A stretch of DNA of 64,000 bases from Gemmatimonadaceae bacterium (GTDB lineage Bacteria > Gemmatimonadota > Gemmatimonadetes > Gemmatimonadales > Gemmatimonadaceae), in NCBI GenBank assembly GCA_045803545.1, contig JBJMOW010000004.1:128001-192000 (forward strand). The letters are read 5' to 3'. Made by a program: the position numbers and the translations under genes. Under the pieces are notes generated by a model, which had not been told where the DNA came from, ran no database searches, and worked only from the letters and a program-made list of their open reading frames with translations. The first letter of the stretch is position 1. Each line of letters opens with the position of its first letter. Of the stretch, positions 1 through 64,000 are shown one piece after another.

Positions 1-130
1 GCTCTATGGTTTCGCAGGCGGCGCGGGTGGGCGCGATGACGATCAGCCGGCCGGTCGCGGGTTCTGCAGCGACGAAAGCCTGGCGATCCGGCGGAAGGTA
101 TCTGTCGGTTACGATTCGCTGCATGCGCAT
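1..130 (-). CDS. 5' fragment of a gene running off the left edge, possibly a DEAD/DEAH-box helicase
   Basis: Manual translation from ATG 130: MRMQRIVTDRYLPPDRQAFVAAEPATGRLIVIAPTRAACETIE. 'APTR' resembles SF2 helicase motif Ia. The frame is open to the window edge. Confidence 0.45.
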   Translation of the reverse strand, partial: MRMQRIVTDRYLPPDRQAFVAAEPATGRLIVIAPTRAACETIE

Positions 131-162
131 TGGAAAAGTGCATACATCGCACCGGATGCGAA

Positions 163-195
163 ACGGCCCCAGGGACTCTCATGCTCTGGGGCCGT
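163..195 (-). terminator. Probable intrinsic terminator hairpin
   Basis: ACGGCCCCAG...CTGGGGCCGT inverted repeat about 20 nt past the stop of 215-826, with a short U run on the - strand. Confidence 0.5.
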
Positions 196-214
196 CGCTA
201 TGACTTCAAGAGAT

Positions 215-826
215 CTAGTCTCTGTCTTTCTTACCTTTACCCTTACCGTGATCTTTTTGTTTCGAATCGTAGTCACGATTGGTATTGACGCTCGAGCCGA
301 CGTATACGCGATTGCCGAACTGATCGTAACGATAGTTGGCATCGTTGTAGCGTTGATTGCCCTCGTTATCAGCCCGGTTGTAGCCGTCGTTGCCGTTGCG
401 CTTCTGCGCCTTCCTGATTTCCTTCTCCCGCTGCTTCTCAGCCTTCTTCCATTGCTTGTCGTTGTTGTTCGCAATGCGGCTGTTCAAAATCGTGAAGGTG
501 CCGTTGGGATTACGGCGCGCACGCTGGATGATCAGGTTGCCGTAATTGTCGCGGACGCGACGCTCGTAAACCTGGCTGCGGCCATTACCGACCTGGTACC
601 AGGAGCCGTCGTTACGTGAGTACACGTCCTGGCAGTTGTTACTGGTATTGAGATTGGTGCGACCGAAGATGATGTCGCCTACGCTGTTGGTCGTACGGTT
701 GTACGTGCAATCGTTGCTGGTACGCTGACCAGTGATGACAGTGCCCGGACGCGGAACCGACTGTGCGTTCAGCGACGCGGCAGCAGTGACACCAACAATG
801 GCCAGGCTGAAGGCGAATACCTTCAT
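215..826 (-). CDS. Secreted hypothetical protein
   Basis: Signal peptide (MKVFAFSLAIVGVTAAASLNAQ); Asn/Arg/Tyr-rich body with a Cys pair; basic C-terminal tail; AGGAGG SD; ATGA overlap with the upstream gene. Confidence 0.8.
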   Translation of the reverse strand: MKVFAFSLAIVGVTAAASLNAQSVPRPGTVITGQRTSNDCTYNRTTNSVGDIIFGRTNLNTSNNCQDVYSRNDGSWYQVGNGRSQVYERRVRDNYGNLIIQRARRNPNGTFTILNSRIANNNDKQWKKAEKQREKEIRKAQKRNGNDGYNRADNEGNQRYNDANYRYDQFGNRVYVGSSVNTNRDYDSKQKDHGKGKGKKDRD

Positions 827-1215
827 CGTGAAATCCTCCTCGTGATTAAATCAACTAGCTCGTCGGTCGTGCTCGACTTGCCGTTGTTTGATTTTCCTTT
901 CTTGCCCTTTTGTGGCTCATCGCCGAACAGGACCTTGGCGTTGGCCGGCCGGTTTCTTACCGCTGAAGCGCAGTCGGTAGGTGCTGGCTGCTGGTTGGCG
1001 GGCACATCGTTGAGCCAGATACGGCACATACCTGCCGGCGGAAAGAATCCGGGCGGTACGATCTGGGCTCGACGCTGCGTCTGCTGATTCTGCGGCTTCT
1101 GCGGAACCGGTCGTTGGGCCTCAGCAACCCCCGCCGTAAAGACGAGAGCAACCAGGCCGACTAGCGGCGCACGGAGGCGAGAAGGAATCGAAATGAAGCG
1201 AAAGTGCTGCATCAT
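823..1215 (-). CDS. Secreted hypothetical protein with a PPGxxPPAGMCRIW...PAPTDC motif
   Basis: Hydrophobic signal segment ending AEA-Q; small two-Cys Pro-rich domain; start placed at ATG 1215 or 1212. Confidence 0.75.
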   Translation of the reverse strand: MMQHFRFISIPSRLRAPLVGLVALVFTAGVAEAQRPVPQKPQNQQTQRRAQIVPPGFFPPAGMCRIWLNDVPANQQPAPTDCASAVRNRPANAKVLFGDEPQKGKKGKSNNGKSSTTDELVDLITRRISR

Positions 1216-1228
1216 GGCGCCTCTAGGG

Positions 1229-1245
1229 TGCAGGGGCGGTGCCAA
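1229..1245 (-). promoter_or_regulatory. Putative sigma54 -24/-12 promoter
   Basis: - strand TTGGCACCGCCCCTGCA has GG-N10-GC spacing and matches TGGCAC-N5-(T/C)TGCA. Confidence 0.6.
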
Positions 1246-1396
1246 ATTCGAACCGGTGAGCTAAGTCATTGAACCCAAGCAACTTATCCCACTTTGTCGG
1301 TTTCGCCTTGCTACCCAAATGTCCCCTCACGGGGACAAGAAACTGATACACTTCGACAGCTCAAACTTACCTGCCCGGAAACGGTCTCCGGCCTGC

Positions 1397-2476
1397 TCAA
1401 TCCCCGAAGGATATGCCCGTCGCCCGGGCCGTTAGCACCGTGTCGTGGTCCACTTCCACCCGCTTCGGTGTCTTCAACACACCGGCCAGCGGAATGGCCA
1501 CAATGTGGGGCGATTGTAGCGCGATCATGTGATCCCACTTCTCTTCGGCCACGGCGCGGACTGCCGCGCCACCGAATCGTACCGCCAAAAGCCGATCGTA
1601 GCCAGTCGGCATTCCACCCCGCTGGAGATGTCCGAGGATGAGCGAGCGCGTTTCCTTCTTCGTGCGCTCTTGAATGTCGTCCGCCAGGCGCTCAGCGACC
1701 CCTCCGACCCGCACGGCCTGACCGGGCATCGACTTCCCCAGGACGTGGGCGGATTCGCCCTTTGGATGAGCGCCCTCTGCAATCACGACGATAGAGAAGT
1801 GTCTGCCGGCCCGACCGCGAGCAACGATCTTCTCGCACACCTTATCAATGTCGTAGGGGATCTCGGGAATCAGGATGACGTCAGCGGTTCCCGCGAGTCC
1901 GGCGTGCAAAGCGATGAAACCGGCGTGACGCCCCATCACCTCGAGAACGATCACGCGATCGTGACTCTCCGCGGTGGTGTGGAGTTTGTCGATCGCCTCG
2001 AGTGCCGTGTTGACCGCGGTATCAAAACCGAAGGTGGTGATCGTGCCGTTGACGTCGTTGTCGATGGTCTTGGGAACGCACACTATCCGCATTCCGCGCT
2101 CGCAGAGTTGGTGGGCGATTGTTAGCGATCCGTCACCGCCGATCGAGATCATCGCATCGATACCTAGCCTGCGCGCGTTTTCGATCAACTCATCCGAGCG
2201 GTCTTGCTCGATACAACTTCCATCAGGTTGAACGACGGGATAGTTGAATGGATTACCGCGGTTGGTCGTGCGCAGGATGGTGCCGCCAAGGTGGGCGATG
2301 CCGCGAACGGTGGTCGGCGTCATTGGAATCACTTCCTCTTCGCCGAGCAGTCCCGCGTAACCTTTCTTGATACCGAGAACTTCCCAGCCGCGGTTGCACG
2401 CCGATAGCACTGCCGCGCGAATGACGGCATTGAGTCCCGGCGCATCACCACCGCCGGTAGACAAAGCGATTCTCAT
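1397..2476 (-). CDS. pfkA: 6-phosphofructokinase (PfkA family, group III-like)
   Basis: GGGDAPGLN, GGDGS, PKTIDND, EVMGR and LGHLQRGG motifs; Gly104/Lys124-type signature. Confidence 0.95.
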   Translation of the reverse strand: MRIALSTGGGDAPGLNAVIRAAVLSACNRGWEVLGIKKGYAGLLGEEEVIPMTPTTVRGIAHLGGTILRTTNRGNPFNYPVVQPDGSCIEQDRSDELIENARRLGIDAMISIGGDGSLTIAHQLCERGMRIVCVPKTIDNDVNGTITTFGFDTAVNTALEAIDKLHTTAESHDRVIVLEVMGRHAGFIALHAGLAGTADVILIPEIPYDIDKVCEKIVARGRAGRHFSIVVIAEGAHPKGESAHVLGKSMPGQAVRVGGVAERLADDIQERTKKETRSLILGHLQRGGMPTGYDRLLAVRFGGAAVRAVAEEKWDHMIALQSPHIVAIPLAGVLKTPKRVEVDHDTVLTARATGISFGD

Positions 2477-2480
2477 ATTG

Positions 2481-2708
2481 TCAGGCTTTTCGTTCTAGTA
2501 GGGAGATGATTTCTCCAGGCTTGGCGTGTCGGCCAAGTTTTGACTTCTCGAATATCGGGACGTCGTCAGCGACGACCTCAAAGCGTCCACCTCGCGACGG
2601 AGTCATCTTCACGTCCGCGTCCGGGAAACGCTGCTTGATCTCTGCCGCCAAACTGGCGGCACGTGGCTGATAGTTTCAGACGACGCAGTATTCGATGCTG
2701 ATTTTCAT
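2481..2708 (-). CDS. SelW/SelT/SelH (Rdx family) selenoprotein with in-frame UGA read as Sec (CxxU)
   Basis: Manual translation: MKISIEYCVV-U(TGA 2678-2676)-NYQPRAASLAAEIKQRFPDADVKMTPSRGGRFEVVADDVPIFEKSKLGRHAKPGEIISLLERKA* (75 aa). Shows the Rdx hallmarks IEYCxxU and GxFEV and fills the gap between two co-oriented genes. Confidence 0.92.
2643..2661 (-). promoter_or_regulatory. Bacterial SECIS-like stem-loop
   Basis: Perfect 8-bp stem UGCCGCCA-GUU-UGGCGGCA on the mRNA. The apical loop begins about 22 nt after the UGA and starts with GU. Confidence 0.8.
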
Positions 2709-2722
2709 TGTCGGTTCGATGG

Positions 2723-5059
2723 TTATTGATTGCCCGTCGGATACTGATCCGCGAGTTGTTGGGCTTCTGGCGTGCCGATCACCTTTAGCGCTACAACCGC
2801 CGGCCGTCTAATCACGTCCTGCCATAAATCCGGCGCCATAAGCTGCTTGGCGAGCGGTAGCGCCGCGTTTTTTTCCAGTCGGATGTCGGCGGCGAGCGCA
2901 GCACCACGTACAATGTAGTTCGGATCGTCACGGGCAATCTGCCGCAGCCGGATTCCCACGTCGCGGGAGGCCGTTCCGCTCAATACGAGATCGCCCAGCG
3001 CGCTGGACGCAGCCTGCCTGACCCTCGCATCGATGTCCCGCGTTGCGGTGACCAGATTATCGGTGATGCCCCGCATCGGCGAGGCTGCCGCTCTGCTGGT
3101 GTCATTGCCCCAGGCGCCGAGTGCATCGACAGCGCGCGCTCTGACGGCCCAGAACCGATCGTTGCGGGCGGCTCGTCGCAGTGCATCGAGCGCATTGCGG
3201 TCACTTGGCCGGTCCGCCAACGCTTCCACTGCTTCGATTCTGCCGAGTACGTCGTCGTCGTGGACGAGCTCGTACTGCAACATTGCGGTGGAGCGCGGGA
3301 AGTCGGTGAGCTCGAGGAGCCAGTTGCCCTTGTTCCAGCGAATCGAGCGCGGCGGCGCCTTGAGATTGGCGGCGGCTTCACCAGCTCCATTGCGAACGGG
3401 CACGACGAATCGGACAACCCCACTATCGGTGCGCGCTTCGACATCGACGTCGACGTCGAAGAAACCGGTGAGACTGTCGCGCGCTTGTACTTCGCGGGCG
3501 GTGACAGTAAGCCGATTCCCAGCGCGGTCGTAATTCGAGGAAACCTGGAATACCGGAAAGCCTGCGCCGTAGACCCACTGATCGAAGAATGCCTTCAGAT
3601 CCTTGCCGGTTGTCTCCTCGAAGGCGCGTCGAAGATCGTCGGAGACGACGTTGTCATACGCGTGCGAAGTCGCGTAGCGGTTGATGCCTCTCCAGAAAAC
3701 CGAATCGCCGAACTGATGGCGGAGCATCTGGAGAACCGTCGCGCCCTTCTGATAGATGTGGCCGGTGAAGAAAACCTCGATCGGGTCATTGACCCACTTG
3801 CCCCACACGATTGGTCGACGCGCTCGTCGATCGCCCTCGATTGCCTGCTCCTGTGCCAACAGTCGGTCATAGGCTCCCTCATCCACTCCGAAGTTCTCTT
3901 CGTGAAAAATCTCCTCCATGAAAGTCGCGAACCCTTCGTTCAGCCAGACATGCGCCCAGCTTCGGGTGGTGAGCAGATCGCCGAACCACTGATGTCCGAG
4001 CTCGTGCGACATGAGGTCGACGCTGTTTGCCTGCGGCTCGGACCATAGCGGATGCAGAATCTCGGCGTCGTTCTGCGAGGTTGCCGTGACGTTCTCCATC
4101 CCGCCGTACTGAAATTCGGGGATGACGATCTGATCGTACTTCACCCATGGATACGCAACGCCGGTCTTGCGCGAGAAAACGTCGACGGCCTGAGGCGTTC
4201 TGGCGAAACCGCGACGCGCGGCTTCGACCGAGTCCGGATATGTCCAGTATCCGATCGGTACGCCTCGCCACGGCGTGTCCTGAAGCACGACGTAATTGCC
4301 GATGACGCATGTCATCAAATAAGTGGAGGCCGGTTTGTCCTGCACCCAGTGCCACTCAATGCTATCGCCGACAGCGCGTGAGCCGGCGAGCCGACCATTC
4401 GACAAAGCGCGCTCGTCTTTCCGGGTCCAGATGTAGAACTCCCACGTGGTCTTGTCGTTGGGAAAATCGTACGTCGGAACCCAGTAGCGATTGTCTTCCG
4501 TTTCACCTTGGGTCCAAATGATGTGTTTGGCTGGGCGAAAGTACGCGCCTTTGCTTCGATTGACTCCCTCGTATTCGACGGTGAGCAGGAGCTTCTGATC
4601 GGTGGTCAGCGCTCGCGGCAGCTGAATCGCAAGTCTGTTGTCGCTGTAGTCAAAGCGGACAGCGGCGCCGTCGGATGTCACGTTTCGTATCCGCATGTCT
4701 CCCGCGTCGAGGACGACTGTGCGCAGCGGTGCAGCGTTGGGGAGTCCCGCGATTGTCAGTGTGGTCGATCCCACCACGGCGTGGGTTTGCCACTCGAACC
4801 GGATGGTCGTGCTCTGGTGCTGTAGATCATAAGTACGACGCCGCTCGGCGTGAGTGACTCCTTCGGGAAGAGGGCCCCACGCGATCAAGGGCGTTCCCTT
4901 GAATCCGGGTACGTGGTTGGGCGTGAGTGTGGTGTCCATGCGGAACGGCGACACACCTGGAACCGGCGTCGGCTGAACTTCAGCGGGCTGTCTGGCCGCG
5001 GGTGCACAGCCAGCCAACACCGCGCATGCGATGATTGTCGCGCCGGGAAAGGCTTTCAT
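2723..5059 (-). CDS. M1 family aminopeptidase with C-terminal HEAT repeats, probable lipoprotein
   Basis: GGMEN and HELGHQW...NEGFA zinc motifs, YQKG, HEAT-like C-terminus; lipobox VLAGC after ATG 5059 (ORF track extends to 5125). Confidence 0.93.
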   Translation of the reverse strand: MKAFPGATIIACAVLAGCAPAARQPAEVQPTPVPGVSPFRMDTTLTPNHVPGFKGTPLIAWGPLPEGVTHAERRRTYDLQHQSTTIRFEWQTHAVVGSTTLTIAGLPNAAPLRTVVLDAGDMRIRNVTSDGAAVRFDYSDNRLAIQLPRALTTDQKLLLTVEYEGVNRSKGAYFRPAKHIIWTQGETEDNRYWVPTYDFPNDKTTWEFYIWTRKDERALSNGRLAGSRAVGDSIEWHWVQDKPASTYLMTCVIGNYVVLQDTPWRGVPIGYWTYPDSVEAARRGFARTPQAVDVFSRKTGVAYPWVKYDQIVIPEFQYGGMENVTATSQNDAEILHPLWSEPQANSVDLMSHELGHQWFGDLLTTRSWAHVWLNEGFATFMEEIFHEENFGVDEGAYDRLLAQEQAIEGDRRARRPIVWGKWVNDPIEVFFTGHIYQKGATVLQMLRHQFGDSVFWRGINRYATSHAYDNVVSDDLRRAFEETTGKDLKAFFDQWVYGAGFPVFQVSSNYDRAGNRLTVTAREVQARDSLTGFFDVDVDVEARTDSGVVRFVVPVRNGAGEAAANLKAPPRSIRWNKGNWLLELTDFPRSTAMLQYELVHDDDVLGRIEAVEALADRPSDRNALDALRRAARNDRFWAVRARAVDALGAWGNDTSRAAASPMRGITDNLVTATRDIDARVRQAASSALGDLVLSGTASRDVGIRLRQIARDDPNYIVRGAALAADIRLEKNAALPLAKQLMAPDLWQDVIRRPAVVALKVIGTPEAQQLADQYPTGNQ

Positions 5060-5166
5060 TCGGCGCGGGAACGGTTTGAATGCGCCCGCATCAATCTGAT
5101 CAACGTCATTGTCTGCTTCTGACATATGCTATTCAGCGAACCAGGTATCTGGAAGGAGTTACGGGT

Positions 5167-5586
5167 GTGCGACGCGCGTTTAGCGCAATCGAATTGACGA
5201 TTGTCGTTGGTATCCTCAGCGTTCTCTCCGCCATCGCCATGCCAGCGGTGACGCGATTGCTCGACCGCGTGCGAGTGCGCGCCGCAGTTACCGAGATCGA
5301 ATCGTTATTCGCAACGGCCAGACACGCCGCAATCGCGCGCGGCACACCTGCCAGTGTCGAGATCGATACGGCAGGACGATCGATTTCAGTGACACTCGAT
5401 CGCGATACGCTGCGAAAAGGCATGCTGGGTACCGAACACGGAATTGAGCTCGCGACAAACCGGAGCAGCATGACTTATTCACCCACCGGCGTTGGCTACG
5501 GCGCGGCAAATCTCAGCGTCGTCGTCCGAAGGAGCGCGGTCGCCGATACTGTCGTGGTTTCGCGTCTGGGCCGGGTTCGGCACTGA
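5167..5586 (+). CDS. FimT/GspH-like minor (pseudo)pilin
   Basis: Prepilin-like RRA|FSAIELTIVVGIL with Glu+5; ARxxAI motif; C-terminal VSRLGRVR; GGAAGGAG SD before GTG 5167. Confidence 0.85.
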   Translation: MRRAFSAIELTIVVGILSVLSAIAMPAVTRLLDRVRVRAAVTEIESLFATARHAAIARGTPASVEIDTAGRSISVTLDRDTLRKGMLGTEHGIELATNRSSMTYSPTGVGYGAANLSVVVRRSAVADTVVVSRLGRVRH

Positions 5587-6832
5587 CGTCCTGCTTGGCC
5601 GGAAGATCGGCGACAGTGGATTCAGCCGTCACGGGCACCACCGCTTCTGTGGTCGTACCGAAATCGAAGCCGGGAACGGAGATGCGTGGAATCTGCTGGC
5701 CGATGGTTCGTTCGATGGCACGCACCATCGAAATTTCGTCGGGTGACATGAAGGTGAACGCATCGCCCGTCGCCGCGGCGCGGCCCGTGCGGCCGATGCG
5801 GTGAACGTAGTCCTCCGGTTGCTGCGGCACATCGTAGTTGATGACGTGCGAGATGCCGGAGACATCGAGTCCACGTTGCGCGATATCGGTCGCCACCAAC
5901 ACTCTGATCTTGCCGGCTTTGAAATCCTCCAGCGCGCGCGTACGCTCGCCCTGTGACTTGTCGGCGTGCATTGCAGTCGCGCTGATGCTTTCGTCATCGA
6001 GATGCCGAACGACCCGATCAGCGCCGTGTTTGGTACGAGTGAAGACGAGCACCGAGTCCATTTCGGGCCGCTTGAGCAACTGTACGAGCAGCTGGCTTTT
6101 CCGATCGCGCGGAACGGGATAGACGGCGTGGGTCACAGTACTCGCCGCTTCACTGCGACGGCCAACTTGTACGACTACGGGCTTGCGCAGGTATTTGCGG
6201 GCCAGCGCCTCGACTTCGGCCGGCATCGTCGCGCTGAACAAGAGCGTCTGGCGATAGCGCGGAATCTCTTCCACGATGCGATTGAGCTGTGGTGCGAATC
6301 CCATGTCGAGCATGCGGTCAGCTTCGTCGAGCACCAGCACTTCGAGATCGTCGAAGGTAACGTTGCCACGCTCGATGTGATCGATCAGACGACCCGGTGT
6401 CGCTATTACCACATCGACGCCACGACGCAGCTCGCGCGATTGGGGCTCGAGCCCCACGCCTCCGAAAATCGGAACGACACGCAGATCTGCGTACTTCGCG
6501 TATTTCCGAAAACTGGATTCCACCTGCGCCGTAAGCTCGCGTGTGGGTGTCAACACCAATACGCGCACCCGGTGCGCTGGCTCGCCGTCATTCGAGGATA
6601 GTGGGGCGGTGAGCAGATTATGAATGATCGGAAGCGTGAAGCCGGCGGTTTTGCCAGTTCCCGTTTGCGCCAATCCGATCAGATCGCGCCCCGTCATTGC
6701 CAGCGGTATCGCCTGGTGCTGGATGGGAGTTGGGTGCGTGTAGCCGGCGTCGCGGACCGCGTCGAGAACCTGGGGGGCGAGCTTCAGATCCATGAACGAG
6801 ACTGAGGCTTCCGGTATTTCTTCCATCATCAC
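5513..6832 (-). CDS. DEAD-box RNA helicase (RhlE-like)
   Basis: Q motif, AQTGTGKT, PTREL, TPGRL, DEAD, SAT and HRIGRTGR. Confidence 0.95.
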   Translation of the reverse strand: MMMEEIPEASVSFMDLKLAPQVLDAVRDAGYTHPTPIQHQAIPLAMTGRDLIGLAQTGTGKTAGFTLPIIHNLLTAPLSSNDGEPAHRVRVLVLTPTRELTAQVESSFRKYAKYADLRVVPIFGGVGLEPQSRELRRGVDVVIATPGRLIDHIERGNVTFDDLEVLVLDEADRMLDMGFAPQLNRIVEEIPRYRQTLLFSATMPAEVEALARKYLRKPVVVQVGRRSEAASTVTHAVYPVPRDRKSQLLVQLLKRPEMDSVLVFTRTKHGADRVVRHLDDESISATAMHADKSQGERTRALEDFKAGKIRVLVATDIAQRGLDVSGISHVINYDVPQQPEDYVHRIGRTGRAAATGDAFTFMSPDEISMVRAIERTIGQQIPRISVPGFDFGTTTEAVVPVTAESTVADLPAKQDVSAEPGPDAKPRQYRRPRSFGRRR

Positions 6833-6851
6833 TCAATATATCCGCAACTAA

Positions 6852-7796
6852 CTAGCCTTCGACGCGCTGACTCGCTGTCGCCTCATTCCGTCGAGTGTCT
6901 CGATGCACACGGCCCAGCAAGTCCAGCAGGCCGGAGTTCACCTCCTCCGGCGTCTCCTCGGTGATGACGTGCCCTGCATCCCGGATCGGCCGCAGCTCGA
7001 TTCCTGGAATAAGCGGGACGTAGATCCTCATGCCCTCCTTCGGCATCAGATGGTCCAGGGTGCCCCACATTCCGATGGCCGGCACCAGCGCTTTCCTCAA
7101 TTCGCGAGTCCTTGCCGCCTTCCAATCGTACGCATGCAGCAATGCGCGTACGGCTCCGGCGTATTCAGGGAATTGCGATGGTGCGAGGTACTCAGCCAGA
7201 TCTCGCGCCGTGGGGCTTCCGCGTTTTCCGTACACCCGACGTAGAGCGATCTTCACAATTGTCGTCGGTTTGACGCGTCGCATCACCGGCAGAAGGAACG
7301 ATGGTGTAAGCAAACGATAGATCTTCATCAGCGGCACGCCCGTCAATCCGACCGGTGAAAGCAGTGCCAGCGCGCGTTGGCGATCCGGATGCCGGGCAGC
7401 GAAATGATAGGCAAGCGAGGCGCCGAGTGAGTGTCCAACCAGTGTCGGCCGATCCAACTCGAGAGCGTCGATCACTTCGCCCACGTGATCGATGAGCGAT
7501 TCTACTGTGTACTCGGAATCATTCTGCGGTTTGTCGGAGAGGCCGTGCCCCTTGAGATCGAATGCAAGCGCGCGAAAGCCGGCGGCAGTGATCGCGGGCA
7601 TGTTGGCTCGGTAGATGTACGCCGAGCATCCCCAGCCGTGGATCATCAGCACTGGCGGTGCTCCGCGATCACCACGCTCGACGACCCGAACGTTTATACC
7701 AGAGCGCAATCGCGGGTAGCTCACGCGATAGGCTGGATCACCGGCGGGAAACATTTCGCCAGGACGAAGGTAGTCTCGGCGACTGCGTCCGGTCAT
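6852..7796 (-). CDS. Alpha/beta fold hydrolase
   Basis: HGWG oxyanion segment, DLKGHGLS, GHSLG nucleophile elbow, C-terminal Asp/His (AGH). Confidence 0.9.
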   Translation of the reverse strand: MTGRSRRDYLRPGEMFPAGDPAYRVSYPRLRSGINVRVVERGDRGAPPVLMIHGWGCSAYIYRANMPAITAAGFRALAFDLKGHGLSDKPQNDSEYTVESLIDHVGEVIDALELDRPTLVGHSLGASLAYHFAARHPDRQRALALLSPVGLTGVPLMKIYRLLTPSFLLPVMRRVKPTTIVKIALRRVYGKRGSPTARDLAEYLAPSQFPEYAGAVRALLHAYDWKAARTRELRKALVPAIGMWGTLDHLMPKEGMRIYVPLIPGIELRPIRDAGHVITEETPEEVNSGLLDLLGRVHRDTRRNEATASQRVEG

Positions 7797-7801
7797 CGCC
7801 T

Positions 7802-8935
7802 TCAGATCAATTCAATTTCTCTGCCGATGAGTCGGCCGATGAGTCCGATACGGAAGGTGACGTCGGTCCACTTCGATTCAACACCGCTGCCCTCATCGAG
7901 CGGAAACGACGACCACGCCCACGTGTTCGACGTTGTCGGCCGGTCCATGCCCTTGTGCGGGTGCCAAACGCCATTCCGATCGCGATCGTCGACAAAGCGC
8001 TCGAAGAGCTTCATCCAGTTATCGTTGCGCCGCAGGAAATTGAGACGGGCCATCGTCTCCAGCCACAGTAGCGCCAGTGGGACATCGGCCTCGACCGCGT
8101 TGCGATGTGGCAGCACGTCGCCGAGGATCAGGTGCGGCTGCGGCACCATCTTCTTGCCAAAGAGCTGGACGATTTCCTGCCGCGGTAACGGTTGTGTGAT
8201 CGCCTCGTAGATTCGCTCTACTTCACTGAAGTGCTCGTGGCGAAAAATCGGCATATAACCGAGCATCGTCAGCGTGAAGATCGAGACTGGCGCTGCCTCG
8301 GGCGCGAGCACGTGCGAATTGCCCACACGCATCCAGGGCTTCTCGCCCAAAGGTGAGCTTAGATACGAGATCGTCCGCTCGAGAATCCGGCGGGCTGCGC
8401 CGCGCAGCCGAGGATCGTTTTCATATCCCATCTGCGCAAGCGTCGCCGCGGCCGCCTCGCGAAACATTCCACGTGTGCGTCGAGTGATGTCCTCGTCCTT
8501 GACCTTGGTACCGAGCTCGAACGTGTACGTGGGATCGTTGTCTTCCGCCAGCAGGCGGAACAGGAGTCGCCGCGCGAGAATCAGTGGTGGCGAGTCATGC
8601 GCCCAGCCATACTCGAGCAGTCGGCGAACCGCCGGGATGGTGCCGATGTTCGCGAAATCAGAACCGTGCTTGCTGGGAGGCGACAGCACCGAGTTGTTCC
8701 ACATGCCGTCGCGCGACTGGGTGACCGCGAGTCGAATGGCGGATCGATGCGCGTACGGGAGTGCCGCAAGTTCTGGCGCAACTGGGCTCGCGGTTTGAGC
8801 CACTTCGGTGATTGCGCGGTACTTCACCGGCTCCGACGCGTGCTCGGTCAGCCAGCTCAACGGAAAGAAGAGCGGCTCGGCAGGCGATACAGGTAATGGT
8901 GACGCCAGTTCCGGGGTTGTACCAGGTACAGTCAC
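7802..8935 (-). CDS. Conserved hypothetical protein, possibly an alpha/alpha-toroid (prenyltransferase/terpene cyclase-like) fold
   Basis: 377-aa helical ORF 5 nt upstream of the hydrolase start; QW-like motifs (QSRDGMW, DRNGVW). The fold is an inference. Confidence 0.65.
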   Translation of the reverse strand: MTVPGTTPELASPLPVSPAEPLFFPLSWLTEHASEPVKYRAITEVAQTASPVAPELAALPYAHRSAIRLAVTQSRDGMWNNSVLSPPSKHGSDFANIGTIPAVRRLLEYGWAHDSPPLILARRLLFRLLAEDNDPTYTFELGTKVKDEDITRRTRGMFREAAAATLAQMGYENDPRLRGAARRILERTISYLSSPLGEKPWMRVGNSHVLAPEAAPVSIFTLTMLGYMPIFRHEHFSEVERIYEAITQPLPRQEIVQLFGKKMVPQPHLILGDVLPHRNAVEADVPLALLWLETMARLNFLRRNDNWMKLFERFVDDRDRNGVWHPHKGMDRPTTSNTWAWSSFPLDEGSGVESKWTDVTFRIGLIGRLIGREIELI

Positions 8936-9087
8936 AGGTGGCGCTCAGAACGAGTTGGAGATGGCTCGTCAAAACCAGCCGCCGCATGAACCGGGCTGGT
9001 TAGCGCGGGGAAGAATAGCAGGTTTTCACCTAGGCGCTAGGGGATGGACGTTAAGTGTTTATTCTGGAATCACTTAGCTGCCTTCAG

Positions 9088-9241
9088 ATCTCGAAAACGA
9101 AAGTCGGGAGTTGGCAGACCGACAGGTTGGAGTTCGCAGTTTTCTTACGGCTGTAACTGGTGACATTCGCTCCGGACACGTGTATAACAACTGCTAACTC
9201 CAGACAGTTAACTGCGGACTGCCGACTTTGGTTTTCGAGAT
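9088..9241. repeat. Long imperfect inverted repeat (~54-bp arms) with 7-nt periodicity
   Basis: Left arm 9088-9141 versus reverse complement of 9189-9241: 26/30 matches in the outer part and 13/14 in the inner part. Confidence 0.85.
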
Positions 9242-9318
9242 GTTAGCGCCCAACAGGTTCAGTCGAATCCGCGTATAACCCCCGGACAGTTCGTCCACAA
9301 CACAGATCAGGAGATAGG

Positions 9319-9720
9319 ATGAAGGTAGTTCGCATCGCCACGCTGGCTGCTGCCCTTTGCGTTGGCATGACCGCGGTCGCTTCCGCTCAGGGAACCCAAC
9401 CGCAACAGGGGCAGGAAGGCGGACGTCGTGGCGCCCGCATGGGCGAATGGCTGCTCAAGGATATCAATCTGACCGACGCCCAGAAGGATCAGATCAAGAC
9501 GATCCGCGAGAAGTACGTGCCGCAACAGATGGAGCTGCGCAAAGCGGCACAGGCGACTGGCTCAGTGGACGATGCTACCCGCGCAAAGATGGTGGATCTC
9601 CAGGACAAGCAGGCCGCTGAGATCCGCGCGGTTCTCACCGCCGATCAGCAGACGACGTTCGACAAGAATCTCGCTGCAATGAAAACAAAGATGGCAGAGC
9701 GCCGTAACGGCAGCAGCTAA
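9319..9720 (+). CDS. Spy/CpxP family (LTXXQ) periplasmic chaperone
   Basis: Signal peptide; LTDAQ and LTADQ motifs; AGGAG SD. Confidence 0.88.
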   Translation: MKVVRIATLAAALCVGMTAVASAQGTQPQQGQEGGRRGARMGEWLLKDINLTDAQKDQIKTIREKYVPQQMELRKAAQATGSVDDATRAKMVDLQDKQAAEIRAVLTADQQTTFDKNLAAMKTKMAERRNGSS

Positions 9721-10877
9721 CTCTCCGGGCGCGGCTCCAGGGCCGCGATCGTGTAGTTGCTCTTCGGGTTCCAGAGTATCCAGCTCGGGAACCCGTTGTC
9801 GTATCCGGCCTTCTTCTGCGCGCGAATGTGCTCGGCGTAGTAGTGCGGCGGGCCCAGCGTGAAGTCCTGATACCACGGAATTATTTTCGCCGCCCCGGTG
9901 ACGGGCTTGGTGCGCTCGAGGGCGTCCTTGAGCGCGTTATCGATTGTCTCGTACGGATGCGCGTTCGGATTCCGCAGCTTGTAGGTCCCGCGAGCGAAGT
10001 GCGACGGATAAACCATCGGTAGCACGACATCGACCTGGTCGACGAACATCTCCCACTTCTGGCCAATGCCCATGTCGGTCGTATCGGTAGCAGTCAGACC
10101 GAACACATCCGCGGTAACTCGCATCGGTAGTGTCTTGACGGCGCGACGGATGAATCCTAGCTGCTCGCGAATCACCTGTGCGCGGACTCTGCCATTGGCA
10201 AGCGGATAGGTCGCCTCACGCTGGAGTCTCTTCTCGTCCGGGAATCGCACGTAGTCGAACTGCACTTCGCTGAACCCGAGGTTATATGCCTCGCGCGCAA
10301 GATCAGCAGCGTACTGCCAGACCTCGCGATGGTGTGGATCGAGCCACGGATTCCCATTCTTGTCCAGCCACGGCTGGAGATCCGACTTTCGCTTGATTGC
10401 GAGATTCAGCTTTTTGCTCGCGAGTAGCGGGTCCTTGGCGACGACGATGCGGGCGATGGGGTAGATCCGATGCGCAGCGAGGGTGTCGAGCACGGCGCGC
10501 AGTTTCGCTCGAGACATCCAGTGACCGTCGGCGGTATCGGCGCCGATCTCGTGAGCGAGCGGGACATCGGATGGATAGAGCACGAACCCGCGATCGTCCT
10601 TCACATCGATCACCAGCGCGTTGACCTCGGTCTTTTTGGCGAGATCGATCAGGATTTTAAGCTTGCTGCCGAGCGCAGCCCAGCGATTGACGTAGAGTCC
10701 ACGCAGGGTATCGGGCGTAGGAACATGCACGACGGGCGGCGGGGCAGGCTTGGTTTCTTGCAGTGATTTACCGGGAGGTGGCGACGCGACGACTTGTTTC
10801 GCCGGCGGCGTTTGCGGAGGTTCGCATGCAACGCCGATAACTGCGATCACCGCGAGCGTTGCCAACGGAATGTTCAT
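9717..10877 (-). CDS. Putative glycoside hydrolase lipoprotein (DUF4015-like TIM barrel)
   Basis: Lipobox GVAC; NALVIDVKDDRG, EVQFDYVRFP and PMVYPSH motifs. Confidence 0.85.
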   Translation of the reverse strand: MNIPLATLAVIAVIGVACEPPQTPPAKQVVASPPPGKSLQETKPAPPPVVHVPTPDTLRGLYVNRWAALGSKLKILIDLAKKTEVNALVIDVKDDRGFVLYPSDVPLAHEIGADTADGHWMSRAKLRAVLDTLAAHRIYPIARIVVAKDPLLASKKLNLAIKRKSDLQPWLDKNGNPWLDPHHREVWQYAADLAREAYNLGFSEVQFDYVRFPDEKRLQREATYPLANGRVRAQVIREQLGFIRRAVKTLPMRVTADVFGLTATDTTDMGIGQKWEMFVDQVDVVLPMVYPSHFARGTYKLRNPNAHPYETIDNALKDALERTKPVTGAAKIIPWYQDFTLGPPHYYAEHIRAQKKAGYDNGFPSWILWNPKSNYTIAALEPRPES

Positions 10878-10921
10878 TTTGCTGGCGCGACGGTTTTCGC
10901 CGCGACAAGGAGGACTGAAGC

Positions 10922-12928
10922 TCAGAGCGCGTTCAATTCAGCGTTGGCGTCAGAGAGATAGCTCATCTCTCTCACCACACTCTGGGCCTGCTGAGTGACC
11001 ATTGTCAGTCCGGTCGCCTGCGCGTTGAGCCCGCCAGTGCGGAAACGCACCAGCTCCAGTCGCATCGAGCGAAGTAGCTGACGACAGTGATCGAGCTTCT
11101 CCTGCGCCTCTTTCTTTTTTCTTCCGACATCGGCGAGCGCCCGGCGCTCGCGACGCAGCATCGCGAGCCGGCGCACCCTCTCCTCACTCGCCCGATAATC
11201 GAGCGGGTTGGCCTGCGCCTCGAGCGTCGTGATTTCTTTCTCGACGGACTCGGGACTTTCGCGATTGGTGCTGCGATCTAGGTCCTGCATCGAAAGTGCG
11301 AGCTGCTGCACCTTGCGGAAGACGGCGTCGGCAGAAGTCGCAACTTCAGGTATCTGCTCTCGGTCGTCCGGTGGCATGTTGAGCAACTGGCGATGGATCT
11401 CGCGATGATCGCTCTCTGCTTCGCGGATGGCCGAGCCGTAGCGGGAATCGCCGAACGCTGGCGGCGAGCCGGCGGGGACAGGGCTCAGACTCGTACTCGG
11501 GCCGCCCGTGCGCGGATACGGCTGAAACGGCTGCGCGGTCGGTAGCGGTGACATCGGCGTGAACAGTCCCTGCCCGCGCGCTCGCGCCCGACGCCGGACT
11601 TCCTCCCGCTTTTTCTCGTCAAACAACGCACGCGCATCGTCGATCGTCTCGGCAGCGACGTCGAAGATCAGACGATCGCGCGGCTGCCGAAATACGTCGC
11701 GCCAATCGTACCCGGCCGCCCAGAGCTTCGAATAGCGGAACGCGAGGAAGACCGTCCACATCACCGTCAGGGCGATGAAGTCGTGGTTAGAGAACAATGA
11801 TATCGGCACCAGGATCGCATTGACCGCCAGATACGGTGCGAGCTTGCGACGGAAGGAGACGACCATTGGCGCGTTCCATTTGCTCAACTCTTCCGGCGAC
11901 GGCTGCGACCCACTGTATCCGGCAGCGCTCGAACCCGTACGGCCGTAGCGTGAGGTGGCGTAGTCACGAACGCCTTGTTCGGCGTAGTCGCGGAAGTTCG
12001 TCGGCACTCCTCGATCGCGCGTTGGTTCCCGCGACGCAGGTAGCGATGCGCGCGTTGCCAGAGTCGGCATCGCACCGCCGCTCAGTGCCTGAGCGAATGC
12101 TGCCGCATTCGGGAACCGGTCCGCCGGATCCTTCTCGAGGCATATCATGACCGCTCGTCCGAGATCGGGCGGAATGTCGGGCCAGCGCTCGTCGACTGGA
12201 ATTGGACGCTCCGACAGATGCTTGACCAGCATCGATGGCGTGTTGCTGGCGACGAACGGCGGCTGTCCGCACAGCATTTGATAACCGACGACACCGAGTG
12301 AGTAGAGGTCGCTGCGCCCGTCGATGGCGCGATCACCCGCCGATTGTTCGGGCGACATGTACGCCGGTGTTCCAATCGCCATGCCTGTCGCAGTCAGGCG
12401 CGAATCGCCGCTATCCGTGAGAGCGCGCGCGATACCGAAGTCCGTCACCATCGCCCTGCCCGTTTCCTCATCGATGATGATGTTGTCGGGTTTGATGTCG
12501 CGGTGGATGACGTTGCGGTTGTGTGCGTAAGCGAGCGCTTCCGCCACTTCTTTCAGAATGCGCCTGACTTCCACTGCCGGCAGAGGTCCGTGCTGCTGAA
12601 GACGCACACCGAGGTTGTCGCCCTTGATGTACGCCATCACGAAGTAGACGAGATTGTCCTTCTCTTCGACCGTATAGATCGGAACGATGTTCGAGTGATT
12701 CAGCTGCGCGGCGGTCTCGGCTTCGCGGAGGAATCGCTGGCGAATATCAGCGCGGAAACTCAGCTCGGGGGGCAGGACTTTGATCGCGATTTCACGTTTC
12801 AGGCGTCTGTCGCGAGCGCAATACACGATGCCCATTCCGCCACGACCAACCTCGTCCTCTAGCTCATAGTTTGCAGAGAGGACCTGCGCGACGTGGGTGC
12901 CAAGTTCGTCTTCGGGCTTAATTGGCAT
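10922..12928 (-). CDS. Hanks-type Ser/Thr kinase with a two-TM segment and C-terminal coiled coil
   Basis: GRGGMG, AIK, HRDIKPDN, DFG and GTPAYMSPEQ; two hydrophobic helices; charged heptad-like tail. Confidence 0.93.
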   Translation of the reverse strand: MPIKPEDELGTHVAQVLSANYELEDEVGRGGMGIVYCARDRRLKREIAIKVLPPELSFRADIRQRFLREAETAAQLNHSNIVPIYTVEEKDNLVYFVMAYIKGDNLGVRLQQHGPLPAVEVRRILKEVAEALAYAHNRNVIHRDIKPDNIIIDEETGRAMVTDFGIARALTDSGDSRLTATGMAIGTPAYMSPEQSAGDRAIDGRSDLYSLGVVGYQMLCGQPPFVASNTPSMLVKHLSERPIPVDERWPDIPPDLGRAVMICLEKDPADRFPNAAAFAQALSGGAMPTLATRASLPASREPTRDRGVPTNFRDYAEQGVRDYATSRYGRTGSSAAGYSGSQPSPEELSKWNAPMVVSFRRKLAPYLAVNAILVPISLFSNHDFIALTVMWTVFLAFRYSKLWAAGYDWRDVFRQPRDRLIFDVAAETIDDARALFDEKKREEVRRRARARGQGLFTPMSPLPTAQPFQPYPRTGGPSTSLSPVPAGSPPAFGDSRYGSAIREAESDHREIHRQLLNMPPDDREQIPEVATSADAVFRKVQQLALSMQDLDRSTNRESPESVEKEITTLEAQANPLDYRASEERVRRLAMLRRERRALADVGRKKKEAQEKLDHCRQLLRSMRLELVRFRTGGLNAQATGLTMVTQQAQSVVREMSYLSDANAELNAL

Positions 12929-13060
12929 GTCGCCGCGTCGAATCAGCAGTTTCCATGTTGCACTTCATGCCGGGCTGGCGTAAATCCACGAGAGCAAAAG
13001 ATGCAGTAAGGGAGGACCGTTCAGTAGTATCTAAATAAGGTCTTTGGCTTCGGAAGGACA

Positions 13061-15613
13061 ATGGCACAGCGTCAAACACTTCCCGTTCTCCCGCTAAGGG
13101 GAACGGTAATTTTTCCCGGTTTAACCCAGCCGATCGCGGCAGGACGGCCCTCAACCCTGCGCGCGATCGAGGCTGCACTCAAGGGCGATCGCGTCGTGTT
13201 CGCGGTTGCACAACGCGACAATACCGAAGAGCCCACGGCAGATATTCTGTACTCGATGGGCGTCATAGCGCGCATCGGTCAGATTCAGCGCGGGCTCGGC
13301 GGTGTCCAGTTGCTGCTGCAAGGCGAACAGCGGGCAACCGCTCTTCAATACTCACAAACTGACGGATACCTGAGCGCCGTAATCGTTCCAGCCGAGGAAA
13401 TGACTCCTCAAACGGAAAACGATCCTGCGTTCACCGCGTTACAGAAAGAGACTCGCGAGCGCGCAGCAGAGCTCGGTGAGCGTCGTGGTTTGCCCGAGGA
13501 AGTCGTTCATCAGGTGCTCGACTCTGTAACTGATCCCGGCCGTTTCGCGGATCTCGTTGCTGGCTATATCGAGTTGCCCGTACCCGAAAAGCAGGGACTG
13601 CTGGAAACCCTGAGTGTTGAGGAACGGCTGCGGCGTGTTCTCGTACACGTTCAGCGTCAGGTCGGATTGCTGGAAGCGCAGGAAGATATCAAGTCGCAGG
13701 TGCAGGAAGAGCTCGGTGAACGGCAGCGCGAGATGTACCTCCGCGAGCAGCTGAAAGCGATTCAGAAAGAGCTCGGCGACGATGATTCCAGCAAGGAAAT
13801 CACCGAGCTGCGCGATAAGCTTGCGAAGCTGGAGCTTCCGAAGGAGGCGCGCGCGGAGGTTGAGCGCGAGCTGGGAAGATTGGAGCGCGCCGGTCGCGAG
13901 TCCATGGAAGCACAGGTGATCCGCACCTACCTGGAGTGGATCGCGGAACTTCCGTGGAATAAACGTTCGGACGACCAACTCGATCTCAAGCACGCTGAGA
14001 CCGTGCTTGACGACGATCACTACGGCCTGAAGGACGTCAAGGATCGCGTGCTCGAGTTTCTCGCCGTCCGACAACTGCGCGCATCGCAGCTCGCTGACGA
14101 AGTCGAGAAATCGGGAGAGGTTCCGGCCGCCAAGCTGTTCGACGATCGTGACGAAGCAAATCCATCGTTGATGGTGGGCGAAAAAGCCGACAAGCCGATC
14201 ACCGACAAGGCAGAAGCAAAGTCGCGCGCGATGGCGAAGGGCCCGATTCTTCTTTTCATCGGGCCTCCCGGCGTGGGTAAGACGTCGATTGCGAAATCGA
14301 TCGCCAGATCGCTCGGCCGCGAGTATGTGCGCGTGGCGCTTGGCGGTGCACGAGACGAGGCGGATATCCGCGGACATCGGCGCACCTACGTCGGCGCCCT
14401 GCCGGGTCGCATCATCCAGGGAATGAAGCAGGCCGGAACGAAAAACCCTGTGTTCCTGCTCGACGAAGTCGATAAGCTGGGCACGTCATTCCAGGGCGAT
14501 CCCGCGAGCGCATTGCTCGAAGTACTCGATCCCGCACAAAACGACACCTTCACCGATCACTACCTCGGGATTCCGTTCGATCTGAGTGAAGTGCTGTTCA
14601 TCGCGACCGCGAACTTCGTTCAGAACATTCCGGGTCCGCTACTGGATCGAATGGAGGTGGTCGACTTCGCCGGTTACACGGAGAAGGAGAAGGCGGAGAT
14701 CGCCAAGAAGTATCTCCTGCCTCGTCAGCTCATAGAGTCAGGCTTGAGCGACAAGAACATTACGTTCACTGAAGACGCTATCATGTCGGTGGTGTCGAAC
14801 TACACTCGCGAGAGCGGAGTTCGACAGCTCGAACGCCAGATTGGTGCGGTTGCGCGCAAGCTGGCTCGAAAGATCGCCGCGAGTGAAGACGTACAACACA
14901 TTGTCGACGCCGAGGCAGTTCGCGACTTACTTGGGCGGCCGCGGGTTCATCCCGAGCATGCATTGGCCGAGAGCGAAGTCGGCATTGCGACGGGCATGTA
15001 CTACACGCCGATGGGCGGGGACATCATGTTCGTCGAAGCGTCGATTCGCCGATACTATGGTAATCGCCAAACCGACGGCCCAGAGACAGTGGGGCCTGGC
15101 GGTGCTGTATCGCTGATCCTAACTGGCCAGCTCGGCGACGTCATGAAGGAGTCGGCGCGCGCGGCATTCACTTATGCAACGAACAATGCGGCATTGCTGG
15201 GCATTCCGCGTGACAGGTTGGGCGCGATCGAAGCGCACATCCACGTGCCCGCGGGCGCGATCCCCAAGGACGGACCGTCCGCCGGAATTGCGATTGCGAC
15301 AGCGCTTGTTTCGGAGATGTCTGAGCGCCCGATAAGACAGGAAGTAGCGATGACAGGGGAGATAACGCTTCGCGGTCGTGTGCTTCCAATTGGCGGACTG
15401 AAGGAGAAGGTCCTCGGCGCGCACCGCGCCGGGATCAAGACCATCGTTCTGCCCAAGGGAAACGAAGCCGATATCGAGGATGTTCCGGAAGAAGTGCGGA
15501 ACGTGCTCGACTTCCATCCGGTCGAGACGCTGCAGCAGGTGCTCGAGATAGCACTGGTGCCGGCCGAGCCCGGCGAACAGGCGCCCCCGCTGGAGATGAA
15601 AGAAGTCGCTTAG
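13061..15613 (+). CDS. lon: Endopeptidase La (Lon protease)
   Basis: LPVLPLR N-domain; Walker A GPPGVGKTS; LLDEVDK; catalytic PKDGPSAG and GGLKEK. Confidence 0.97.
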   Translation: MAQRQTLPVLPLRGTVIFPGLTQPIAAGRPSTLRAIEAALKGDRVVFAVAQRDNTEEPTADILYSMGVIARIGQIQRGLGGVQLLLQGEQRATALQYSQTDGYLSAVIVPAEEMTPQTENDPAFTALQKETRERAAELGERRGLPEEVVHQVLDSVTDPGRFADLVAGYIELPVPEKQGLLETLSVEERLRRVLVHVQRQVGLLEAQEDIKSQVQEELGERQREMYLREQLKAIQKELGDDDSSKEITELRDKLAKLELPKEARAEVERELGRLERAGRESMEAQVIRTYLEWIAELPWNKRSDDQLDLKHAETVLDDDHYGLKDVKDRVLEFLAVRQLRASQLADEVEKSGEVPAAKLFDDRDEANPSLMVGEKADKPITDKAEAKSRAMAKGPILLFIGPPGVGKTSIAKSIARSLGREYVRVALGGARDEADIRGHRRTYVGALPGRIIQGMKQAGTKNPVFLLDEVDKLGTSFQGDPASALLEVLDPAQNDTFTDHYLGIPFDLSEVLFIATANFVQNIPGPLLDRMEVVDFAGYTEKEKAEIAKKYLLPRQLIESGLSDKNITFTEDAIMSVVSNYTRESGVRQLERQIGAVARKLARKIAASEDVQHIVDAEAVRDLLGRPRVHPEHALAESEVGIATGMYYTPMGGDIMFVEASIRRYYGNRQTDGPETVGPGGAVSLILTGQLGDVMKESARAAFTYATNNAALLGIPRDRLGAIEAHIHVPAGAIPKDGPSAGIAIATALVSEMSERPIRQEVAMTGEITLRGRVLPIGGLKEKVLGAHRAGIKTIVLPKGNEADIEDVPEEVRNVLDFHPVETLQQVLEIALVPAEPGEQAPPLEMKEVA

Positions 15614-15636
15614 CGGGAGGCGGGAGGCGGGAGGCG
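15613..15636. repeat. Heptamer tandem repeat (GCGGGAG)x3.4
   Basis: Directly visible, overlapping the last base of the lon stop codon. Confidence 0.8.
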
Positions 15637-15647
15637 TCTCAGCCAAT

Positions 15648-15683
15648 GCAAAAAGGGGAAGCCACATGGCTTCCTCTTTTTGC
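15648..15683. terminator. Bidirectional intrinsic terminator
   Basis: GCAAAAAGGGGAAGCCA-CA-TGGCTTCCTCTTTTTGC between convergent genes. Confidence 0.85.
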
Positions 15684-15697
15684 TTTCGCAGGCGGGT

Positions 15698-16192
15698 TTA
15701 GGGAACTACTTCAAACACGTTCGTGGCCGCGCGGACGCTGAGAGCGGCGGTCCCGTCGTCACCACCGACATATACCTGGAACCGGATTCTATACTGGTTC
15801 TCGGGATCGGTAAAACGGAAACCCGAGTATTGAGGGGGCGTGTCGGCGATCGACATCGAAACAGTCTCAGTCGCGCCAGGTTGGATTGGGCTATCGACGA
15901 AATTGGCTAGACATACAGGAGACCATATATCCTCCCAGCCTGCTCCGTGGAATCGTTCGAGAGACTCACTGCACCACCCTCGTGTGATCACTTTGGATGT
16001 GGAGTTCTTGATCTTCACCTCTACTGCGATCTGCCTGTACCCTGCGTCCGTCACGTTAGTGAAATGGACGGTGACCGGCGCCGTAATGGTCAAGCCAATC
16101 ACATCTACTGGCGCGGTGGAATCTCCACAGCCCACGGCCATCACTCCAGTAAGAGCGATTGCCACGCCAACTGCAAACCGGCGAGTTTTCAC
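15698..16192 (-). CDS. Hypothetical lipoprotein (beta-rich, Ig-like)
   Basis: GTG start with GAGG SD; lipobox AVGC; internal Cys pair; PIQPGAT motif. Confidence 0.75.
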   Translation of the reverse strand: MKTRRFAVGVAIALTGVMAVGCGDSTAPVDVIGLTITAPVTVHFTNVTDAGYRQIAVEVKIKNSTSKVITRGWCSESLERFHGAGWEDIWSPVCLANFVDSPIQPGATETVSMSIADTPPQYSGFRFTDPENQYRIRFQVYVGGDDGTAALSVRAATNVFEVVP

Positions 16193-16283
16193 TCCAACCT
16201 CTCTCTGACAATGGTTGCAACCATAGGGTTCTCCCGTCGACGACGTTATTTGGCAACTGAGGGCATCAAGGCCCCGCCGGCCG

Positions 16284-18320
16284 CTAAAAAATCACCGGCC
16301 CCCAACTAAATAGCTTCCACGGATCGGCGCGCAAGGGCGGTGGTTCCGTCCCCTCCACGAAATACTCGGTGTAATGTTCGTCAGCCGGCGTTTGATCGGT
16401 AGCGAGTTGTCCGGTCTCGCGATCGAAGTCGCCGTAAATGACTCCAGTGGGTGGCACCCACTGATCCGCCGAGCGAGTGAGGAGATCTGGTTTGGACGCG
16501 TAATAGCGCGCAACCATTTTCCCCCATACCGGCGCTGCCAGCGATCCACCAGCAGCCCCTGGCGCAATCGATGTCGGCTTATCGAAGCCGAGCCACACGC
16601 CCGCGACAACGTCGGGGGTGAGTCCGACAAACCACACATCGGAGTTGTCGTTGGTGGTCCCCGTTTTCCCAGCCGCCGGCACGGAACGCGGAAGGTACCT
16701 GCGAATGCTCGCGGCGGTCCCACGCTCGACGACGTCGCGCATCATATCGCGCACGACGTATGTCACGCGTGGATCGAGCGCGGGTGCCAGCGCGCGGACT
16801 TCGCGCGAGAACACGATTTTGCGATTGCGGTCTTCTATTCGATAGATGAATCGCGGCTCGACCGGCGTACCGAGATTCGCAAATGTCGTGTACGCTGCAA
16901 TCAGGTTGAGTGGCTGGACGACTGAAGCGCCAATCGCGCTGGAGGGGTAAGGTGCGATCGGCGTGGTGATTCCCATCCGGTACGCCAGCTGCGCGACGGA
17001 ATCCATACCGAGCTTCATCGCAACCTGCACCGCCACAACATTGCGCGACATCGCGAGCGCGTCACGAAGACTGATGTCGCCGAGGAACTTGCTGTCGGAA
17101 TTTTCCGGCCTGTAGACCGTCTTGTTCGGCAGAGTGATTGCCAGCGCAGTATCCGCGAACCGCGCGTTTGGCGGAATGCTGTCGGCAATCGCCGCGGCAT
17201 AAACGATCGGCTTGAACGACGACCCCGGCTGACGCAGCCCGTCGATGGCGCGATCGAATTGCGAATCGTTGTAATCGCGACCACCGACCAGGGCGCGAAC
17301 ATCGCCTGACGCCGGGTCGAGGGCGACGACCAACCCCTGCAGATAATCCGTCGGTTTGCCGGAGCGCGTCAATCCTTTCGGTGGATTGTACTTCGGATGC
17401 GCGTAGTCCGGGTCCGACTCCAGCGCCGCGGTTTCTTCCTGCAACGCGGTCACAGCAGCGTTTTGCAGCACTGGATCGAGACCGGTGTAGATGCGATAGC
17501 CGCCCTGCATCACCGGAATACCTGCGCGCGTTGCCTGAATGCGAACGACGTCGACGTACCATGGCGAGGGCGCCGAGTATCCACCGTTGGGTTGCGTAAC
17601 GAGAGAAGACGACTGCGCCGCCTTTGCCTGCGACTGCGTAATGAATCCCTGATCCGCCATCAGCGCCAAAACGACATTTCGACGCTGGCGCACGCGATCC
17701 GGATATTTCAGTGGGTCGTACAGGGCGGGGCCTTTCGGCATCGCAGCCAATGCAGCTGCTTCGGCGAGCGTGAGGCTGGCGGCGGGTTTGCCGAAATAGT
17801 GGCGGGCGGCACTTTCTACACCGTACCAGCCGTGTCCGAACGAAATCTGATTGAGATACCCCTCGAGGATCTGGTCTTTGCTGTAGTGCCGCTCCATCTC
17901 TCGCGCCGCAGCCTGTTCGTCGAGCTTGCGTCCGAGACTGCGATCGGTGCGATCGATGAGCGTCGGATGCATGTTGCCCACGAGCTGCTGGGTGATGGTG
18001 CTGGCGCCACGCCGCTCGCCGAAGATGTTGTCCTTGAGCGCGCCGGCGATGCCGACTACGTCGACGCCATCGTGTTGATAGAAGCGATGGTCCTCGACAG
18101 CAACGAATGCCTGGCCAACGTATTTCGGCAGCGTACGGATGGAGATGCTGGTGCGAATCTCTTTACCGATCTCACCGATCAGCGAGCCGTCACGGGCGTA
18201 GACGAGCGACGCCTGGGGTTGGGGGACGATCGTCCAAGCCGCGGTGTCGGCTGTGGTCGTGCCCTGCGCGACGACGAGCGATGGGGTCAGGATCGAGAGT
18301 GCAAGCAGCAGTCGGCGCAA
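16284..18320 (-). CDS. Class A penicillin-binding protein (PBP1A family)
   Basis: Transglycosylase EDHRFYQHDG and GASTITQQ; transpeptidase SSFK, SRN and KTG; likely TTG start at 18320 (track 18377). Confidence 0.94.
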   Translation of the reverse strand: MRRLLLALSILTPSLVVAQGTTTADTAAWTIVPQPQASLVYARDGSLIGEIGKEIRTSISIRTLPKYVGQAFVAVEDHRFYQHDGVDVVGIAGALKDNIFGERRGASTITQQLVGNMHPTLIDRTDRSLGRKLDEQAAAREMERHYSKDQILEGYLNQISFGHGWYGVESAARHYFGKPAASLTLAEAAALAAMPKGPALYDPLKYPDRVRQRRNVVLALMADQGFITQSQAKAAQSSSLVTQPNGGYSAPSPWYVDVVRIQATRAGIPVMQGGYRIYTGLDPVLQNAAVTALQEETAALESDPDYAHPKYNPPKGLTRSGKPTDYLQGLVVALDPASGDVRALVGGRDYNDSQFDRAIDGLRQPGSSFKPIVYAAAIADSIPPNARFADTALAITLPNKTVYRPENSDSKFLGDISLRDALAMSRNVVAVQVAMKLGMDSVAQLAYRMGITTPIAPYPSSAIGASVVQPLNLIAAYTTFANLGTPVEPRFIYRIEDRNRKIVFSREVRALAPALDPRVTYVVRDMMRDVVERGTAASIRRYLPRSVPAAGKTGTTNDNSDVWFVGLTPDVVAGVWLGFDKPTSIAPGAAGGSLAAPVWGKMVARYYASKPDLLTRSADQWVPPTGVIYGDFDRETGQLATDQTPADEHYTEYFVEGTEPPPLRADPWKLFSWGPVIF

Positions 18321-18359
18321 CGGTTGATTGTACCTCAACGCTATGGCAACTTCCGATAG

Positions 18360-20231
18360 ATGGATCGTCTCATTCATCTCGTCGTGGTTCAGTTCAAGCC
18401 GCGCAAAGGCGACTATGCTGCCAACCTCGCCCGCCTGGCCGGCATCTTCTCACAAATCGACAATCTAGATCCTCGACCTGATATAGCAGTCTTCTCCGAG
18501 ACGGCGCTGACCGGCTACTTCGTGGAAGGAGGCGTCCGCGACGTAGCATTGACCGCCGGCGCGCTGGCTCGCGATCTCAACGCGCAATACCTCGCGGCAG
18601 TTAATACACCGCGGCCCCTCGATGTTTGCATCGGGTTCTACGAGGTGTGGAACAACGCATTCTATAATAGCGCGCTCTATGTGACGCTGGGAACCGACGA
18701 GCCGGTAATAAGACACGTCCACCGCAAGCTGTTCCTGCCGACCTACGGGCTGTTCGACGAGGAGAGGTTTGTCGACCGCGGGTTCGAAGTCCGCGCATTC
18801 GACACCGATTGGGGCCGAGCCGCGATGCTGATCTGCGAAGACGCGTGGCACAGCCTCACCGGAACCGTTGCCGCGCTGGATGGGGCGACGATGATTTTCG
18901 TCGTCTCGGCGTCGCCGGGGCGCGGCGTATGGCCGCGCGAAGGCGAGGGTCCGGTGCCGGCAAATCTCAAGCGGTGGGAGCGACTGGCGCGCGACATCGC
19001 CGAAGAGCACGGCGTGTTCGTGGCGCTCGTCAATCTCGTCGGCACAGAAGGTGGGAAAACTTTTGCTGGCGGCTCGATTATCTGCGGGCCGCACGGTGAC
19101 GTGCGCGCACAGGCGCCGCTTTGGGATGAGGCGATGCTCACCATCTCGCTGGATCCGCAGGATTTGACGCGCGCACGGTCCGATGTGCCGTTGCTAACCG
19201 ATCTGCAGACGATGATGCCGCATTTGATGCGGAACGTCGATCGCATTCAGGCAGGTGAAAAACGAGAGCTCGGCTACGATGAGGAGCGGACAGATCCCGG
19301 CCCGCTCACTCCGCCCGCGGAGTCTCAGCCAACAACGAAGTCGAAGAAAACTGCCGCGGCGAGCCGAAATGGAAGCGACCCGATCACGGTGCTGCGCGCG
19401 CCGTCGACGCAGGCTGGCCCGCCGCCGATCGACATCGATCCCGAGCTGACGGCAAAGTGGCTCATCGCATTTCTGCGCGAGGAGTTCGAGCGCAGGAATT
19501 TTAGCCGCGCAGTTGTTGGTCTGTCCGGCGGTGTCGATTCCGCGGTCACGAGTTTCCTCGCCGCCGAAGCTCTCGGAGCGGAAAACGTGCTCGCGGTGAG
19601 AATGCCGTATCGCACCTCCAACCCCGATTCCCTCGCACACGCGCAGCTGGTAGTTGACGCCCTTGGCGTGAAGTCGCGGACCATCGACATCAGTCCGGCG
19701 GTCGATGGCTATCTGTCGAATGAGCCGGATGCGGATCCAGCTCGCCGCGGCAACGTGATGGCCCGCGAACGCATGATCATACTGTTCGACCAGTCGGCGA
19801 AGTGTCACGCACTTCCTGTCGGTACGGGCAACAAGACCGAGCGACTGCTAGGCTATTTCACCTGGCACGCCGATGATTCGCCACCAATCAATCCGCTCGG
19901 CGATCTATTCAAAACCCAGGTGTGGCAGCTCGCCAAATTCCTCGGCGTGCCGGAAGTGATCGTGAAAAAGCCGGCATCGGCCGATCTCATCGAAGGGCAG
20001 ACCGATGAAGGAGATTTCGGCATCAGCTATCCAGAGGCCGATCAAATCCTCAATTGGCTGATCAGCGGCTACAGTCCCGCGGCGCTAGCCGCTCGCGACT
20101 TCGATCCGCACAAAGTCGAGATCGTGCGCAAGCGGCTCGCCGGCACACACTGGAAGCGGAAATTGCCGACGGTCGCACTACTCAGTCCGACGGGAATCGG
20201 CGAATCGTATTTGAGGCCGGTCGACTACTGA
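18360..20231 (+). CDS. nadE: Glutamine-dependent NAD+ synthase (nitrilase plus synthetase domains)
   Basis: Nitrilase triad E (FSE), K (HRK), C (ICED); PP-loop SGGVDS; GNKTE; PSADL. Confidence 0.93.
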
Positions 20232-20292
20232 GCCTTACAGGAGACAGCGCCCGCCTTATGTAGTTAAGTCTCGATCTGCTATTTTGAATCAT

Positions 20293-22413
20293 ATGGCGAC
20301 TCGAACCATTCCAGACCGGAAAACCGCCGGAACACCCAGTGCGCGGCTGTCCCCTCAGCAGCTGGTTGCCGCCTACAAGAACATGTTTCTGTCACGAAGG
20401 CTGGACGACAAGGAAGTCCAGCTGAAGGGGCAAAACAAAATCTTTTTCCAAATCTCGGGCGCAGGTCACGAGGCGATTTTGACCGCCGCTGGGATGGTCT
20501 GCAAGTCGGCCTACGACTGGTTCTATACATACTATCGCGATCGCGCTCTTTGTCTCGAGCTGGGCGTAACACCGGCTGAGATGCTGTACGAGGCAGTCGG
20601 CGCAGCGATCGATCCGGCCTCGGGCGGGCGGCAGATGCCCAGTCACTGGGGCCACAAGAAGTACAACATCGTCTCCGCGTCGTCACCGACCGGCACTCAG
20701 TTCCTGCAGGGCGTTGGTTCGGCAGAGGCAACGCTGCGCGCGAAGCTGCTCGGGATCACCGAGGGTTTCCAGAAGGACGAAGTGGTGTTCATATCGACGG
20801 GTGAAGGCCAGACGAGCGAGGGCGAGTTCTGGGAGTCGCTCAACACCGCCTGCAATCTGAAACTGCCCGCGGTTTATCTGGTCGAGGACAACGGCTACGC
20901 GATCTCGGTGCCGGTCGAGGTGAACACCGCGGGCGGTAGCATTTCAAAGCTCGTACGGTCGTTCCCCAATCTTCTCGTCGAGGAGGTTGACGGATGCGAC
21001 CTCCTTGCGAGCTACGACGTGATGCAACGCGCAGTCGATTACGCGAGACAGAGAAAAGGGCCGGCACTGGTGCATGCAAAGGTAATCCGGCCCTATTCGC
21101 ATTCGTTATCGGACGACGAGAAGCTCTATCGCCCGCCCGCAGAGCGCGAGGCTGATGCGGCGCGCGATCCCGTCACGCAGTTCCCGAAGTGGCTGCTAAG
21201 TGAAGGGCATGCTACCCAAGACGACATCAAGCAGATTCAGGAAGAGGTCGACAGGATCGTGCTCGCGGCGACCGACGACGCGCTGGCGCAGCCGCAGCCG
21301 GGACCAGAAACGGTCTACTTCGGCGTTTACTCGCCGGATGTCGATCCGACAGGCGAACAGTTCGACACGGAGGACGATCCGCAGTTCTCCGGTGACCCGA
21401 CCACGATGGTCGATCTGCTAAACGCGTGCATGCGCGATGAGATGCGTCGCGACCAGAAAATCGTTGTCTTCGGCCAGGATGTCGCTGACGTGTCGCGCGA
21501 GGAACACCTCGACAAGGTCAAAGGAAAGGGTGGCGTGTTCAAAGTGACCTGGCGACTGCAGAAGGAGTTCGGCAGCGCTCGCGTCTACAACTCACCGCTC
21601 GCGGAGGCGAACATCGTCGGTCGCGCAATCGGACTCGCCGTGCGCGGATTCAAGCCAGTCGTCGAAGTCCAGTTCTTCGATTACATCTGGACCGCCTATA
21701 TGCAGCTGCGAGACGAGCTCGCAACGATGCGTTGGCGGTCGAACAACAATTTCTCGGCGCCCGTCGTAGTGCGCACGACCTACGGTGGTTACATCCGCGG
21801 TGCGATCTATCACTCGCAAACCGGCGCGACTCTGTTCACGCACTGCCCCGGATTGCGCGTGGTTTGTCCGGCGACAGCGCTCGATGCAAATGGGCTGTTG
21901 CGCACGGCGATCCGTTGCGACGATCCGGTGCTATTTCTCGAGCACAAGCATCTCTACCGACAGACTTACAACAAGTCGCCCTACCCAGGGCCGAACTTCA
22001 TGATTCCGTTCGGCAAAGCCAAGGTTCTTCGCGAAGGCAGCGACGTTACCGTCGTCACCTATGGGGCTACGGTGCAGCGCGCGGTGGTCGCAGCCAACGC
22101 GGTGGCCGACCAGGGCATCTCGGTGGAGGTGATCGACCTACGCACGCTCAGCCCGTGGGATAGAGAGGCCGTTTTTGAATCAGTCAAGAAGACTTCACGC
22201 GTCATCGTCGCCTACGAAGATTCGAAATCGTGGGGCTTTGGCGCGGAGATCTCCGCGTCGATCGCGGACGAATGCTTTGCGTGGCTCGATGCGCCCGTGA
22301 AACGGGTCGCATCGGCCGATACCTTCGTCGGTTACGCCCCTCGTCTCGAAGACGCGATTCTGCCGCAGGTCGACGACTTCAAGAAAGCGTACGAAGAGAT
22401 CGTGAAGTTTTAA
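20293..22413 (+). CDS. 2-oxoacid (likely branched-chain) dehydrogenase E1, fused alpha/beta subunits
   Basis: GHEA, YYRD and ThDP-binding GEG...EDN; HSLSDD; beta-domain PLAE, EVQFFDY and IDLRTL. Confidence 0.93.
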
Positions 22414-23279
22414 TTGGGTGGGATCGCGCCGCCTGATTGAGGCTGCTGGACGTTGAGACTCGACATATCGAGCGCCTTGTAGCTGGCCGGCACCTCGAAC
22501 GCTTTTGGATCCGCAGCAACCCACTTGATGCCGGTGACGACCGCGTCCGTGTTAGTGACGCGCGGCGGCATCCCGGCAATCGTCATCGTCGCCGAGCTGG
22601 TCGCCTTGAGCGGAGTCGCTTTCGGAAGCTTTGCCTGCGCCGCTTTCATCTTCTCGGCGAACTCTTTGCTCGATCCGCTCAGTGTTGAAGCCATGTCGGC
22701 GCCGCTGAAGCTCGCGAACGGATTCACCGAGCCCTTGATGTCTGTCGCGTAGTAATAGTCGGACGTGGTCGCGATAGTAACGGTCTGCTGTTGACCCATG
22801 GCGTCGATGTTCATGGTCAGCCCGGTCCCGATTCTGTAATGAGTTGTCGGATGGCCGAGTATCGCCGGGCCGGCGCCGAGGCTGTCTACCGTCGCTTTGG
22901 TGTTGCTGAGGTTCATCTTCATGCCCATCTGCTGCGACTGCGCAAACATTTCCGCCGGACGCATCCGGATGTATCGACTGCCCTTGGTGTCGAGATAGGT
23001 CACCGTCTTCCCGCTGTCGCTGAGGATCATCGACATGGCGCCGTCGGCAGCCAGCGGTGAGACCTGCGCGCCGGCGCCTTTCATCGTCAGATCCATGCGC
23101 ACTTTGTCACCACTGCCGACGGCGTGACCGACGATGACTCCTGAGTCGGGCGTGCCAGCGACGGTCACGGTCGTGCGGAAATCAATCGCCAGGTTCTGAC
23201 TCTGCGCGTTTATTGCCATCGGCGCCAGCGTGACCAAAGCACAGCTCAGCGCGCGCGATGTGAACCTCATCCTCTGCAT
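22410..23279 (-). CDS. Secreted hypothetical protein (DUF4412-like)
   Basis: Signal peptide after ATG 23279/23270; [14 protein letters not shown] and FEVPASY motifs. Confidence 0.7.
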
Positions 23280-23359
23280 CCTGATTTGGTGTTGAAGCAA
23301 TTGCGGAATCGCCGTCGAGAGACGTTTCGCCAACAATAAGGGTAACCCGAAGGCGCCGA

Positions 23360-24292
23360 TTAGTGCCCCGTCCGCGGCCATTTGATCGATGCTACGATAG
23401 AGGATGCAAGAACGAGGGCCACAACACCCAAAGAGATCCCAATTGGAATGTGGAACACCCCCTCGAGCAGCATCTTGGCGCCGATGAATACCAGGACCAT
23501 CGAAAGGCCGAGCTTAAGATAAACGAACTTGTCGACAATGCCGGCGAGCAGGAAATACAGCGCGCGCAATCCGAGCACTGCGCAGATGTTCGACGTGTAG
23601 ACGATGAACGGATCGCGCGTGACGGCAAAAATTGCGGGAATGGAATCAGTCGCAAACACGATGTCGGTGGTGTCGACGATCAGCAGCACAATGAAGAGTG
23701 GCGTTGCGGCGAGGTGACTGGTTCCGTCGGGGCGCTGCTCGCGCACGAAGAATTTCTTGCCGTGGTATTCCTTGGTAACCGGTACGAGCTTGCGCGCGGC
23801 GCGGAGTACCGGATCCCGCTCGGGATTGTAGGCCGCGTCGTCTTTCTGCAGGGCCATGCGGATGCCGGTGAAGACGAGAAATGCTCCGAAGATGTATAGG
23901 GTCCAGGCAAAGCGCGTCACCAGCGCTGAGCCCGCTACGATCATCACACCTCGGAGAACGAGCGCACCGATGATTCCCCAAAAAAGAACCCGGTGCTGGT
24001 ATTTCTCGGGGACGCCGAAATAAGTGAAGATCAATACGAAGACGAAGATGTTGTCCACTGACAGCGCGTACTCGATCAAGTAGCCGGTGAGAAACTCCAG
24101 TCCCGACTGCTTGCCCATCGTGAGATAGATCGCCAGGGCAAAGCAAAGCGACAGAGCCACCCAGATTCCGCTCCAGACCGCGGCTTCGCGCAACGAAACT
24201 TTTTCCGCCTTCCGATGAAGCACGCCGAGGTCCAGCGCGAGAATCGCGAGGACGACGAGGTTAAATCCGATCCAGCCATAGATCGAGTTCAC
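23360..24292 (-). CDS. TerC/Alx family membrane protein
   Basis: EYALSVDNIFVF, QHRVLFWG, DIVFATDSIPA and GLRALYF. Confidence 0.95.
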   Translation of the reverse strand: MNSIYGWIGFNLVVLAILALDLGVLHRKAEKVSLREAAVWSGIWVALSLCFALAIYLTMGKQSGLEFLTGYLIEYALSVDNIFVFVLIFTYFGVPEKYQHRVLFWGIIGALVLRGVMIVAGSALVTRFAWTLYIFGAFLVFTGIRMALQKDDAAYNPERDPVLRAARKLVPVTKEYHGKKFFVREQRPDGTSHLAATPLFIVLLIVDTTDIVFATDSIPAIFAVTRDPFIVYTSNICAVLGLRALYFLLAGIVDKFVYLKLGLSMVLVFIGAKMLLEGVFHIPIGISLGVVALVLASSIVASIKWPRTGH

Positions 24293-24328
24293 GGTGCGAC
24301 GCGGCGGCCGTCGTGAAACGCCGGCGCG

Positions 24329-24673
24329 TTACCGACGCTCAAGGGCGTCGCGCACGTCGAGAAGGATCTCGAAGTAGAGTTGCTCTCTGCGGTAAGCGAA
24401 GTCGAGCGTCGCCATTTGAGTCTGGTCTCCGGTGTTTTTTGCGCGCTCGAATGCTTCGCGGTACATCTCATCCAGATTGTCGAGGATTGTGGTGCGACTG
24501 CGTGACATTGCATTGCTCTCCGGGCTCGATTCGCTGCGGTTGTCCACCGACAGGTTGGCGAGACGCTCGAGCGCCGTCTCGGGGTCCTGACCTTCGAAGA
24601 TCAGTTTTTTCGCGGCCCCGAGTACGAGGCGGCGCGGATTGAATGGATTCGAGGGTGGCGGGGGCGGGGTCAC
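24329..24673 (-). CDS. Hypothetical protein
   Basis: 114-aa ORF with an amphipathic helical C-terminus, upstream of and co-oriented with terC; start uncertain. Confidence 0.6.
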   Translation of the reverse strand: MTPPPPPSNPFNPRRLVLGAAKKLIFEGQDPETALERLANLSVDNRSESSPESNAMSRSRTTILDNLDEMYREAFERAKNTGDQTQMATLDFAYRREQLYFEILLDVRDALERR

Positions 24674-24755
24674 TGCGAGTGTTACTGGACGAATGGGCGT
24701 GAAAGTTAAAGCAATGCGATGAAGGCGCGCTAATCATGAAATGCGCGTGAAATAC

Positions 24756-24791
24756 AAAAGGGGCGGAGAGACTTGCTTCTCCGCCCCTTTT
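24756..24791. terminator. Intrinsic terminator downstream of the Gly/Ser-rich gene
   Basis: AAAAGGGGCGGAGA-N8-TCTCCGCCCCTTTT. Confidence 0.85.
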
Positions 24792-24809
24792 TGTTCTTGC
24801 AGCGAGGAT

Positions 24810-25301
24810 CTAGATGTTCGATCCGCCTGAACTTCCAGACCCGCGTCCACTGGAGCCGCTGGACCCGCCTGACCCACCGACGTTGCCACTGGAAGATCCA
24901 CCGCTCGAATTTCCCATGCCACCCGAACCGCCCGAGCTACCGCCCGAGGATCCACCGCTGCTGCCACCCATTCCACCACCGGTACTGCTGCTTCCTGCAT
25001 CGCTGCTTCCACCATAGCCACCACCACTGGAGCCGCTCCCCTTATCAGAGCTTCCTCCAAACCCTCCGCCGCTGCTGCTGCCGCCGGATCCACCGAAGCT
25101 GCTCCCGCTTCCGCCGGTTCCGCTACCGGAGCCGCCGCTGCTCCCTCCGGTTCCGCTACCGGAGCCGCTGCTGGAGCCGCCAAAGCCGCCGCCCGATCCG
25201 CCGGAACTTCCCGAACCGCTACCGCTGCGGCTTCCACTCTGGCCGGATCCCGAATTGCTCTGGGAACCGGGGTTATTGATGTTCTTGTCGTTGTCTGCCA
25301 T
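24810..25301 (-). CDS. Gly/Ser-rich low-complexity protein (163 aa)
   Basis: Strong AAGGAGG SD before the ATG and its own terminator; 129/163 residues are G or S by hand count. Confidence 0.75.
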   Translation of the reverse strand: MADNDKNINNPGSQSNSGSGQSGSRSGSGSGSSGGSGGGFGGSSSGSGSGTGGSSGGSGSGTGGSGSSFGGSGGSSSGGGFGGSSDKGSGSSGGGYGGSSDAGSSSTGGGMGGSSGGSSGGSSGGSGGMGNSSGGSSSGNVGGSGGSSGSSGRGSGSSGGSNI

Positions 25302-25366
25302 GGTAATCCTCCTTCATTGGGCGATCTAGCAAACGCATGTCGCATGCCCATGATCGCCCTTTTCGT

Positions 25367-25696
25367 CTAGAGCCGATGGAAGACCGCCTCTTCCACAGGT
25401 CGTCCATTCTTCAGGTGCTCGACGACTATTTTTTCGAGCAATTCCGGTGTGACGTTCGCATACCAGATCCCTTCCGGATACACGACGACGATCGGACCGT
25501 TGCTGCACACGCCGAGGCAGGGAGTCTCACCTCTTTTTACGCGATCGGGACCGAAGAGCAGGTCCTCGCGCTGCAGCAGCTCGGCCAATCGCGAATACAA
25601 TTCGCGTCCGCGACGATCGGGTGAGCAGAAATTGCCGGTGCAGATGAGAACGTGATGGGAGTAGAGTTCCATCTGCGGCTTCGGTAGCGAAGGCAT
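25367..25696 (-). CDS. Thioredoxin-like [2Fe-2S] ferredoxin
   Basis: HVLIC...C...CLGVCSNGPIVVVYPEGIWY...HL motif. Confidence 0.92.
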   Translation of the reverse strand: MPSLPKPQMELYSHHVLICTGNFCSPDRRGRELYSRLAELLQREDLLFGPDRVKRGETPCLGVCSNGPIVVVYPEGIWYANVTPELLEKIVVEHLKNGRPVEEAVFHRL

Positions 25697-25770
25697 CCGG
25701 CAAAGATACTTGCATGGGGGAGAGCCGAGCCTGATTATGCTGTGAGCTCTCCTTATTTCAGGAGCCAACA

Positions 25771-26679
25771 ATGGGGGCGACAATCACACCTAACGCAACC
25801 GCTGTCGATCCATCGATCGCCGGCAAGGGCTACGTGCACCCTGAAGTTCTCGTCAGCACGGAATGGCTCGCAGAGCACATCGACGATCCCAGCATCAGAA
25901 TCATCGAGAGCGACGAGGACGTTCTCCTCTACGACACCGGCCACATTCCGGGTGCGCAGAAAGTGGACTGGCACCAGGATCTGAACGATCCCGTGTTGCG
26001 TGACTACGTCTCGCCCGAGCAGTTCGAAAAGCTTCTGCGCGAGAAAGGGATCGACGACAATACGACGGTGATTTTTTACGGCGACAAGAACAACTGGTGG
26101 GCGGCGTACGCTTTCTGGGTGTTTCAGCTATTCGGATTCACCAACGCGAAGTTGCTCGACGGTGGCCGGGTGAAGTGGCAGCAGGAAGGTCGTGCCATGA
26201 ACACCGACGTCCCGAAATTGGCCAGCACGAGCTACAAGGCGCCGAAGCGGTCCGACGAGAAAATTCGCGCGTTTTTCCAACAGGTGCGTGAGCATTCCGC
26301 GGCGGGCAGACCGTTGATCGACGTGCGGTCACCGGAAGAGTTCACGGGGCAGCGTACTCACATGCCGGACTATCCGCAGGAGGGAACGTTGCGCGGCGGG
26401 CACATCAAGGGAGCGCGCAGTGTGCCCTGGGCCCGGGCAGCTAATCCCGATGGAAGTTTCAAGGATGCGAATTCACTGCGAGGGATATACGAGCAGGAGA
26501 AAGGCCTGAAGAAGAGCGACGACATCATCGCCTACTGCCGCATTGGAGAACGTTCTTCACATACGTGGTTCGTGCTTACATACCTGTTAGGCTACGACAA
26601 GGTCAGGAACTACGACGGCAGCTGGACAGAATGGGGCAACGCGGTCAGAGTGCCGATCGAGAAGGGACCTGAGACGTGA
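25771..26679 (+). CDS. Tandem-domain rhodanese / thiosulfate sulfurtransferase
   Basis: GHIPGA, active-site [16 protein letters not shown]. Confidence 0.95.
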
Positions 26680-27110
26680 CAGCTCCGGCAGCAAGAGTAA
26701 AAGCGAAGCCGTCACTCATACATGTCACGTGGGCAGGTGATCACCAATTCGACGCGGGGCGGCCGGGCGGTCCAACGGCCCACATCGATGGAGATGGAAA
26801 AACTGCCCAATCTCCGCCCGAGACTCTGTTAACGGCGCTGGCGACGTGCGTGTCCTACGATGTTATCGACATCCTCGCCAAGCAGCGCACGCCGATCTCG
26901 TCTCTGGAAATCGATGTGGTCGGCGAGCGGGTCGACACCGTTCCACGTCGCTACAGGCACGTCACGATGAACTTTCGAATTGGCGGCACCGGTATCGAGA
27001 AAGAGAAAGCGCTACGCGCAATCGAGTTGTCGGCAAATAAGTACTGTTCGGTGAGGGAGACACTCCGTCCGGACCTGCAAATCGAGTGGACGGTAGAAAT
27101 CGCGGAGTGA
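26676..27110 (+). CDS. OsmC/YhfA family protein
   Basis: [13 protein letters not shown] and KYCSV two-Cys pattern; GTGA overlap with the rhodanese gene. Confidence 0.9.
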
Positions 27111-27124
27111 GGACTGAACCTGAT

Positions 27125-27304
27125 AACTACCGCGCTGGTAGCTGATAGCAGCATGCTGATAGCTGATCGCTGCCTGCTAACGCGACCGATCTCATCGCAT
27201 TAAAAGCGAACAGAACGCTTTTCCTCTGACTCCATCGCGATCTGTCCCGTCGCTTGCAGGGAATGGCTAATAGCGAGCTGCTACCAGCTAACAGCGAGGT
27301 AGTT
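27125..27304. repeat. Long imperfect inverted repeat (39-bp arms) with GCTGRTA-like heptamer periodicity and internal stems
   Basis: 27125-27163 versus reverse complement of 27266-27304: 32/39 identical. Inner pairings CCTGC/GCAGG, GCGAC/GTCGC, ATCGC/GCGAT and AAAAGCG/CGCTTTT. Confidence 0.85.
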
Positions 27305-27329
27305 GGCTTCTAGAGTCCGCAGTCCGCAC

Positions 27330-28274
27330 TCATCTCCGCCTTCCTCGTCCCGCCTTCTTCTCCTCTTGTTCTATCTCCTCCCTCAGCCGCAGATAACTAT
27401 CGTAGCGGTCCGCGCTGATGGCGCCTGACTCGACGGCTCCGCGGATTGCGCAGCCGGGCTCAGCGCGGTGCGTGCAGTTGCCGAAGCGGCACAAGGGGAT
27501 GACGTCGCGGAATTCGCGGAAACACGAATCGAGCTCGTTGGAAGACAGACCCCACGTCGCAATCTCTCGGAGGCCCGGCGTATCCACGACGTAGCCGGAG
27601 TCAGGGAGGGGGTGGAGCAACGCGCCGACCGTCGTGTGCCGGCCCTTGTTCACCGATTCGCTTACCTCGCCGACGCGCAGGTCGAGACCGGGGTACATCG
27701 CGTTCATCAACGACGATTTCCCGACACCAGACGGACCGGTTAGCGCAGACATTTTTCCTTCGAGCTGGTGGTGTAGCTCGTCCAGTCCGATGCGCTGCTT
27801 CACGCTGGTGAAGTGCACCGGAAACCCGGCTCGCACGTAATCGGAGAAAGCCTCCTCCGTCTCGGCGCGGTCGACCAGCTCGATCTTGTTGATGACGATC
27901 CGTGCGTCGAGCGAGTTCGCATCGGCGATCACCAGAAAGCGGTCGAGCATGCGACGATGCGGCTCCGGCTTCGCCGCGGCAAAGACGACGATGACCTGAT
28001 CGACGTTCGCTGCGACAGTGCGTTCGCCATGGCCACCGCCCGGTGCGCGACGCGCCAGCGCGGAATGTCGAGGCAGAATCTCTTCGATCGCCCAATGACT
28101 GCCGCGCGAATCAACATCGAGCACCACGCGGTCGCCGACTGCGAGCTTGCGCGCTTCGTCGGATTCCTTCTTGAGACGACCGCGGAGGGACGCTTCGTGG
28201 GTCTCACCCGAGCTCGCGCGAACGTTCCAGACTCCACCCGTACCATTGAGAACTACGCCTTCAGTGCGGGTCAA
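27330..28274 (-). CDS. rsgA: Ribosome small subunit-dependent GTPase A
   Basis: Permuted GTPase order NKIE, GPSGVGKS, GRHTT, DTPG; Zn finger CRFGNCTHRAEPGC. Confidence 0.96.
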   Translation of the reverse strand: MTRTEGVVLNGTGGVWNVRASSGETHEASLRGRLKKESDEARKLAVGDRVVLDVDSRGSHWAIEEILPRHSALARRAPGGGHGERTVAANVDQVIVVFAAAKPEPHRRMLDRFLVIADANSLDARIVINKIELVDRAETEEAFSDYVRAGFPVHFTSVKQRIGLDELHHQLEGKMSALTGPSGVGKSSLMNAMYPGLDLRVGEVSESVNKGRHTTVGALLHPLPDSGYVVDTPGLREIATWGLSSNELDSCFREFRDVIPLCRFGNCTHRAEPGCAIRGAVESGAISADRYDSYLRLREEIEQEEKKAGRGRRR

Positions 28275-28657
28275 CTCCTACCTTCTCGGCGCATTGCATC
28301 CCACCAGGTGGCTTGACTCGATTTCTCACCTCGAATCAGCGCGTCGAGCTTTGCCTTGACGTCGTTCAAGCTCAGCTCGCCGATCATGTGGCGAGCCTCT
28401 TCCTCGGTCTGCGCGTAGGAAAGGAATTCGGTCTCGAGGTGCCCACTGGCGACCGGATCGCCGTGACCCCAGCGCACGAACAACAGATAGGCAGCGAATG
28501 GGCGCGTCCTGTCACCGCTTTCATCGGTGACGATCTCGACGCTATACGACGTACCATCGCTTCCTTCAAATGCCGCCGGCCGATCGTGGACGGCACGGTA
28601 CCCTCCGATCGTGTTCGGATCTCCTTTGGAATGATCGGGAGGTATGAATCTGCCCAT
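28271..28657 (-). CDS. Conserved hypothetical protein
   Basis: Fills the gap between proline dehydrogenase and rsgA with an ATGA overlap; HDRPAAFEGSDG and HLETEFL motifs. Confidence 0.75.
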   Translation of the reverse strand: MGRFIPPDHSKGDPNTIGGYRAVHDRPAAFEGSDGTSYSVEIVTDESGDRTRPFAAYLLFVRWGHGDPVASGHLETEFLSYAQTEEEARHMIGELSLNDVKAKLDALIRGEKSSQATWWDAMRREGRS

Positions 28658-28658
28658 C

Positions 28659-29597
28659 TCAGCTCCGGCGTTTGCCAACCATTTCCTTCACCACGTTGCC
28701 GGTGATGAACGCGACGTTTGCCGGACGTTCCGCCAGTCGACGCATCAAATACGGGTACCACTGTGTGCCGAAGGGAACGTACACGCGCATCCGATAACCT
28801 TCGCGTACCAGCCTGTCCTGCAAATCCCTGCGCACGCCGTAGAGCATCTGAAACTCGTAACGATCGGAGGCGAGCTTCTTCTCTTTGGCGAAACGCTTTG
28901 CCTCTTTGATGATCGTTTCGTCGTGTGTCGCGATGCCTGCATAGTTGCCTCTTAACATCAGATCGTGCATGCAGCGCACGTAGGTCGAGTCGACATCCTT
29001 CTTCGCCGGATACGCAATCGTCTCAGGCTCCTTGTAGGCGCCTTTACACAGACGCACGCGCGCCTTCAACTGAATAGCACGCTCCACGTCGGCGAAGGTC
29101 CGGTAGAGATAGCTCTGTAGAACGATGCCGACATGCTCCCGATATGCCGGATACAGGCGTTGCTCGAAGAGATCGAGCGTGCGCTGAGTGTACTCACTCG
29201 ACTCCATATCGATGCGAACGAACGTGTTGTAATCGCGAGCCCGCTGCAGGATGCGATGCATGATCGAGACGCAGAGTTCTTCGGAGATGTCGAGTCCCAT
29301 CGCGGTCAGCTTCACGGACACATTCGCGTCCACTTTCTGCTGGTGAATCCTGTCGAGCATTTTCAGGTAGGAATCGCCCGCCGCGCGAGCCTCCGCCTCA
29401 TTGTGTACGCTCTCACCGAGCAGATCGAGAGAAGCCGTTATTCCACGCGCGTTGAGCCGTGTCACCGCGGCCAGCGCCGAGTCCAACGTCTCTCCGGCGA
29501 CGAACCGGTTGGCGAAGCTCTTCGCGACCCTGTTATTACGGACGAATTGGAAGATCTTCGGCTGTTCGGACAGGTATAGAAGAGCGCTGCGAAGCAT
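28659..29597 (-). CDS. Monofunctional proline dehydrogenase
   Basis: RFVAGE, DLLGE, SVKLT, RIDME, RLCKGAY, ATHD, QMLYG and YLMRRLAE. Confidence 0.95.
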   Translation of the reverse strand: MLRSALLYLSEQPKIFQFVRNNRVAKSFANRFVAGETLDSALAAVTRLNARGITASLDLLGESVHNEAEARAAGDSYLKMLDRIHQQKVDANVSVKLTAMGLDISEELCVSIMHRILQRARDYNTFVRIDMESSEYTQRTLDLFEQRLYPAYREHVGIVLQSYLYRTFADVERAIQLKARVRLCKGAYKEPETIAYPAKKDVDSTYVRCMHDLMLRGNYAGIATHDETIIKEAKRFAKEKKLASDRYEFQMLYGVRRDLQDRLVREGYRMRVYVPFGTQWYPYLMRRLAERPANVAFITGNVVKEMVGKRRS

Positions 29598-31322
29598 TTA
29601 GTTCTGTAGGAGTGGGTCAGCAGCGACGGACGAGCGTCGATTCACAGTGCGGCCGCGCCGAGAAAGATCGAAGATTCTGATGACTGGATAGCGCCCGCCT
29701 TTCTTCAGATCCTGGTCGAAAAGATTCCAGGTCGTGAAGCCGTCATCGCTCTCCGGCTCCAACAAGTAGACCGCCAATGCTCCTCTTGGCTGCGCAGTGG
29801 AGACAATGAATGACTTTGGTGCCAACGCCTGTAGACCGCGTTGCCACGATCCCTTGAGTCGCACTTCGTGGTGTCCCTGAAACGCTCGCGGCGACGTGAT
29901 TATCGTGTCGATGGTGAAGGATTCACCCCGCGCGAGCCATGCAGAGTCTGAGCGCTCTACCCGAATCCCGTGCAGGCGCAGAAGAGTGACGACCGCAGTA
30001 TCCTGCGGCGCTATCACATAGGCCGCGGGAGGCAAACGATCGAGTGTCGACGCGAATCGGTCGTACACAGGCATCCGAACCGCGCGATAACGGCTCGTCC
30101 GGCGCTCGCCTCGTGGAACTCCAGGTTGAGTGAGACTCGAGTCGCTGACCTTTTCGATGTCTTCCTTGATCACGTCGAGCGAACGAGGGCTTGCCAGCTC
30201 GGATCGCACCGCCACGACCTGCACCGAATCAGGAGATCGACCCCACGCCGACGGAAGACTATCAGCGTGTGCACTCAGAGCTCGGATCGAGCTTGCCCGT
30301 TCCGCTACCAGCGACAGGATCTCCGAGACGAACGCGTACGTAGATGCGATTCGTCGAGAGAGCGTATCGTGAGAATACGCTTCGCTGAGAATTGCGATGC
30401 GGCCACGAATGCCGAAGTAATTCGTGCCGAACCTCGGGCGGGAATCGTACGTCGCCCAACCGTCACGAATCGAGCTGTCGGCAAGGAGACCGCGCTCGTC
30501 GGACACGAAATTCCCGTAATCGAAAATCTCGAAGCCGTGCCGAGTGCGCATTCGTTGACGGAGAACCGGCAGCAACGAATCACGCGCGTATACGCCGCCG
30601 AAGATTGCGGCCGGACTCAGCGACGGAGAATAAGTAAGTGCGTATCCGTGGAAGCTGCCGTCCGTCGTGTGCAAATCGACGAATACGTCCGGATCCCAGG
30701 CGTTGAACATGGCAAGCGAAGCGCGAGTCTCCGGCGCCTCGGCTTTTACGTAATCGCGGTTGAGGTCGAGGTTTTGCGCGTTGGCCCTCGTACCCACAAG
30801 CTCAGGACCGTTCTGCTCGGTGCGGTTCACTGACTGCGACGCAAATCGCTCGTTGCCATCTGCGTTGTAAATGGGGACTGCAATCAATACGATCGAATCG
30901 AGTGCGTTGGGATTCGGCGCAGACGTCAGATCGCGAATGAGAGCGAGGAGAGCATCTTTGCCTTCGACTTCGCCCGCGTGGATGTTCCCTTGCACGTACA
31001 CGACCGGACGCCCAAGCCGCTTCGCTTCCGACGGTGACGACACTTGTGGTCGCGATGCGATGACGAACGGGATCGCCCGTCCCTCCGTAGTCTTACCAAT
31101 CGACCCGAAGGTGAGCGGTGCGCCGAGCTTGCGCAGTGAATCGAGAAACTGTCGCACATCGGCGTAGTGCGAGGTCTCGCGATATCGAGTCAGCTCGGGC
31201 CGCGTGCGCGGATAGTCAGCGGCGGTGATCGGACGCTTGACCGCTGGAGCGCACGAGATCACCAGCGTCGATGCTACGAAAACAGACACCGCGGACCGAG
31301 CGGGCCGCACCACCCAACGCAC
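29598..31322 (-). CDS. M14 family zinc carboxypeptidase, probable lipoprotein
   Basis: IHAGE, NRD and DLH zinc motifs; lipobox LVISC; GTG start overlaps the fadJ stop (track extends to 31559). Confidence 0.9.
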   Translation of the reverse strand: MRWVVRPARSAVSVFVASTLVISCAPAVKRPITAADYPRTRPELTRYRETSHYADVRQFLDSLRKLGAPLTFGSIGKTTEGRAIPFVIASRPQVSSPSEAKRLGRPVVYVQGNIHAGEVEGKDALLALIRDLTSAPNPNALDSIVLIAVPIYNADGNERFASQSVNRTEQNGPELVGTRANAQNLDLNRDYVKAEAPETRASLAMFNAWDPDVFVDLHTTDGSFHGYALTYSPSLSPAAIFGGVYARDSLLPVLRQRMRTRHGFEIFDYGNFVSDERGLLADSSIRDGWATYDSRPRFGTNYFGIRGRIAILSEAYSHDTLSRRIASTYAFVSEILSLVAERASSIRALSAHADSLPSAWGRSPDSVQVVAVRSELASPRSLDVIKEDIEKVSDSSLTQPGVPRGERRTSRYRAVRMPVYDRFASTLDRLPPAAYVIAPQDTAVVTLLRLHGIRVERSDSAWLARGESFTIDTIITSPRAFQGHHEVRLKGSWQRGLQALAPKSFIVSTAQPRGALAVYLLEPESDDGFTTWNLFDQDLKKGGRYPVIRIFDLSRRGRTVNRRSSVAADPLLQN

Positions 31323-33586
31323 TACCGTTCGCCCGGATAGAAGACTTGTCGACGACGCGCCATCTCGAGCAGTAGATCGGCCGGCTCGAAACGGCCGGGG
31401 AATCTCGCGTTCAAATCCTCGAGCCGCTGAACCACTATCTGGACGCCGAGCGTGTCCATGTAGCGGAATGGACCGCCGCGGAAGGGTGGGAATCCAATAC
31501 CGAACACCGCGCCGACATCGCCGTCGCGTGGTGACTTGATGATTCCATCGCTGAGACAACGTGCTGCCTCGTTGAGCATCGACAGGACGGTTCGCTGCTG
31601 AATCTGCGCCGCCGGCATGTCATCCGGCCGTGTAGTATCAGTCGGCGTGACCGGAGCTATCGATGTAGCGACTGGAATGCTGCCGGGCGCGAGGAATAGT
31701 GCGTAGACGGACGGATCGACGTCGCCCTTCTTCCCTTCCTTGTCGTAGGTGTAAAAGCCCTTCTGCGATTTGCGACCGTAGCGCCCGGCCGTCACTACCG
31801 ATTGAATCGAATTCGCAGGCTGCATCCGATCGGGGAACGCATCGGCCATGATTTTTCCGGCTTTCACCGCGACGTCGAGTCCGACTTCATCAATCAGAGT
31901 GATCGGCCCGACGGGGAAGCCGAAATCGACCAGCGCCTTGTCGATGAGGTCGACCGCGACGCCCTGGTCCATCAAAATCCCGGCTTCATTGATGTACGGA
32001 GAGAGAATGCGATTGACGTAGAAGCCGGGGCCATCGTTCACCACGATTACGGTCTTGCCGAGCCGCTTCCCATATGCAACCGTCGTCGCGACAACCTGCG
32101 GCTGCACCTGCGGTGTGGTGATTACCTCCAGCAACGGCATCTTGTGCACCGGCGAGAAGAAGTGCATTCCCAGCACTCGCTCCGGCCTGCGCGACGCCTG
32201 CGCAATCAAGCCGATAGGAATCGTCGACGTATTGCTCGCGAAGATCGCGTCCGGTCTGATAGCTGCCTCTGTTTCGCGCAGCACCTGATGCTTGACCGCC
32301 AGATCCTCGAACACCGCCTCGATCACGAGATCGACGTTGCCAAATCCGGAGTAGTCGACCGTGCCACCGATCAGGGCCATATAGTCGCTGTACTGAACTC
32401 TGGTGATCTGCTTCCTGGTAAGCCGTTCTTTCAGAACATCACGCACGGCTGCGTAGCCCTTGGCAACACGCGAATGATCGGCGTCCTTCAGTCTCACCAG
32501 GCTGCCGTGCTGCACCGCGATCGAGGCAATGCCGGCTCCCATGAATCCCGCACCGATAATCGCAATCTTGTCGATGGGCAGGGGCTCGAACGACGATACC
32601 GGTAGCTCTGGATACTGGAGCGGGTCGATTCCAGGATCTTTCTTCAGCTCGTTGGTCGCAAAGAACAGGAAGATCAGCTGCCGGGACACGTCGGTCATCG
32701 CCATCTCGCCGAACTTGCGAGACTCTTCGCGATAACCTTCGGCTATACCTTTTTCGTAACCCGTTGCGACGGCGTCGATCGCGGCAATCAGCGCCGGATA
32801 ATTCCCGCGCGATTTCGCCAGCGTCTGCTCGCGGGCTTTGCGCATTACGATCGCGCGACCAGCCGGATTCCCGTCCAGCAGGACGCCTTTCAGTCCCCCC
32901 GTGTGCGACTCGCTTTTTCGTCTGCCTTCAGCGACTTCCCGCGCGCGCTGGATCGAGATCGTCCGCAAAATTGACGGATGCACCAACTCGTCGATCAGTC
33001 CGAGCTGCAACGCTTTTTTCGCGCGCACGTGCTTGCCAGTCAAAATCAGATCGAGCCCGTTCGTCAGCCCGATCTTCCTCGGCAAACGCTGCGTCCCGCC
33101 GGCGCCCGGAATCAGGCCGAGTTGCACTTCAGGCACGCCGAGAATGGTTTTTGAATGATCGGTGGCGATCCGATATCGACACGCGAGCGCGGCCTCCAGC
33201 CCTCCGCCAAGGCAAGCTCCATGGATGGCGGCAATTACCGGAACGCGGAGACGCTCCAGAGAATCCAGCAGCATCTGCCCGTCACGACTCAATCGCTCGG
33301 CGTCAGTCGCGGTTTTGAGTTGGAGGAATTCCTCGATGTCGGCGCCGGCGATCCACACGTCGGGCTTGCCGCTGATCAGAACCGCACCACGGACCGTGGT
33401 GTCCTGCTCGAGCCTGCTGAGGAGAGCGATAAACTCGTCCTTCACCGCGCGACTGAGTTTGTTCACCGATTCGTTCGGCAGGTCGAAAGTGATCACGGCG
33501 ATGCCGTCAACGACTTCGACCGACAACGCCGGCTTCCAGCGCGTGCCGACCAGTCCGCCGATGGTGACTTCCGATGTCGAGCTCAT
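31322..33586 (-). CDS. fadJ: Fatty acid oxidation complex alpha subunit (enoyl-CoA hydratase / 3-hydroxyacyl-CoA dehydrogenase)
   Basis: AGADI, GGGLE and PEVQLG; GAGFMG, EAVFE, SNTS and HFFSP; GFPPFRGGP. Confidence 0.95.
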   Translation of the reverse strand: MSSTSEVTIGGLVGTRWKPALSVEVVDGIAVITFDLPNESVNKLSRAVKDEFIALLSRLEQDTTVRGAVLISGKPDVWIAGADIEEFLQLKTATDAERLSRDGQMLLDSLERLRVPVIAAIHGACLGGGLEAALACRYRIATDHSKTILGVPEVQLGLIPGAGGTQRLPRKIGLTNGLDLILTGKHVRAKKALQLGLIDELVHPSILRTISIQRAREVAEGRRKSESHTGGLKGVLLDGNPAGRAIVMRKAREQTLAKSRGNYPALIAAIDAVATGYEKGIAEGYREESRKFGEMAMTDVSRQLIFLFFATNELKKDPGIDPLQYPELPVSSFEPLPIDKIAIIGAGFMGAGIASIAVQHGSLVRLKDADHSRVAKGYAAVRDVLKERLTRKQITRVQYSDYMALIGGTVDYSGFGNVDLVIEAVFEDLAVKHQVLRETEAAIRPDAIFASNTSTIPIGLIAQASRRPERVLGMHFFSPVHKMPLLEVITTPQVQPQVVATTVAYGKRLGKTVIVVNDGPGFYVNRILSPYINEAGILMDQGVAVDLIDKALVDFGFPVGPITLIDEVGLDVAVKAGKIMADAFPDRMQPANSIQSVVTAGRYGRKSQKGFYTYDKEGKKGDVDPSVYALFLAPGSIPVATSIAPVTPTDTTRPDDMPAAQIQQRTVLSMLNEAARCLSDGIIKSPRDGDVGAVFGIGFPPFRGGPFRYMDTLGVQIVVQRLEDLNARFPGRFEPADLLLEMARRRQVFYPGER

Positions 33587-34881
33587 TCGGTTCTCTCGAC
33601 CACCATTGCGAAGCCCATTCCTCCTGCCGCGCAAACAGTCATCAGTCCAAATTGCCCGCCGCGTCGACGCAGCTCATTGAGCAGCGTCGTGGTGATGCGC
33701 GCACCGGTCGCTCCAAATGGATGACCGATGGCAATGGATCCGCCCATGACGTTGAGCTTTGCGCGATCGACTTCGCCGACGGGTTGCGTAAATCCGGCGC
33801 GCTCAGCCCAGTACTGCGATTCGAATCCCTTGAGATTGGACAACACCTGTGCAGCAAATGCCTCGTGCATCTCTACGAGATCGATGTCCTTCAGTGTCAG
33901 TCCGGCCCGCTTCAGCGCTACTGGCGCCGCCAATACGGGCGCCTGCAGCAGCTGTTCGCCCGGATCCAGCGCTGCGTAAGCATACGATCTGATGATGCCG
34001 AGTGGCGGATAGCCGAGCGATTTGGCTTTCTCCTCACTCATCAAAAGCACGCAGGCCCCACCGTCGGTCAGTGGCGATGAATTCCCTGCGGTGACGCTGC
34101 CGTACTTGCGATCGAACACCGGTTTCAGCGCGGCGAGCTGCTCATAGCTCGTGTCTTCACGAATGCCGTTGTCCGATGTGAGAACGCTGTCGAATTTTGG
34201 TGGGACATACACCGGCATTATCTCCGCCGTCAATCTGCCGTCGGCAGTTCCCGCGGCAGAGAGGCGGTGCGACCGCAGCGCGAAGTGATCCTGTTCTTCG
34301 CGCGAGATGGTGTTGAGCTTTGCCATCTTCTCCGCCGACTGACCCATTGTTTCACCAGTCGATGGCTCGGCGATCGCCGGCGTGATCGGTACCAGATCCT
34401 TCGGCCGAAGTCGCATCAGGGTCTTGATCCGCCGCGGCAGCGACTTCGCCTTGGATGCCAGCACCAGAGTTTCGGCAAAACCCTGGGAGTGGAGAATCGG
34501 AATGTTGGACAGCGACTCCGATCCGCCGGCGATGGCAACTTCCATGTGACCAAGCGCGATTTGATCGGCGGCGTCGGTGATTGCCTGATTTGCAGAAGCG
34601 CAGGCGCGACTGACGCTGAAAGCCTGCACACCCTTCGGAAACACCGGCAGCAGCGAGACCTCACGGGCGATGTTCGGCGCAAGAATCGACGGTATCACCG
34701 TGCCGAAAACGAGCCCGTTGACTTCCTGACCGTCGAGATTGGTGCGCTGCAGCAGCTCGGCGACACAAAGCTTACCCAAGTCAATTGCCGACAGCGATTT
34801 AAGGGCGGTGCCGGCTTTTGCGAACGGCGTTCGAACGCCCGCGACGATCGCCACGCGGCGCCCGTTCCCGAATGTTGCCAT
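33583..34881 (-). CDS. fadI: Acetyl-CoA C-acyltransferase (thiolase)
   Basis: SRACAS, HEAFA, GHPFGATG and CAAGG; ATGA overlap with fadJ. Confidence 0.95.
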   Translation of the reverse strand: MATFGNGRRVAIVAGVRTPFAKAGTALKSLSAIDLGKLCVAELLQRTNLDGQEVNGLVFGTVIPSILAPNIAREVSLLPVFPKGVQAFSVSRACASANQAITDAADQIALGHMEVAIAGGSESLSNIPILHSQGFAETLVLASKAKSLPRRIKTLMRLRPKDLVPITPAIAEPSTGETMGQSAEKMAKLNTISREEQDHFALRSHRLSAAGTADGRLTAEIMPVYVPPKFDSVLTSDNGIREDTSYEQLAALKPVFDRKYGSVTAGNSSPLTDGGACVLLMSEEKAKSLGYPPLGIIRSYAYAALDPGEQLLQAPVLAAPVALKRAGLTLKDIDLVEMHEAFAAQVLSNLKGFESQYWAERAGFTQPVGEVDRAKLNVMGGSIAIGHPFGATGARITTTLLNELRRRGGQFGLMTVCAAGGMGFAMVVERTE

Positions 34882-34929
34882 GGAGGGAAGTTAGACGGGC
34901 GCCAACCTTCTTTCTAGGACGTAAGCCCG

Positions 34930-36030
34930 TTACCCCGCGCTGCGTTCCTTCTCGAGCAGCCGCTTTTTACGATCGAGTCCCCATCGATATCCACCCAGGT
35001 CTCCGCTCTGGCGAATCACGCGATGACACGGTATCAACAGCGCAACGCGATTGTTGGCACATGCTGAGGCCACCGCGCGTACTGCACGCGGAGCACCGAT
35101 CGCAGCGGCGATGTCACTGTACGATCTCGTCTGGCCGAGCGGAATTTTCTGCAGCTCGCGCCAAACTTTCCACTGGAACGCGGACGCCTGGACGTCGATA
35201 GGCACCTCGTTTCCTGCGCGATCGCCTTCGAGGGCCGCAACCACAGCCTGCACCCACCCGTGCAGATCGCCTTCCGCGACACTAAGGCGTTTCCGCTCGG
35301 CGGCCGGATATTCGTTCGCCAGTGCGTCTTCGACATCTCGTTGAGTGTCGCCGATGGTGACCGAACAGACACCACGTTCGGTGGCACCGACGAGCAGCAC
35401 GCCGAGGGAGCTCTTCATCGTTACGTAGTCGATGTGCGTCCCCGCGCCACCGCGCTTGTAGGTGGCCGGAGTCATACCGAGTCGAGTCGCAGCGTCTTCG
35501 TACGCTCGACTGCTGGAACCATAGCCCGCGCCAAACAATGCTCTACTCACCGTTTCGCCTTTTCTCAACTCCGTCTTGAGCTTTTCGCTTTTTCTCGCGC
35601 GAATGTATTGCGCGGGAGTCAGTCCCACTGTTTGCTTGAACGTTCGCTGGAGGTGATACGGACTCAGGCCGGCGTGATCGCTCAGGAGCGAGAGAGTAAT
35701 GCGTTCGTCGAGGTTACCGGCATGCTCATCGATATAGTCACGCGCGCGCTGGATTGCGACGTTTCCGGTCTTCGGCCGATTGGGATGGCAGCGCAGGCAG
35801 GCACGGAAGCCGGCGCGCTCCGCCCCTTCGGGCGATGAGAAGAATGCGATATTCTCGCGGTTCGGACGACGCGACGGACACGAAGGCCGGCAGTAAATGC
35901 GAGTCGTCGTGACACCGTACAAGAAATCATCGTCTGCACCGGAATCACGGTTGAGCACGGAATTCCAGGCGGTCGCTTCGTCCATCGCTTGCCGATTCGA
36001 CACATTCAATTCTGTTGCGGTGTTTGGCAT
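34930..36030 (-). CDS. ada: Bifunctional Ada transcriptional activator / O6-methylguanine-DNA methyltransferase
   Basis: YCRPSC...RACLRC Zn domain, AraC-type HTH, PCHRV active site. Confidence 0.95.
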   Translation of the reverse strand: MPNTATELNVSNRQAMDEATAWNSVLNRDSGADDDFLYGVTTTRIYCRPSCPSRRPNRENIAFFSSPEGAERAGFRACLRCHPNRPKTGNVAIQRARDYIDEHAGNLDERITLSLLSDHAGLSPYHLQRTFKQTVGLTPAQYIRARKSEKLKTELRKGETVSRALFGAGYGSSSRAYEDAATRLGMTPATYKRGGAGTHIDYVTMKSSLGVLLVGATERGVCSVTIGDTQRDVEDALANEYPAAERKRLSVAEGDLHGWVQAVVAALEGDRAGNEVPIDVQASAFQWKVWRELQKIPLGQTRSYSDIAAAIGAPRAVRAVASACANNRVALLIPCHRVIRQSGDLGGYRWGLDRKKRLLEKERSAG

Positions 36031-36102
36031 AGTCCCCGTCTCTGAAAGAATCATAACTGCGATGAAGGATGGCCGCTCCGGAGCAATGTCGATATCCGAA
36101 TC

Positions 36103-36115
36103 TTGCTGTCAAATT
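36103..36115 (-). promoter_or_regulatory. Putative Ada box (AAT-N6-GCAA)
   Basis: - strand GAATTTGACAGCAAGATT, 72 nt upstream of the ada start. Confidence 0.65.
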
Positions 36116-36151
36116 CGGAGCTCCCCTCGTTGAATCGTCCATTCCCGGCCT

Positions 36152-37642
36152 ATGCGCGAGCTATTTGATCGAGATTTCGACGTCCTGGTGATCGGTGGTG
36201 GAATCACGGGCTGCGGCGTGGCGCGAGATGCAGCAATGCGCGGCCTCTCGGTAGCCCTTGTCGAGCGCGACGACTTCGCGAGCGGAACCTCCGGACGGTC
36301 TTCACGCTTGATTCACGGAGGAATCCGATATCTGGAACAGGCTCGATTCAAGCTGGTTCACGAATCGATTCGCGAACGACAGATCCTGCTCACCATCGCT
36401 CCGCACCTCGTGAAGCCGTTGGCTTTTACCTGGCCGATTTATCAGGGTGCGCGAATCGGGCGCCTGAAGCTGAGCGCGGGTTTGGCTCTGTACCAACTCA
36501 TGGCGCTCGGCAGATCGCATCGCCCTTCGCTCCTGGGCGTAAAGAAAACCCTGGAGCGCGAACCGTCGCTGGAGAAGAATCGTTTGAAGGGCGGCGCGGT
36601 GTACTACGACGCGGCAACCGACGACAGTCGCCTGACGGTAGCTACTGCCGTATCGGCGTCCGACAACGGCGCGGTCGTCGTCAATCACGTTAGCGCGACA
36701 CGGATACTTCGCGCATCCGATAGGGCAATCGGGGCCGAACTGAGATCACAGTACACCAAGGAAAGGGGTGACGTTCGCGCGCGAGTGGTAGTGAACGCCA
36801 CCGGCGTCTGGCAGAATGGCGGGAATGCGATCGATCACGGAGTTCGTTCGCGCGGCAGCAAAGGGGTTCATATCGCTGTGCCGAGGGAGCGGATCGGCAA
36901 TCACGACGCAGTGACGATGATTTCTTCAGTCGACGGGAGAGTAATGTTTTGTCTTCCGGCGGGCAGGCAAGCAATCATCGGAACCACGGATACCTGGACC
37001 GACGAATCACCTGAGGCTGTCCACGCATCGACCGCCGACGTCGATTACTTGCTACGGTCGGCGAATTCGTACTTCCCGGATGCGCGGCTAACGTTCGATG
37101 ACGTTGTCAGTGCGTGGGCGGGCATTCGACCGCTGGTCGCCACTCAATCGAATAATCCGACGTCAGCGTCGCGCGAGCACAGCATCGTCGCCGACGCATC
37201 CGGGGTAATCAGTGTAACTGGTGGCAAACTGACCACATATCGCGCCATGGCTGCCGAGGTAGTCGATCGCGTGCAGCAAACGCTGGGGCAGAACATGAGA
37301 CGTGCGCCAACGGACACACTTCCGCTCGAAACGGAATCCAGCGATGACGAAATTCGTCGTATCGGCCAGGGTGATCCACAATTGACCGAGCCTCTCGTCG
37401 CCGGGCTGGTCTACACCCCCGCGCATCTGGTCCATGGCGTCAAGCGACGCATGGCAAAGACGTTGAGTGATCTTCTAATCCGTCGACTGCACCTCGCGTT
37501 TGAGACACGCGACCACGGCAGGGATGTCGCTTCACCGGCGGCAGAGGTCGTGGCGCCGCTGCTAGGTTGGGACGAACGCACGAAACACGCGCGCATCAGC
37601 GAATACAACGCCGATGTCGAGCGCATGTTCGCTATCTCGTAA
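36152..37642 (+). CDS. glpD: FAD-dependent glycerol-3-phosphate dehydrogenase
   Basis: GGGITG, GTSGRSSRLIHGGIRYL, DDSRL, IGTTD, WAGIRPL and GGKLTTYR. Confidence 0.93.
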   Translation: MRELFDRDFDVLVIGGGITGCGVARDAAMRGLSVALVERDDFASGTSGRSSRLIHGGIRYLEQARFKLVHESIRERQILLTIAPHLVKPLAFTWPIYQGARIGRLKLSAGLALYQLMALGRSHRPSLLGVKKTLEREPSLEKNRLKGGAVYYDAATDDSRLTVATAVSASDNGAVVVNHVSATRILRASDRAIGAELRSQYTKERGDVRARVVVNATGVWQNGGNAIDHGVRSRGSKGVHIAVPRERIGNHDAVTMISSVDGRVMFCLPAGRQAIIGTTDTWTDESPEAVHASTADVDYLLRSANSYFPDARLTFDDVVSAWAGIRPLVATQSNNPTSASREHSIVADASGVISVTGGKLTTYRAMAAEVVDRVQQTLGQNMRRAPTDTLPLETESSDDEIRRIGQGDPQLTEPLVAGLVYTPAHLVHGVKRRMAKTLSDLLIRRLHLAFETRDHGRDVASPAAEVVAPLLGWDERTKHARISEYNADVERMFAIS

Positions 37643-38287
37643 TCAGTATTGGGGGGCGCCCTGCGAATGGGCGAGCCGCAGGAATTCATCGCGGGTCTTC
37701 GGATCTTCGCGAAACACTCCACGCAATGCCGACGTGATCGTCTTGGAGTTCTGTTTTTGCACTCCGCGCATCATCATGCACAGATGATACGCCTCGATCA
37801 CGACTCCCACCCCACTCGGGTGCAGCACATTGCATAGTCCCTCGGCGATTTCCTCGGTCAGCCGTTCCTGCACCTGAAGCCGTCTTGCAAAGACATCAAC
37901 GATACGCGGGATCTTGGACAGCCCGACGATCTTCCCATTGGGGATATAGGCGACGTGTGCTTTGCCGAAGAAAGGGAGCATGTGGTGCTCGCACATGGAG
38001 TAGAGCTCAATGTCGCGAACCATGATCATGTTGTCATGTTCTTCGTTGAAGATCCCGCTCCCGACGACCTCCTCCGCAGACGACGTGTAACCCTGGGTGA
38101 GGAATTTCATGGCTCGCGCAACGCGCGCCGGAGTTCGAACAAGCCCTTCGCGCTCGGGATCCTCGCCAATCAGCTCGAGCTCGCGATGAACGAGAGCCTC
38201 GAATTCATGTGACCAGCGGGAATCGCCAGGGCCCCTTTCGTCAGCAGATTCGTCGAGCGACTCGGCCTTATACAAACCGATTCCCAT
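37643..38287 (-). CDS. folE: GTP cyclohydrolase I
   Basis: [27 protein letters not shown] and HLCMMMRG. Confidence 0.96.
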
Positions 38288-39904
38288 TTATGCCTCTTGA
38301 GCTTCAACCGAGACGGGCGGCGGCGGTTGTAGCAACAGCGCTCGCGCCAGCTCCAGTTCAGTTTCAAGGTTTTGACGATCACGATTGATCGTCGCCATTG
38401 CGCGACGTTTTCCGCCTGCCAGATAGGAGACCGCGCAGTCCAGTTTTTCTACACTGCCATCCACGAGCGTGGAGTCCCAGCGCTCGACGTGTCCGGTGTA
38501 GCCGATCTGAACAGCGTCATAGTGCGCACTCCAGAAAAACGGAATGTCGTCGAAACGATCGCGATGACCGAGCATGTTGCGGGCAACAACCTGTCCTTGT
38601 CGCTCCGCGACGACCCAATGCTCGATTCTAATGCGCTGTTCGGAATAAGCATCCGGATAGCGTGCGACATCGCCGGCAGCGAAGATGCCTTTGACACTGG
38701 TCTCGAGGAACTCGCTCACGGCAATGCCGCGATCGATGGTGAGTCCGGCGTCTTCACCTACTTTGACGTTTGGGCGAACCCCAATTCCAGCAATCACGAT
38801 GTCAGCGTCGATTCTGCTAAAGTCGTCGAGCTCCACACTGCCTTCATGAATTGCGCTGACACTGTGGCCGAGGTGAAATGTGACACCTTTGTCCTCGTGC
38901 ACCTTCTTGATCAAAGTACCGAGCTCCCTGCCAAGCACCCGCTCCAGCGGCAGGGCCTCCGGAGCAACGACGTCGACTTTCAGTCCACGCGTGGTCAATG
39001 AAGCGGCGACCTCGAGCCCAATGAAGCTCGCGCCAACCACGAGTGCTTTTTGGCCAGGTTTGGCGCGCTCGATGATGGTGCGGCAGTCGCGCAGGGTACG
39101 CATGTAGAGAATTCGCTCAGCACCCTGGATCGACAGTCGTACTGGAGTTGCTCCCGTCGCAATGAGCAGGCAGCCATATCGCCGACTGGATCCATCGCTC
39201 AGTTGAATAGTGCGTGCCTTCGTGTCGACCTTGTCCACCTCGACGCCCGAAAGAATCTCAATGTGCTGCGCCTCGTAGAAATCGCGCGGATGCAGCGGTA
39301 GCCACTCCTCGGGTGCATTGCCAGCGAGAAAGTCCTTTGAGAGATTCGGTCGATCGTACGGCGCATCCGGATCCGTATCGACCATCGTTATCGGCCCGCG
39401 ATACGCCTCACGGCGTAGCATCTCGGCGCATGCGTTCCCGGCCGCTCCCGCACCGATTATGACAACTGATTCGGGGCCATTGACCGGGTTTGCCTCATAA
39501 ATCACGCGATCAGGCAAACGCGAGCCGCGCGTGGTGAGGGAGCGTTTCCTGAGCTGGCCATGATCGCGTTTGCGTAAAACACGCACGCGATTGTTTTCGA
39601 CAACGACGTCGTACGACGGCAAGTCGTTCAACGCCGGCGCATGCGAGGCGGCACCGTTGTGCAGCTCGAAACACGCGTGATGCCAGGGACAGCGCAGGGT
39701 TTCGCCAACAAGAACTCCCTGGTCGAGTGGCGCGCTATAGTGCGTGCACTTGGCGCCGACGGCGAACCAGTTTACCTGCGCGTGAACGAGCAGGACCGGC
39801 TCGCCGAAGGCGTGACCGGCCATTAGTTGGCCGGGCGCGAGACCGGAAGCATCGATGCCCGCCTCCAGATCGGGCCCGGTCAACTCATCGGAGTGTCCGC
39901 TCAC
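38288..39904 (-). CDS. Rieske [2Fe-2S] / FAD-dependent pyridine nucleotide oxidoreductase fusion (AIF-like)
   Basis: CTHY and CPWH Rieske motifs; GAGAAG, PYDRPNLSK, GASFIGLE, AGD, IEHW and PFFWS. Confidence 0.93.
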   Translation of the reverse strand: MSGHSDELTGPDLEAGIDASGLAPGQLMAGHAFGEPVLLVHAQVNWFAVGAKCTHYSAPLDQGVLVGETLRCPWHHACFELHNGAASHAPALNDLPSYDVVVENNRVRVLRKRDHGQLRKRSLTTRGSRLPDRVIYEANPVNGPESVVIIGAGAAGNACAEMLRREAYRGPITMVDTDPDAPYDRPNLSKDFLAGNAPEEWLPLHPRDFYEAQHIEILSGVEVDKVDTKARTIQLSDGSSRRYGCLLIATGATPVRLSIQGAERILYMRTLRDCRTIIERAKPGQKALVVGASFIGLEVAASLTTRGLKVDVVAPEALPLERVLGRELGTLIKKVHEDKGVTFHLGHSVSAIHEGSVELDDFSRIDADIVIAGIGVRPNVKVGEDAGLTIDRGIAVSEFLETSVKGIFAAGDVARYPDAYSEQRIRIEHWVVAERQGQVVARNMLGHRDRFDDIPFFWSAHYDAVQIGYTGHVERWDSTLVDGSVEKLDCAVSYLAGGKRRAMATINRDRQNLETELELARALLLQPPPPVSVEAQEA

Positions 39905-40437
39905 TTCAGGTTGTTGAGAAGCGCTTGCGCACGATCCCGGTGCGCGACGAAAGCAGGAGCGACCTTCGTTTCCAGGTCTTTGAGTTGCGCATTTTGAGTA
40001 GCGGGAAGGAGCGTCTTCGTCACCGCATCGATAACGGCGTCATGGAAATCTACTTCGTGTTGCAGGAACACTCGGTCGAATGCGGCACCATTCAAAGAGC
40101 GGAGCTTTGCCATCGCCGCGACGTGCGCCTTGGCCAGTGCAAAATCGCTGGGCACGGTGGGCGTCACCTTGAGCGAAGCCGCGAGGTCGCGACCCTGCTG
40201 TCTGACGGCCTTGTGATCCCGCTGCAGCATCTCGGCAAATTCATGGATGTCGTGGTTCTTCGTCTTCTTCTCGGCGAGGGCGCCGGTCTCGATGTCGTAG
40301 GTGTTCGCCGCATCAAAGATGGCGACGATAGTCGGGTCGTCGATCGCTTTGCTCTGAGCGCCGAGTGCAACGGCGACAAGTGCACCAAAGATGGCGAGTG
40401 AGCTGTAAGCAATGAGACGACGGATTGACGTGCGCAT
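39901..40437 (-). CDS. DUF4142 family exported ferritin-like protein
   Basis: Signal peptide; FAEMLQRDH, FDRVFLQHEVDFH and PAFVAH. Confidence 0.85.
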   Translation of the reverse strand: MRTSIRRLIAYSSLAIFGALVAVALGAQSKAIDDPTIVAIFDAANTYDIETGALAEKKTKNHDIHEFAEMLQRDHKAVRQQGRDLAASLKVTPTVPSDFALAKAHVAAMAKLRSLNGAAFDRVFLQHEVDFHDAVIDAVTKTLLPATQNAQLKDLETKVAPAFVAHRDRAQALLNNLK

Positions 40438-40496
40438 TCGGGTCCTCCAAAGGTTGATCTGTCAGGTGCCACGTCAACCCTATCCGAGGCCAGTTT

Positions 40497-40522
40497 ATAT
40501 GTCAAGGTTTCCTTTGACTTAT
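40497..40522. promoter_or_regulatory. Palindromic operator formed by back-to-back sigma70 -35 boxes
   Basis: ATATGTCAA-N8-TTGACTTAT; + strand TTGACT-N17-TAAAGT; - strand TTGACA-N17-TAGGGT. Confidence 0.7.
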
Positions 40523-40550
40523 TCGGTGAACGGCGTTAAAGTGCAGGTAA

Positions 40551-41186
40551 ATGCCCGATAGCCACCGCCCAACGAAAACATCCGATCGCACGCGCGGTCG
40601 ACTGCTCGCGCTGCTGCGCGAAGGATCGTGGACCGTCGACGACCTGGCCGATCACCTGGCTCTAACCGACAATGCCGTGCGCTTTCATCTCGACGCGCTC
40701 GAGAAGGCCGGCACGGTGGAGAAGAGCGGGATCAGGCGCCTTGGAGTTGGCCAACCGGCAGTGCTTTACTCGCTCAGCACCTCGGGCGACGAAGCATTCT
40801 CGAAGGCATACGCACCGGTGCTAATCGCGACCCTCGCGGAACTGCGAGAACGCATGACCCCGCCGGAGCTGATGCGGCTGCTCAAGCGCATCGGCAAGCG
40901 TCTCGCTCGCGGTGCAGGCTCTGTCAGCGGATCGATGGGAACGCGGGCGAGCCGTGCGTCGCAGCTACTCAACGATTTGGGTGGCGTAACTGTCGTTGAA
41001 AAGAAAACCGACGGTTACACCATTATTGGTCGGGCTTGTCCGTTGGCGCGCGCAGTAGAAGAGGATCACTGTGTTTGCGCAGCCGTGACTTCGCTCGTTG
41101 CCGATGTCGTCGGAGCAGAAGTAGTGGAGCGTTGCGATCGCTCGGGCCGTCCCAAGTGCCGGTTTGATATCACGACCGGCACATAG
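40551..41186 (+). CDS. ArsR/SufR-like wHTH regulator with a Cys-rich C-terminal domain
   Basis: HTH (LTDNAVRFHLDAL...GQPAVLYSL); RACPL, HCVC and ERC...KCRF. Confidence 0.88.
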   Translation: MPDSHRPTKTSDRTRGRLLALLREGSWTVDDLADHLALTDNAVRFHLDALEKAGTVEKSGIRRLGVGQPAVLYSLSTSGDEAFSKAYAPVLIATLAELRERMTPPELMRLLKRIGKRLARGAGSVSGSMGTRASRASQLLNDLGGVTVVEKKTDGYTIIGRACPLARAVEEDHCVCAAVTSLVADVVGAEVVERCDRSGRPKCRFDITTGT

Positions 41187-41215
41187 ACCCGAGCAATCGC
41201 TCGCGGTTAATCGCC

Positions 41216-41608
41216 CTACTGGACCGTTATGCTGCCGGCCATCGCGGCGCCGTGCACCGCGCAGTGATAGTTGTAGGTGCCGGCTGCGCTGAACGTACGC
41301 GAATAGCTTCCCTGATCCTGCGTCGGCGAGCTCAAGCCATCATCGAACGTCACACTATGTGACACGCAGGTCTGACCCGCGTAGACGTCTCCGGTGCAGG
41401 TGTTCCACGCCCACTGCACAGTGGAACCCACAGCGATCGATTTGTTCGCTGGACTGAAGCTGTTGTTGCTGACCGTGATTCCGTTCGCCGGTGGCGGAGT
41501 ATTGCCACCACCGCCCGGGGGCGGGCTAGTGACCGACGAACCACCGCCTCCCCCGCCACCACACGCGGCAAGACCCACAACCGCCAGCGCGACTAGAACT
41601 GCTCTCAT
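41216..41608 (-). CDS. Cupredoxin (plastocyanin/amicyanin-like) lipoprotein
   Basis: Lipobox LAAC and Gly/Pro tether; type-1 Cu ligands HSV...YHCAVHGAAM. Confidence 0.9.
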   Translation of the reverse strand: MRAVLVALAVVGLAACGGGGGGGSSVTSPPPGGGGNTPPPANGITVSNNSFSPANKSIAVGSTVQWAWNTCTGDVYAGQTCVSHSVTFDDGLSSPTQDQGSYSRTFSAAGTYNYHCAVHGAAMAGSITVQ

Positions 41609-41752
41609 GTGTAACGTCTCCTTTTTGCAGCGATACTCAGGAGACGCTAGTAACCGGCTTTCGCGGCTACAAGCGCGTAAGCGCTATACAGCGGTGGATG
41701 ACTGCTATTCCACGGCGAGTGGCAAGGCCAGACTCACCGAGTCAGCAGAGTG

Positions 41753-42223
41753 TCAGGCAGCGTCGTGGATTGTTTTCAGCTCGACAATCTTCAAGCGCCG
41801 CGTCACAGCGGGCAACTTGAGCACGACGGTTTCACCCACACTGCGACCGACCAGTGTGCGACCGATCGGCGATGACATGCTGACGTGTCCTTCCTCGAAT
41901 TCGACTGAGTCTCCGAAAACGAGGTTGTACTTCTCGCGCTCACCGGTCTTCTCGTCCTGCACTACGACATGGGAGCCGAGCCCGACTTTGTCCGACGGAA
42001 TCTGGGACACGTCGATCTGCGACAGCTTACTCAGACGCTGACGCAGTTGACCGAGCCGAGCCTGCACGAATTGCTGGCGCTCGAGGGCTGCCTTGTATTC
42101 GCTGTTCTCGCGCAGATCGCCAAGCTCCACCGCTTTTCTGATTTCCTGCGGCAGGACGACGTTCAGCTCGTGCTGAAGTCGCTCCGCTTCCTCTCCCAGT
42201 TTTTGCTTCAGCTCGTCGATCAT
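41753..42223 (-). CDS. greA: Transcription elongation factor GreA/GreB
   Basis: GDLRENSEY acidic tip; SPIGRTLVG; start at ATG 42223. Confidence 0.9.
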   Translation of the reverse strand: MIDELKQKLGEEAERLQHELNVVLPQEIRKAVELGDLRENSEYKAALERQQFVQARLGQLRQRLSKLSQIDVSQIPSDKVGLGSHVVVQDEKTGEREKYNLVFGDSVEFEEGHVSMSSPIGRTLVGRSVGETVVLKLPAVTRRLKIVELKTIHDAA

Positions 42224-42335
42224 CGCAGCCCGATTCCTGCCGGCGGTGGCACTCAAAAAACAAGCGCCCGACCCCAGATAGGCCGGGCGCACCTCTGCAA
42301 GCTAGAGGGTCGCGACTGGCGGTCAAGATGTAGCG

Positions 42336-43644
<1,309 letters not shown>

Positions 43645-43661
<17 letters not shown>

Positions 43662-44649
43662 CGCTTCTGCGCTCGGCGCGCTGCTCGTACTGATCGCCGC
43701 CGGTCATCCCTATCGACTTGTAAGCCGAAATGATCGCCTGAGCGGCCTCGGCAGGGTCGTCAGTGACTAGCATCAGGTCGAGATCGCCGTCGGAGATCTT
43801 GCCTTCGCTCAGGACGCGAGCGTGTAGCCAACGCAGCAGTCCTGCCCAGTAGTAGCGACCGAACAGAATCACCGGGAAACGATAGATCTTGCCGGTTTGA
43901 ATGAGTGTCAGCGCCTCGAACAGTTCGTCGAGAGTGCCGAATCCGCCGGGGAAAATGACGAACGCCACCGAGTACTTGATGAACATCGTCTTGCGGACGA
44001 AGAAGTACTTGAAGTTGATGAGCGTATCGACGTACGGATTCGCGCCCTGCTCAAACGGCAACTCGATATTGCAGCCGATCGAACTGCCACCACCGAGCTG
44101 AGCACCTTTGTTGCCCGCTTCCATGATTCCCGGGCCGGCGCCGGTGATGATCGCGAAACCCGCTTCAGCGAGCAGTCGCGCGGTTTCCACGGCCGCATCG
44201 TAGTGCGGATCATCCGGGCCGATTCTCGCTGATCCGAAGATCGTCACCGCCTTGTCTACCGATGCGAGCGTGTCGAATCCTTCGATCACTTCGCCCATGA
44301 TGCGCATCACCCGCCACGGGTCGGTGCGCGTGAAATCAATGCGCGGCCCTGGCTGCTGCAGCAGTTTCTGATCTTCAGTGACCGCCATCGGCGCCTCGCG
44401 AATGGAGTCGTCGACGGTGCGAGTGGCGCCCGATCTGCGACCATCCTGCTGGGATGGAGGAGTGCGACCGGCTTTGAGATGGCCTTCTTCGGTGCGCTCC
44501 TTGAATCCCTGCAGTGCTTTTCGCTCGGCGGAGCGCATCACTTCGGGAGTGAGCTTCTTTCCGCCGGCGGTCCGCGCTTTCGTCGATCGCGAGGCAGCGG
44601 GTCTGGCCGGGGCATCGCTTTGGCTTTGCTTATCTTTGCTCGTCTTCAT
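43645..44649 (-). CDS. LOG family (TIGR00730-type) nucleotide monophosphate phosphoribohydrolase
   Basis: [20 protein letters not shown] and [12 protein letters not shown]; long basic N-terminal extension. Confidence 0.92.
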
Positions 44650-44697
44650 TTCTCGCCGCTCAAGCGGGCGTCAGCTCTTTCGATTGGAAAGGTAAAG

Positions 44698-46134
44698 TTG
44701 CGTGCGACTGCACAAAGCCCGCCAGCCAACGGCGCGCAGGTAGTTGTCATCATAGCGGATGGGGTGCGACCAGACGTTCTGACCGCTGCCATCGATCGCG
44801 GCGATTTGCCCGCGCTCGCTGCGCTACGCAACGAAGGTAGTCTGTCGACGATCACCTCGGCATTCCCTTCCGTCACAGGTCCTGCGTACGCTCCGTTTCT
44901 AATGGGAAGATACCCGGGCGACATCGGCTTGCCGGGACTCCGTTGGTTCGACCGCACACGCCGCATCGGCCGACTCTCGGGATTTGCGCGCAGCTATGTC
45001 GGCATCGACATGCGATTCGTGGATCGCGACATCGATGCGGCGTCACCGACGATCTTCGAGCTGGCGAAGCCGAGCTTCGGCGCGCTCAGCGTGATCACGC
45101 GCGGCCTGCGTAGACGGGACCGCGTCGGCCAGAGTCCTCGTTTCATCGCGCGCGCGGCGACGACTCACTTTCGCGGCAACGTGCGCGGCTGGTTGGCAAT
45201 CGACCGCGCTGTTGGAGAAAGAGCTGCGCATCGGCTGCGGACCGAGCGCACGCGATACGCGTTCGTTGCGCTGACCGGCGTCGACAAGACGTCGCACGCC
45301 CGGGGGCATGACGATTCGATTGTCGCTAGCGCGCTCTCGATCGTCAATGACACTGTCGCGGAGATCCGCCACGACGCAGAACGCGAAGGCAGGTGGGAGA
45401 AAATGCACCTCTGGGTTGCCAGCGATCACGGACACTCGCCGGTGCGACAGCATGAGGATCTTGCTGGATTGATCGATGAGTGGGGCTATCAGACGCTCGC
45501 GCATCCCTGGGCGTTCAACCCCACTGCGGACGTTGCGGTGATGGTAAGCGGTAACGCGATGACGCACCTCTATGTCGACCTCGAGCGTACCACTCGGGCA
45601 TGGTGGCCCGCGATCCGCGATCGGTGGCAGCCACTCGTCGATCGATTGCTGGCGCTGCCATCCGTAGACCTGGCGATCTTGCCTACCGCGCCGAATTCGT
45701 GCGAGGTCCACGCCCGGGGGCGTGGCCAGGCGATTCTGACCTGGCAGGAATTGCGTTACACCTACACGCCGGTAACGGGCGATCCGTTGTCCGTCGGAGT
45801 GCGCGAGTCGATCGACGAGGGCAGTGCCTATGATCTGACTCGAAACACCGATTATCCGGACTCGATTGTCCAGATCGCGCACCTCGCAACGGCGTCACGC
45901 AGTGGTGATGTCATTCTTTCAGCGGCGCGAGACTGGGACTTTCGCGCGCGGTACGAACCCATTCCGCACGTTTCGTCTCATGGAGCGTTGCACCGCGATC
46001 ATATGCTGGTGCCGCTGCTGATCAACCGGAAACCGAAACAGCAGCCGCGTCGGACCGTTGACACAATGCCGAGCGCGTTAGCAGCGCTCGGCATTGCAGT
46101 TCCAGCCAACCTGGACGGAGTGTCGTTTTTCTAG
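44698..46134 (+). CDS. Alkaline phosphatase superfamily / nucleotide pyrophosphatase-phosphodiesterase
   Basis: IADG, FPSVT (Thr nucleophile), DKTSH, SDHG and SHG; start uncertain. Confidence 0.88.
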   Translation: MRATAQSPPANGAQVVVIIADGVRPDVLTAAIDRGDLPALAALRNEGSLSTITSAFPSVTGPAYAPFLMGRYPGDIGLPGLRWFDRTRRIGRLSGFARSYVGIDMRFVDRDIDAASPTIFELAKPSFGALSVITRGLRRRDRVGQSPRFIARAATTHFRGNVRGWLAIDRAVGERAAHRLRTERTRYAFVALTGVDKTSHARGHDDSIVASALSIVNDTVAEIRHDAEREGRWEKMHLWVASDHGHSPVRQHEDLAGLIDEWGYQTLAHPWAFNPTADVAVMVSGNAMTHLYVDLERTTRAWWPAIRDRWQPLVDRLLALPSVDLAILPTAPNSCEVHARGRGQAILTWQELRYTYTPVTGDPLSVGVRESIDEGSAYDLTRNTDYPDSIVQIAHLATASRSGDVILSAARDWDFRARYEPIPHVSSHGALHRDHMLVPLLINRKPKQQPRRTVDTMPSALAALGIAVPANLDGVSFF

Positions 46135-46137
46135 CGA

Positions 46138-46551
46138 CTACTGAACGGTGAGCGAACCCGTCATGCCGGGGTGAATCGTACACTGGAAACCGTAAGTGCC
46201 GGCGGTGTTGAATTTTCTGGTGTGCGTACCGGTACTGAACTGATCTATGTTGCCGATGCCGTCTCCCTGTTGGGCAGCCGTCCTGCCTGTGGCATCGTTC
46301 CACGTGACGTTGTGAAGCGTGCCAGTGTCGTTCTGCCAAATCACGGTGGTCCCTACCGCCACAGTCAGGGTAGCGGGCGAGAATTTGTTCGCGATCGTCA
46401 TGCAGAATGTGTTGGCGGGACAGGTTCCTCCTCCGCCTCCGCCTCCGCCGCCACCACCGCCACCACCCGTGCCCGTTGAATCACTGCCACCACAACTTGC
46501 GGTCACCAGCGCAAGAACCAACGCACTCGACAGACCAAAGATTTTCCTCAT
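46138..46551 (-). CDS. Cupredoxin lipoprotein (second paralog)
   Basis: Lipobox TASC and poly-Gly tether; HNV...FQCTIHPGM; GAGGAGG SD. Confidence 0.9.
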   Translation of the reverse strand: MRKIFGLSSALVLALVTASCGGSDSTGTGGGGGGGGGGGGGGTCPANTFCMTIANKFSPATLTVAVGTTVIWQNDTGTLHNVTWNDATGRTAAQQGDGIGNIDQFSTGTHTRKFNTAGTYGFQCTIHPGMTGSLTVQ

Positions 46552-46722
46552 CCTACCTCCTCGTCGCTACCACTCAGGTTCGGAGCCGGCCGCAGACGGG
46601 AACTACACGCGGCTCGGGCTCTCTAATAAGAAGGATGGACCGGCGAGGCGCAAAGTAGGGTCGGCAATCGTATGAAGCCGGCGCGTGAGGAGCAGCAGAG
46701 CCGGGGCGAACGGTACCTTTCG

Positions 46723-47346
46723 CTAGTCTTTCATTGAACAAGTGTATAACCGCCAATCCGACTCGGGGGCTGCAACCGCGGCGATGTAGCCAGGTCTCGG
46801 TGCAAACAATCGGTGAGTCAGCGTTGGCGAATTGTTGGCGTTCCCTGACCAGACTCCCTTTCCTTCAGCCTTGAGACGGGCTTCGCGCACGACCCAGGAG
46901 CGCAGGAATTCGGCGTTTCGTTTGTCCTCAGGCGTCTCGGCCAGCGTGCGCAACTCGGCATCGGACATGAAGCGCTGAGCCACATCGAGTAATCGACGAA
47001 CGGGACGCTCATTCTCGACATCGATGCCGACTGGCCGATCGGGAGAGAAAGCGAACACGCCAAGATCCGCCGAGTGCGAGATGTTGAATTGGAGGTCGTC
47101 ACGGTCGGCGAGAGCAGGCTTGCCTGACGGGCCGTACGTGAAGCGAAGTTTCCTCGCATCGGTGCCAGTGAAACCGGAGAGCAGGTTGCGGAGAATCCCA
47201 CGCGCGACCACGTAACGTCGCGCGGCAACCGGGTGCAGCGACGTCGAATGCTCGACCTCCTCGCGTGGCATCCGGGAGGCGAGCTCGGAGTAGCGTTCCT
47301 CGTTGACAACGAGCGAAGCCACCCAGACCTGGACTTCGTCCGTCAT
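46723..47346 (-). CDS. Sfp-type 4'-phosphopantetheinyl transferase
   Basis: GKP, FNISHS, GIDVE and WVVREARLKAEG. Confidence 0.9.
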   Translation of the reverse strand: MTDEVQVWVASLVVNEERYSELASRMPREEVEHSTSLHPVAARRYVVARGILRNLLSGFTGTDARKLRFTYGPSGKPALADRDDLQFNISHSADLGVFAFSPDRPVGIDVENERPVRRLLDVAQRFMSDAELRTLAETPEDKRNAEFLRSWVVREARLKAEGKGVWSGNANNSPTLTHRLFAPRPGYIAAVAAPESDWRLYTCSMKD

Positions 47347-47350
47347 CAAC

Positions 47351-47830
47351 TCAAGCGATGTCAATGATGCTGACCTCAGATTTGCCACTTGCGATTTTGA
47401 GAATGCCGACACTGGCGGACAGGTTGAAGCGCCGCGGTCCAGCGGCTCCCGGGTTCACAAATAGCTGATCGCCTATTCGCGTCACAAGCTGACGATGCGA
47501 ATGACCGTAGATCACAACGTCATTATCGTATCGCGCCGCGAGACGTTCTGGCGTCGGGCTGCCGACCTCATTGCCATGACTGACGTGAATTCGCACTCCA
47601 TCAATCTCCATTTCAATGCTGTCGCTCAATTCCGGCATTGCCGGTGGATCAGTATTGCCGAACACGGCTCGCACTGGAGCGATGAGCTTCAACTCCTCGA
47701 GGATTTCTGCACCGCCAACATCACCAGCGTGTAGAATGAGCTCCACTCCCTTGAGGGCTTCGTGCACTGCTGGGCGAACAAGGCCGTGCGTGTCGGAAAT
47801 GAGTCCGATGAGGCGGGGAGTGGTCGGCAT
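47351..47830 (-). CDS. YfcE-like metallophosphoesterase
   Basis: SDTH, HAGD, GNTD, GHSH and NPG. Confidence 0.93.
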   Translation of the reverse strand: MPTTPRLIGLISDTHGLVRPAVHEALKGVELILHAGDVGGAEILEELKLIAPVRAVFGNTDPPAMPELSDSIEMEIDGVRIHVSHGNEVGSPTPERLAARYDNDVVIYGHSHRQLVTRIGDQLFVNPGAAGPRRFNLSASVGILKIASGKSEVSIIDIA

Positions 47831-47856
47831 CGCTCCTTCTATATATTAGGAGACGA

Positions 47857-48105
47857 ATGCCGTGGCTACGACTCGCATTGCGATTGACAGCTCGTTCGAT
47901 CCGCCATCCGCGACTCGCGGCTGATCTCATTCGGATCGCCTGGCGCTTCCGATCGAGGACCTGGTACCGCCACTTCCCGTTTGTTCCCGTTCCCGACTCC
48001 ACTTATTTACGCTGGCGCATGTATACCGCTTATGGTGACTACACCGCGGTGCCCTCGGTCACTGACGTTGAGCGTTATGCGCATTGGGCGGTGAACAACG
48101 AATGA
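47857..48105 (+). CDS. Small conserved hypothetical protein
   Basis: AGGAG SD; PFVPVP...YLRWRMYTAYG motif; ATGA overlap with queG. Confidence 0.75.
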   Translation: MPWLRLALRLTARSIRHPRLAADLIRIAWRFRSRTWYRHFPFVPVPDSTYLRWRMYTAYGDYTAVPSVTDVERYAHWAVNNE

Positions 48106-49163
48106 TTGCTGCGGTCGCCGAGATGACTTCAGTGGAAAACCTGATCAAGGCGCAGGCGTACGGACTGGGCTTCGACCTCGTCGGCATCACGCCGCTTGGC
48201 CCGATGGAAACCGCCGAGAACTTCGACGCATGGATCGACAAGGGCTACGCTGGAGAAATGGAGTATTTGGCTCGCGGCGCTGACAAACGCCGCGATTCGC
48301 GTTTGGCTTTCCGCGGAGCGATCAGCGCAATCGTCGTCGGCTTGAACTACGGAGGCCGCGAAAAAACGGGCCCCGTCGCGCGATACGCACGGGGTGACGA
48401 CTACCATGACGTGATGATGGATCGACTCGCCCAGCTGCATCGCTGGCTCGAGGCGGAGACCGGCCGACCGATCCGAGGCAAACCTTACGTCGACACGGGG
48501 CCAGTTCTCGAGCGTGATCTCGCGCGGCGCGCCGGACTCGGCTGGTTTGGCAAAAACACCAACCTCGTCAACCCCGGCCTCGGTTCGTTCTTTTTCATCG
48601 GCGCACTCGTCGTCGATGTAAACCTCGTGGCCGACAGTCCATTCGAGGCGGATCGGTGCGGTCGCTGCACGCGCTGTCTCGATGCTTGCCCCACCGGTGC
48701 GTTCGTAGATGAGCGGGTGCTCGATGCGACTAAATGCATTTCGTATGTAACCATCGAGGCGAAGGGCGAGATTCCCGTCGGCTTGCGCGAAAAGCTCGGC
48801 GGCCTCGTCTACGGTTGCGACATTTGTCAGGACGTCTGTCCGTGGAACACGCGATTCTCGCAGGAGCTGAGAGAAGATTCATTCAAATCGCGTGAATCAC
48901 TCGGAGCCAGGGATGCGCGCACGTTGGCAATCGACATTCTGCACCTGGACGACGAATCCTTCCGTTCATCGTTCCGCGGTTCCCCAATGAAGCGCGCCAA
49001 ACTCCGCGGGCTAAAGAGAAACGCGGCTGTCGCCCTCGGTAACACTGGCACTGGAGCGGATATCGCGACGCTCGCCGCCGTCGCGGATGACAAGGATCCG
49101 ATGGTCGCCGAGCACGCGCGTTGGGCGATTGCGCGCATCGCCGAGCGAGACAGCGCAAACTGA
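48102..49163 (+). CDS. queG: tRNA epoxyqueuosine reductase
   Basis: YARGDDYH, DTGPVLER and GWFGKN; Cys clusters CGRCTRCLDACP and GCDICQDVCPWN. Confidence 0.95.
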   Translation: MIAAVAEMTSVENLIKAQAYGLGFDLVGITPLGPMETAENFDAWIDKGYAGEMEYLARGADKRRDSRLAFRGAISAIVVGLNYGGREKTGPVARYARGDDYHDVMMDRLAQLHRWLEAETGRPIRGKPYVDTGPVLERDLARRAGLGWFGKNTNLVNPGLGSFFFIGALVVDVNLVADSPFEADRCGRCTRCLDACPTGAFVDERVLDATKCISYVTIEAKGEIPVGLREKLGGLVYGCDICQDVCPWNTRFSQELREDSFKSRESLGARDARTLAIDILHLDDESFRSSFRGSPMKRAKLRGLKRNAAVALGNTGTGADIATLAAVADDKDPMVAEHARWAIARIAERDSAN

Positions 49164-49227
49164 CATTTAGCTTACAAGAGCGCGCTTGCAACCAGTTCGC
49201 GTTTCCATACGTTCAAGCACTAGTCAC

Positions 49228-49842
49228 ATGAAACACCTTGCATTGCTAATCTCCGCTGCGACTTTGACGAGCGGAAACGTCGTTGCATCCGCGCAAACCC
49301 TTCCGACATTCACCCAGGCCGATGTCCGCTTCATGCAGGGCATGATCGGGCACCACGCTCAGGCATTGGCGATGGTGGCGCTGATTCCTTCACGCACCAA
49401 TCGGCCGGATATCCGCGCGCTCGGTGAACGCATCCGAGTCTCGCAGCAGGACGAGATCTCACTAATGAAACAGTGGCTGCGCGATCGGCATCAGGAAATT
49501 CCATCGACCAACATGTCGCACGGCGACGCGAGCGCGCATTCGATGCAGATGCCTGGCATGTCGATGTCCGACACGCTGATGCCGGGAATGCTTACAGCGC
49601 AGCAGATCACCGAGCTGACGAATGCCAAAGGCGCGGAGTTCGAGGCGCTTTTTCTCAAGGACATGATTCAGCATCATGGAGGCGCACTGACAATGGTTGC
49701 CAGGCTGCTGAACACCACCGGGGCAGGTCAGGAGCCGGAGGTGTTCCGCTTCGCGGCGGAAGTAGACACCGACCAACGCGCTGAAATCGCGCGCATGAGC
49801 GCGCTCCTGAACGCTATGCAGCCGAGCTCAACGACTCGCTAA
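49228..49842 (+). CDS. DUF305 family exported ferritin-like protein (Met/His-rich)
   Basis: Signal peptide; DVRFMQGMIGHH, QQDEI, MPGM, MIQHH and QRAEI. Confidence 0.9.
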   Translation: MKHLALLISAATLTSGNVVASAQTLPTFTQADVRFMQGMIGHHAQALAMVALIPSRTNRPDIRALGERIRVSQQDEISLMKQWLRDRHQEIPSTNMSHGDASAHSMQMPGMSMSDTLMPGMLTAQQITELTNAKGAEFEALFLKDMIQHHGGALTMVARLLNTTGAGQEPEVFRFAAEVDTDQRAEIARMSALLNAMQPSSTTR

Positions 49843-49863
49843 TCGACCCACCCACAAGAGAGA

Positions 49864-51630
49864 ATGCACATGAATGGAGCAAGAATGACTCTGTTGAAAT
49901 CGCTCGCCCTGACGGTGGTGGTCGCGAGCGTCGCTATCGCGCAGGAGACACAGGTAATCGCGACGAGCAATGACCCGCGCATCGGCCTCAAGCCGGGATT
50001 GGAGGATGCGGCCACAGCTGCGCGCAATCTCGAGCTGATCGGTCACGTCGACAGGCTGACAAACTTCGGCGACCCGAAAGATCCTGGAAGTTTTGGATTC
50101 CTCAACGGTGACCTCGGGTTTATCGGCAACTACGTCTTCCAGGGTGGATTCAACGGATTGCAGGTGTGGGACATCTCCAATCCCGCGCGCCCGACGCTTC
50201 GCACCTCGATGGTTTGCCCGGGTGGTCAGGGTGATGTCTCCCTGTACAAGAATCTTCTCTTCATGTCGGTTGAAGAGACGCGTGGTCGGCTCGATTGCGG
50301 GGGTCAGGGCGTGAGCGATACGGTGAGCACCGAACGGTTTCGCGGCATCAGAATCTTTGACATCACCGATCTCGATCATCCGAAACAGATCGCGGACGTT
50401 CAGACTTGCCGCGGCTCACACACTCACACTCTTGTGGTCGATCCCAGGGACGCCAACAACGTCTACATCTACGTCTCGGGCACCGGACCGGTGCGCTCCG
50501 GATCGGAGCTGACCGGTTGCAACGCCGACTCGTCACTCAACGACACGACGACGTCGCTGTTCAGGATCGACGTGATCAAAGTCCCCGTTGCCGCGCCACA
50601 GAATGCGCGGATCGTCAGCTCGCCACGCATTTTTGCCGATTCCGCCAACGCCGTCCTCGGCTTGTGGAAGGGTGGCACGCACGGTCCCGGAACGCAGTCG
50701 ACGTCCCAGACCAACATGTGCCACGACATCACCGTGTACAGCGCGCTCAACCTTGCCGCTGGTGCGTGCTCGGGAAATGGAATCCTCCTCGACATCAGTG
50801 ATCCGGCGAATCCGAAGCGCATCACCGCAGTCATGGACCCGAATTTCGCCTACTGGCATTCGGCGACGTTCAACAACGACGGCACCAAGGTTCTGTTCAG
50901 CGACGAGTGGGGTGGAGGCATGGCGCCGCGCTGCCGCGCGACCGACAGCCCGCGCTGGGGCGCTGACGCGATCTTCACTCGCTCGGGTAACAACCTGAAT
51001 CTCGCCGGCTATTACAAGCTGCCGGTTGCCCAGACGGAGCAGGAAAACTGTGTCGCGCACGATGGCTCGCTCATTCCTGTTCCTGGCCGCGACATCATGG
51101 CGCAGGCATGGTATCAGGGCGGCATTTCCATTTTCGATTTCACCGATGCCGCGCATCCGAAGGAGATCGCTTTCTTCGATCGCGGCCCAATGGATTCGAC
51201 CAAGCTCATATTGGGCGGCGATTGGTCAGCCTACTGGTACAACGGTCATCTCTACGCCTCGGAGATCGATCGTGGGCTCGACGTCCTCGATCTAAAGCCG
51301 AGTGATCAGCTATCGCAGAACGAGATCGATGCGGCGAAGCTGATTCACTACGACCTGTTCAATCCACAGAACCAGCCGAAGTTCGTGTGGCCGGCAAGTT
51401 TCGTCGTCGCGCGCGCCTATCTCGATCAGCTCGTGCGCAACAAGGGCATTGCCGCCAATCGTTCAACGGCGATCGCGCGCGATCTCGATCGCGCCGAGAA
51501 GGCGAAAGGCACGAGTCGAAAGACTGCGCTAACCAGGTTGGCAAGCAGTCTCGATCAGGATGCGAAGACAGCCGCGGATGCAGCCAAGGTGCAGGCTCTC
51601 GCTTCAGCGGTTCGCGATCTGGCTAGGTAG
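49864..51630 (+). CDS. Exported LVIVD-repeat beta-propeller protein
   Basis: Repeated WDISNPARP / FDITDLDHP / LDISDPANP blades; CPGGQGD, GSHTHT, CHD and CVAH. Confidence 0.85.
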   Translation: MHMNGARMTLLKSLALTVVVASVAIAQETQVIATSNDPRIGLKPGLEDAATAARNLELIGHVDRLTNFGDPKDPGSFGFLNGDLGFIGNYVFQGGFNGLQVWDISNPARPTLRTSMVCPGGQGDVSLYKNLLFMSVEETRGRLDCGGQGVSDTVSTERFRGIRIFDITDLDHPKQIADVQTCRGSHTHTLVVDPRDANNVYIYVSGTGPVRSGSELTGCNADSSLNDTTTSLFRIDVIKVPVAAPQNARIVSSPRIFADSANAVLGLWKGGTHGPGTQSTSQTNMCHDITVYSALNLAAGACSGNGILLDISDPANPKRITAVMDPNFAYWHSATFNNDGTKVLFSDEWGGGMAPRCRATDSPRWGADAIFTRSGNNLNLAGYYKLPVAQTEQENCVAHDGSLIPVPGRDIMAQAWYQGGISIFDFTDAAHPKEIAFFDRGPMDSTKLILGGDWSAYWYNGHLYASEIDRGLDVLDLKPSDQLSQNEIDAAKLIHYDLFNPQNQPKFVWPASFVVARAYLDQLVRNKGIAANRSTAIARDLDRAEKAKGTSRKTALTRLASSLDQDAKTAADAAKVQALASAVRDLAR

Positions 51631-51666
51631 TTTCGCTTTGCGGTATCCGCCGCAGCGATATAGAAC

Positions 51667-51695
51667 AGGCCGCCTGCAAATCCAGGCGGCCTTTT
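51667..51695. terminator. Intrinsic terminator between convergent genes
   Basis: AGGCCGCCTG-CAAATC-CAGGCGGCCT-TTT. Confidence 0.8.
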
Positions 51696-51697
51696 CT

Positions 51698-53719
51698 TTA
51701 CTCGGAGACTTGCCTGACGTCTGGCACCAGATCCCGCACCGCATCACGCAGGTACTGAGTCGCGTCATCGTGGTGTGACGGATCCCATTCTTCAGCGAGC
51801 TCCTCGAGGTGCGCACGCCTCGCATCCACCAACCGCTCGAGCACTCGGCAGCCGGTTGGGGTCAGCTCAGAATGTCGGTTTGAATCAGCGCGCGGAATCG
51901 TTAACAGGCCGCGGCGACGCAACTCCTCGAGCGCTCCCTGGGCGCTGCGGTCACTGATTCCTCGGCTATGCGCCAGCTCGTGTGGAGACACTGTGGGCTG
52001 CACTTCAACCTGAACGAGTAGCCACGCTGCGAGCGGGCTCAACGTCTCGCCGGCCCGCTGAACGATCTTTTCAATATGCGCGCGCTGCACGTCACGATCC
52101 GCCAGTGACGACAGTGCCGCATACAGCCGCCTTGCAGCGGCACCTTCGTCCGCGGGTCGCGCGAACGTTTCCCCCGCTTCGTTACCGAGATCGCTCGCGC
52201 TCGCCGCTACAGTCGCGCGCAATGGCCGCTCCGGCAGCAACCAGGTCATGACAAATCCGATGGCGCATACGACAGCAGCGACGAAGAACATCGAATCGAG
52301 CGACGCGGTAAATGCCTGGGCGTACGTAGTTCGTACAGCTGGCGGTAGCTGAAGTACTGCTTGGACTGTGATGTTGTGCGCCCCACTACCCGCCGGCAGC
52401 AGCCTCGCCAGATTCGCCTCCAATCGCGAGGCGAAAATGGCGCCGAGTATCGCGGTGCCAAGCGAACCGCCAATCAGGCGGAATAACGTCGCACCGGACG
52501 TCGCGACGCCCAGGTCCTGATAGTTGACTGCGTTTTGCACGGCGATGACCAGCACCTGCATCACCATTCCGAGGCCAACGCCAAGCACGAGCAGCAGCAG
52601 CGACGCGGTGGTAGTTGTACTATCCGGACTAAGTCGCGAGAGAAAGTACAATCCGGCCGTCATGACGGCAGTTCCGAGCAGGGGGAAGATTTTGTAGCGA
52701 CCAGATCGGCTTATCAGCTGGCCAGATCCGATCGACGTCACAAGCATTCCCGCCATCATCGGCAGCATTTGCAATCCAGACGCGGTTGGAGTCTCACCTT
52801 TCACAACCTGCAGAAAGAGCGGGAAGTAGGTGACTGATCCGAAAAGCGCGAAGCCGACGATGAGTCCGACCGCCGAAGTGATGACGAAAGTGCGCTGCCG
52901 GAACAATCGCAGCGGTAGCACTGGCTCAGCGGCCTTGTTCTCGATGGCGGTGAACAGTACGAGCGCCAGCACCGACACGAGAATCAGGCCAATCGAGAAT
53001 GGCGAAGACCACGGATAGGTCGTCCCGCCAAGATCCGACAGCACCGTGATCGCGCTGAGCACGACGGCGAGCAGTCCGGCGCCCGCGTAATCGATCGCGC
53101 GAAATGCACGCCGGGCAATCGACGGCAGCGTCGAGGCTAGTACGACCAACGCTGCAATGCCGACCGGCAGATTGATGTAGAAGATCCACCGCCACGACCA
53201 GTGAGTCGTGAAGTATCCACCGAGCAGCGGACCGGCAATGCTCGAAAGACCGAACACCGCGCCGAAAATTCCCTGGTACCGGCCCCGTTCTCGCGGCGGC
53301 ACGATGTCGCCAACCACTGCCTGCGTGCTGACGACCAATCCGCCGCCACCAAGGCCCTGCACAGCGCGGAACATGATCAGCTGCGTCATGTTCTGACTAA
53401 GCCCGCACAGCGCCGAACCAATCAGAAAAAGAATGATCGCCGACTGCAGCACGATCTTTTGGCCGTAGAGATCACCGAGCTTGCCGTAAACCGGCGTGAC
53501 GATCGTCTGCGCCAGCAAATAGCCGGTGACGACCCACGACAAATGCTCGAGACCGCCGAGCTCGCTGACGATTGTTGGAAGCGCGGTTGAGACGATCGTC
53601 GAATCGAGTGCGGCGAGCAACATCGCCAGCACCAGACCGCTGAACGCGATCAGGATTTGTCGATGGCCGAGCGCGGCCGGCGGCGCGACCGCCTCGTCAG
53701 CAATCGCTGTTTCTGTCAT
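51698..53719 (-). CDS. DHA2 (14-TMS) MFS efflux transporter with a C-terminal MarR-like wHTH
   Basis: LDSTIVSTALP, GKLGDLYG, RAVQGLGGG and WRWIFYINLP; soluble tail ...ALEELRRRGLL...ELTPTG. Confidence 0.9.
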   Translation of the reverse strand: MTETAIADEAVAPPAALGHRQILIAFSGLVLAMLLAALDSTIVSTALPTIVSELGGLEHLSWVVTGYLLAQTIVTPVYGKLGDLYGQKIVLQSAIILFLIGSALCGLSQNMTQLIMFRAVQGLGGGGLVVSTQAVVGDIVPPRERGRYQGIFGAVFGLSSIAGPLLGGYFTTHWSWRWIFYINLPVGIAALVVLASTLPSIARRAFRAIDYAGAGLLAVVLSAITVLSDLGGTTYPWSSPFSIGLILVSVLALVLFTAIENKAAEPVLPLRLFRQRTFVITSAVGLIVGFALFGSVTYFPLFLQVVKGETPTASGLQMLPMMAGMLVTSIGSGQLISRSGRYKIFPLLGTAVMTAGLYFLSRLSPDSTTTTASLLLLVLGVGLGMVMQVLVIAVQNAVNYQDLGVATSGATLFRLIGGSLGTAILGAIFASRLEANLARLLPAGSGAHNITVQAVLQLPPAVRTTYAQAFTASLDSMFFVAAVVCAIGFVMTWLLPERPLRATVAASASDLGNEAGETFARPADEGAAARRLYAALSSLADRDVQRAHIEKIVQRAGETLSPLAAWLLVQVEVQPTVSPHELAHSRGISDRSAQGALEELRRRGLLTIPRADSNRHSELTPTGCRVLERLVDARRAHLEELAEEWDPSHHDDATQYLRDAVRDLVPDVRQVSE

Positions 53720-53742
53720 TCAACGTCGTGTCAGGCTCGCTA

Positions 53743-54276
53743 TCAGGCGGCCTTGGTCACCGGCTTACGCACGGCCAGTTGCAACAGGCCTCCGATTACG
53801 CCGACTGCCAGAACGATCCAGGTAAGGCCGGGCGTTTCCCACCGCTGCAGTCGGAGCGCATAGTCAAGCGAGTATCGGCCTGGCCCAGTTAACGCGAGCG
53901 CCAGCGCCGCAACCGCGAACATCAGCGGATGTTCGATGCCATTGGTGGAAACGAAGAACGGGTTGGCCTTGTGGACGGTGATCATCGCAACAATCATCAC
54001 CGAGATCATCAGTGCCGGACCAACAGGTCCAAGAAGCCCCAGCGCGAGCAGGAGCCCGCCAACAAACTCGGCGAGCGCAGCAGCGGTCGCGAAGCGACTA
54101 CCAGGTCGAAAGCCGATGCTCTCCAGCCAGCCTGCGGTTCCAGCCAATCCGTAGCCGCCGAACCACCCGAAAAGTTTTTGCGAGCCGTGAGCCGCGAAAA
54201 TCAGCCCGAAGACGAGTCGGATGACAAAGAGTCCGAGGTCGAGAAGCTGAGTGTCGATCGCATCTGTGGAAGGCAT
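53743..54276 (-). CDS. DoxX family membrane protein
   Basis: HGSQKLFGWFGG, EFVGG, GIE and GPGRYSLD. Confidence 0.92.
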   Translation of the reverse strand: MPSTDAIDTQLLDLGLFVIRLVFGLIFAAHGSQKLFGWFGGYGLAGTAGWLESIGFRPGSRFATAAALAEFVGGLLLALGLLGPVGPALMISVMIVAMITVHKANPFFVSTNGIEHPLMFAVAALALALTGPGRYSLDYALRLQRWETPGLTWIVLAVGVIGGLLQLAVRKPVTKAA

Positions 54277-54357
54277 GGTGACATCTCCGCGAAAGCCGAT
54301 AGAGTGAATGTTTAGCACGGCGGTCGACAGCGACTGACCGTTACGACAGATCAAAAA

Positions 54358-54993
54358 TCAGTCTGGACTGTTGGTCCCCAGAATTTTGAGTGCGAGACAA
54401 GCGGCGCCAAAGCCGTTATCGATGTTCACGACCGCAACGCCAGGACTGCAGCTGGCCAGCATCGTGTTCAAGGCAACGACGCCACCTTGGGCAACGCCTG
54501 TGCCGACAGACGTGGGAACGCCGATTACAGGCGAGCGGAGTAGTCCGGCAACAACAGCGGGCAGCGCGCCGTCCATGCCAGCAGCGACGATGCACACCCG
54601 AGCCGCAGCAAGCTCGGGCAGAATCGACTGCAGGCGATGAATGCCGGCCACCCCGACATCGAAGTGAGTAGCGGTCGGTACTCCCATCGCCTCCAGCGTT
54701 GTCGACGCTTCGAGCGCAACAGCGATGTCTGCAGTACCGGCGGTGATTACCGGCACGGGTGCGATGTCCCGTTTCGGCCGCGGGTTACGGACCGCCATGC
54801 GCGCTTCACGATGGATCGTCGCGAATTCCTCGAGGACGTTCATTTGCTCGTCGCTCAGTCGCGAAGCGATACGGAGCTCCGGATTGTTCTCGAAGATCTC
54901 GCGCAAATGCACTGCCGTCTTGCCCGGCCCGTAGACGACCTCGGGAACGCCCGTACGCGCTTCCCGCTCCTTGTCCCAGCGAACGTGTTTCAT
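54358..54993 (-). CDS. larB: Nickel-pincer cofactor biosynthesis carboxylase/hydrolase LarB
   Basis: REARTGVPEVVYGPGK, AGTAD, DVGVAGIHR, AGMDGAL, PTSVG, SCSPG and VNIDNGFGA. Confidence 0.94.
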   Translation of the reverse strand: MKHVRWDKEREARTGVPEVVYGPGKTAVHLREIFENNPELRIASRLSDEQMNVLEEFATIHREARMAVRNPRPKRDIAPVPVITAGTADIAVALEASTTLEAMGVPTATHFDVGVAGIHRLQSILPELAAARVCIVAAGMDGALPAVVAGLLRSPVIGVPTSVGTGVAQGGVVALNTMLASCSPGVAVVNIDNGFGAACLALKILGTNSPD

Positions 54994-55811
54994 GTAGCGG
55001 CCAGAGGGAGCGAAAGACTGCCGCTCTGCAATCCGCCGAGGTCCAACGCGACGAACCTGAAGCCAGCCTTGCGACAGACGCTACGCAGCTCGTCGCGCAG
55101 CGGATCCGACACGACTTTCTCGAACAGCGCTGGTGGCACCTCGATGCGCACCACGGTCTCGTGCCAGCGTGCGCGTGCCGGCCAGACATCGTGCGCGCGC
55201 AGAAACTCTTCCACTTGCTCGATCTGTTGCAAACGCTCCGGCGTCACTTCGATCCCCACTGGTATTCTGCTCGCCAGACACGGAGCTGCAGGTTTTTCGG
55301 CGTTGGACAAGTTCCATTGGCGTGCCAGCGCTCGCACGTCGGCTTTACCGAAGTTGGCATCGACGAGTGGCGCGACGACCCCGTGCTCCATCGCGGCGCG
55401 GAGTCCCGGCCGATGCTCGCCGAGGTCGTCGAGATGCGTTCCGACGAACATGACTTCAGTATCTCCGCGAGATGCCGCCAGCTGCTGCACGGTTTCGTAC
55501 AGCGACGTCTTGCAGAAATAACAGCGGTCGCCGGCGTTAGCGCGGTATCCGGTCAACTCGATTTCGTTGGTCTCGACTTCCTCAATCGTCGCGCCGATCT
55601 CAGACGCAATGCGATGTGCCTCGGCGCGCTCACTCGCAGCGAGCGATGGACTCACGCCCAGCAAGGCGACCGTTGGCAGTCCAGCGCGAACGCACGCCGC
55701 CAGCACCACTGTCGAATCAATCCCGCCCGAGTAGCAGACGTAGACAATTCGGCCAGCGGCCGCGACGCCAACCGCGTCAATCAGCCGCTGCTCAAGATCC
55801 AAGTGGCTCAC
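54990..55811 (-). CDS. larE: ATP-dependent sulfur insertase LarE
   Basis: PP-loop SGGIDS, RCYFCK, RPG and PCLASRIP. Confidence 0.93.
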   Translation of the reverse strand: MSHLDLEQRLIDAVGVAAAGRIVYVCYSGGIDSTVVLAACVRAGLPTVALLGVSPSLAASERAEAHRIASEIGATIEEVETNEIELTGYRANAGDRCYFCKTSLYETVQQLAASRGDTEVMFVGTHLDDLGEHRPGLRAAMEHGVVAPLVDANFGKADVRALARQWNLSNAEKPAAPCLASRIPVGIEVTPERLQQIEQVEEFLRAHDVWPARARWHETVVRIEVPPALFEKVVSDPLRDELRSVCRKAGFRFVALDLGGLQSGSLSLPLAAT

Positions 55812-57027
55812 CAGCCGCCGAAGGCTCGGCGTCCCACAACGAGTTCATGACTTCCTCGCGCAGCTCGGAGATCGGCCGCGCAGTCTCTTCCGCAACACGT
55901 CGCAAATCATCGAACTCGGGCTTGGCACGCCGAGTTCCGTCGGGCAGGGTGGAAATCTTGACGCGAATGTCGTGGCCGTTCAGGCGGACGACTTTCGATT
56001 CACGCTCGAGGGCGCTTCTCAAGACGTCGAACGTTTTTACGCCGATCGTCGTGAAGTGAGTGAACATCGTTTGCTCGATTCGCGGCAGATCGTCCGCCTG
56101 GACGAGGGCCTCTACGCGCGTTCCTGGCCTTCCCTTCTTCATCGTCGTGTTCAGCAGCACCACGTCCAGCGCGCCTTTCGCGCGGAGCACGTCCGCTGCT
56201 CCAGCCAGCTCCTCGGGCGACATATCGTCGATGTCCGCGCTGAGCAGATGCAAATGCTCGGTGTGAACATGATCGTGGTGGTGGTGATGATGCTGGTGCT
56301 CGTGTTCTACCACCGCGTCGCCCATGATGATGCGCAAGGCGTTCAACTGATGCGGAATGTCGCGTGTGCCCGCGCCGTAACCGCTGCTGCGTGCCGTGTA
56401 CTCGCGCGGCGGCACGCCCTTGGAAAGAACGCGCAGCAGCGCCGCACCCGTTGGAGTTGTAAGCTCACCTGATCCCGGCGGACCGTGACTGACGTTGAAT
56501 CCCTCGAGCAGCCGAATCGTCGCCGGTGCCGGTACCGGCAATACTCCGTGTGCCGTCTTCACGGTTCCATCGCCGAGCGCGACACGGGTATTGTAGACTC
56601 GCTCGATACCGAGCAGCTCGATACCCCACAGCGAGCCGACGACATCGAGAATCGCGTCGACGGCGCCGACTTCGTGCAGATGCAGGTCGTCCGGGGCGAC
56701 GCCATGTATGGCCGCCTCGATTGTAGCGATGGCATCGAACGCGGCATGCGCGCGCTCGCGAACCTTGTCCGGAATCGAAACGACGTCTACCAGCCGATGA
56801 ATCTCGGAGACCGCGCGTCCATGCGGCTGCGGCGGAATGTCGAAATCGACCTTCACACATTTCACTGCCGACCGCTGCACTTCCGCGATGCGCACGGTCA
56901 CCCCATCGAGACCCAGTGTCGCCGGTAGCCGCGACAGCCACAGGCGATCGAGGCCGTTGTCGACGAGCGCGCCAATGAACATGTCGCCAGCGATACCGCT
57001 GGCGGGGTCGAGAACCGCGATCTTCAT
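55792..57027 (-). CDS. larC: CTP-dependent nickel insertase LarC
   Basis: SGIAGDM, HLHEVGAVD, AHGVLPVPAPAT, ELTTPTG, His-rich linker, MKKGRPG, TTIG and KPEFDD. Confidence 0.95.
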   Translation of the reverse strand: MKIAVLDPASGIAGDMFIGALVDNGLDRLWLSRLPATLGLDGVTVRIAEVQRSAVKCVKVDFDIPPQPHGRAVSEIHRLVDVVSIPDKVRERAHAAFDAIATIEAAIHGVAPDDLHLHEVGAVDAILDVVGSLWGIELLGIERVYNTRVALGDGTVKTAHGVLPVPAPATIRLLEGFNVSHGPPGSGELTTPTGAALLRVLSKGVPPREYTARSSGYGAGTRDIPHQLNALRIIMGDAVVEHEHQHHHHHHDHVHTEHLHLLSADIDDMSPEELAGAADVLRAKGALDVVLLNTTMKKGRPGTRVEALVQADDLPRIEQTMFTHFTTIGVKTFDVLRSALERESKVVRLNGHDIRVKISTLPDGTRRAKPEFDDLRRVAEETARPISELREEVMNSLWDAEPSAAGEPLGS

Positions 57028-57080
57028 CCCGATAATCTAATTCCGGAACTTCCGGTTCTGATTTTGCACCCGGCCCCCGC

Positions 57081-58001
57081 ATGACATCCGAACGTTACGA
57101 TGTCGCGGTGGTCGGCGGTGGTCCAGCTGGATTGTCAGCGGCACTCTGGCTCGCGCGATACCTACATAAGGTCGTGGTGATCGATTCCGGCGATCCGCGT
57201 AACTGGGAGACGCGCGGCATCAACGGCTATCTCGGTCATCAGGGCATTCGCTCGCCGGAGCTCCGTCGACTCGGCCGCATCGAGAGCGAGAAGTACGGCG
57301 CGGACTTCATGACCGGCGTTGTCGACACCGCGGCAAACGAAACCGGCGACCTGTTCACGATCTGCCTGCGCGGCGGAAAGACAATCGAAGCGCGACGAAT
57401 CCTGCTGTCAATCGGTCTTCGAGATGTTTGGCCCGACGTTCCGGGTCTCAACGAATGTTATGGTGAGACGGTGCACGTCTGCCCCGATTGTGATGGTTAC
57501 GAGACGCACGGAAAGAAGACGGTCGTGATTGGCGTCGGACGTAAGGCAGTTGGAATGGCGCTGGCGCTGACGACGTGGACGCGCGAGATCGTCATCTGCA
57601 CCAATGGCGAGCCGCCCGACATGGAGCAGAAGCTGCTGGACCTGCTCAAGCCTCTGAACATCCCGGTGCTCGATGCGCCGATCACGTGTGTCGTCTCACA
57701 GCAAAAGGAGATTCGCGGGGTGGAGCTGGAAGGCGGAATGTCCCTTGACTGCGAGCGTCTCTACTTCGCGATCGGTCAGTACCCCTCAGACGATCTCGGT
57801 ACCCAGCTGGGATGCGAGCGTGACGAGATCGGCCGCCTGGTGATCGACGAGCACAACCACACCTCGATCAGGAATGTGTATGCAGCCGGCGACATCGCCG
57901 GCGGTGCTCAGCTCGCTATTGCAGCAGCCGCGAGCGGCGCAATCGCTGCTGTCGCCATCCACGCGTCCCTGGTTCCCGAGACGAGGAAGCTTCCGAACTA
58001 A
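57081..58001 (+). CDS. Thioredoxin reductase-like NAD(P)/FAD oxidoreductase
   Basis: GGGPAG, CPDCDG redox pair, VYAAGD. Confidence 0.9.
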   Translation: MTSERYDVAVVGGGPAGLSAALWLARYLHKVVVIDSGDPRNWETRGINGYLGHQGIRSPELRRLGRIESEKYGADFMTGVVDTAANETGDLFTICLRGGKTIEARRILLSIGLRDVWPDVPGLNECYGETVHVCPDCDGYETHGKKTVVIGVGRKAVGMALALTTWTREIVICTNGEPPDMEQKLLDLLKPLNIPVLDAPITCVVSQQKEIRGVELEGGMSLDCERLYFAIGQYPSDDLGTQLGCERDEIGRLVIDEHNHTSIRNVYAAGDIAGGAQLAIAAAASGAIAAVAIHASLVPETRKLPN

Positions 58002-58005
58002 ATCC

Positions 58006-58887
58006 CTACCAGCGCAGTGTCAGAGACTGCAGCTGATGCTTCCGCATGATCTGGAGATCAACACTGCGATCTTTTTCGTCGGCGGATCTGATTGCCTGCA
58101 CCAGATCGATCGGGCTCGACACCTTCATGTTATCTGCCCTGAGGATGATGTCGCCGCCGCGCAGTCCGGCGTTTCTCGCCGCTGATCCTTCGACGACGTT
58201 CGTCACGAAGACTCCGTCACCCTTCACGCCGAGTACATCGCACAGATCGGAATTCAGCTGCGTAAACGAGGCGCCGGCAAACGGGTAGGTTCCGCCGGCA
58301 CCGAAGCCGAGTGCGGGAGCGAGAACGGCCGGCAGCGGATCCGTCGGAACTCTGCTCCTAACGCTCAGCATGCCGGTCATCGGCTCTCGGCTGAGCGAGC
58401 CACTTCGCATGTCGAGCCGGTCTTTGACACTCATTTGCTGGGTCATCTCAACGACCATCCGCTGCTCCCAATCGGACGGCCGTTTCGTGAGCGTGCCTCT
58501 CAACATTCGCGTCCTGTCGTTTCGCCGAATCTTGAGCACGAACGGTGCGCCGACCTTGAGCCATTGGGCGAGCTCGATCGAGCCGCCACGCATATCATGG
58601 CCGTTGAACATCAGCAGCACGTCGCCGATCTGAACGCCGGCTTTTGACGCCGGTGAGTTTGGATCCACGTGAGTGACGACCGGGTAGGCGTCGAAGAACG
58701 CAGTGCCTTCATCAGTCATCATTGCGGTATCGGAGATCCGCACGCCAAACCATCCAGTCGGCTCCTTGATGACGAAGGTGCGAGTAGGTTCCTGCGCTCT
58801 TGCCGCCACGGGCAAGCAACAACACGCCACCAATGCGGCGGTGACGATCGACTTCCTGGACTCGATAATCTCCCTTCTTTGACGCAT
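58006..58887 (-). CDS. Exported protein with two PDZ domains
   Basis: Signal peptide; VDPNSPASKAGVQIGD and VVEGSAARNAGLRGGD; no trypsin triad seen. Confidence 0.88.
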   Translation of the reverse strand: MRQRREIIESRKSIVTAALVACCCLPVAARAQEPTRTFVIKEPTGWFGVRISDTAMMTDEGTAFFDAYPVVTHVDPNSPASKAGVQIGDVLLMFNGHDMRGGSIELAQWLKVGAPFVLKIRRNDRTRMLRGTLTKRPSDWEQRMVVEMTQQMSVKDRLDMRSGSLSREPMTGMLSVRSRVPTDPLPAVLAPALGFGAGGTYPFAGASFTQLNSDLCDVLGVKGDGVFVTNVVEGSAARNAGLRGGDIILRADNMKVSSPIDLVQAIRSADEKDRSVDLQIMRKHQLQSLTLRW

Positions 58888-58891
58888 CAGA

Positions 58892-59527
58892 CTAGAACCC
58901 CCTCAAGCCGGCAGTAGAAACCACCTGCCGTGTCGCCGCGCGGGCTCCCATCGTGGCCAGGAAGTACTGGTTCAAAACGGGATCGTGGGGAGCGGTTGCC
59001 AGCGCGCTCCTCGCCGCATTCGCGATCTGATCGAGTGCTTCGGCGCGGGCTCTGTAGAAGGCGGCGCTGTCTCGCGTCTGGTCGGCGAGATTGCTGGCTG
59101 CGAGATACTGAGAGGCGCGTGTGTATTCCTGAACCGCTCTATCCAGTGCGGCCGACGCCTGATCGACCGAGGCGAAACTCGCGCTCGAGGATGGGATGAA
59201 ATCGGTAGTTGCGTTGTTGTTAGCGGTAGTGGCCGTCGACGGATTCGCAGCAGTCGCCACAGCGGCGGGTTGGCTGGTCACAGTTGTCGGGAGTCCTATC
59301 GTGCTACGGCCGATTGCGATACCTCCAACGAGTAGCAGCACCGCGGCTGCCGCCTGTAGCCATTGCTGTCCGAGTGACCCTCGCCACTCGCGCGAATCCT
59401 GGATGAGACCCTCCTCTCGCGCTCGCGCCGCGATGGTCCGCCATTCGTTCAACGGTTCCTGCGGTCGCACTTTCTCCGCGGCAATGACCTGGTCGAGTTG
59501 TTCTTCAGACAGATGCGACATGTCCAT
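58892..59527 (-). CDS. Single-TM protein, candidate anti-sigma factor
   Basis: Overlaps the end of the ECF sigma gene; short cytoplasmic N-terminus, TM WLQAAAAVLLLVGG, extracytoplasmic helical domain. Confidence 0.75.
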   Translation of the reverse strand: MDMSHLSEEQLDQVIAAEKVRPQEPLNEWRTIAARAREEGLIQDSREWRGSLGQQWLQAAAAVLLLVGGIAIGRSTIGLPTTVTSQPAAVATAANPSTATTANNNATTDFIPSSSASFASVDQASAALDRAVQEYTRASQYLAASNLADQTRDSAAFYRARAEALDQIANAARSALATAPHDPVLNQYFLATMGARAATRQVVSTAGLRGF

Positions 59528-60110
59528 TCCCCTTTCTTCCTACTTTCGTCGTTGGTGAATCGTCTACAAGGTGCGCGAGCATCGTCCGTAACCGCGCGCG
59601 CGCCTTGAACAGTTGTGATTTCGATCCGCCCGGAGTGATTCCGAGCTCCTCTCCGATCTCCCCGTGCGTGTAGCCTTCGATGTCATGAAGTACAAACACG
59701 GCCCTGGCACCCGGCGACAGCTTGTTCATCGCCTGTTCTATCGATTCGGCGATGAACGTCCGGTCCGAATCCATCTCAGTCATCGCGGAGTCATCCTCGA
59801 TGTCTGTTTCCAATTTTGCGATGCGCCTTATTTTGCGTAAAGCGTTCAGCGTGCGGTTCACTGCGATGCGGTGCGCCCACGTTCCGAACTGCGAGTCGCC
59901 GCGATAGCTGGGGAGAGCTCTGAAGATCTGCATCCAGACTTCCTGAGAGATGTCGGCGGCCAGCTCGGGATCACCACAGAGCCTGCGAACAACGGCGTCG
60001 ATGTGAGGCGCATGCTGCGACCAAAGTCGCTGCATTGCCCTCTCGTCACCGTTGATTGCGCGCTTGAGGTCAAGCTGATCGATTGGCATCTCGGACAATG
60101 GCTTAGTCAC
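59505..60110 (-). CDS. ECF RNA polymerase sigma factor
   Basis: sigma2 (ADISQEVW...FGTWAHRIAVN) and sigma4 (LSPGARAVFVLHDIEGY...KSQLFKAR); start is GTG 60110 or ATG 60089. Confidence 0.94.
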   Translation of the reverse strand: MTKPLSEMPIDQLDLKRAINGDERAMQRLWSQHAPHIDAVVRRLCGDPELAADISQEVWMQIFRALPSYRGDSQFGTWAHRIAVNRTLNALRKIRRIAKLETDIEDDSAMTEMDSDRTFIAESIEQAMNKLSPGARAVFVLHDIEGYTHGEIGEELGITPGGSKSQLFKARARLRTMLAHLVDDSPTTKVGRKGNGHVASV

Positions 60111-60170
60111 ATCAGATGAGGATGAAGTTTCCTTCGAAAAATCGGTGACGTTTCGCTTTCCGGAATCGTT

Positions 60171-60205
60171 TGCAACCGTACGCCCATCCGCTCCGTACAG
60201 TTGCA
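60171..60205. promoter_or_regulatory. Overlapping divergent ECF-type promoters, TGCAAC-N17-CGTA on both strands
   Basis: + strand: TGCAAC 60171-60176 and CGTA 60194-60197. - strand: TGCAAC 60205-60200 and CGTA 60182-60179. Confidence 0.65.
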
Positions 60206-60277
60206 AAGGTCACCCGAGAGGTCGGAACCTTGCAGAGTACGGCTCAGTACAAATAAGTGTAGTTCAAGGAGTTAGCG

Positions 60278-61630
60278 TTGCTTCGAGTTATTCTAACCGC
60301 CCTGACGGTAACCCGTGCTGGCGATGGCCTGCCCATCAAGGCACCGACCGATGTCGGCATGTCCAGCACTCGGTTGGCCGCTATCGAGCGTGTCATCCAA
60401 CGGGGGATCAAGGCGGGCGGTTACCCAGGTGCGGCGGTAGTTGTGGGACGAAAGGGAGCTGCGGTCTACGAGAAGGGGTTTGGGAAGCTGTCCTGGAGTG
60501 AAAGCAGCATCCCCGTCGACGCTCAGCACACCATTTACGACATCGCGTCTCTAAGCAAGGTGGTCGGAACCACGACCGCGATCATGATTCTCTTCGATGA
60601 GAAAAAGATCGGCCTGGACGACCCGGTCGTGAACTACATCCCGACTTTTGGCGGTGGGGATAAGGACAAAGTCACCATCCGTATGCTGCTCACGCATACA
60701 TCAGGTTTGCCGGCTGGACGCGACATATGGCGCATTGCCCAGACTCCGCTCGAGGCCCGCGCCCTGGTCCTGAACACCCCCCTCGAAGGTCGGCCGGGCA
60801 TGCAGTACATCTACTCCGACCTTGGGGCCGATGTCCTCGGCATGCTGGTCGAAGTCGTCGCTGGTGAGCCGCTCGACAAGTTCCTGACCCGCCGTGTTTT
60901 CGAGCCGTTGGGCATGAACGAGACGATGTACCGGCCCGCTGATTCGCTTAAGTACCGGATCGCCCCAACCGAAGTGACGCCGCCTCGCGGATATCCTCTC
61001 CGCGGTGAGGTTCATGACGAGAACGCTTACGCATTGGGTGGCGTCGCAGGTCACGCCGGTCTATTCAGCACCGCGGCCGATCTCTCGGTCTTCGCGCAGA
61101 TGATGCTCAACGGCGGTGAGTACAACGGCGTCCAGATCATCAGCAAGCCGACGGTGGACCTATTCACCACCCGCGCTTTCGGTCATCGCGCACTCGGTTG
61201 GGACACCGCCGAGGGCGATTATGGATCTGGCCGTTACCTCGGCCCGACCGCCTACGGACACACTGGCTTCACCGGAACGTCGATGTGGATCGACCCTGAG
61301 CGCGAGATGTTCGTGATTCTGTTGACGAACCGCGTCCACGCTGCCCGTGCGCTGCGTCCGGCCAAGGTTATCTCGGATGTCCGCGCCGACCTTTCCGACG
61401 CCGCGGTGCTATCGGTTGTCGACGGACCGAAAGTCGCGGCCTCACGCGGTTTCCGCGCCGATCGCGAAGTGGGCTGGAACCCACCGCCGCCGCGCGCTTC
61501 GAGACGCCGTCATTCATCGTCGAAGCATCACACGATCGCCAGCGCCACTTCTCGCGGCCGCAGCTCAGCGAAGAAATCGAGCTCGACCAGGAAGTCTACC
61601 GCCAAAAAGAGCACCACCAAAAAGAGATAA
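60278..61630 (+). CDS. Serine hydrolase, beta-lactamase/class C PBP-like, with a basic C-terminal tail
   Basis: SLSK, LLTHTSG, YSD, GEVHDENA, GHAGLF and GHTG; Lys/Arg/Ser-rich tail. Confidence 0.92.
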   Translation: MLRVILTALTVTRAGDGLPIKAPTDVGMSSTRLAAIERVIQRGIKAGGYPGAAVVVGRKGAAVYEKGFGKLSWSESSIPVDAQHTIYDIASLSKVVGTTTAIMILFDEKKIGLDDPVVNYIPTFGGGDKDKVTIRMLLTHTSGLPAGRDIWRIAQTPLEARALVLNTPLEGRPGMQYIYSDLGADVLGMLVEVVAGEPLDKFLTRRVFEPLGMNETMYRPADSLKYRIAPTEVTPPRGYPLRGEVHDENAYALGGVAGHAGLFSTAADLSVFAQMMLNGGEYNGVQIISKPTVDLFTTRAFGHRALGWDTAEGDYGSGRYLGPTAYGHTGFTGTSMWIDPEREMFVILLTNRVHAARALRPAKVISDVRADLSDAAVLSVVDGPKVAASRGFRADREVGWNPPPPRASRRRHSSSKHHTIASATSRGRSSAKKSSSTRKSTAKKSTTKKR

Positions 61631-61672
61631 AGATCTCTGCGATCTCCGAGATCAACGCGACACTGCTAGTAG

Positions 61673-61698
61673 AAGGGCGCCCCAATCGGGGCGCCCTT
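61673..61698 (+). terminator. Probable terminator hairpin
   Basis: AAGGGCGCCCC-AATC-GGGGCGCCCTT; the U tail is weak. Confidence 0.6.
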
Positions 61699-61737
61699 AC
61701 TTGTATACGCGGCTGTCATTTGGCGATTATTCGTTAA

Positions 61738-62094
61738 ATGACAGAGGAATCAAACCCTATCCAGACTCCTGTCGACGCCGCCCCGACCACTTCCGGCGCC
61801 GTCAGCGAAGATCAGGTGAAGCTCGCGCTGCGGCGAGTGAAAGATCCTGATCTGCAGCTCAACATCATTGACCTGGGCCTCGTTTACAACATCGCCGTCG
61901 ACGGCACGACGGTTAAGGTGGACATGACCCTGACTTCACCCGCGTGTCCATCCGGACCGGAGTTGATGACCAACGCCGAGAAGGAAGTGATGGCGCTGCC
62001 CGGGGTGGAGAAGGTGGAGGTGAATCTGGTGTGGATGCCTTTCTGGACGCCCGAGAAGATGGAGCCGCGCGTCCGAGCCTATCTCGGCTTTTGA
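61738..62094 (+). CDS. DUF59/SufT metal-sulfur cluster assembly factor
   Basis: DPDLQLNIIDLGLVY, MTLTSPACP and WTPEKM. Confidence 0.93.
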   Translation: MTEESNPIQTPVDAAPTTSGAVSEDQVKLALRRVKDPDLQLNIIDLGLVYNIAVDGTTVKVDMTLTSPACPSGPELMTNAEKEVMALPGVEKVEVNLVWMPFWTPEKMEPRVRAYLGF

Positions 62095-62999
62095 TATCAG
62101 CACTCGCTGAAAAACTCCGGCGAGCGCGTAGCGGGTACACACTTCTAGTCATCGCCACCTGCGTTACGAGCGTCGGTTGCGCGAGCACTCCTTCAGGCGC
62201 CAGGAAAACTGCGTCGAACTCGAAGCCGGGCATCGGCTGTCTCGACACCCTGCACGCGGCCGACTCCATGATGACCGTCATCAAGTTGAGCGTCGCTCCA
62301 CAAGACACCACCGAGAAGTTGCAGAGCGATTTCGAGGCGTTCTTCGCGCAGGAGTTTCGCCGCCGGTTTCGGGCGCCGCGGAACTTGCCGCTGAGCGTGG
62401 TGATGGGCGCGCCGCCTTGCGATTCTGCAGGCGCTCGTTGCGTTGGTGGCTACCTCGATGTGAATGCAGTCGCATACCTGACCGCCCATTACGATGGCAA
62501 GCTGTCGGATATTCAGGTCGTCGACGCGACGCTCACCCCCGATCTCGCGGACAGCGTGCGGAGCGCTCTGCAGACGATGAGTCACCAAGGCCTTGGCCCG
62601 ACGATGGATGCCGATACCATGGCATTGATCGTTCGCCTCGAGGGAGACCCCAATCCCGACACCGTTCCCGAAATCCGGCACGTGTTCCTGGCCAAGGTGC
62701 CTCATTACAACCTTCCATTTAGGTATGCGTCGATGCCCGCGTCTGGTGTCGAGCCGCGGTATCCCTTCGCGGCTCGCCTGGCGGGAGTCGGGGACAGCGT
62801 CGCCATCGCATTCACTGTCGATGCGGAAGGCAGAATCGCGCCTGAGTCACTCGAGTTAATGCGGGCCAGTTATGGGGATTTCGTCGCCTCGGTCGTGAAT
62901 GCCCTCCAACGGACACGCTACCATCCGGCACGGCTCGGGGATTGCCCCGTCAGTACACGAATGAGTCAACGTTTTCTTTTCGACGTTCCGAAAGAATGA
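62091..62999 (+). CDS. TonB C-terminal domain-containing protein, possible lipoprotein
   Basis: PRYPFAARLAG...FTVDAEGR...RYHPA TonB_C pattern; hydrophobic N-segment ending SVGC; probable TTG start overlapping the upstream stop. Confidence 0.75.
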   Translation: MISALAEKLRRARSGYTLLVIATCVTSVGCASTPSGARKTASNSKPGIGCLDTLHAADSMMTVIKLSVAPQDTTEKLQSDFEAFFAQEFRRRFRAPRNLPLSVVMGAPPCDSAGARCVGGYLDVNAVAYLTAHYDGKLSDIQVVDATLTPDLADSVRSALQTMSHQGLGPTMDADTMALIVRLEGDPNPDTVPEIRHVFLAKVPHYNLPFRYASMPASGVEPRYPFAARLAGVGDSVAIAFTVDAEGRIAPESLELMRASYGDFVASVVNALQRTRYHPARLGDCPVSTRMSQRFLFDVPKE

Positions 63000-63027
63000 A
63001 TCCGCTCCGCACACTAGCAACGCGCGC

Positions 63028-64000
63028 TCAGGCCGCAGCGGATTTTAGTGCGTTCAGAAAATCCGCTCCCATTTCCTCGATCTGCCATCGCCTGAGGCCT
63101 GGCACTTTCTCCAGATCTTCGAGCGTCTTGGCTCCGCTTCGCGCAACATTCTCCAGTCTTTCCCTGGAGCAGAGCACGCCAGGGTCGAGCTCGAGTCGAC
63201 TCGCAGCCGCGTCGCGTACCGCCTTCAGTCGCCCCACTCGATCATCGAAATCTCGATCCTTGTTCCAGCGCTGACCACGCGGGAATTTCGGCAGCTCCGC
63301 TTCTGGCGCCTCGAGGCCGCGACGAATCGCCGCGACCAGATCGGACCCGCCACGCTCCACCATTCCCCTCGGCATGCCTTTGATCGACGACAGCTCGGTG
63401 GCATTGCGCGGCGCCTTGCGCGCCAGGTCGAACAGCACCTCATTGCCCATCACGCGGAAGGTTGCCCGATCGAGTTGCTCCGCCGTCTTGTCTCGCCACG
63501 TCGCCACCTCGCGCAACACCGCCAGCTCTCGGCGTGTGAGATCGCGCGCTCCCTTCAGGCGGAGAAATCCCTCCATCTCTTCTTCGGCTTCCCAGCGTGT
63601 TCCCTCCAGGCGCGCGAATTCTTCCTGCGCCCAGTGCCAGCGTCCGCGACGCTGTAGCTCGCTCTTCATCTGATCACGTAACTGTAGCAAATACCGCGTG
63701 TCCTGTGCGGCGTACTCCAGCATGTCGTGCGGCAGCGGCCGCATCGACCAGTCGGCGCGCTGGTGTTTCTTGTCGAGCTTAACATCGAAGAACTGCTCGA
63801 GCAGCGCCGCCAGCCCGAAAGACTTGATGCCGAGCAGCTGCGCAGCGACGCGAGTGTCGAAGATGGTGGTGACGTGCCAACCGTAATCCTGATGCAGCAG
63901 TCTCAGATCATAATCAGCGTCGTGAAAAACGACTTCGATCGCGTTGTTCTGCAGCAGCTCCCCCAGCTTCGGTAGCGATCCGATCGGAAGCGGATCGATG
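63028..64000 (-). CDS. rnd: Ribonuclease D (5' end outside the window)
   Basis: The frame extends upstream of the track ORF: FHDADYDL, FDTRVAAQLLG, QRADWSMRPL and YAAQD; HRDC domains follow. Confidence 0.93.
   Translation of the reverse strand, partial: IDPLPIGSLPKLGELLQNNAIEVVFHDADYDLRLLHQDYGWHVTTIFDTRVAAQLLGIKSFGLAALLEQFFDVKLDKKHQRADWSMRPLPHDMLEYAAQDTRYLLQLRDQMKSELQRRGRWHWAQEEFARLEGTRWEAEEEMEGFLRLKGARDLTRRELAVLREVATWRDKTAEQLDRATFRVMGNEVLFDLARKAPRNATELSSIKGMPRGMVERGGSDLVAAIRRGLEAPEAELPKFPRGQRWNKDRDFDDRVGRLKAVRDAAASRLELDPGVLCSRERLENVARSGAKTLEDLEKVPGLRRWQIEEMGADFLNALKSAAA

Follow-up and report, generated by a model that had tools for sequence, protein, structure and literature searches.

Of all prokaryotic selenoprotein families in the Global Ocean Sampling data, the SelW-like one had the most sequences, 427 with selenocysteine (Sec) against 56 with cysteine, and it is named there as one of the most widespread (PMC2398784). 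The family is included in a genome survey of 2006, in which very few or no Cys homologs are reported for Sec-containing organisms (PMC1794560), and it is covered in current reviews (PMC13188914, PMC9312934). The bacterial SelW-like proteins are described as predicted rather than experimentally verified and of unknown function, and truncation of selenoproteins by gene callers is stated as a general problem (PMC13188914). The established bacterial route to Sec proceeds via SelD, SelA, SelB, and a SECIS element (PMC1794560).

In this study, a gene of this family was located in the window, i.e., the whole stretch of 64,000 nucleotides that was analyzed. The gene for a SelW-like (SelT/SelW/SelH, Rdx) selenoprotein of 75 aa lies on the minus strand at 2481..2708. 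Its read-through translation, MKISIEYCVV*NYQPRAASLAAE...GGRFEV...ERKA*, begins with ATG and consists of 75 codons followed by a terminal TGA, with a single internal TGA at codon 11 (2678-2676). The CxxU redox motif (2676..2687, minus strand) is formed by Cys8 (TGC), two valines, and Sec11. The ORF is absent from the ORF list at a threshold of at least 60 aa. A preliminary description of this DNA had proposed a SelW/Rdx gene with a CxxU motif that was missed by standard ORF calling, in a frame broken only by the TGA at codon 11 and with GGRFEV in frame downstream; our translation and the family profiles described below agree with both statements. The length of 76 codons given there holds only if the stop is counted, and the gap of 242 nt between the flanking genes has to be corrected to 246 nt (aminopeptidase stop at 2723 to pfk start at 2476). 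The upstream neighbor is an M1 aminopeptidase with C-terminal HEAT repeats (2723..5125, minus strand, profile match), the end of which is 14 nt from the selenoprotein start. Downstream is a 6-phosphofructokinase gene (pfk; 1397..2476, minus strand; TIGR02483 PFK_mixed, with the motifs GGDGS and PKTIDND), a probable operon partner that starts 4 nt past the selenoprotein stop. Two adjoining ORFs of 203 and 140 aa (215-1245, minus strand) are located downstream of pfk; both have signal-like N-termini and low-complexity, N/Q/R-rich sequence, and look-alikes are found behind the selenoprotein gene in close relatives, even in those without pfk.

The 2481..2708 ORF is almost certainly an intact gene on the chromosome, with a Sec-containing Rdx protein as its product, made by ordinary bacterial Sec insertion. 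This reading is based on the frame, the family, the predicted fold, the machinery genes, the conservation of the TGA, and the selection on a hairpin. When, as had been proposed for the Rdx profile, the read-through protein was scored (here with Sec read as Cys), it exceeded the cut-offs of Pfam Rdx (PF10262; 71.2 bits vs. 22.6, E 8.5e-20) and of the NCBIfam models TIGR02174 (59.7 bits vs. 34.2) and NF041051 (93.5 bits vs. 88); because three family cut-offs are exceeded, a chance ORF is excluded. It is also the sole Rdx match in a profile search of the organism's own genome. An AlphaFold2 model (Sec modeled as Cys; 30-sequence alignment) had a pLDDT of 96, and the top structural matches were the SelW-related structures 2fa8, 2obk, 2oka, 2ojl, and 2p0g (TM 0.87-0.91, rmsd 1.3-1.5 A). 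The TM of 0.87 between the predicted model and 2fa8 places the protein among minimal thioredoxin-like folds; the values for mouse SelW (2npb) and for 2ljk were 0.77 and 0.73, respectively. In the sequence alignment the fold is kept over the whole length of the protein among relatives. The product is thus an Rdx-family protein, with the N-terminal CxxU motif and with scores above the family cut-offs.

The genome from which the window is taken (3.70 Mb, 93% complete) has as its best named relatives Gemmatimonadaceae metagenome-assembled genomes, with up to 87% identity. All components of the Sec machinery were identified in it. The selA (C6:242878-244200) and selB (C6:474489-476330) genes, both above their profile cut-offs, are located on the same contig, apart from each other, while selD (C3:41122-42042, minus strand, above the profile cut-off) lies on a different contig directly upstream of the tRNA-Sec gene (selC; C3:40932-41024, minus strand; Rfam 64.9 bits vs. 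a cut-off of 47; anticodon TCA). An in-frame TGA is also present in selD, at ...QCAG*ASK (CAG-TGA-ASK). The earlier proposal that this organism uses Sec is thus supported, and a genome lacking the machinery, which had been named as a possible counterargument, was not what we found. A genome-wide reassignment of UGA to Trp, Gly, or another residue has been considered as well, since six database relatives have W at the motif position. Its probability is negligible: of the 1657 long open frames of the genome (shadow frames counted), 796 end in TGA, more than in any other stop, which excludes a reassigned code, as the preliminary description had argued from the use of TGA as an ordinary stop. Furthermore, the selenoprotein gene itself and pfk both end in TGA, and the only tRNA found with a TCA anticodon is the long tRNA-Sec, whereas the tRNA-Trp has CCA.

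A crude genome-wide screen for UGA read-through (410 candidates, 140 of them judged by eye) recovered the SelW-like gene and selD and does not represent the full selenoproteome. Two other likely selenoproteins were noted. One is a peroxiredoxin of a known family (AhpC/TSA, E 8e-29; C4:1075316-1075918, plus strand; L132:1817-2419) with TKG-TGA-T (TxxU), a signal-like N-terminal stretch, and a G-loop hairpin past the TGA. The other is a thioredoxin-like protein (Thioredoxin_2, E 4e-15; C4:645278-645850, minus strand; L133:2279-2851) with M-TGA-SGC (UxxC), a TPR-like C-terminal region, and a G-loop hairpin. Formate dehydrogenase was rejected as the reason for Sec retention: a Sec-type FdhA was not found with the PF00384 query in this 93% complete genome, and the three matches lie in uninterrupted frames, with no stop inside the match. 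In some FdhA proteins, however, the N-terminal Sec position lies outside PF00384.

Conservation of the TGA was followed at several taxonomic depths. It was present in all 80 named related loci, which are the best 80 of 284, were found with query-derived patterns, and lean to close kin. In the window and these 80 loci together, Cys8, the TGA, and Ile5 are each present in 81 of 81 sequences. Within a draw of genomes from the order, an Rdx match was detected in 57 of 61; each of the 60 match rows has one TGA, and the TGA is at the CxxU position in all 30 loci inspected. The same position holds a TGA in 14 of 14 further, hand-picked loci. Coding conservation extends over both sides of the UGA, which aligns to the redox Cys/Sec position of the family. 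An even sample of the phylum (151 Gemmatimonadota genomes, at least 90% complete) had Rdx matches in 95 genomes, every row with one TGA, and selA in 122; Sec use is thus the rule in the Gemmatimonadota genomes sampled. Both genes were found in 94 genomes, Rdx only in 1, selA only in 28, and neither in 28, counts to which no test statistic is attached since the genomes are kin and not independent. The single genome with Rdx and no selA match (G040) carries selB.

Exceptions were also seen in the order draw. Two genomes, G018 (94% complete) and G029 (87%), have no match for Rdx, selA, or selB. In three others (G004, G011 at 69% completeness, and G054 at 85%), the gene is present with no selA match in genomes that are 69-85% complete; G004 has selB, and no selB match was found in G054. 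In the phylum draw, three genera have neither selA nor Rdx (g21, 0/4; g22, 0/3; g33, 0/6), and one family (f7) has selA in 16 of 16 genomes and Rdx in 3 of 16. Judging from this distribution, Sec use and the SelW-like gene have apparently been lost in lineage-wide steps.

Database relatives from Gemmatimonadaceae carry the name "SelT/SelW/SelH family protein" or that of "Rdx family protein," and the majority are pieces of about 56 residues that lack the active site. Most of the 120 database relatives listed are 50-68 residues long and cover the last three quarters of the query (such as P0008, P0029, and P0068), as would be expected if the TGA were a nonsense or sequencing error in a Cys-type Rdx pseudogene, or if the real product were a 56-residue protein translated from a downstream TTG. 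We consider this reading scarcely credible. Protein-level conservation extends over the ten codons that precede the TGA, the TGA recurs across the phylum and tracks selA, and the 56-residue form would have neither strand 1 nor the CxxU motif. A contig of 331 nt from a second study, which spans 2379-2709, has 4 differences, none of them at 2676-2678; with the TGA conserved in relatives and unchanged in this contig, a sequencing error is excluded. Relatives that all carry Cys and lack a hairpin, another objection anticipated earlier, were likewise not what we observed, as the relatives have the TGA and a conserved SECIS-like hairpin. Of 15 database proteins examined, 12 span the motif: 6 have W at this position, 3 have C, 2 have R, and the motif of 1 is garbled; all 12 come from clusters of 1-3 sequences. 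These entries speak against a fully uniform TGA, but they may stem from gene calling under code 4, from errors in the reads, from the display of U as C, or from genuine Cys variants.

A few irregular copies were encountered. In G083 (L150:2085-2240), an in-frame deletion has removed the central strands, with the TGA, the hairpin, and the pfk junction kept; this was seen in one genome and could be decay or an assembly error. In G119 (L151:1860-2074), the gene is apparently frameshifted in its last third and pfk is intact behind it. Six relatives have frames of 386-963 codons around the gene, which were considered as fusions and rejected; the long frames are G+C-rich shadow frames, and all six contain ordinary genes of 74-78 residues with their own start, separate from pfk. 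No tblastn match was detected in 50,697 phage records searched for phage carriage.

A candidate bacterial SECIS hairpin was identified at 2643..2661 (minus strand), within the coding sequence at codons 17-22. It has a stem of 6-8 bp and a loop of 3-5 nt, with the loop G 21-22 nt after the UGA and an energy of -14.4 kcal/mol. It fits the bacterial SECIS model given in PMC13188914, i.e., a loop of 3-9 nt, a stem of 4-16 bp, a G in the first two loop positions, a spacing of 16-37 nt to the UGA, and an energy no higher than -7.5 kcal/mol. A loop G together with an energy of at most -7.5 was found in 79 of the 81 sequences (window plus 80 loci); among 405 control windows of the same length further down the same genes, 11% reach -7.5, counted on energy alone. 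Codon choice is the strongest evidence for selection on the hairpin. All 81 sequences have C at the third position of codon 18 (Ala18 is GCC in 57 of 57), and codon 20 is CTG or TTG only. Codon 19 is AGT (65), AGG (9), or GGT (7), so that three amino acids occur with the loop G kept in all; Ser19 is AGT in 65 of 65, and the codons used are minor ones (genome use 0.10, 0.05, and 0.20, respectively). The top-codon share in degenerate columns outside codons 17-21 is 0.30-0.64.

The pairing itself gave a more mixed picture. Paired bases were observed in 96% of cells, and 5 cells have two-sided changes, in 2 of 6 pairs; 13 of 79 sequences do not form the pair at columns 22-32. None of 500 shuffles scored as high on three of five measures, in a test that is inflated by the relatedness of the sequences. 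Folded in isolation, the region shows no more than mild stability (z -1.1 to -2.5; -1.4 for 79 nt and -2.5 for 43 nt), and no Rfam match was detected at E up to 1 in window positions 1200-3200. The invariant hairpin offers a clean natural SECIS for reporter tests.

Based on established Sec biology, SelD would make selenophosphate, SelA would convert Ser-tRNA(Sec) to Sec-tRNA(Sec), and SelB would bind the hairpin 3' of codon 11 and bring Sec to the UGA. In the minimal thioredoxin-like fold predicted for the product, Cys8 and Sec11 would sit in the loop that connects strand 1 to helix 1. The motif and the predicted fold suggest that the product is most likely a small cytoplasmic thiol/selenol oxidoreductase, which would alternate between a selenenyl-sulfide and a reduced form and would reduce disulfides or other oxidized thiols on partner proteins. 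RNA libraries (3 runs) yielded few short contigs; one contig of 184 nt (depth 2.5) is identical to 2408-2591, across the junction of the gene and pfk, and is no evidence of transcription, as RNA libraries can contain DNA.

The position of the gene next to pfk is a recurrent feature among relatives. Among named loci with a flank of at least 300 nt, 57 of 79 have pfk immediately behind the gene. The same arrangement was seen in 17 of the 28 loci from the same genus that have full flank (one partial) and in all 8 of the additional, hand-picked loci of the same order. The aminopeptidase is directly upstream in 29 of 76 loci and is a neighbor only among close relatives. All adjacent PFKs have GGDG[ST] and PKTIDND, which we take to be the ATP-type signature of this PFK group. 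The gene order and the retention of PFK Cys214 in 52 of 54 adjacent enzymes would fit a dedicated redox regulator of the PFK encoded behind the gene, yet we regard this role as distinctly unlikely. A conserved cysteine pair was not found in the adjacent PFKs (Cys125 in 31 of 54, Cys133 in 30 of 54), and pfk was nearby in none of 6 hand-picked loci from other families of the class. In L058, L066, and L072, the selenoprotein gene is intact but is followed only by pfk remnants. Two genomes with the selenoprotein gene, G014 (93% complete) and G030 (82%), have no pfk at the locus and, genome-wide, only a distant paralog of 32-38% identity. Conversely, G018, the genome without Rdx, selA, and selB matches mentioned above, keeps a 69% identical pfk behind another gene.

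The remnants are found at about 3229-3330, just past the stop of the selenoprotein gene, and correspond to the last 13 pfk codons in L058 and the first ~20 in L066; at the same place, decayed pfk starts were seen in L072 and probably in L065. These sequences suggest that pfk was lost repeatedly among close relatives. The genome of the window has a second, distant phosphofructokinase-family gene (C2:559859-560947), 33% identical to the one in the window.

The ORF might also act as a selenium-sensing leader, in which ribosomes would stop at codon 11 when Sec is low and pfk expression would drop via lost coupling or polarity. In favor of such a leader, the gap between the two genes is at most 7 nt in 34 of 60 loci and 4 nt in the window; a scan of window positions 1200-5300 showed neither promoter-like sites nor terminator-like sites on the minus strand, although with about one promoter expected by chance this absence says little; and the internally deleted gene of G083, in a single genome, keeps the TGA, the hairpin, and the pfk junction. 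This spacing is, however, ordinary, as 80 of 206 adjacent long-ORF pairs in the same genome are at most 7 nt apart, and the gap exceeds 7 nt in 26 of the 60 loci, with a maximum of 102 nt. The missing Shine-Dalgarno motif is the norm too, since only 21% of 1122 long ORFs of the genome have one. In addition, the protein fold is conserved over its full length and the gene persists without pfk, so that we hold the leader to be highly improbable. Special translational coupling of the two genes was rejected on the same grounds, neither the spacing nor the use of Shine-Dalgarno motifs being unusual for the genome.

The position before pfk most likely reflects the inherited order of genes that share a transcript rather than a dedicated partnership. 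More broadly, the selenoprotein gene and pfk could form a working unit in most Gemmatimonadales, one that would couple the committed glycolytic step to selenium or to redox state, through reduction or regulation of PFK or through Sec-gated translation of pfk. Such a unit would provide a first candidate target for the SelW-like protein, the commonest bacterial selenoprotein whose function is unknown, but it is unlikely; the functional link is weak because the selenoprotein gene persists in several relatives from which pfk has been lost.

The gene is real and widespread in the phylum; its family, however, is among the commonest bacterial selenoprotein families known and has been catalogued for two decades. 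The finding is a correction of annotation and not a discovery, and only a functional tie to pfk would give it greater importance. The term "Gemmatimonad" is absent from the main text of two reviews (PMC13188914, PMC9312934), and the use of Sec in Gemmatimonadota is not treated in the accessible sections of PMC8318568 and PMC4807772. Our literature search found no discussion of Gemmatimonadota selenoproteins, which may be listed in supplements of large surveys or in subscription papers, and no paper joining a SelW-like selenoprotein with phosphofructokinase.

Among known systems, mammalian SELENOW and MIEN1/C17orf37 have a thioredoxin-like fold in common with the model of the query. A known partner of SELENOW, 14-3-3, is a eukaryotic protein; this partnership is therefore not transferable to the bacterial protein. 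SELENOW also has a CXXU motif (PMC8508763). The eukaryotic SECIS is located in the 3' UTR (PMC2398784), whereas the candidate hairpin described here is within the coding sequence. The Cys-type bacterial Rdx proteins of solved structure (2fa8 Atu0228, 2obk, 2oka, 2ojl, 2p0g, and 3dex) have 25-36% identity to the query, and their YCxxC aligns with its YCVVU; they differ in having CxxC and a length of 103-108 aa, about 30 residues longer than the query. The bacterial SelW-like proteins (PF10262 Rdx, TIGR02174 CXXU_selWTH, NF041051 SelTWH_Campy) resemble the query in length, in the N-terminal CxxU, and in the G-x-F-E-V strand. One difference is in gene neighborhood: clustering of SelW-like genes with peroxiredoxin has been reported (PMC2398784, PMC13188914), whereas the neighbor here is pfk. 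Bacterial SelW-like genes and the gene described here are alike in the in-frame UGA with a downstream SECIS and in having few Cys homologs.
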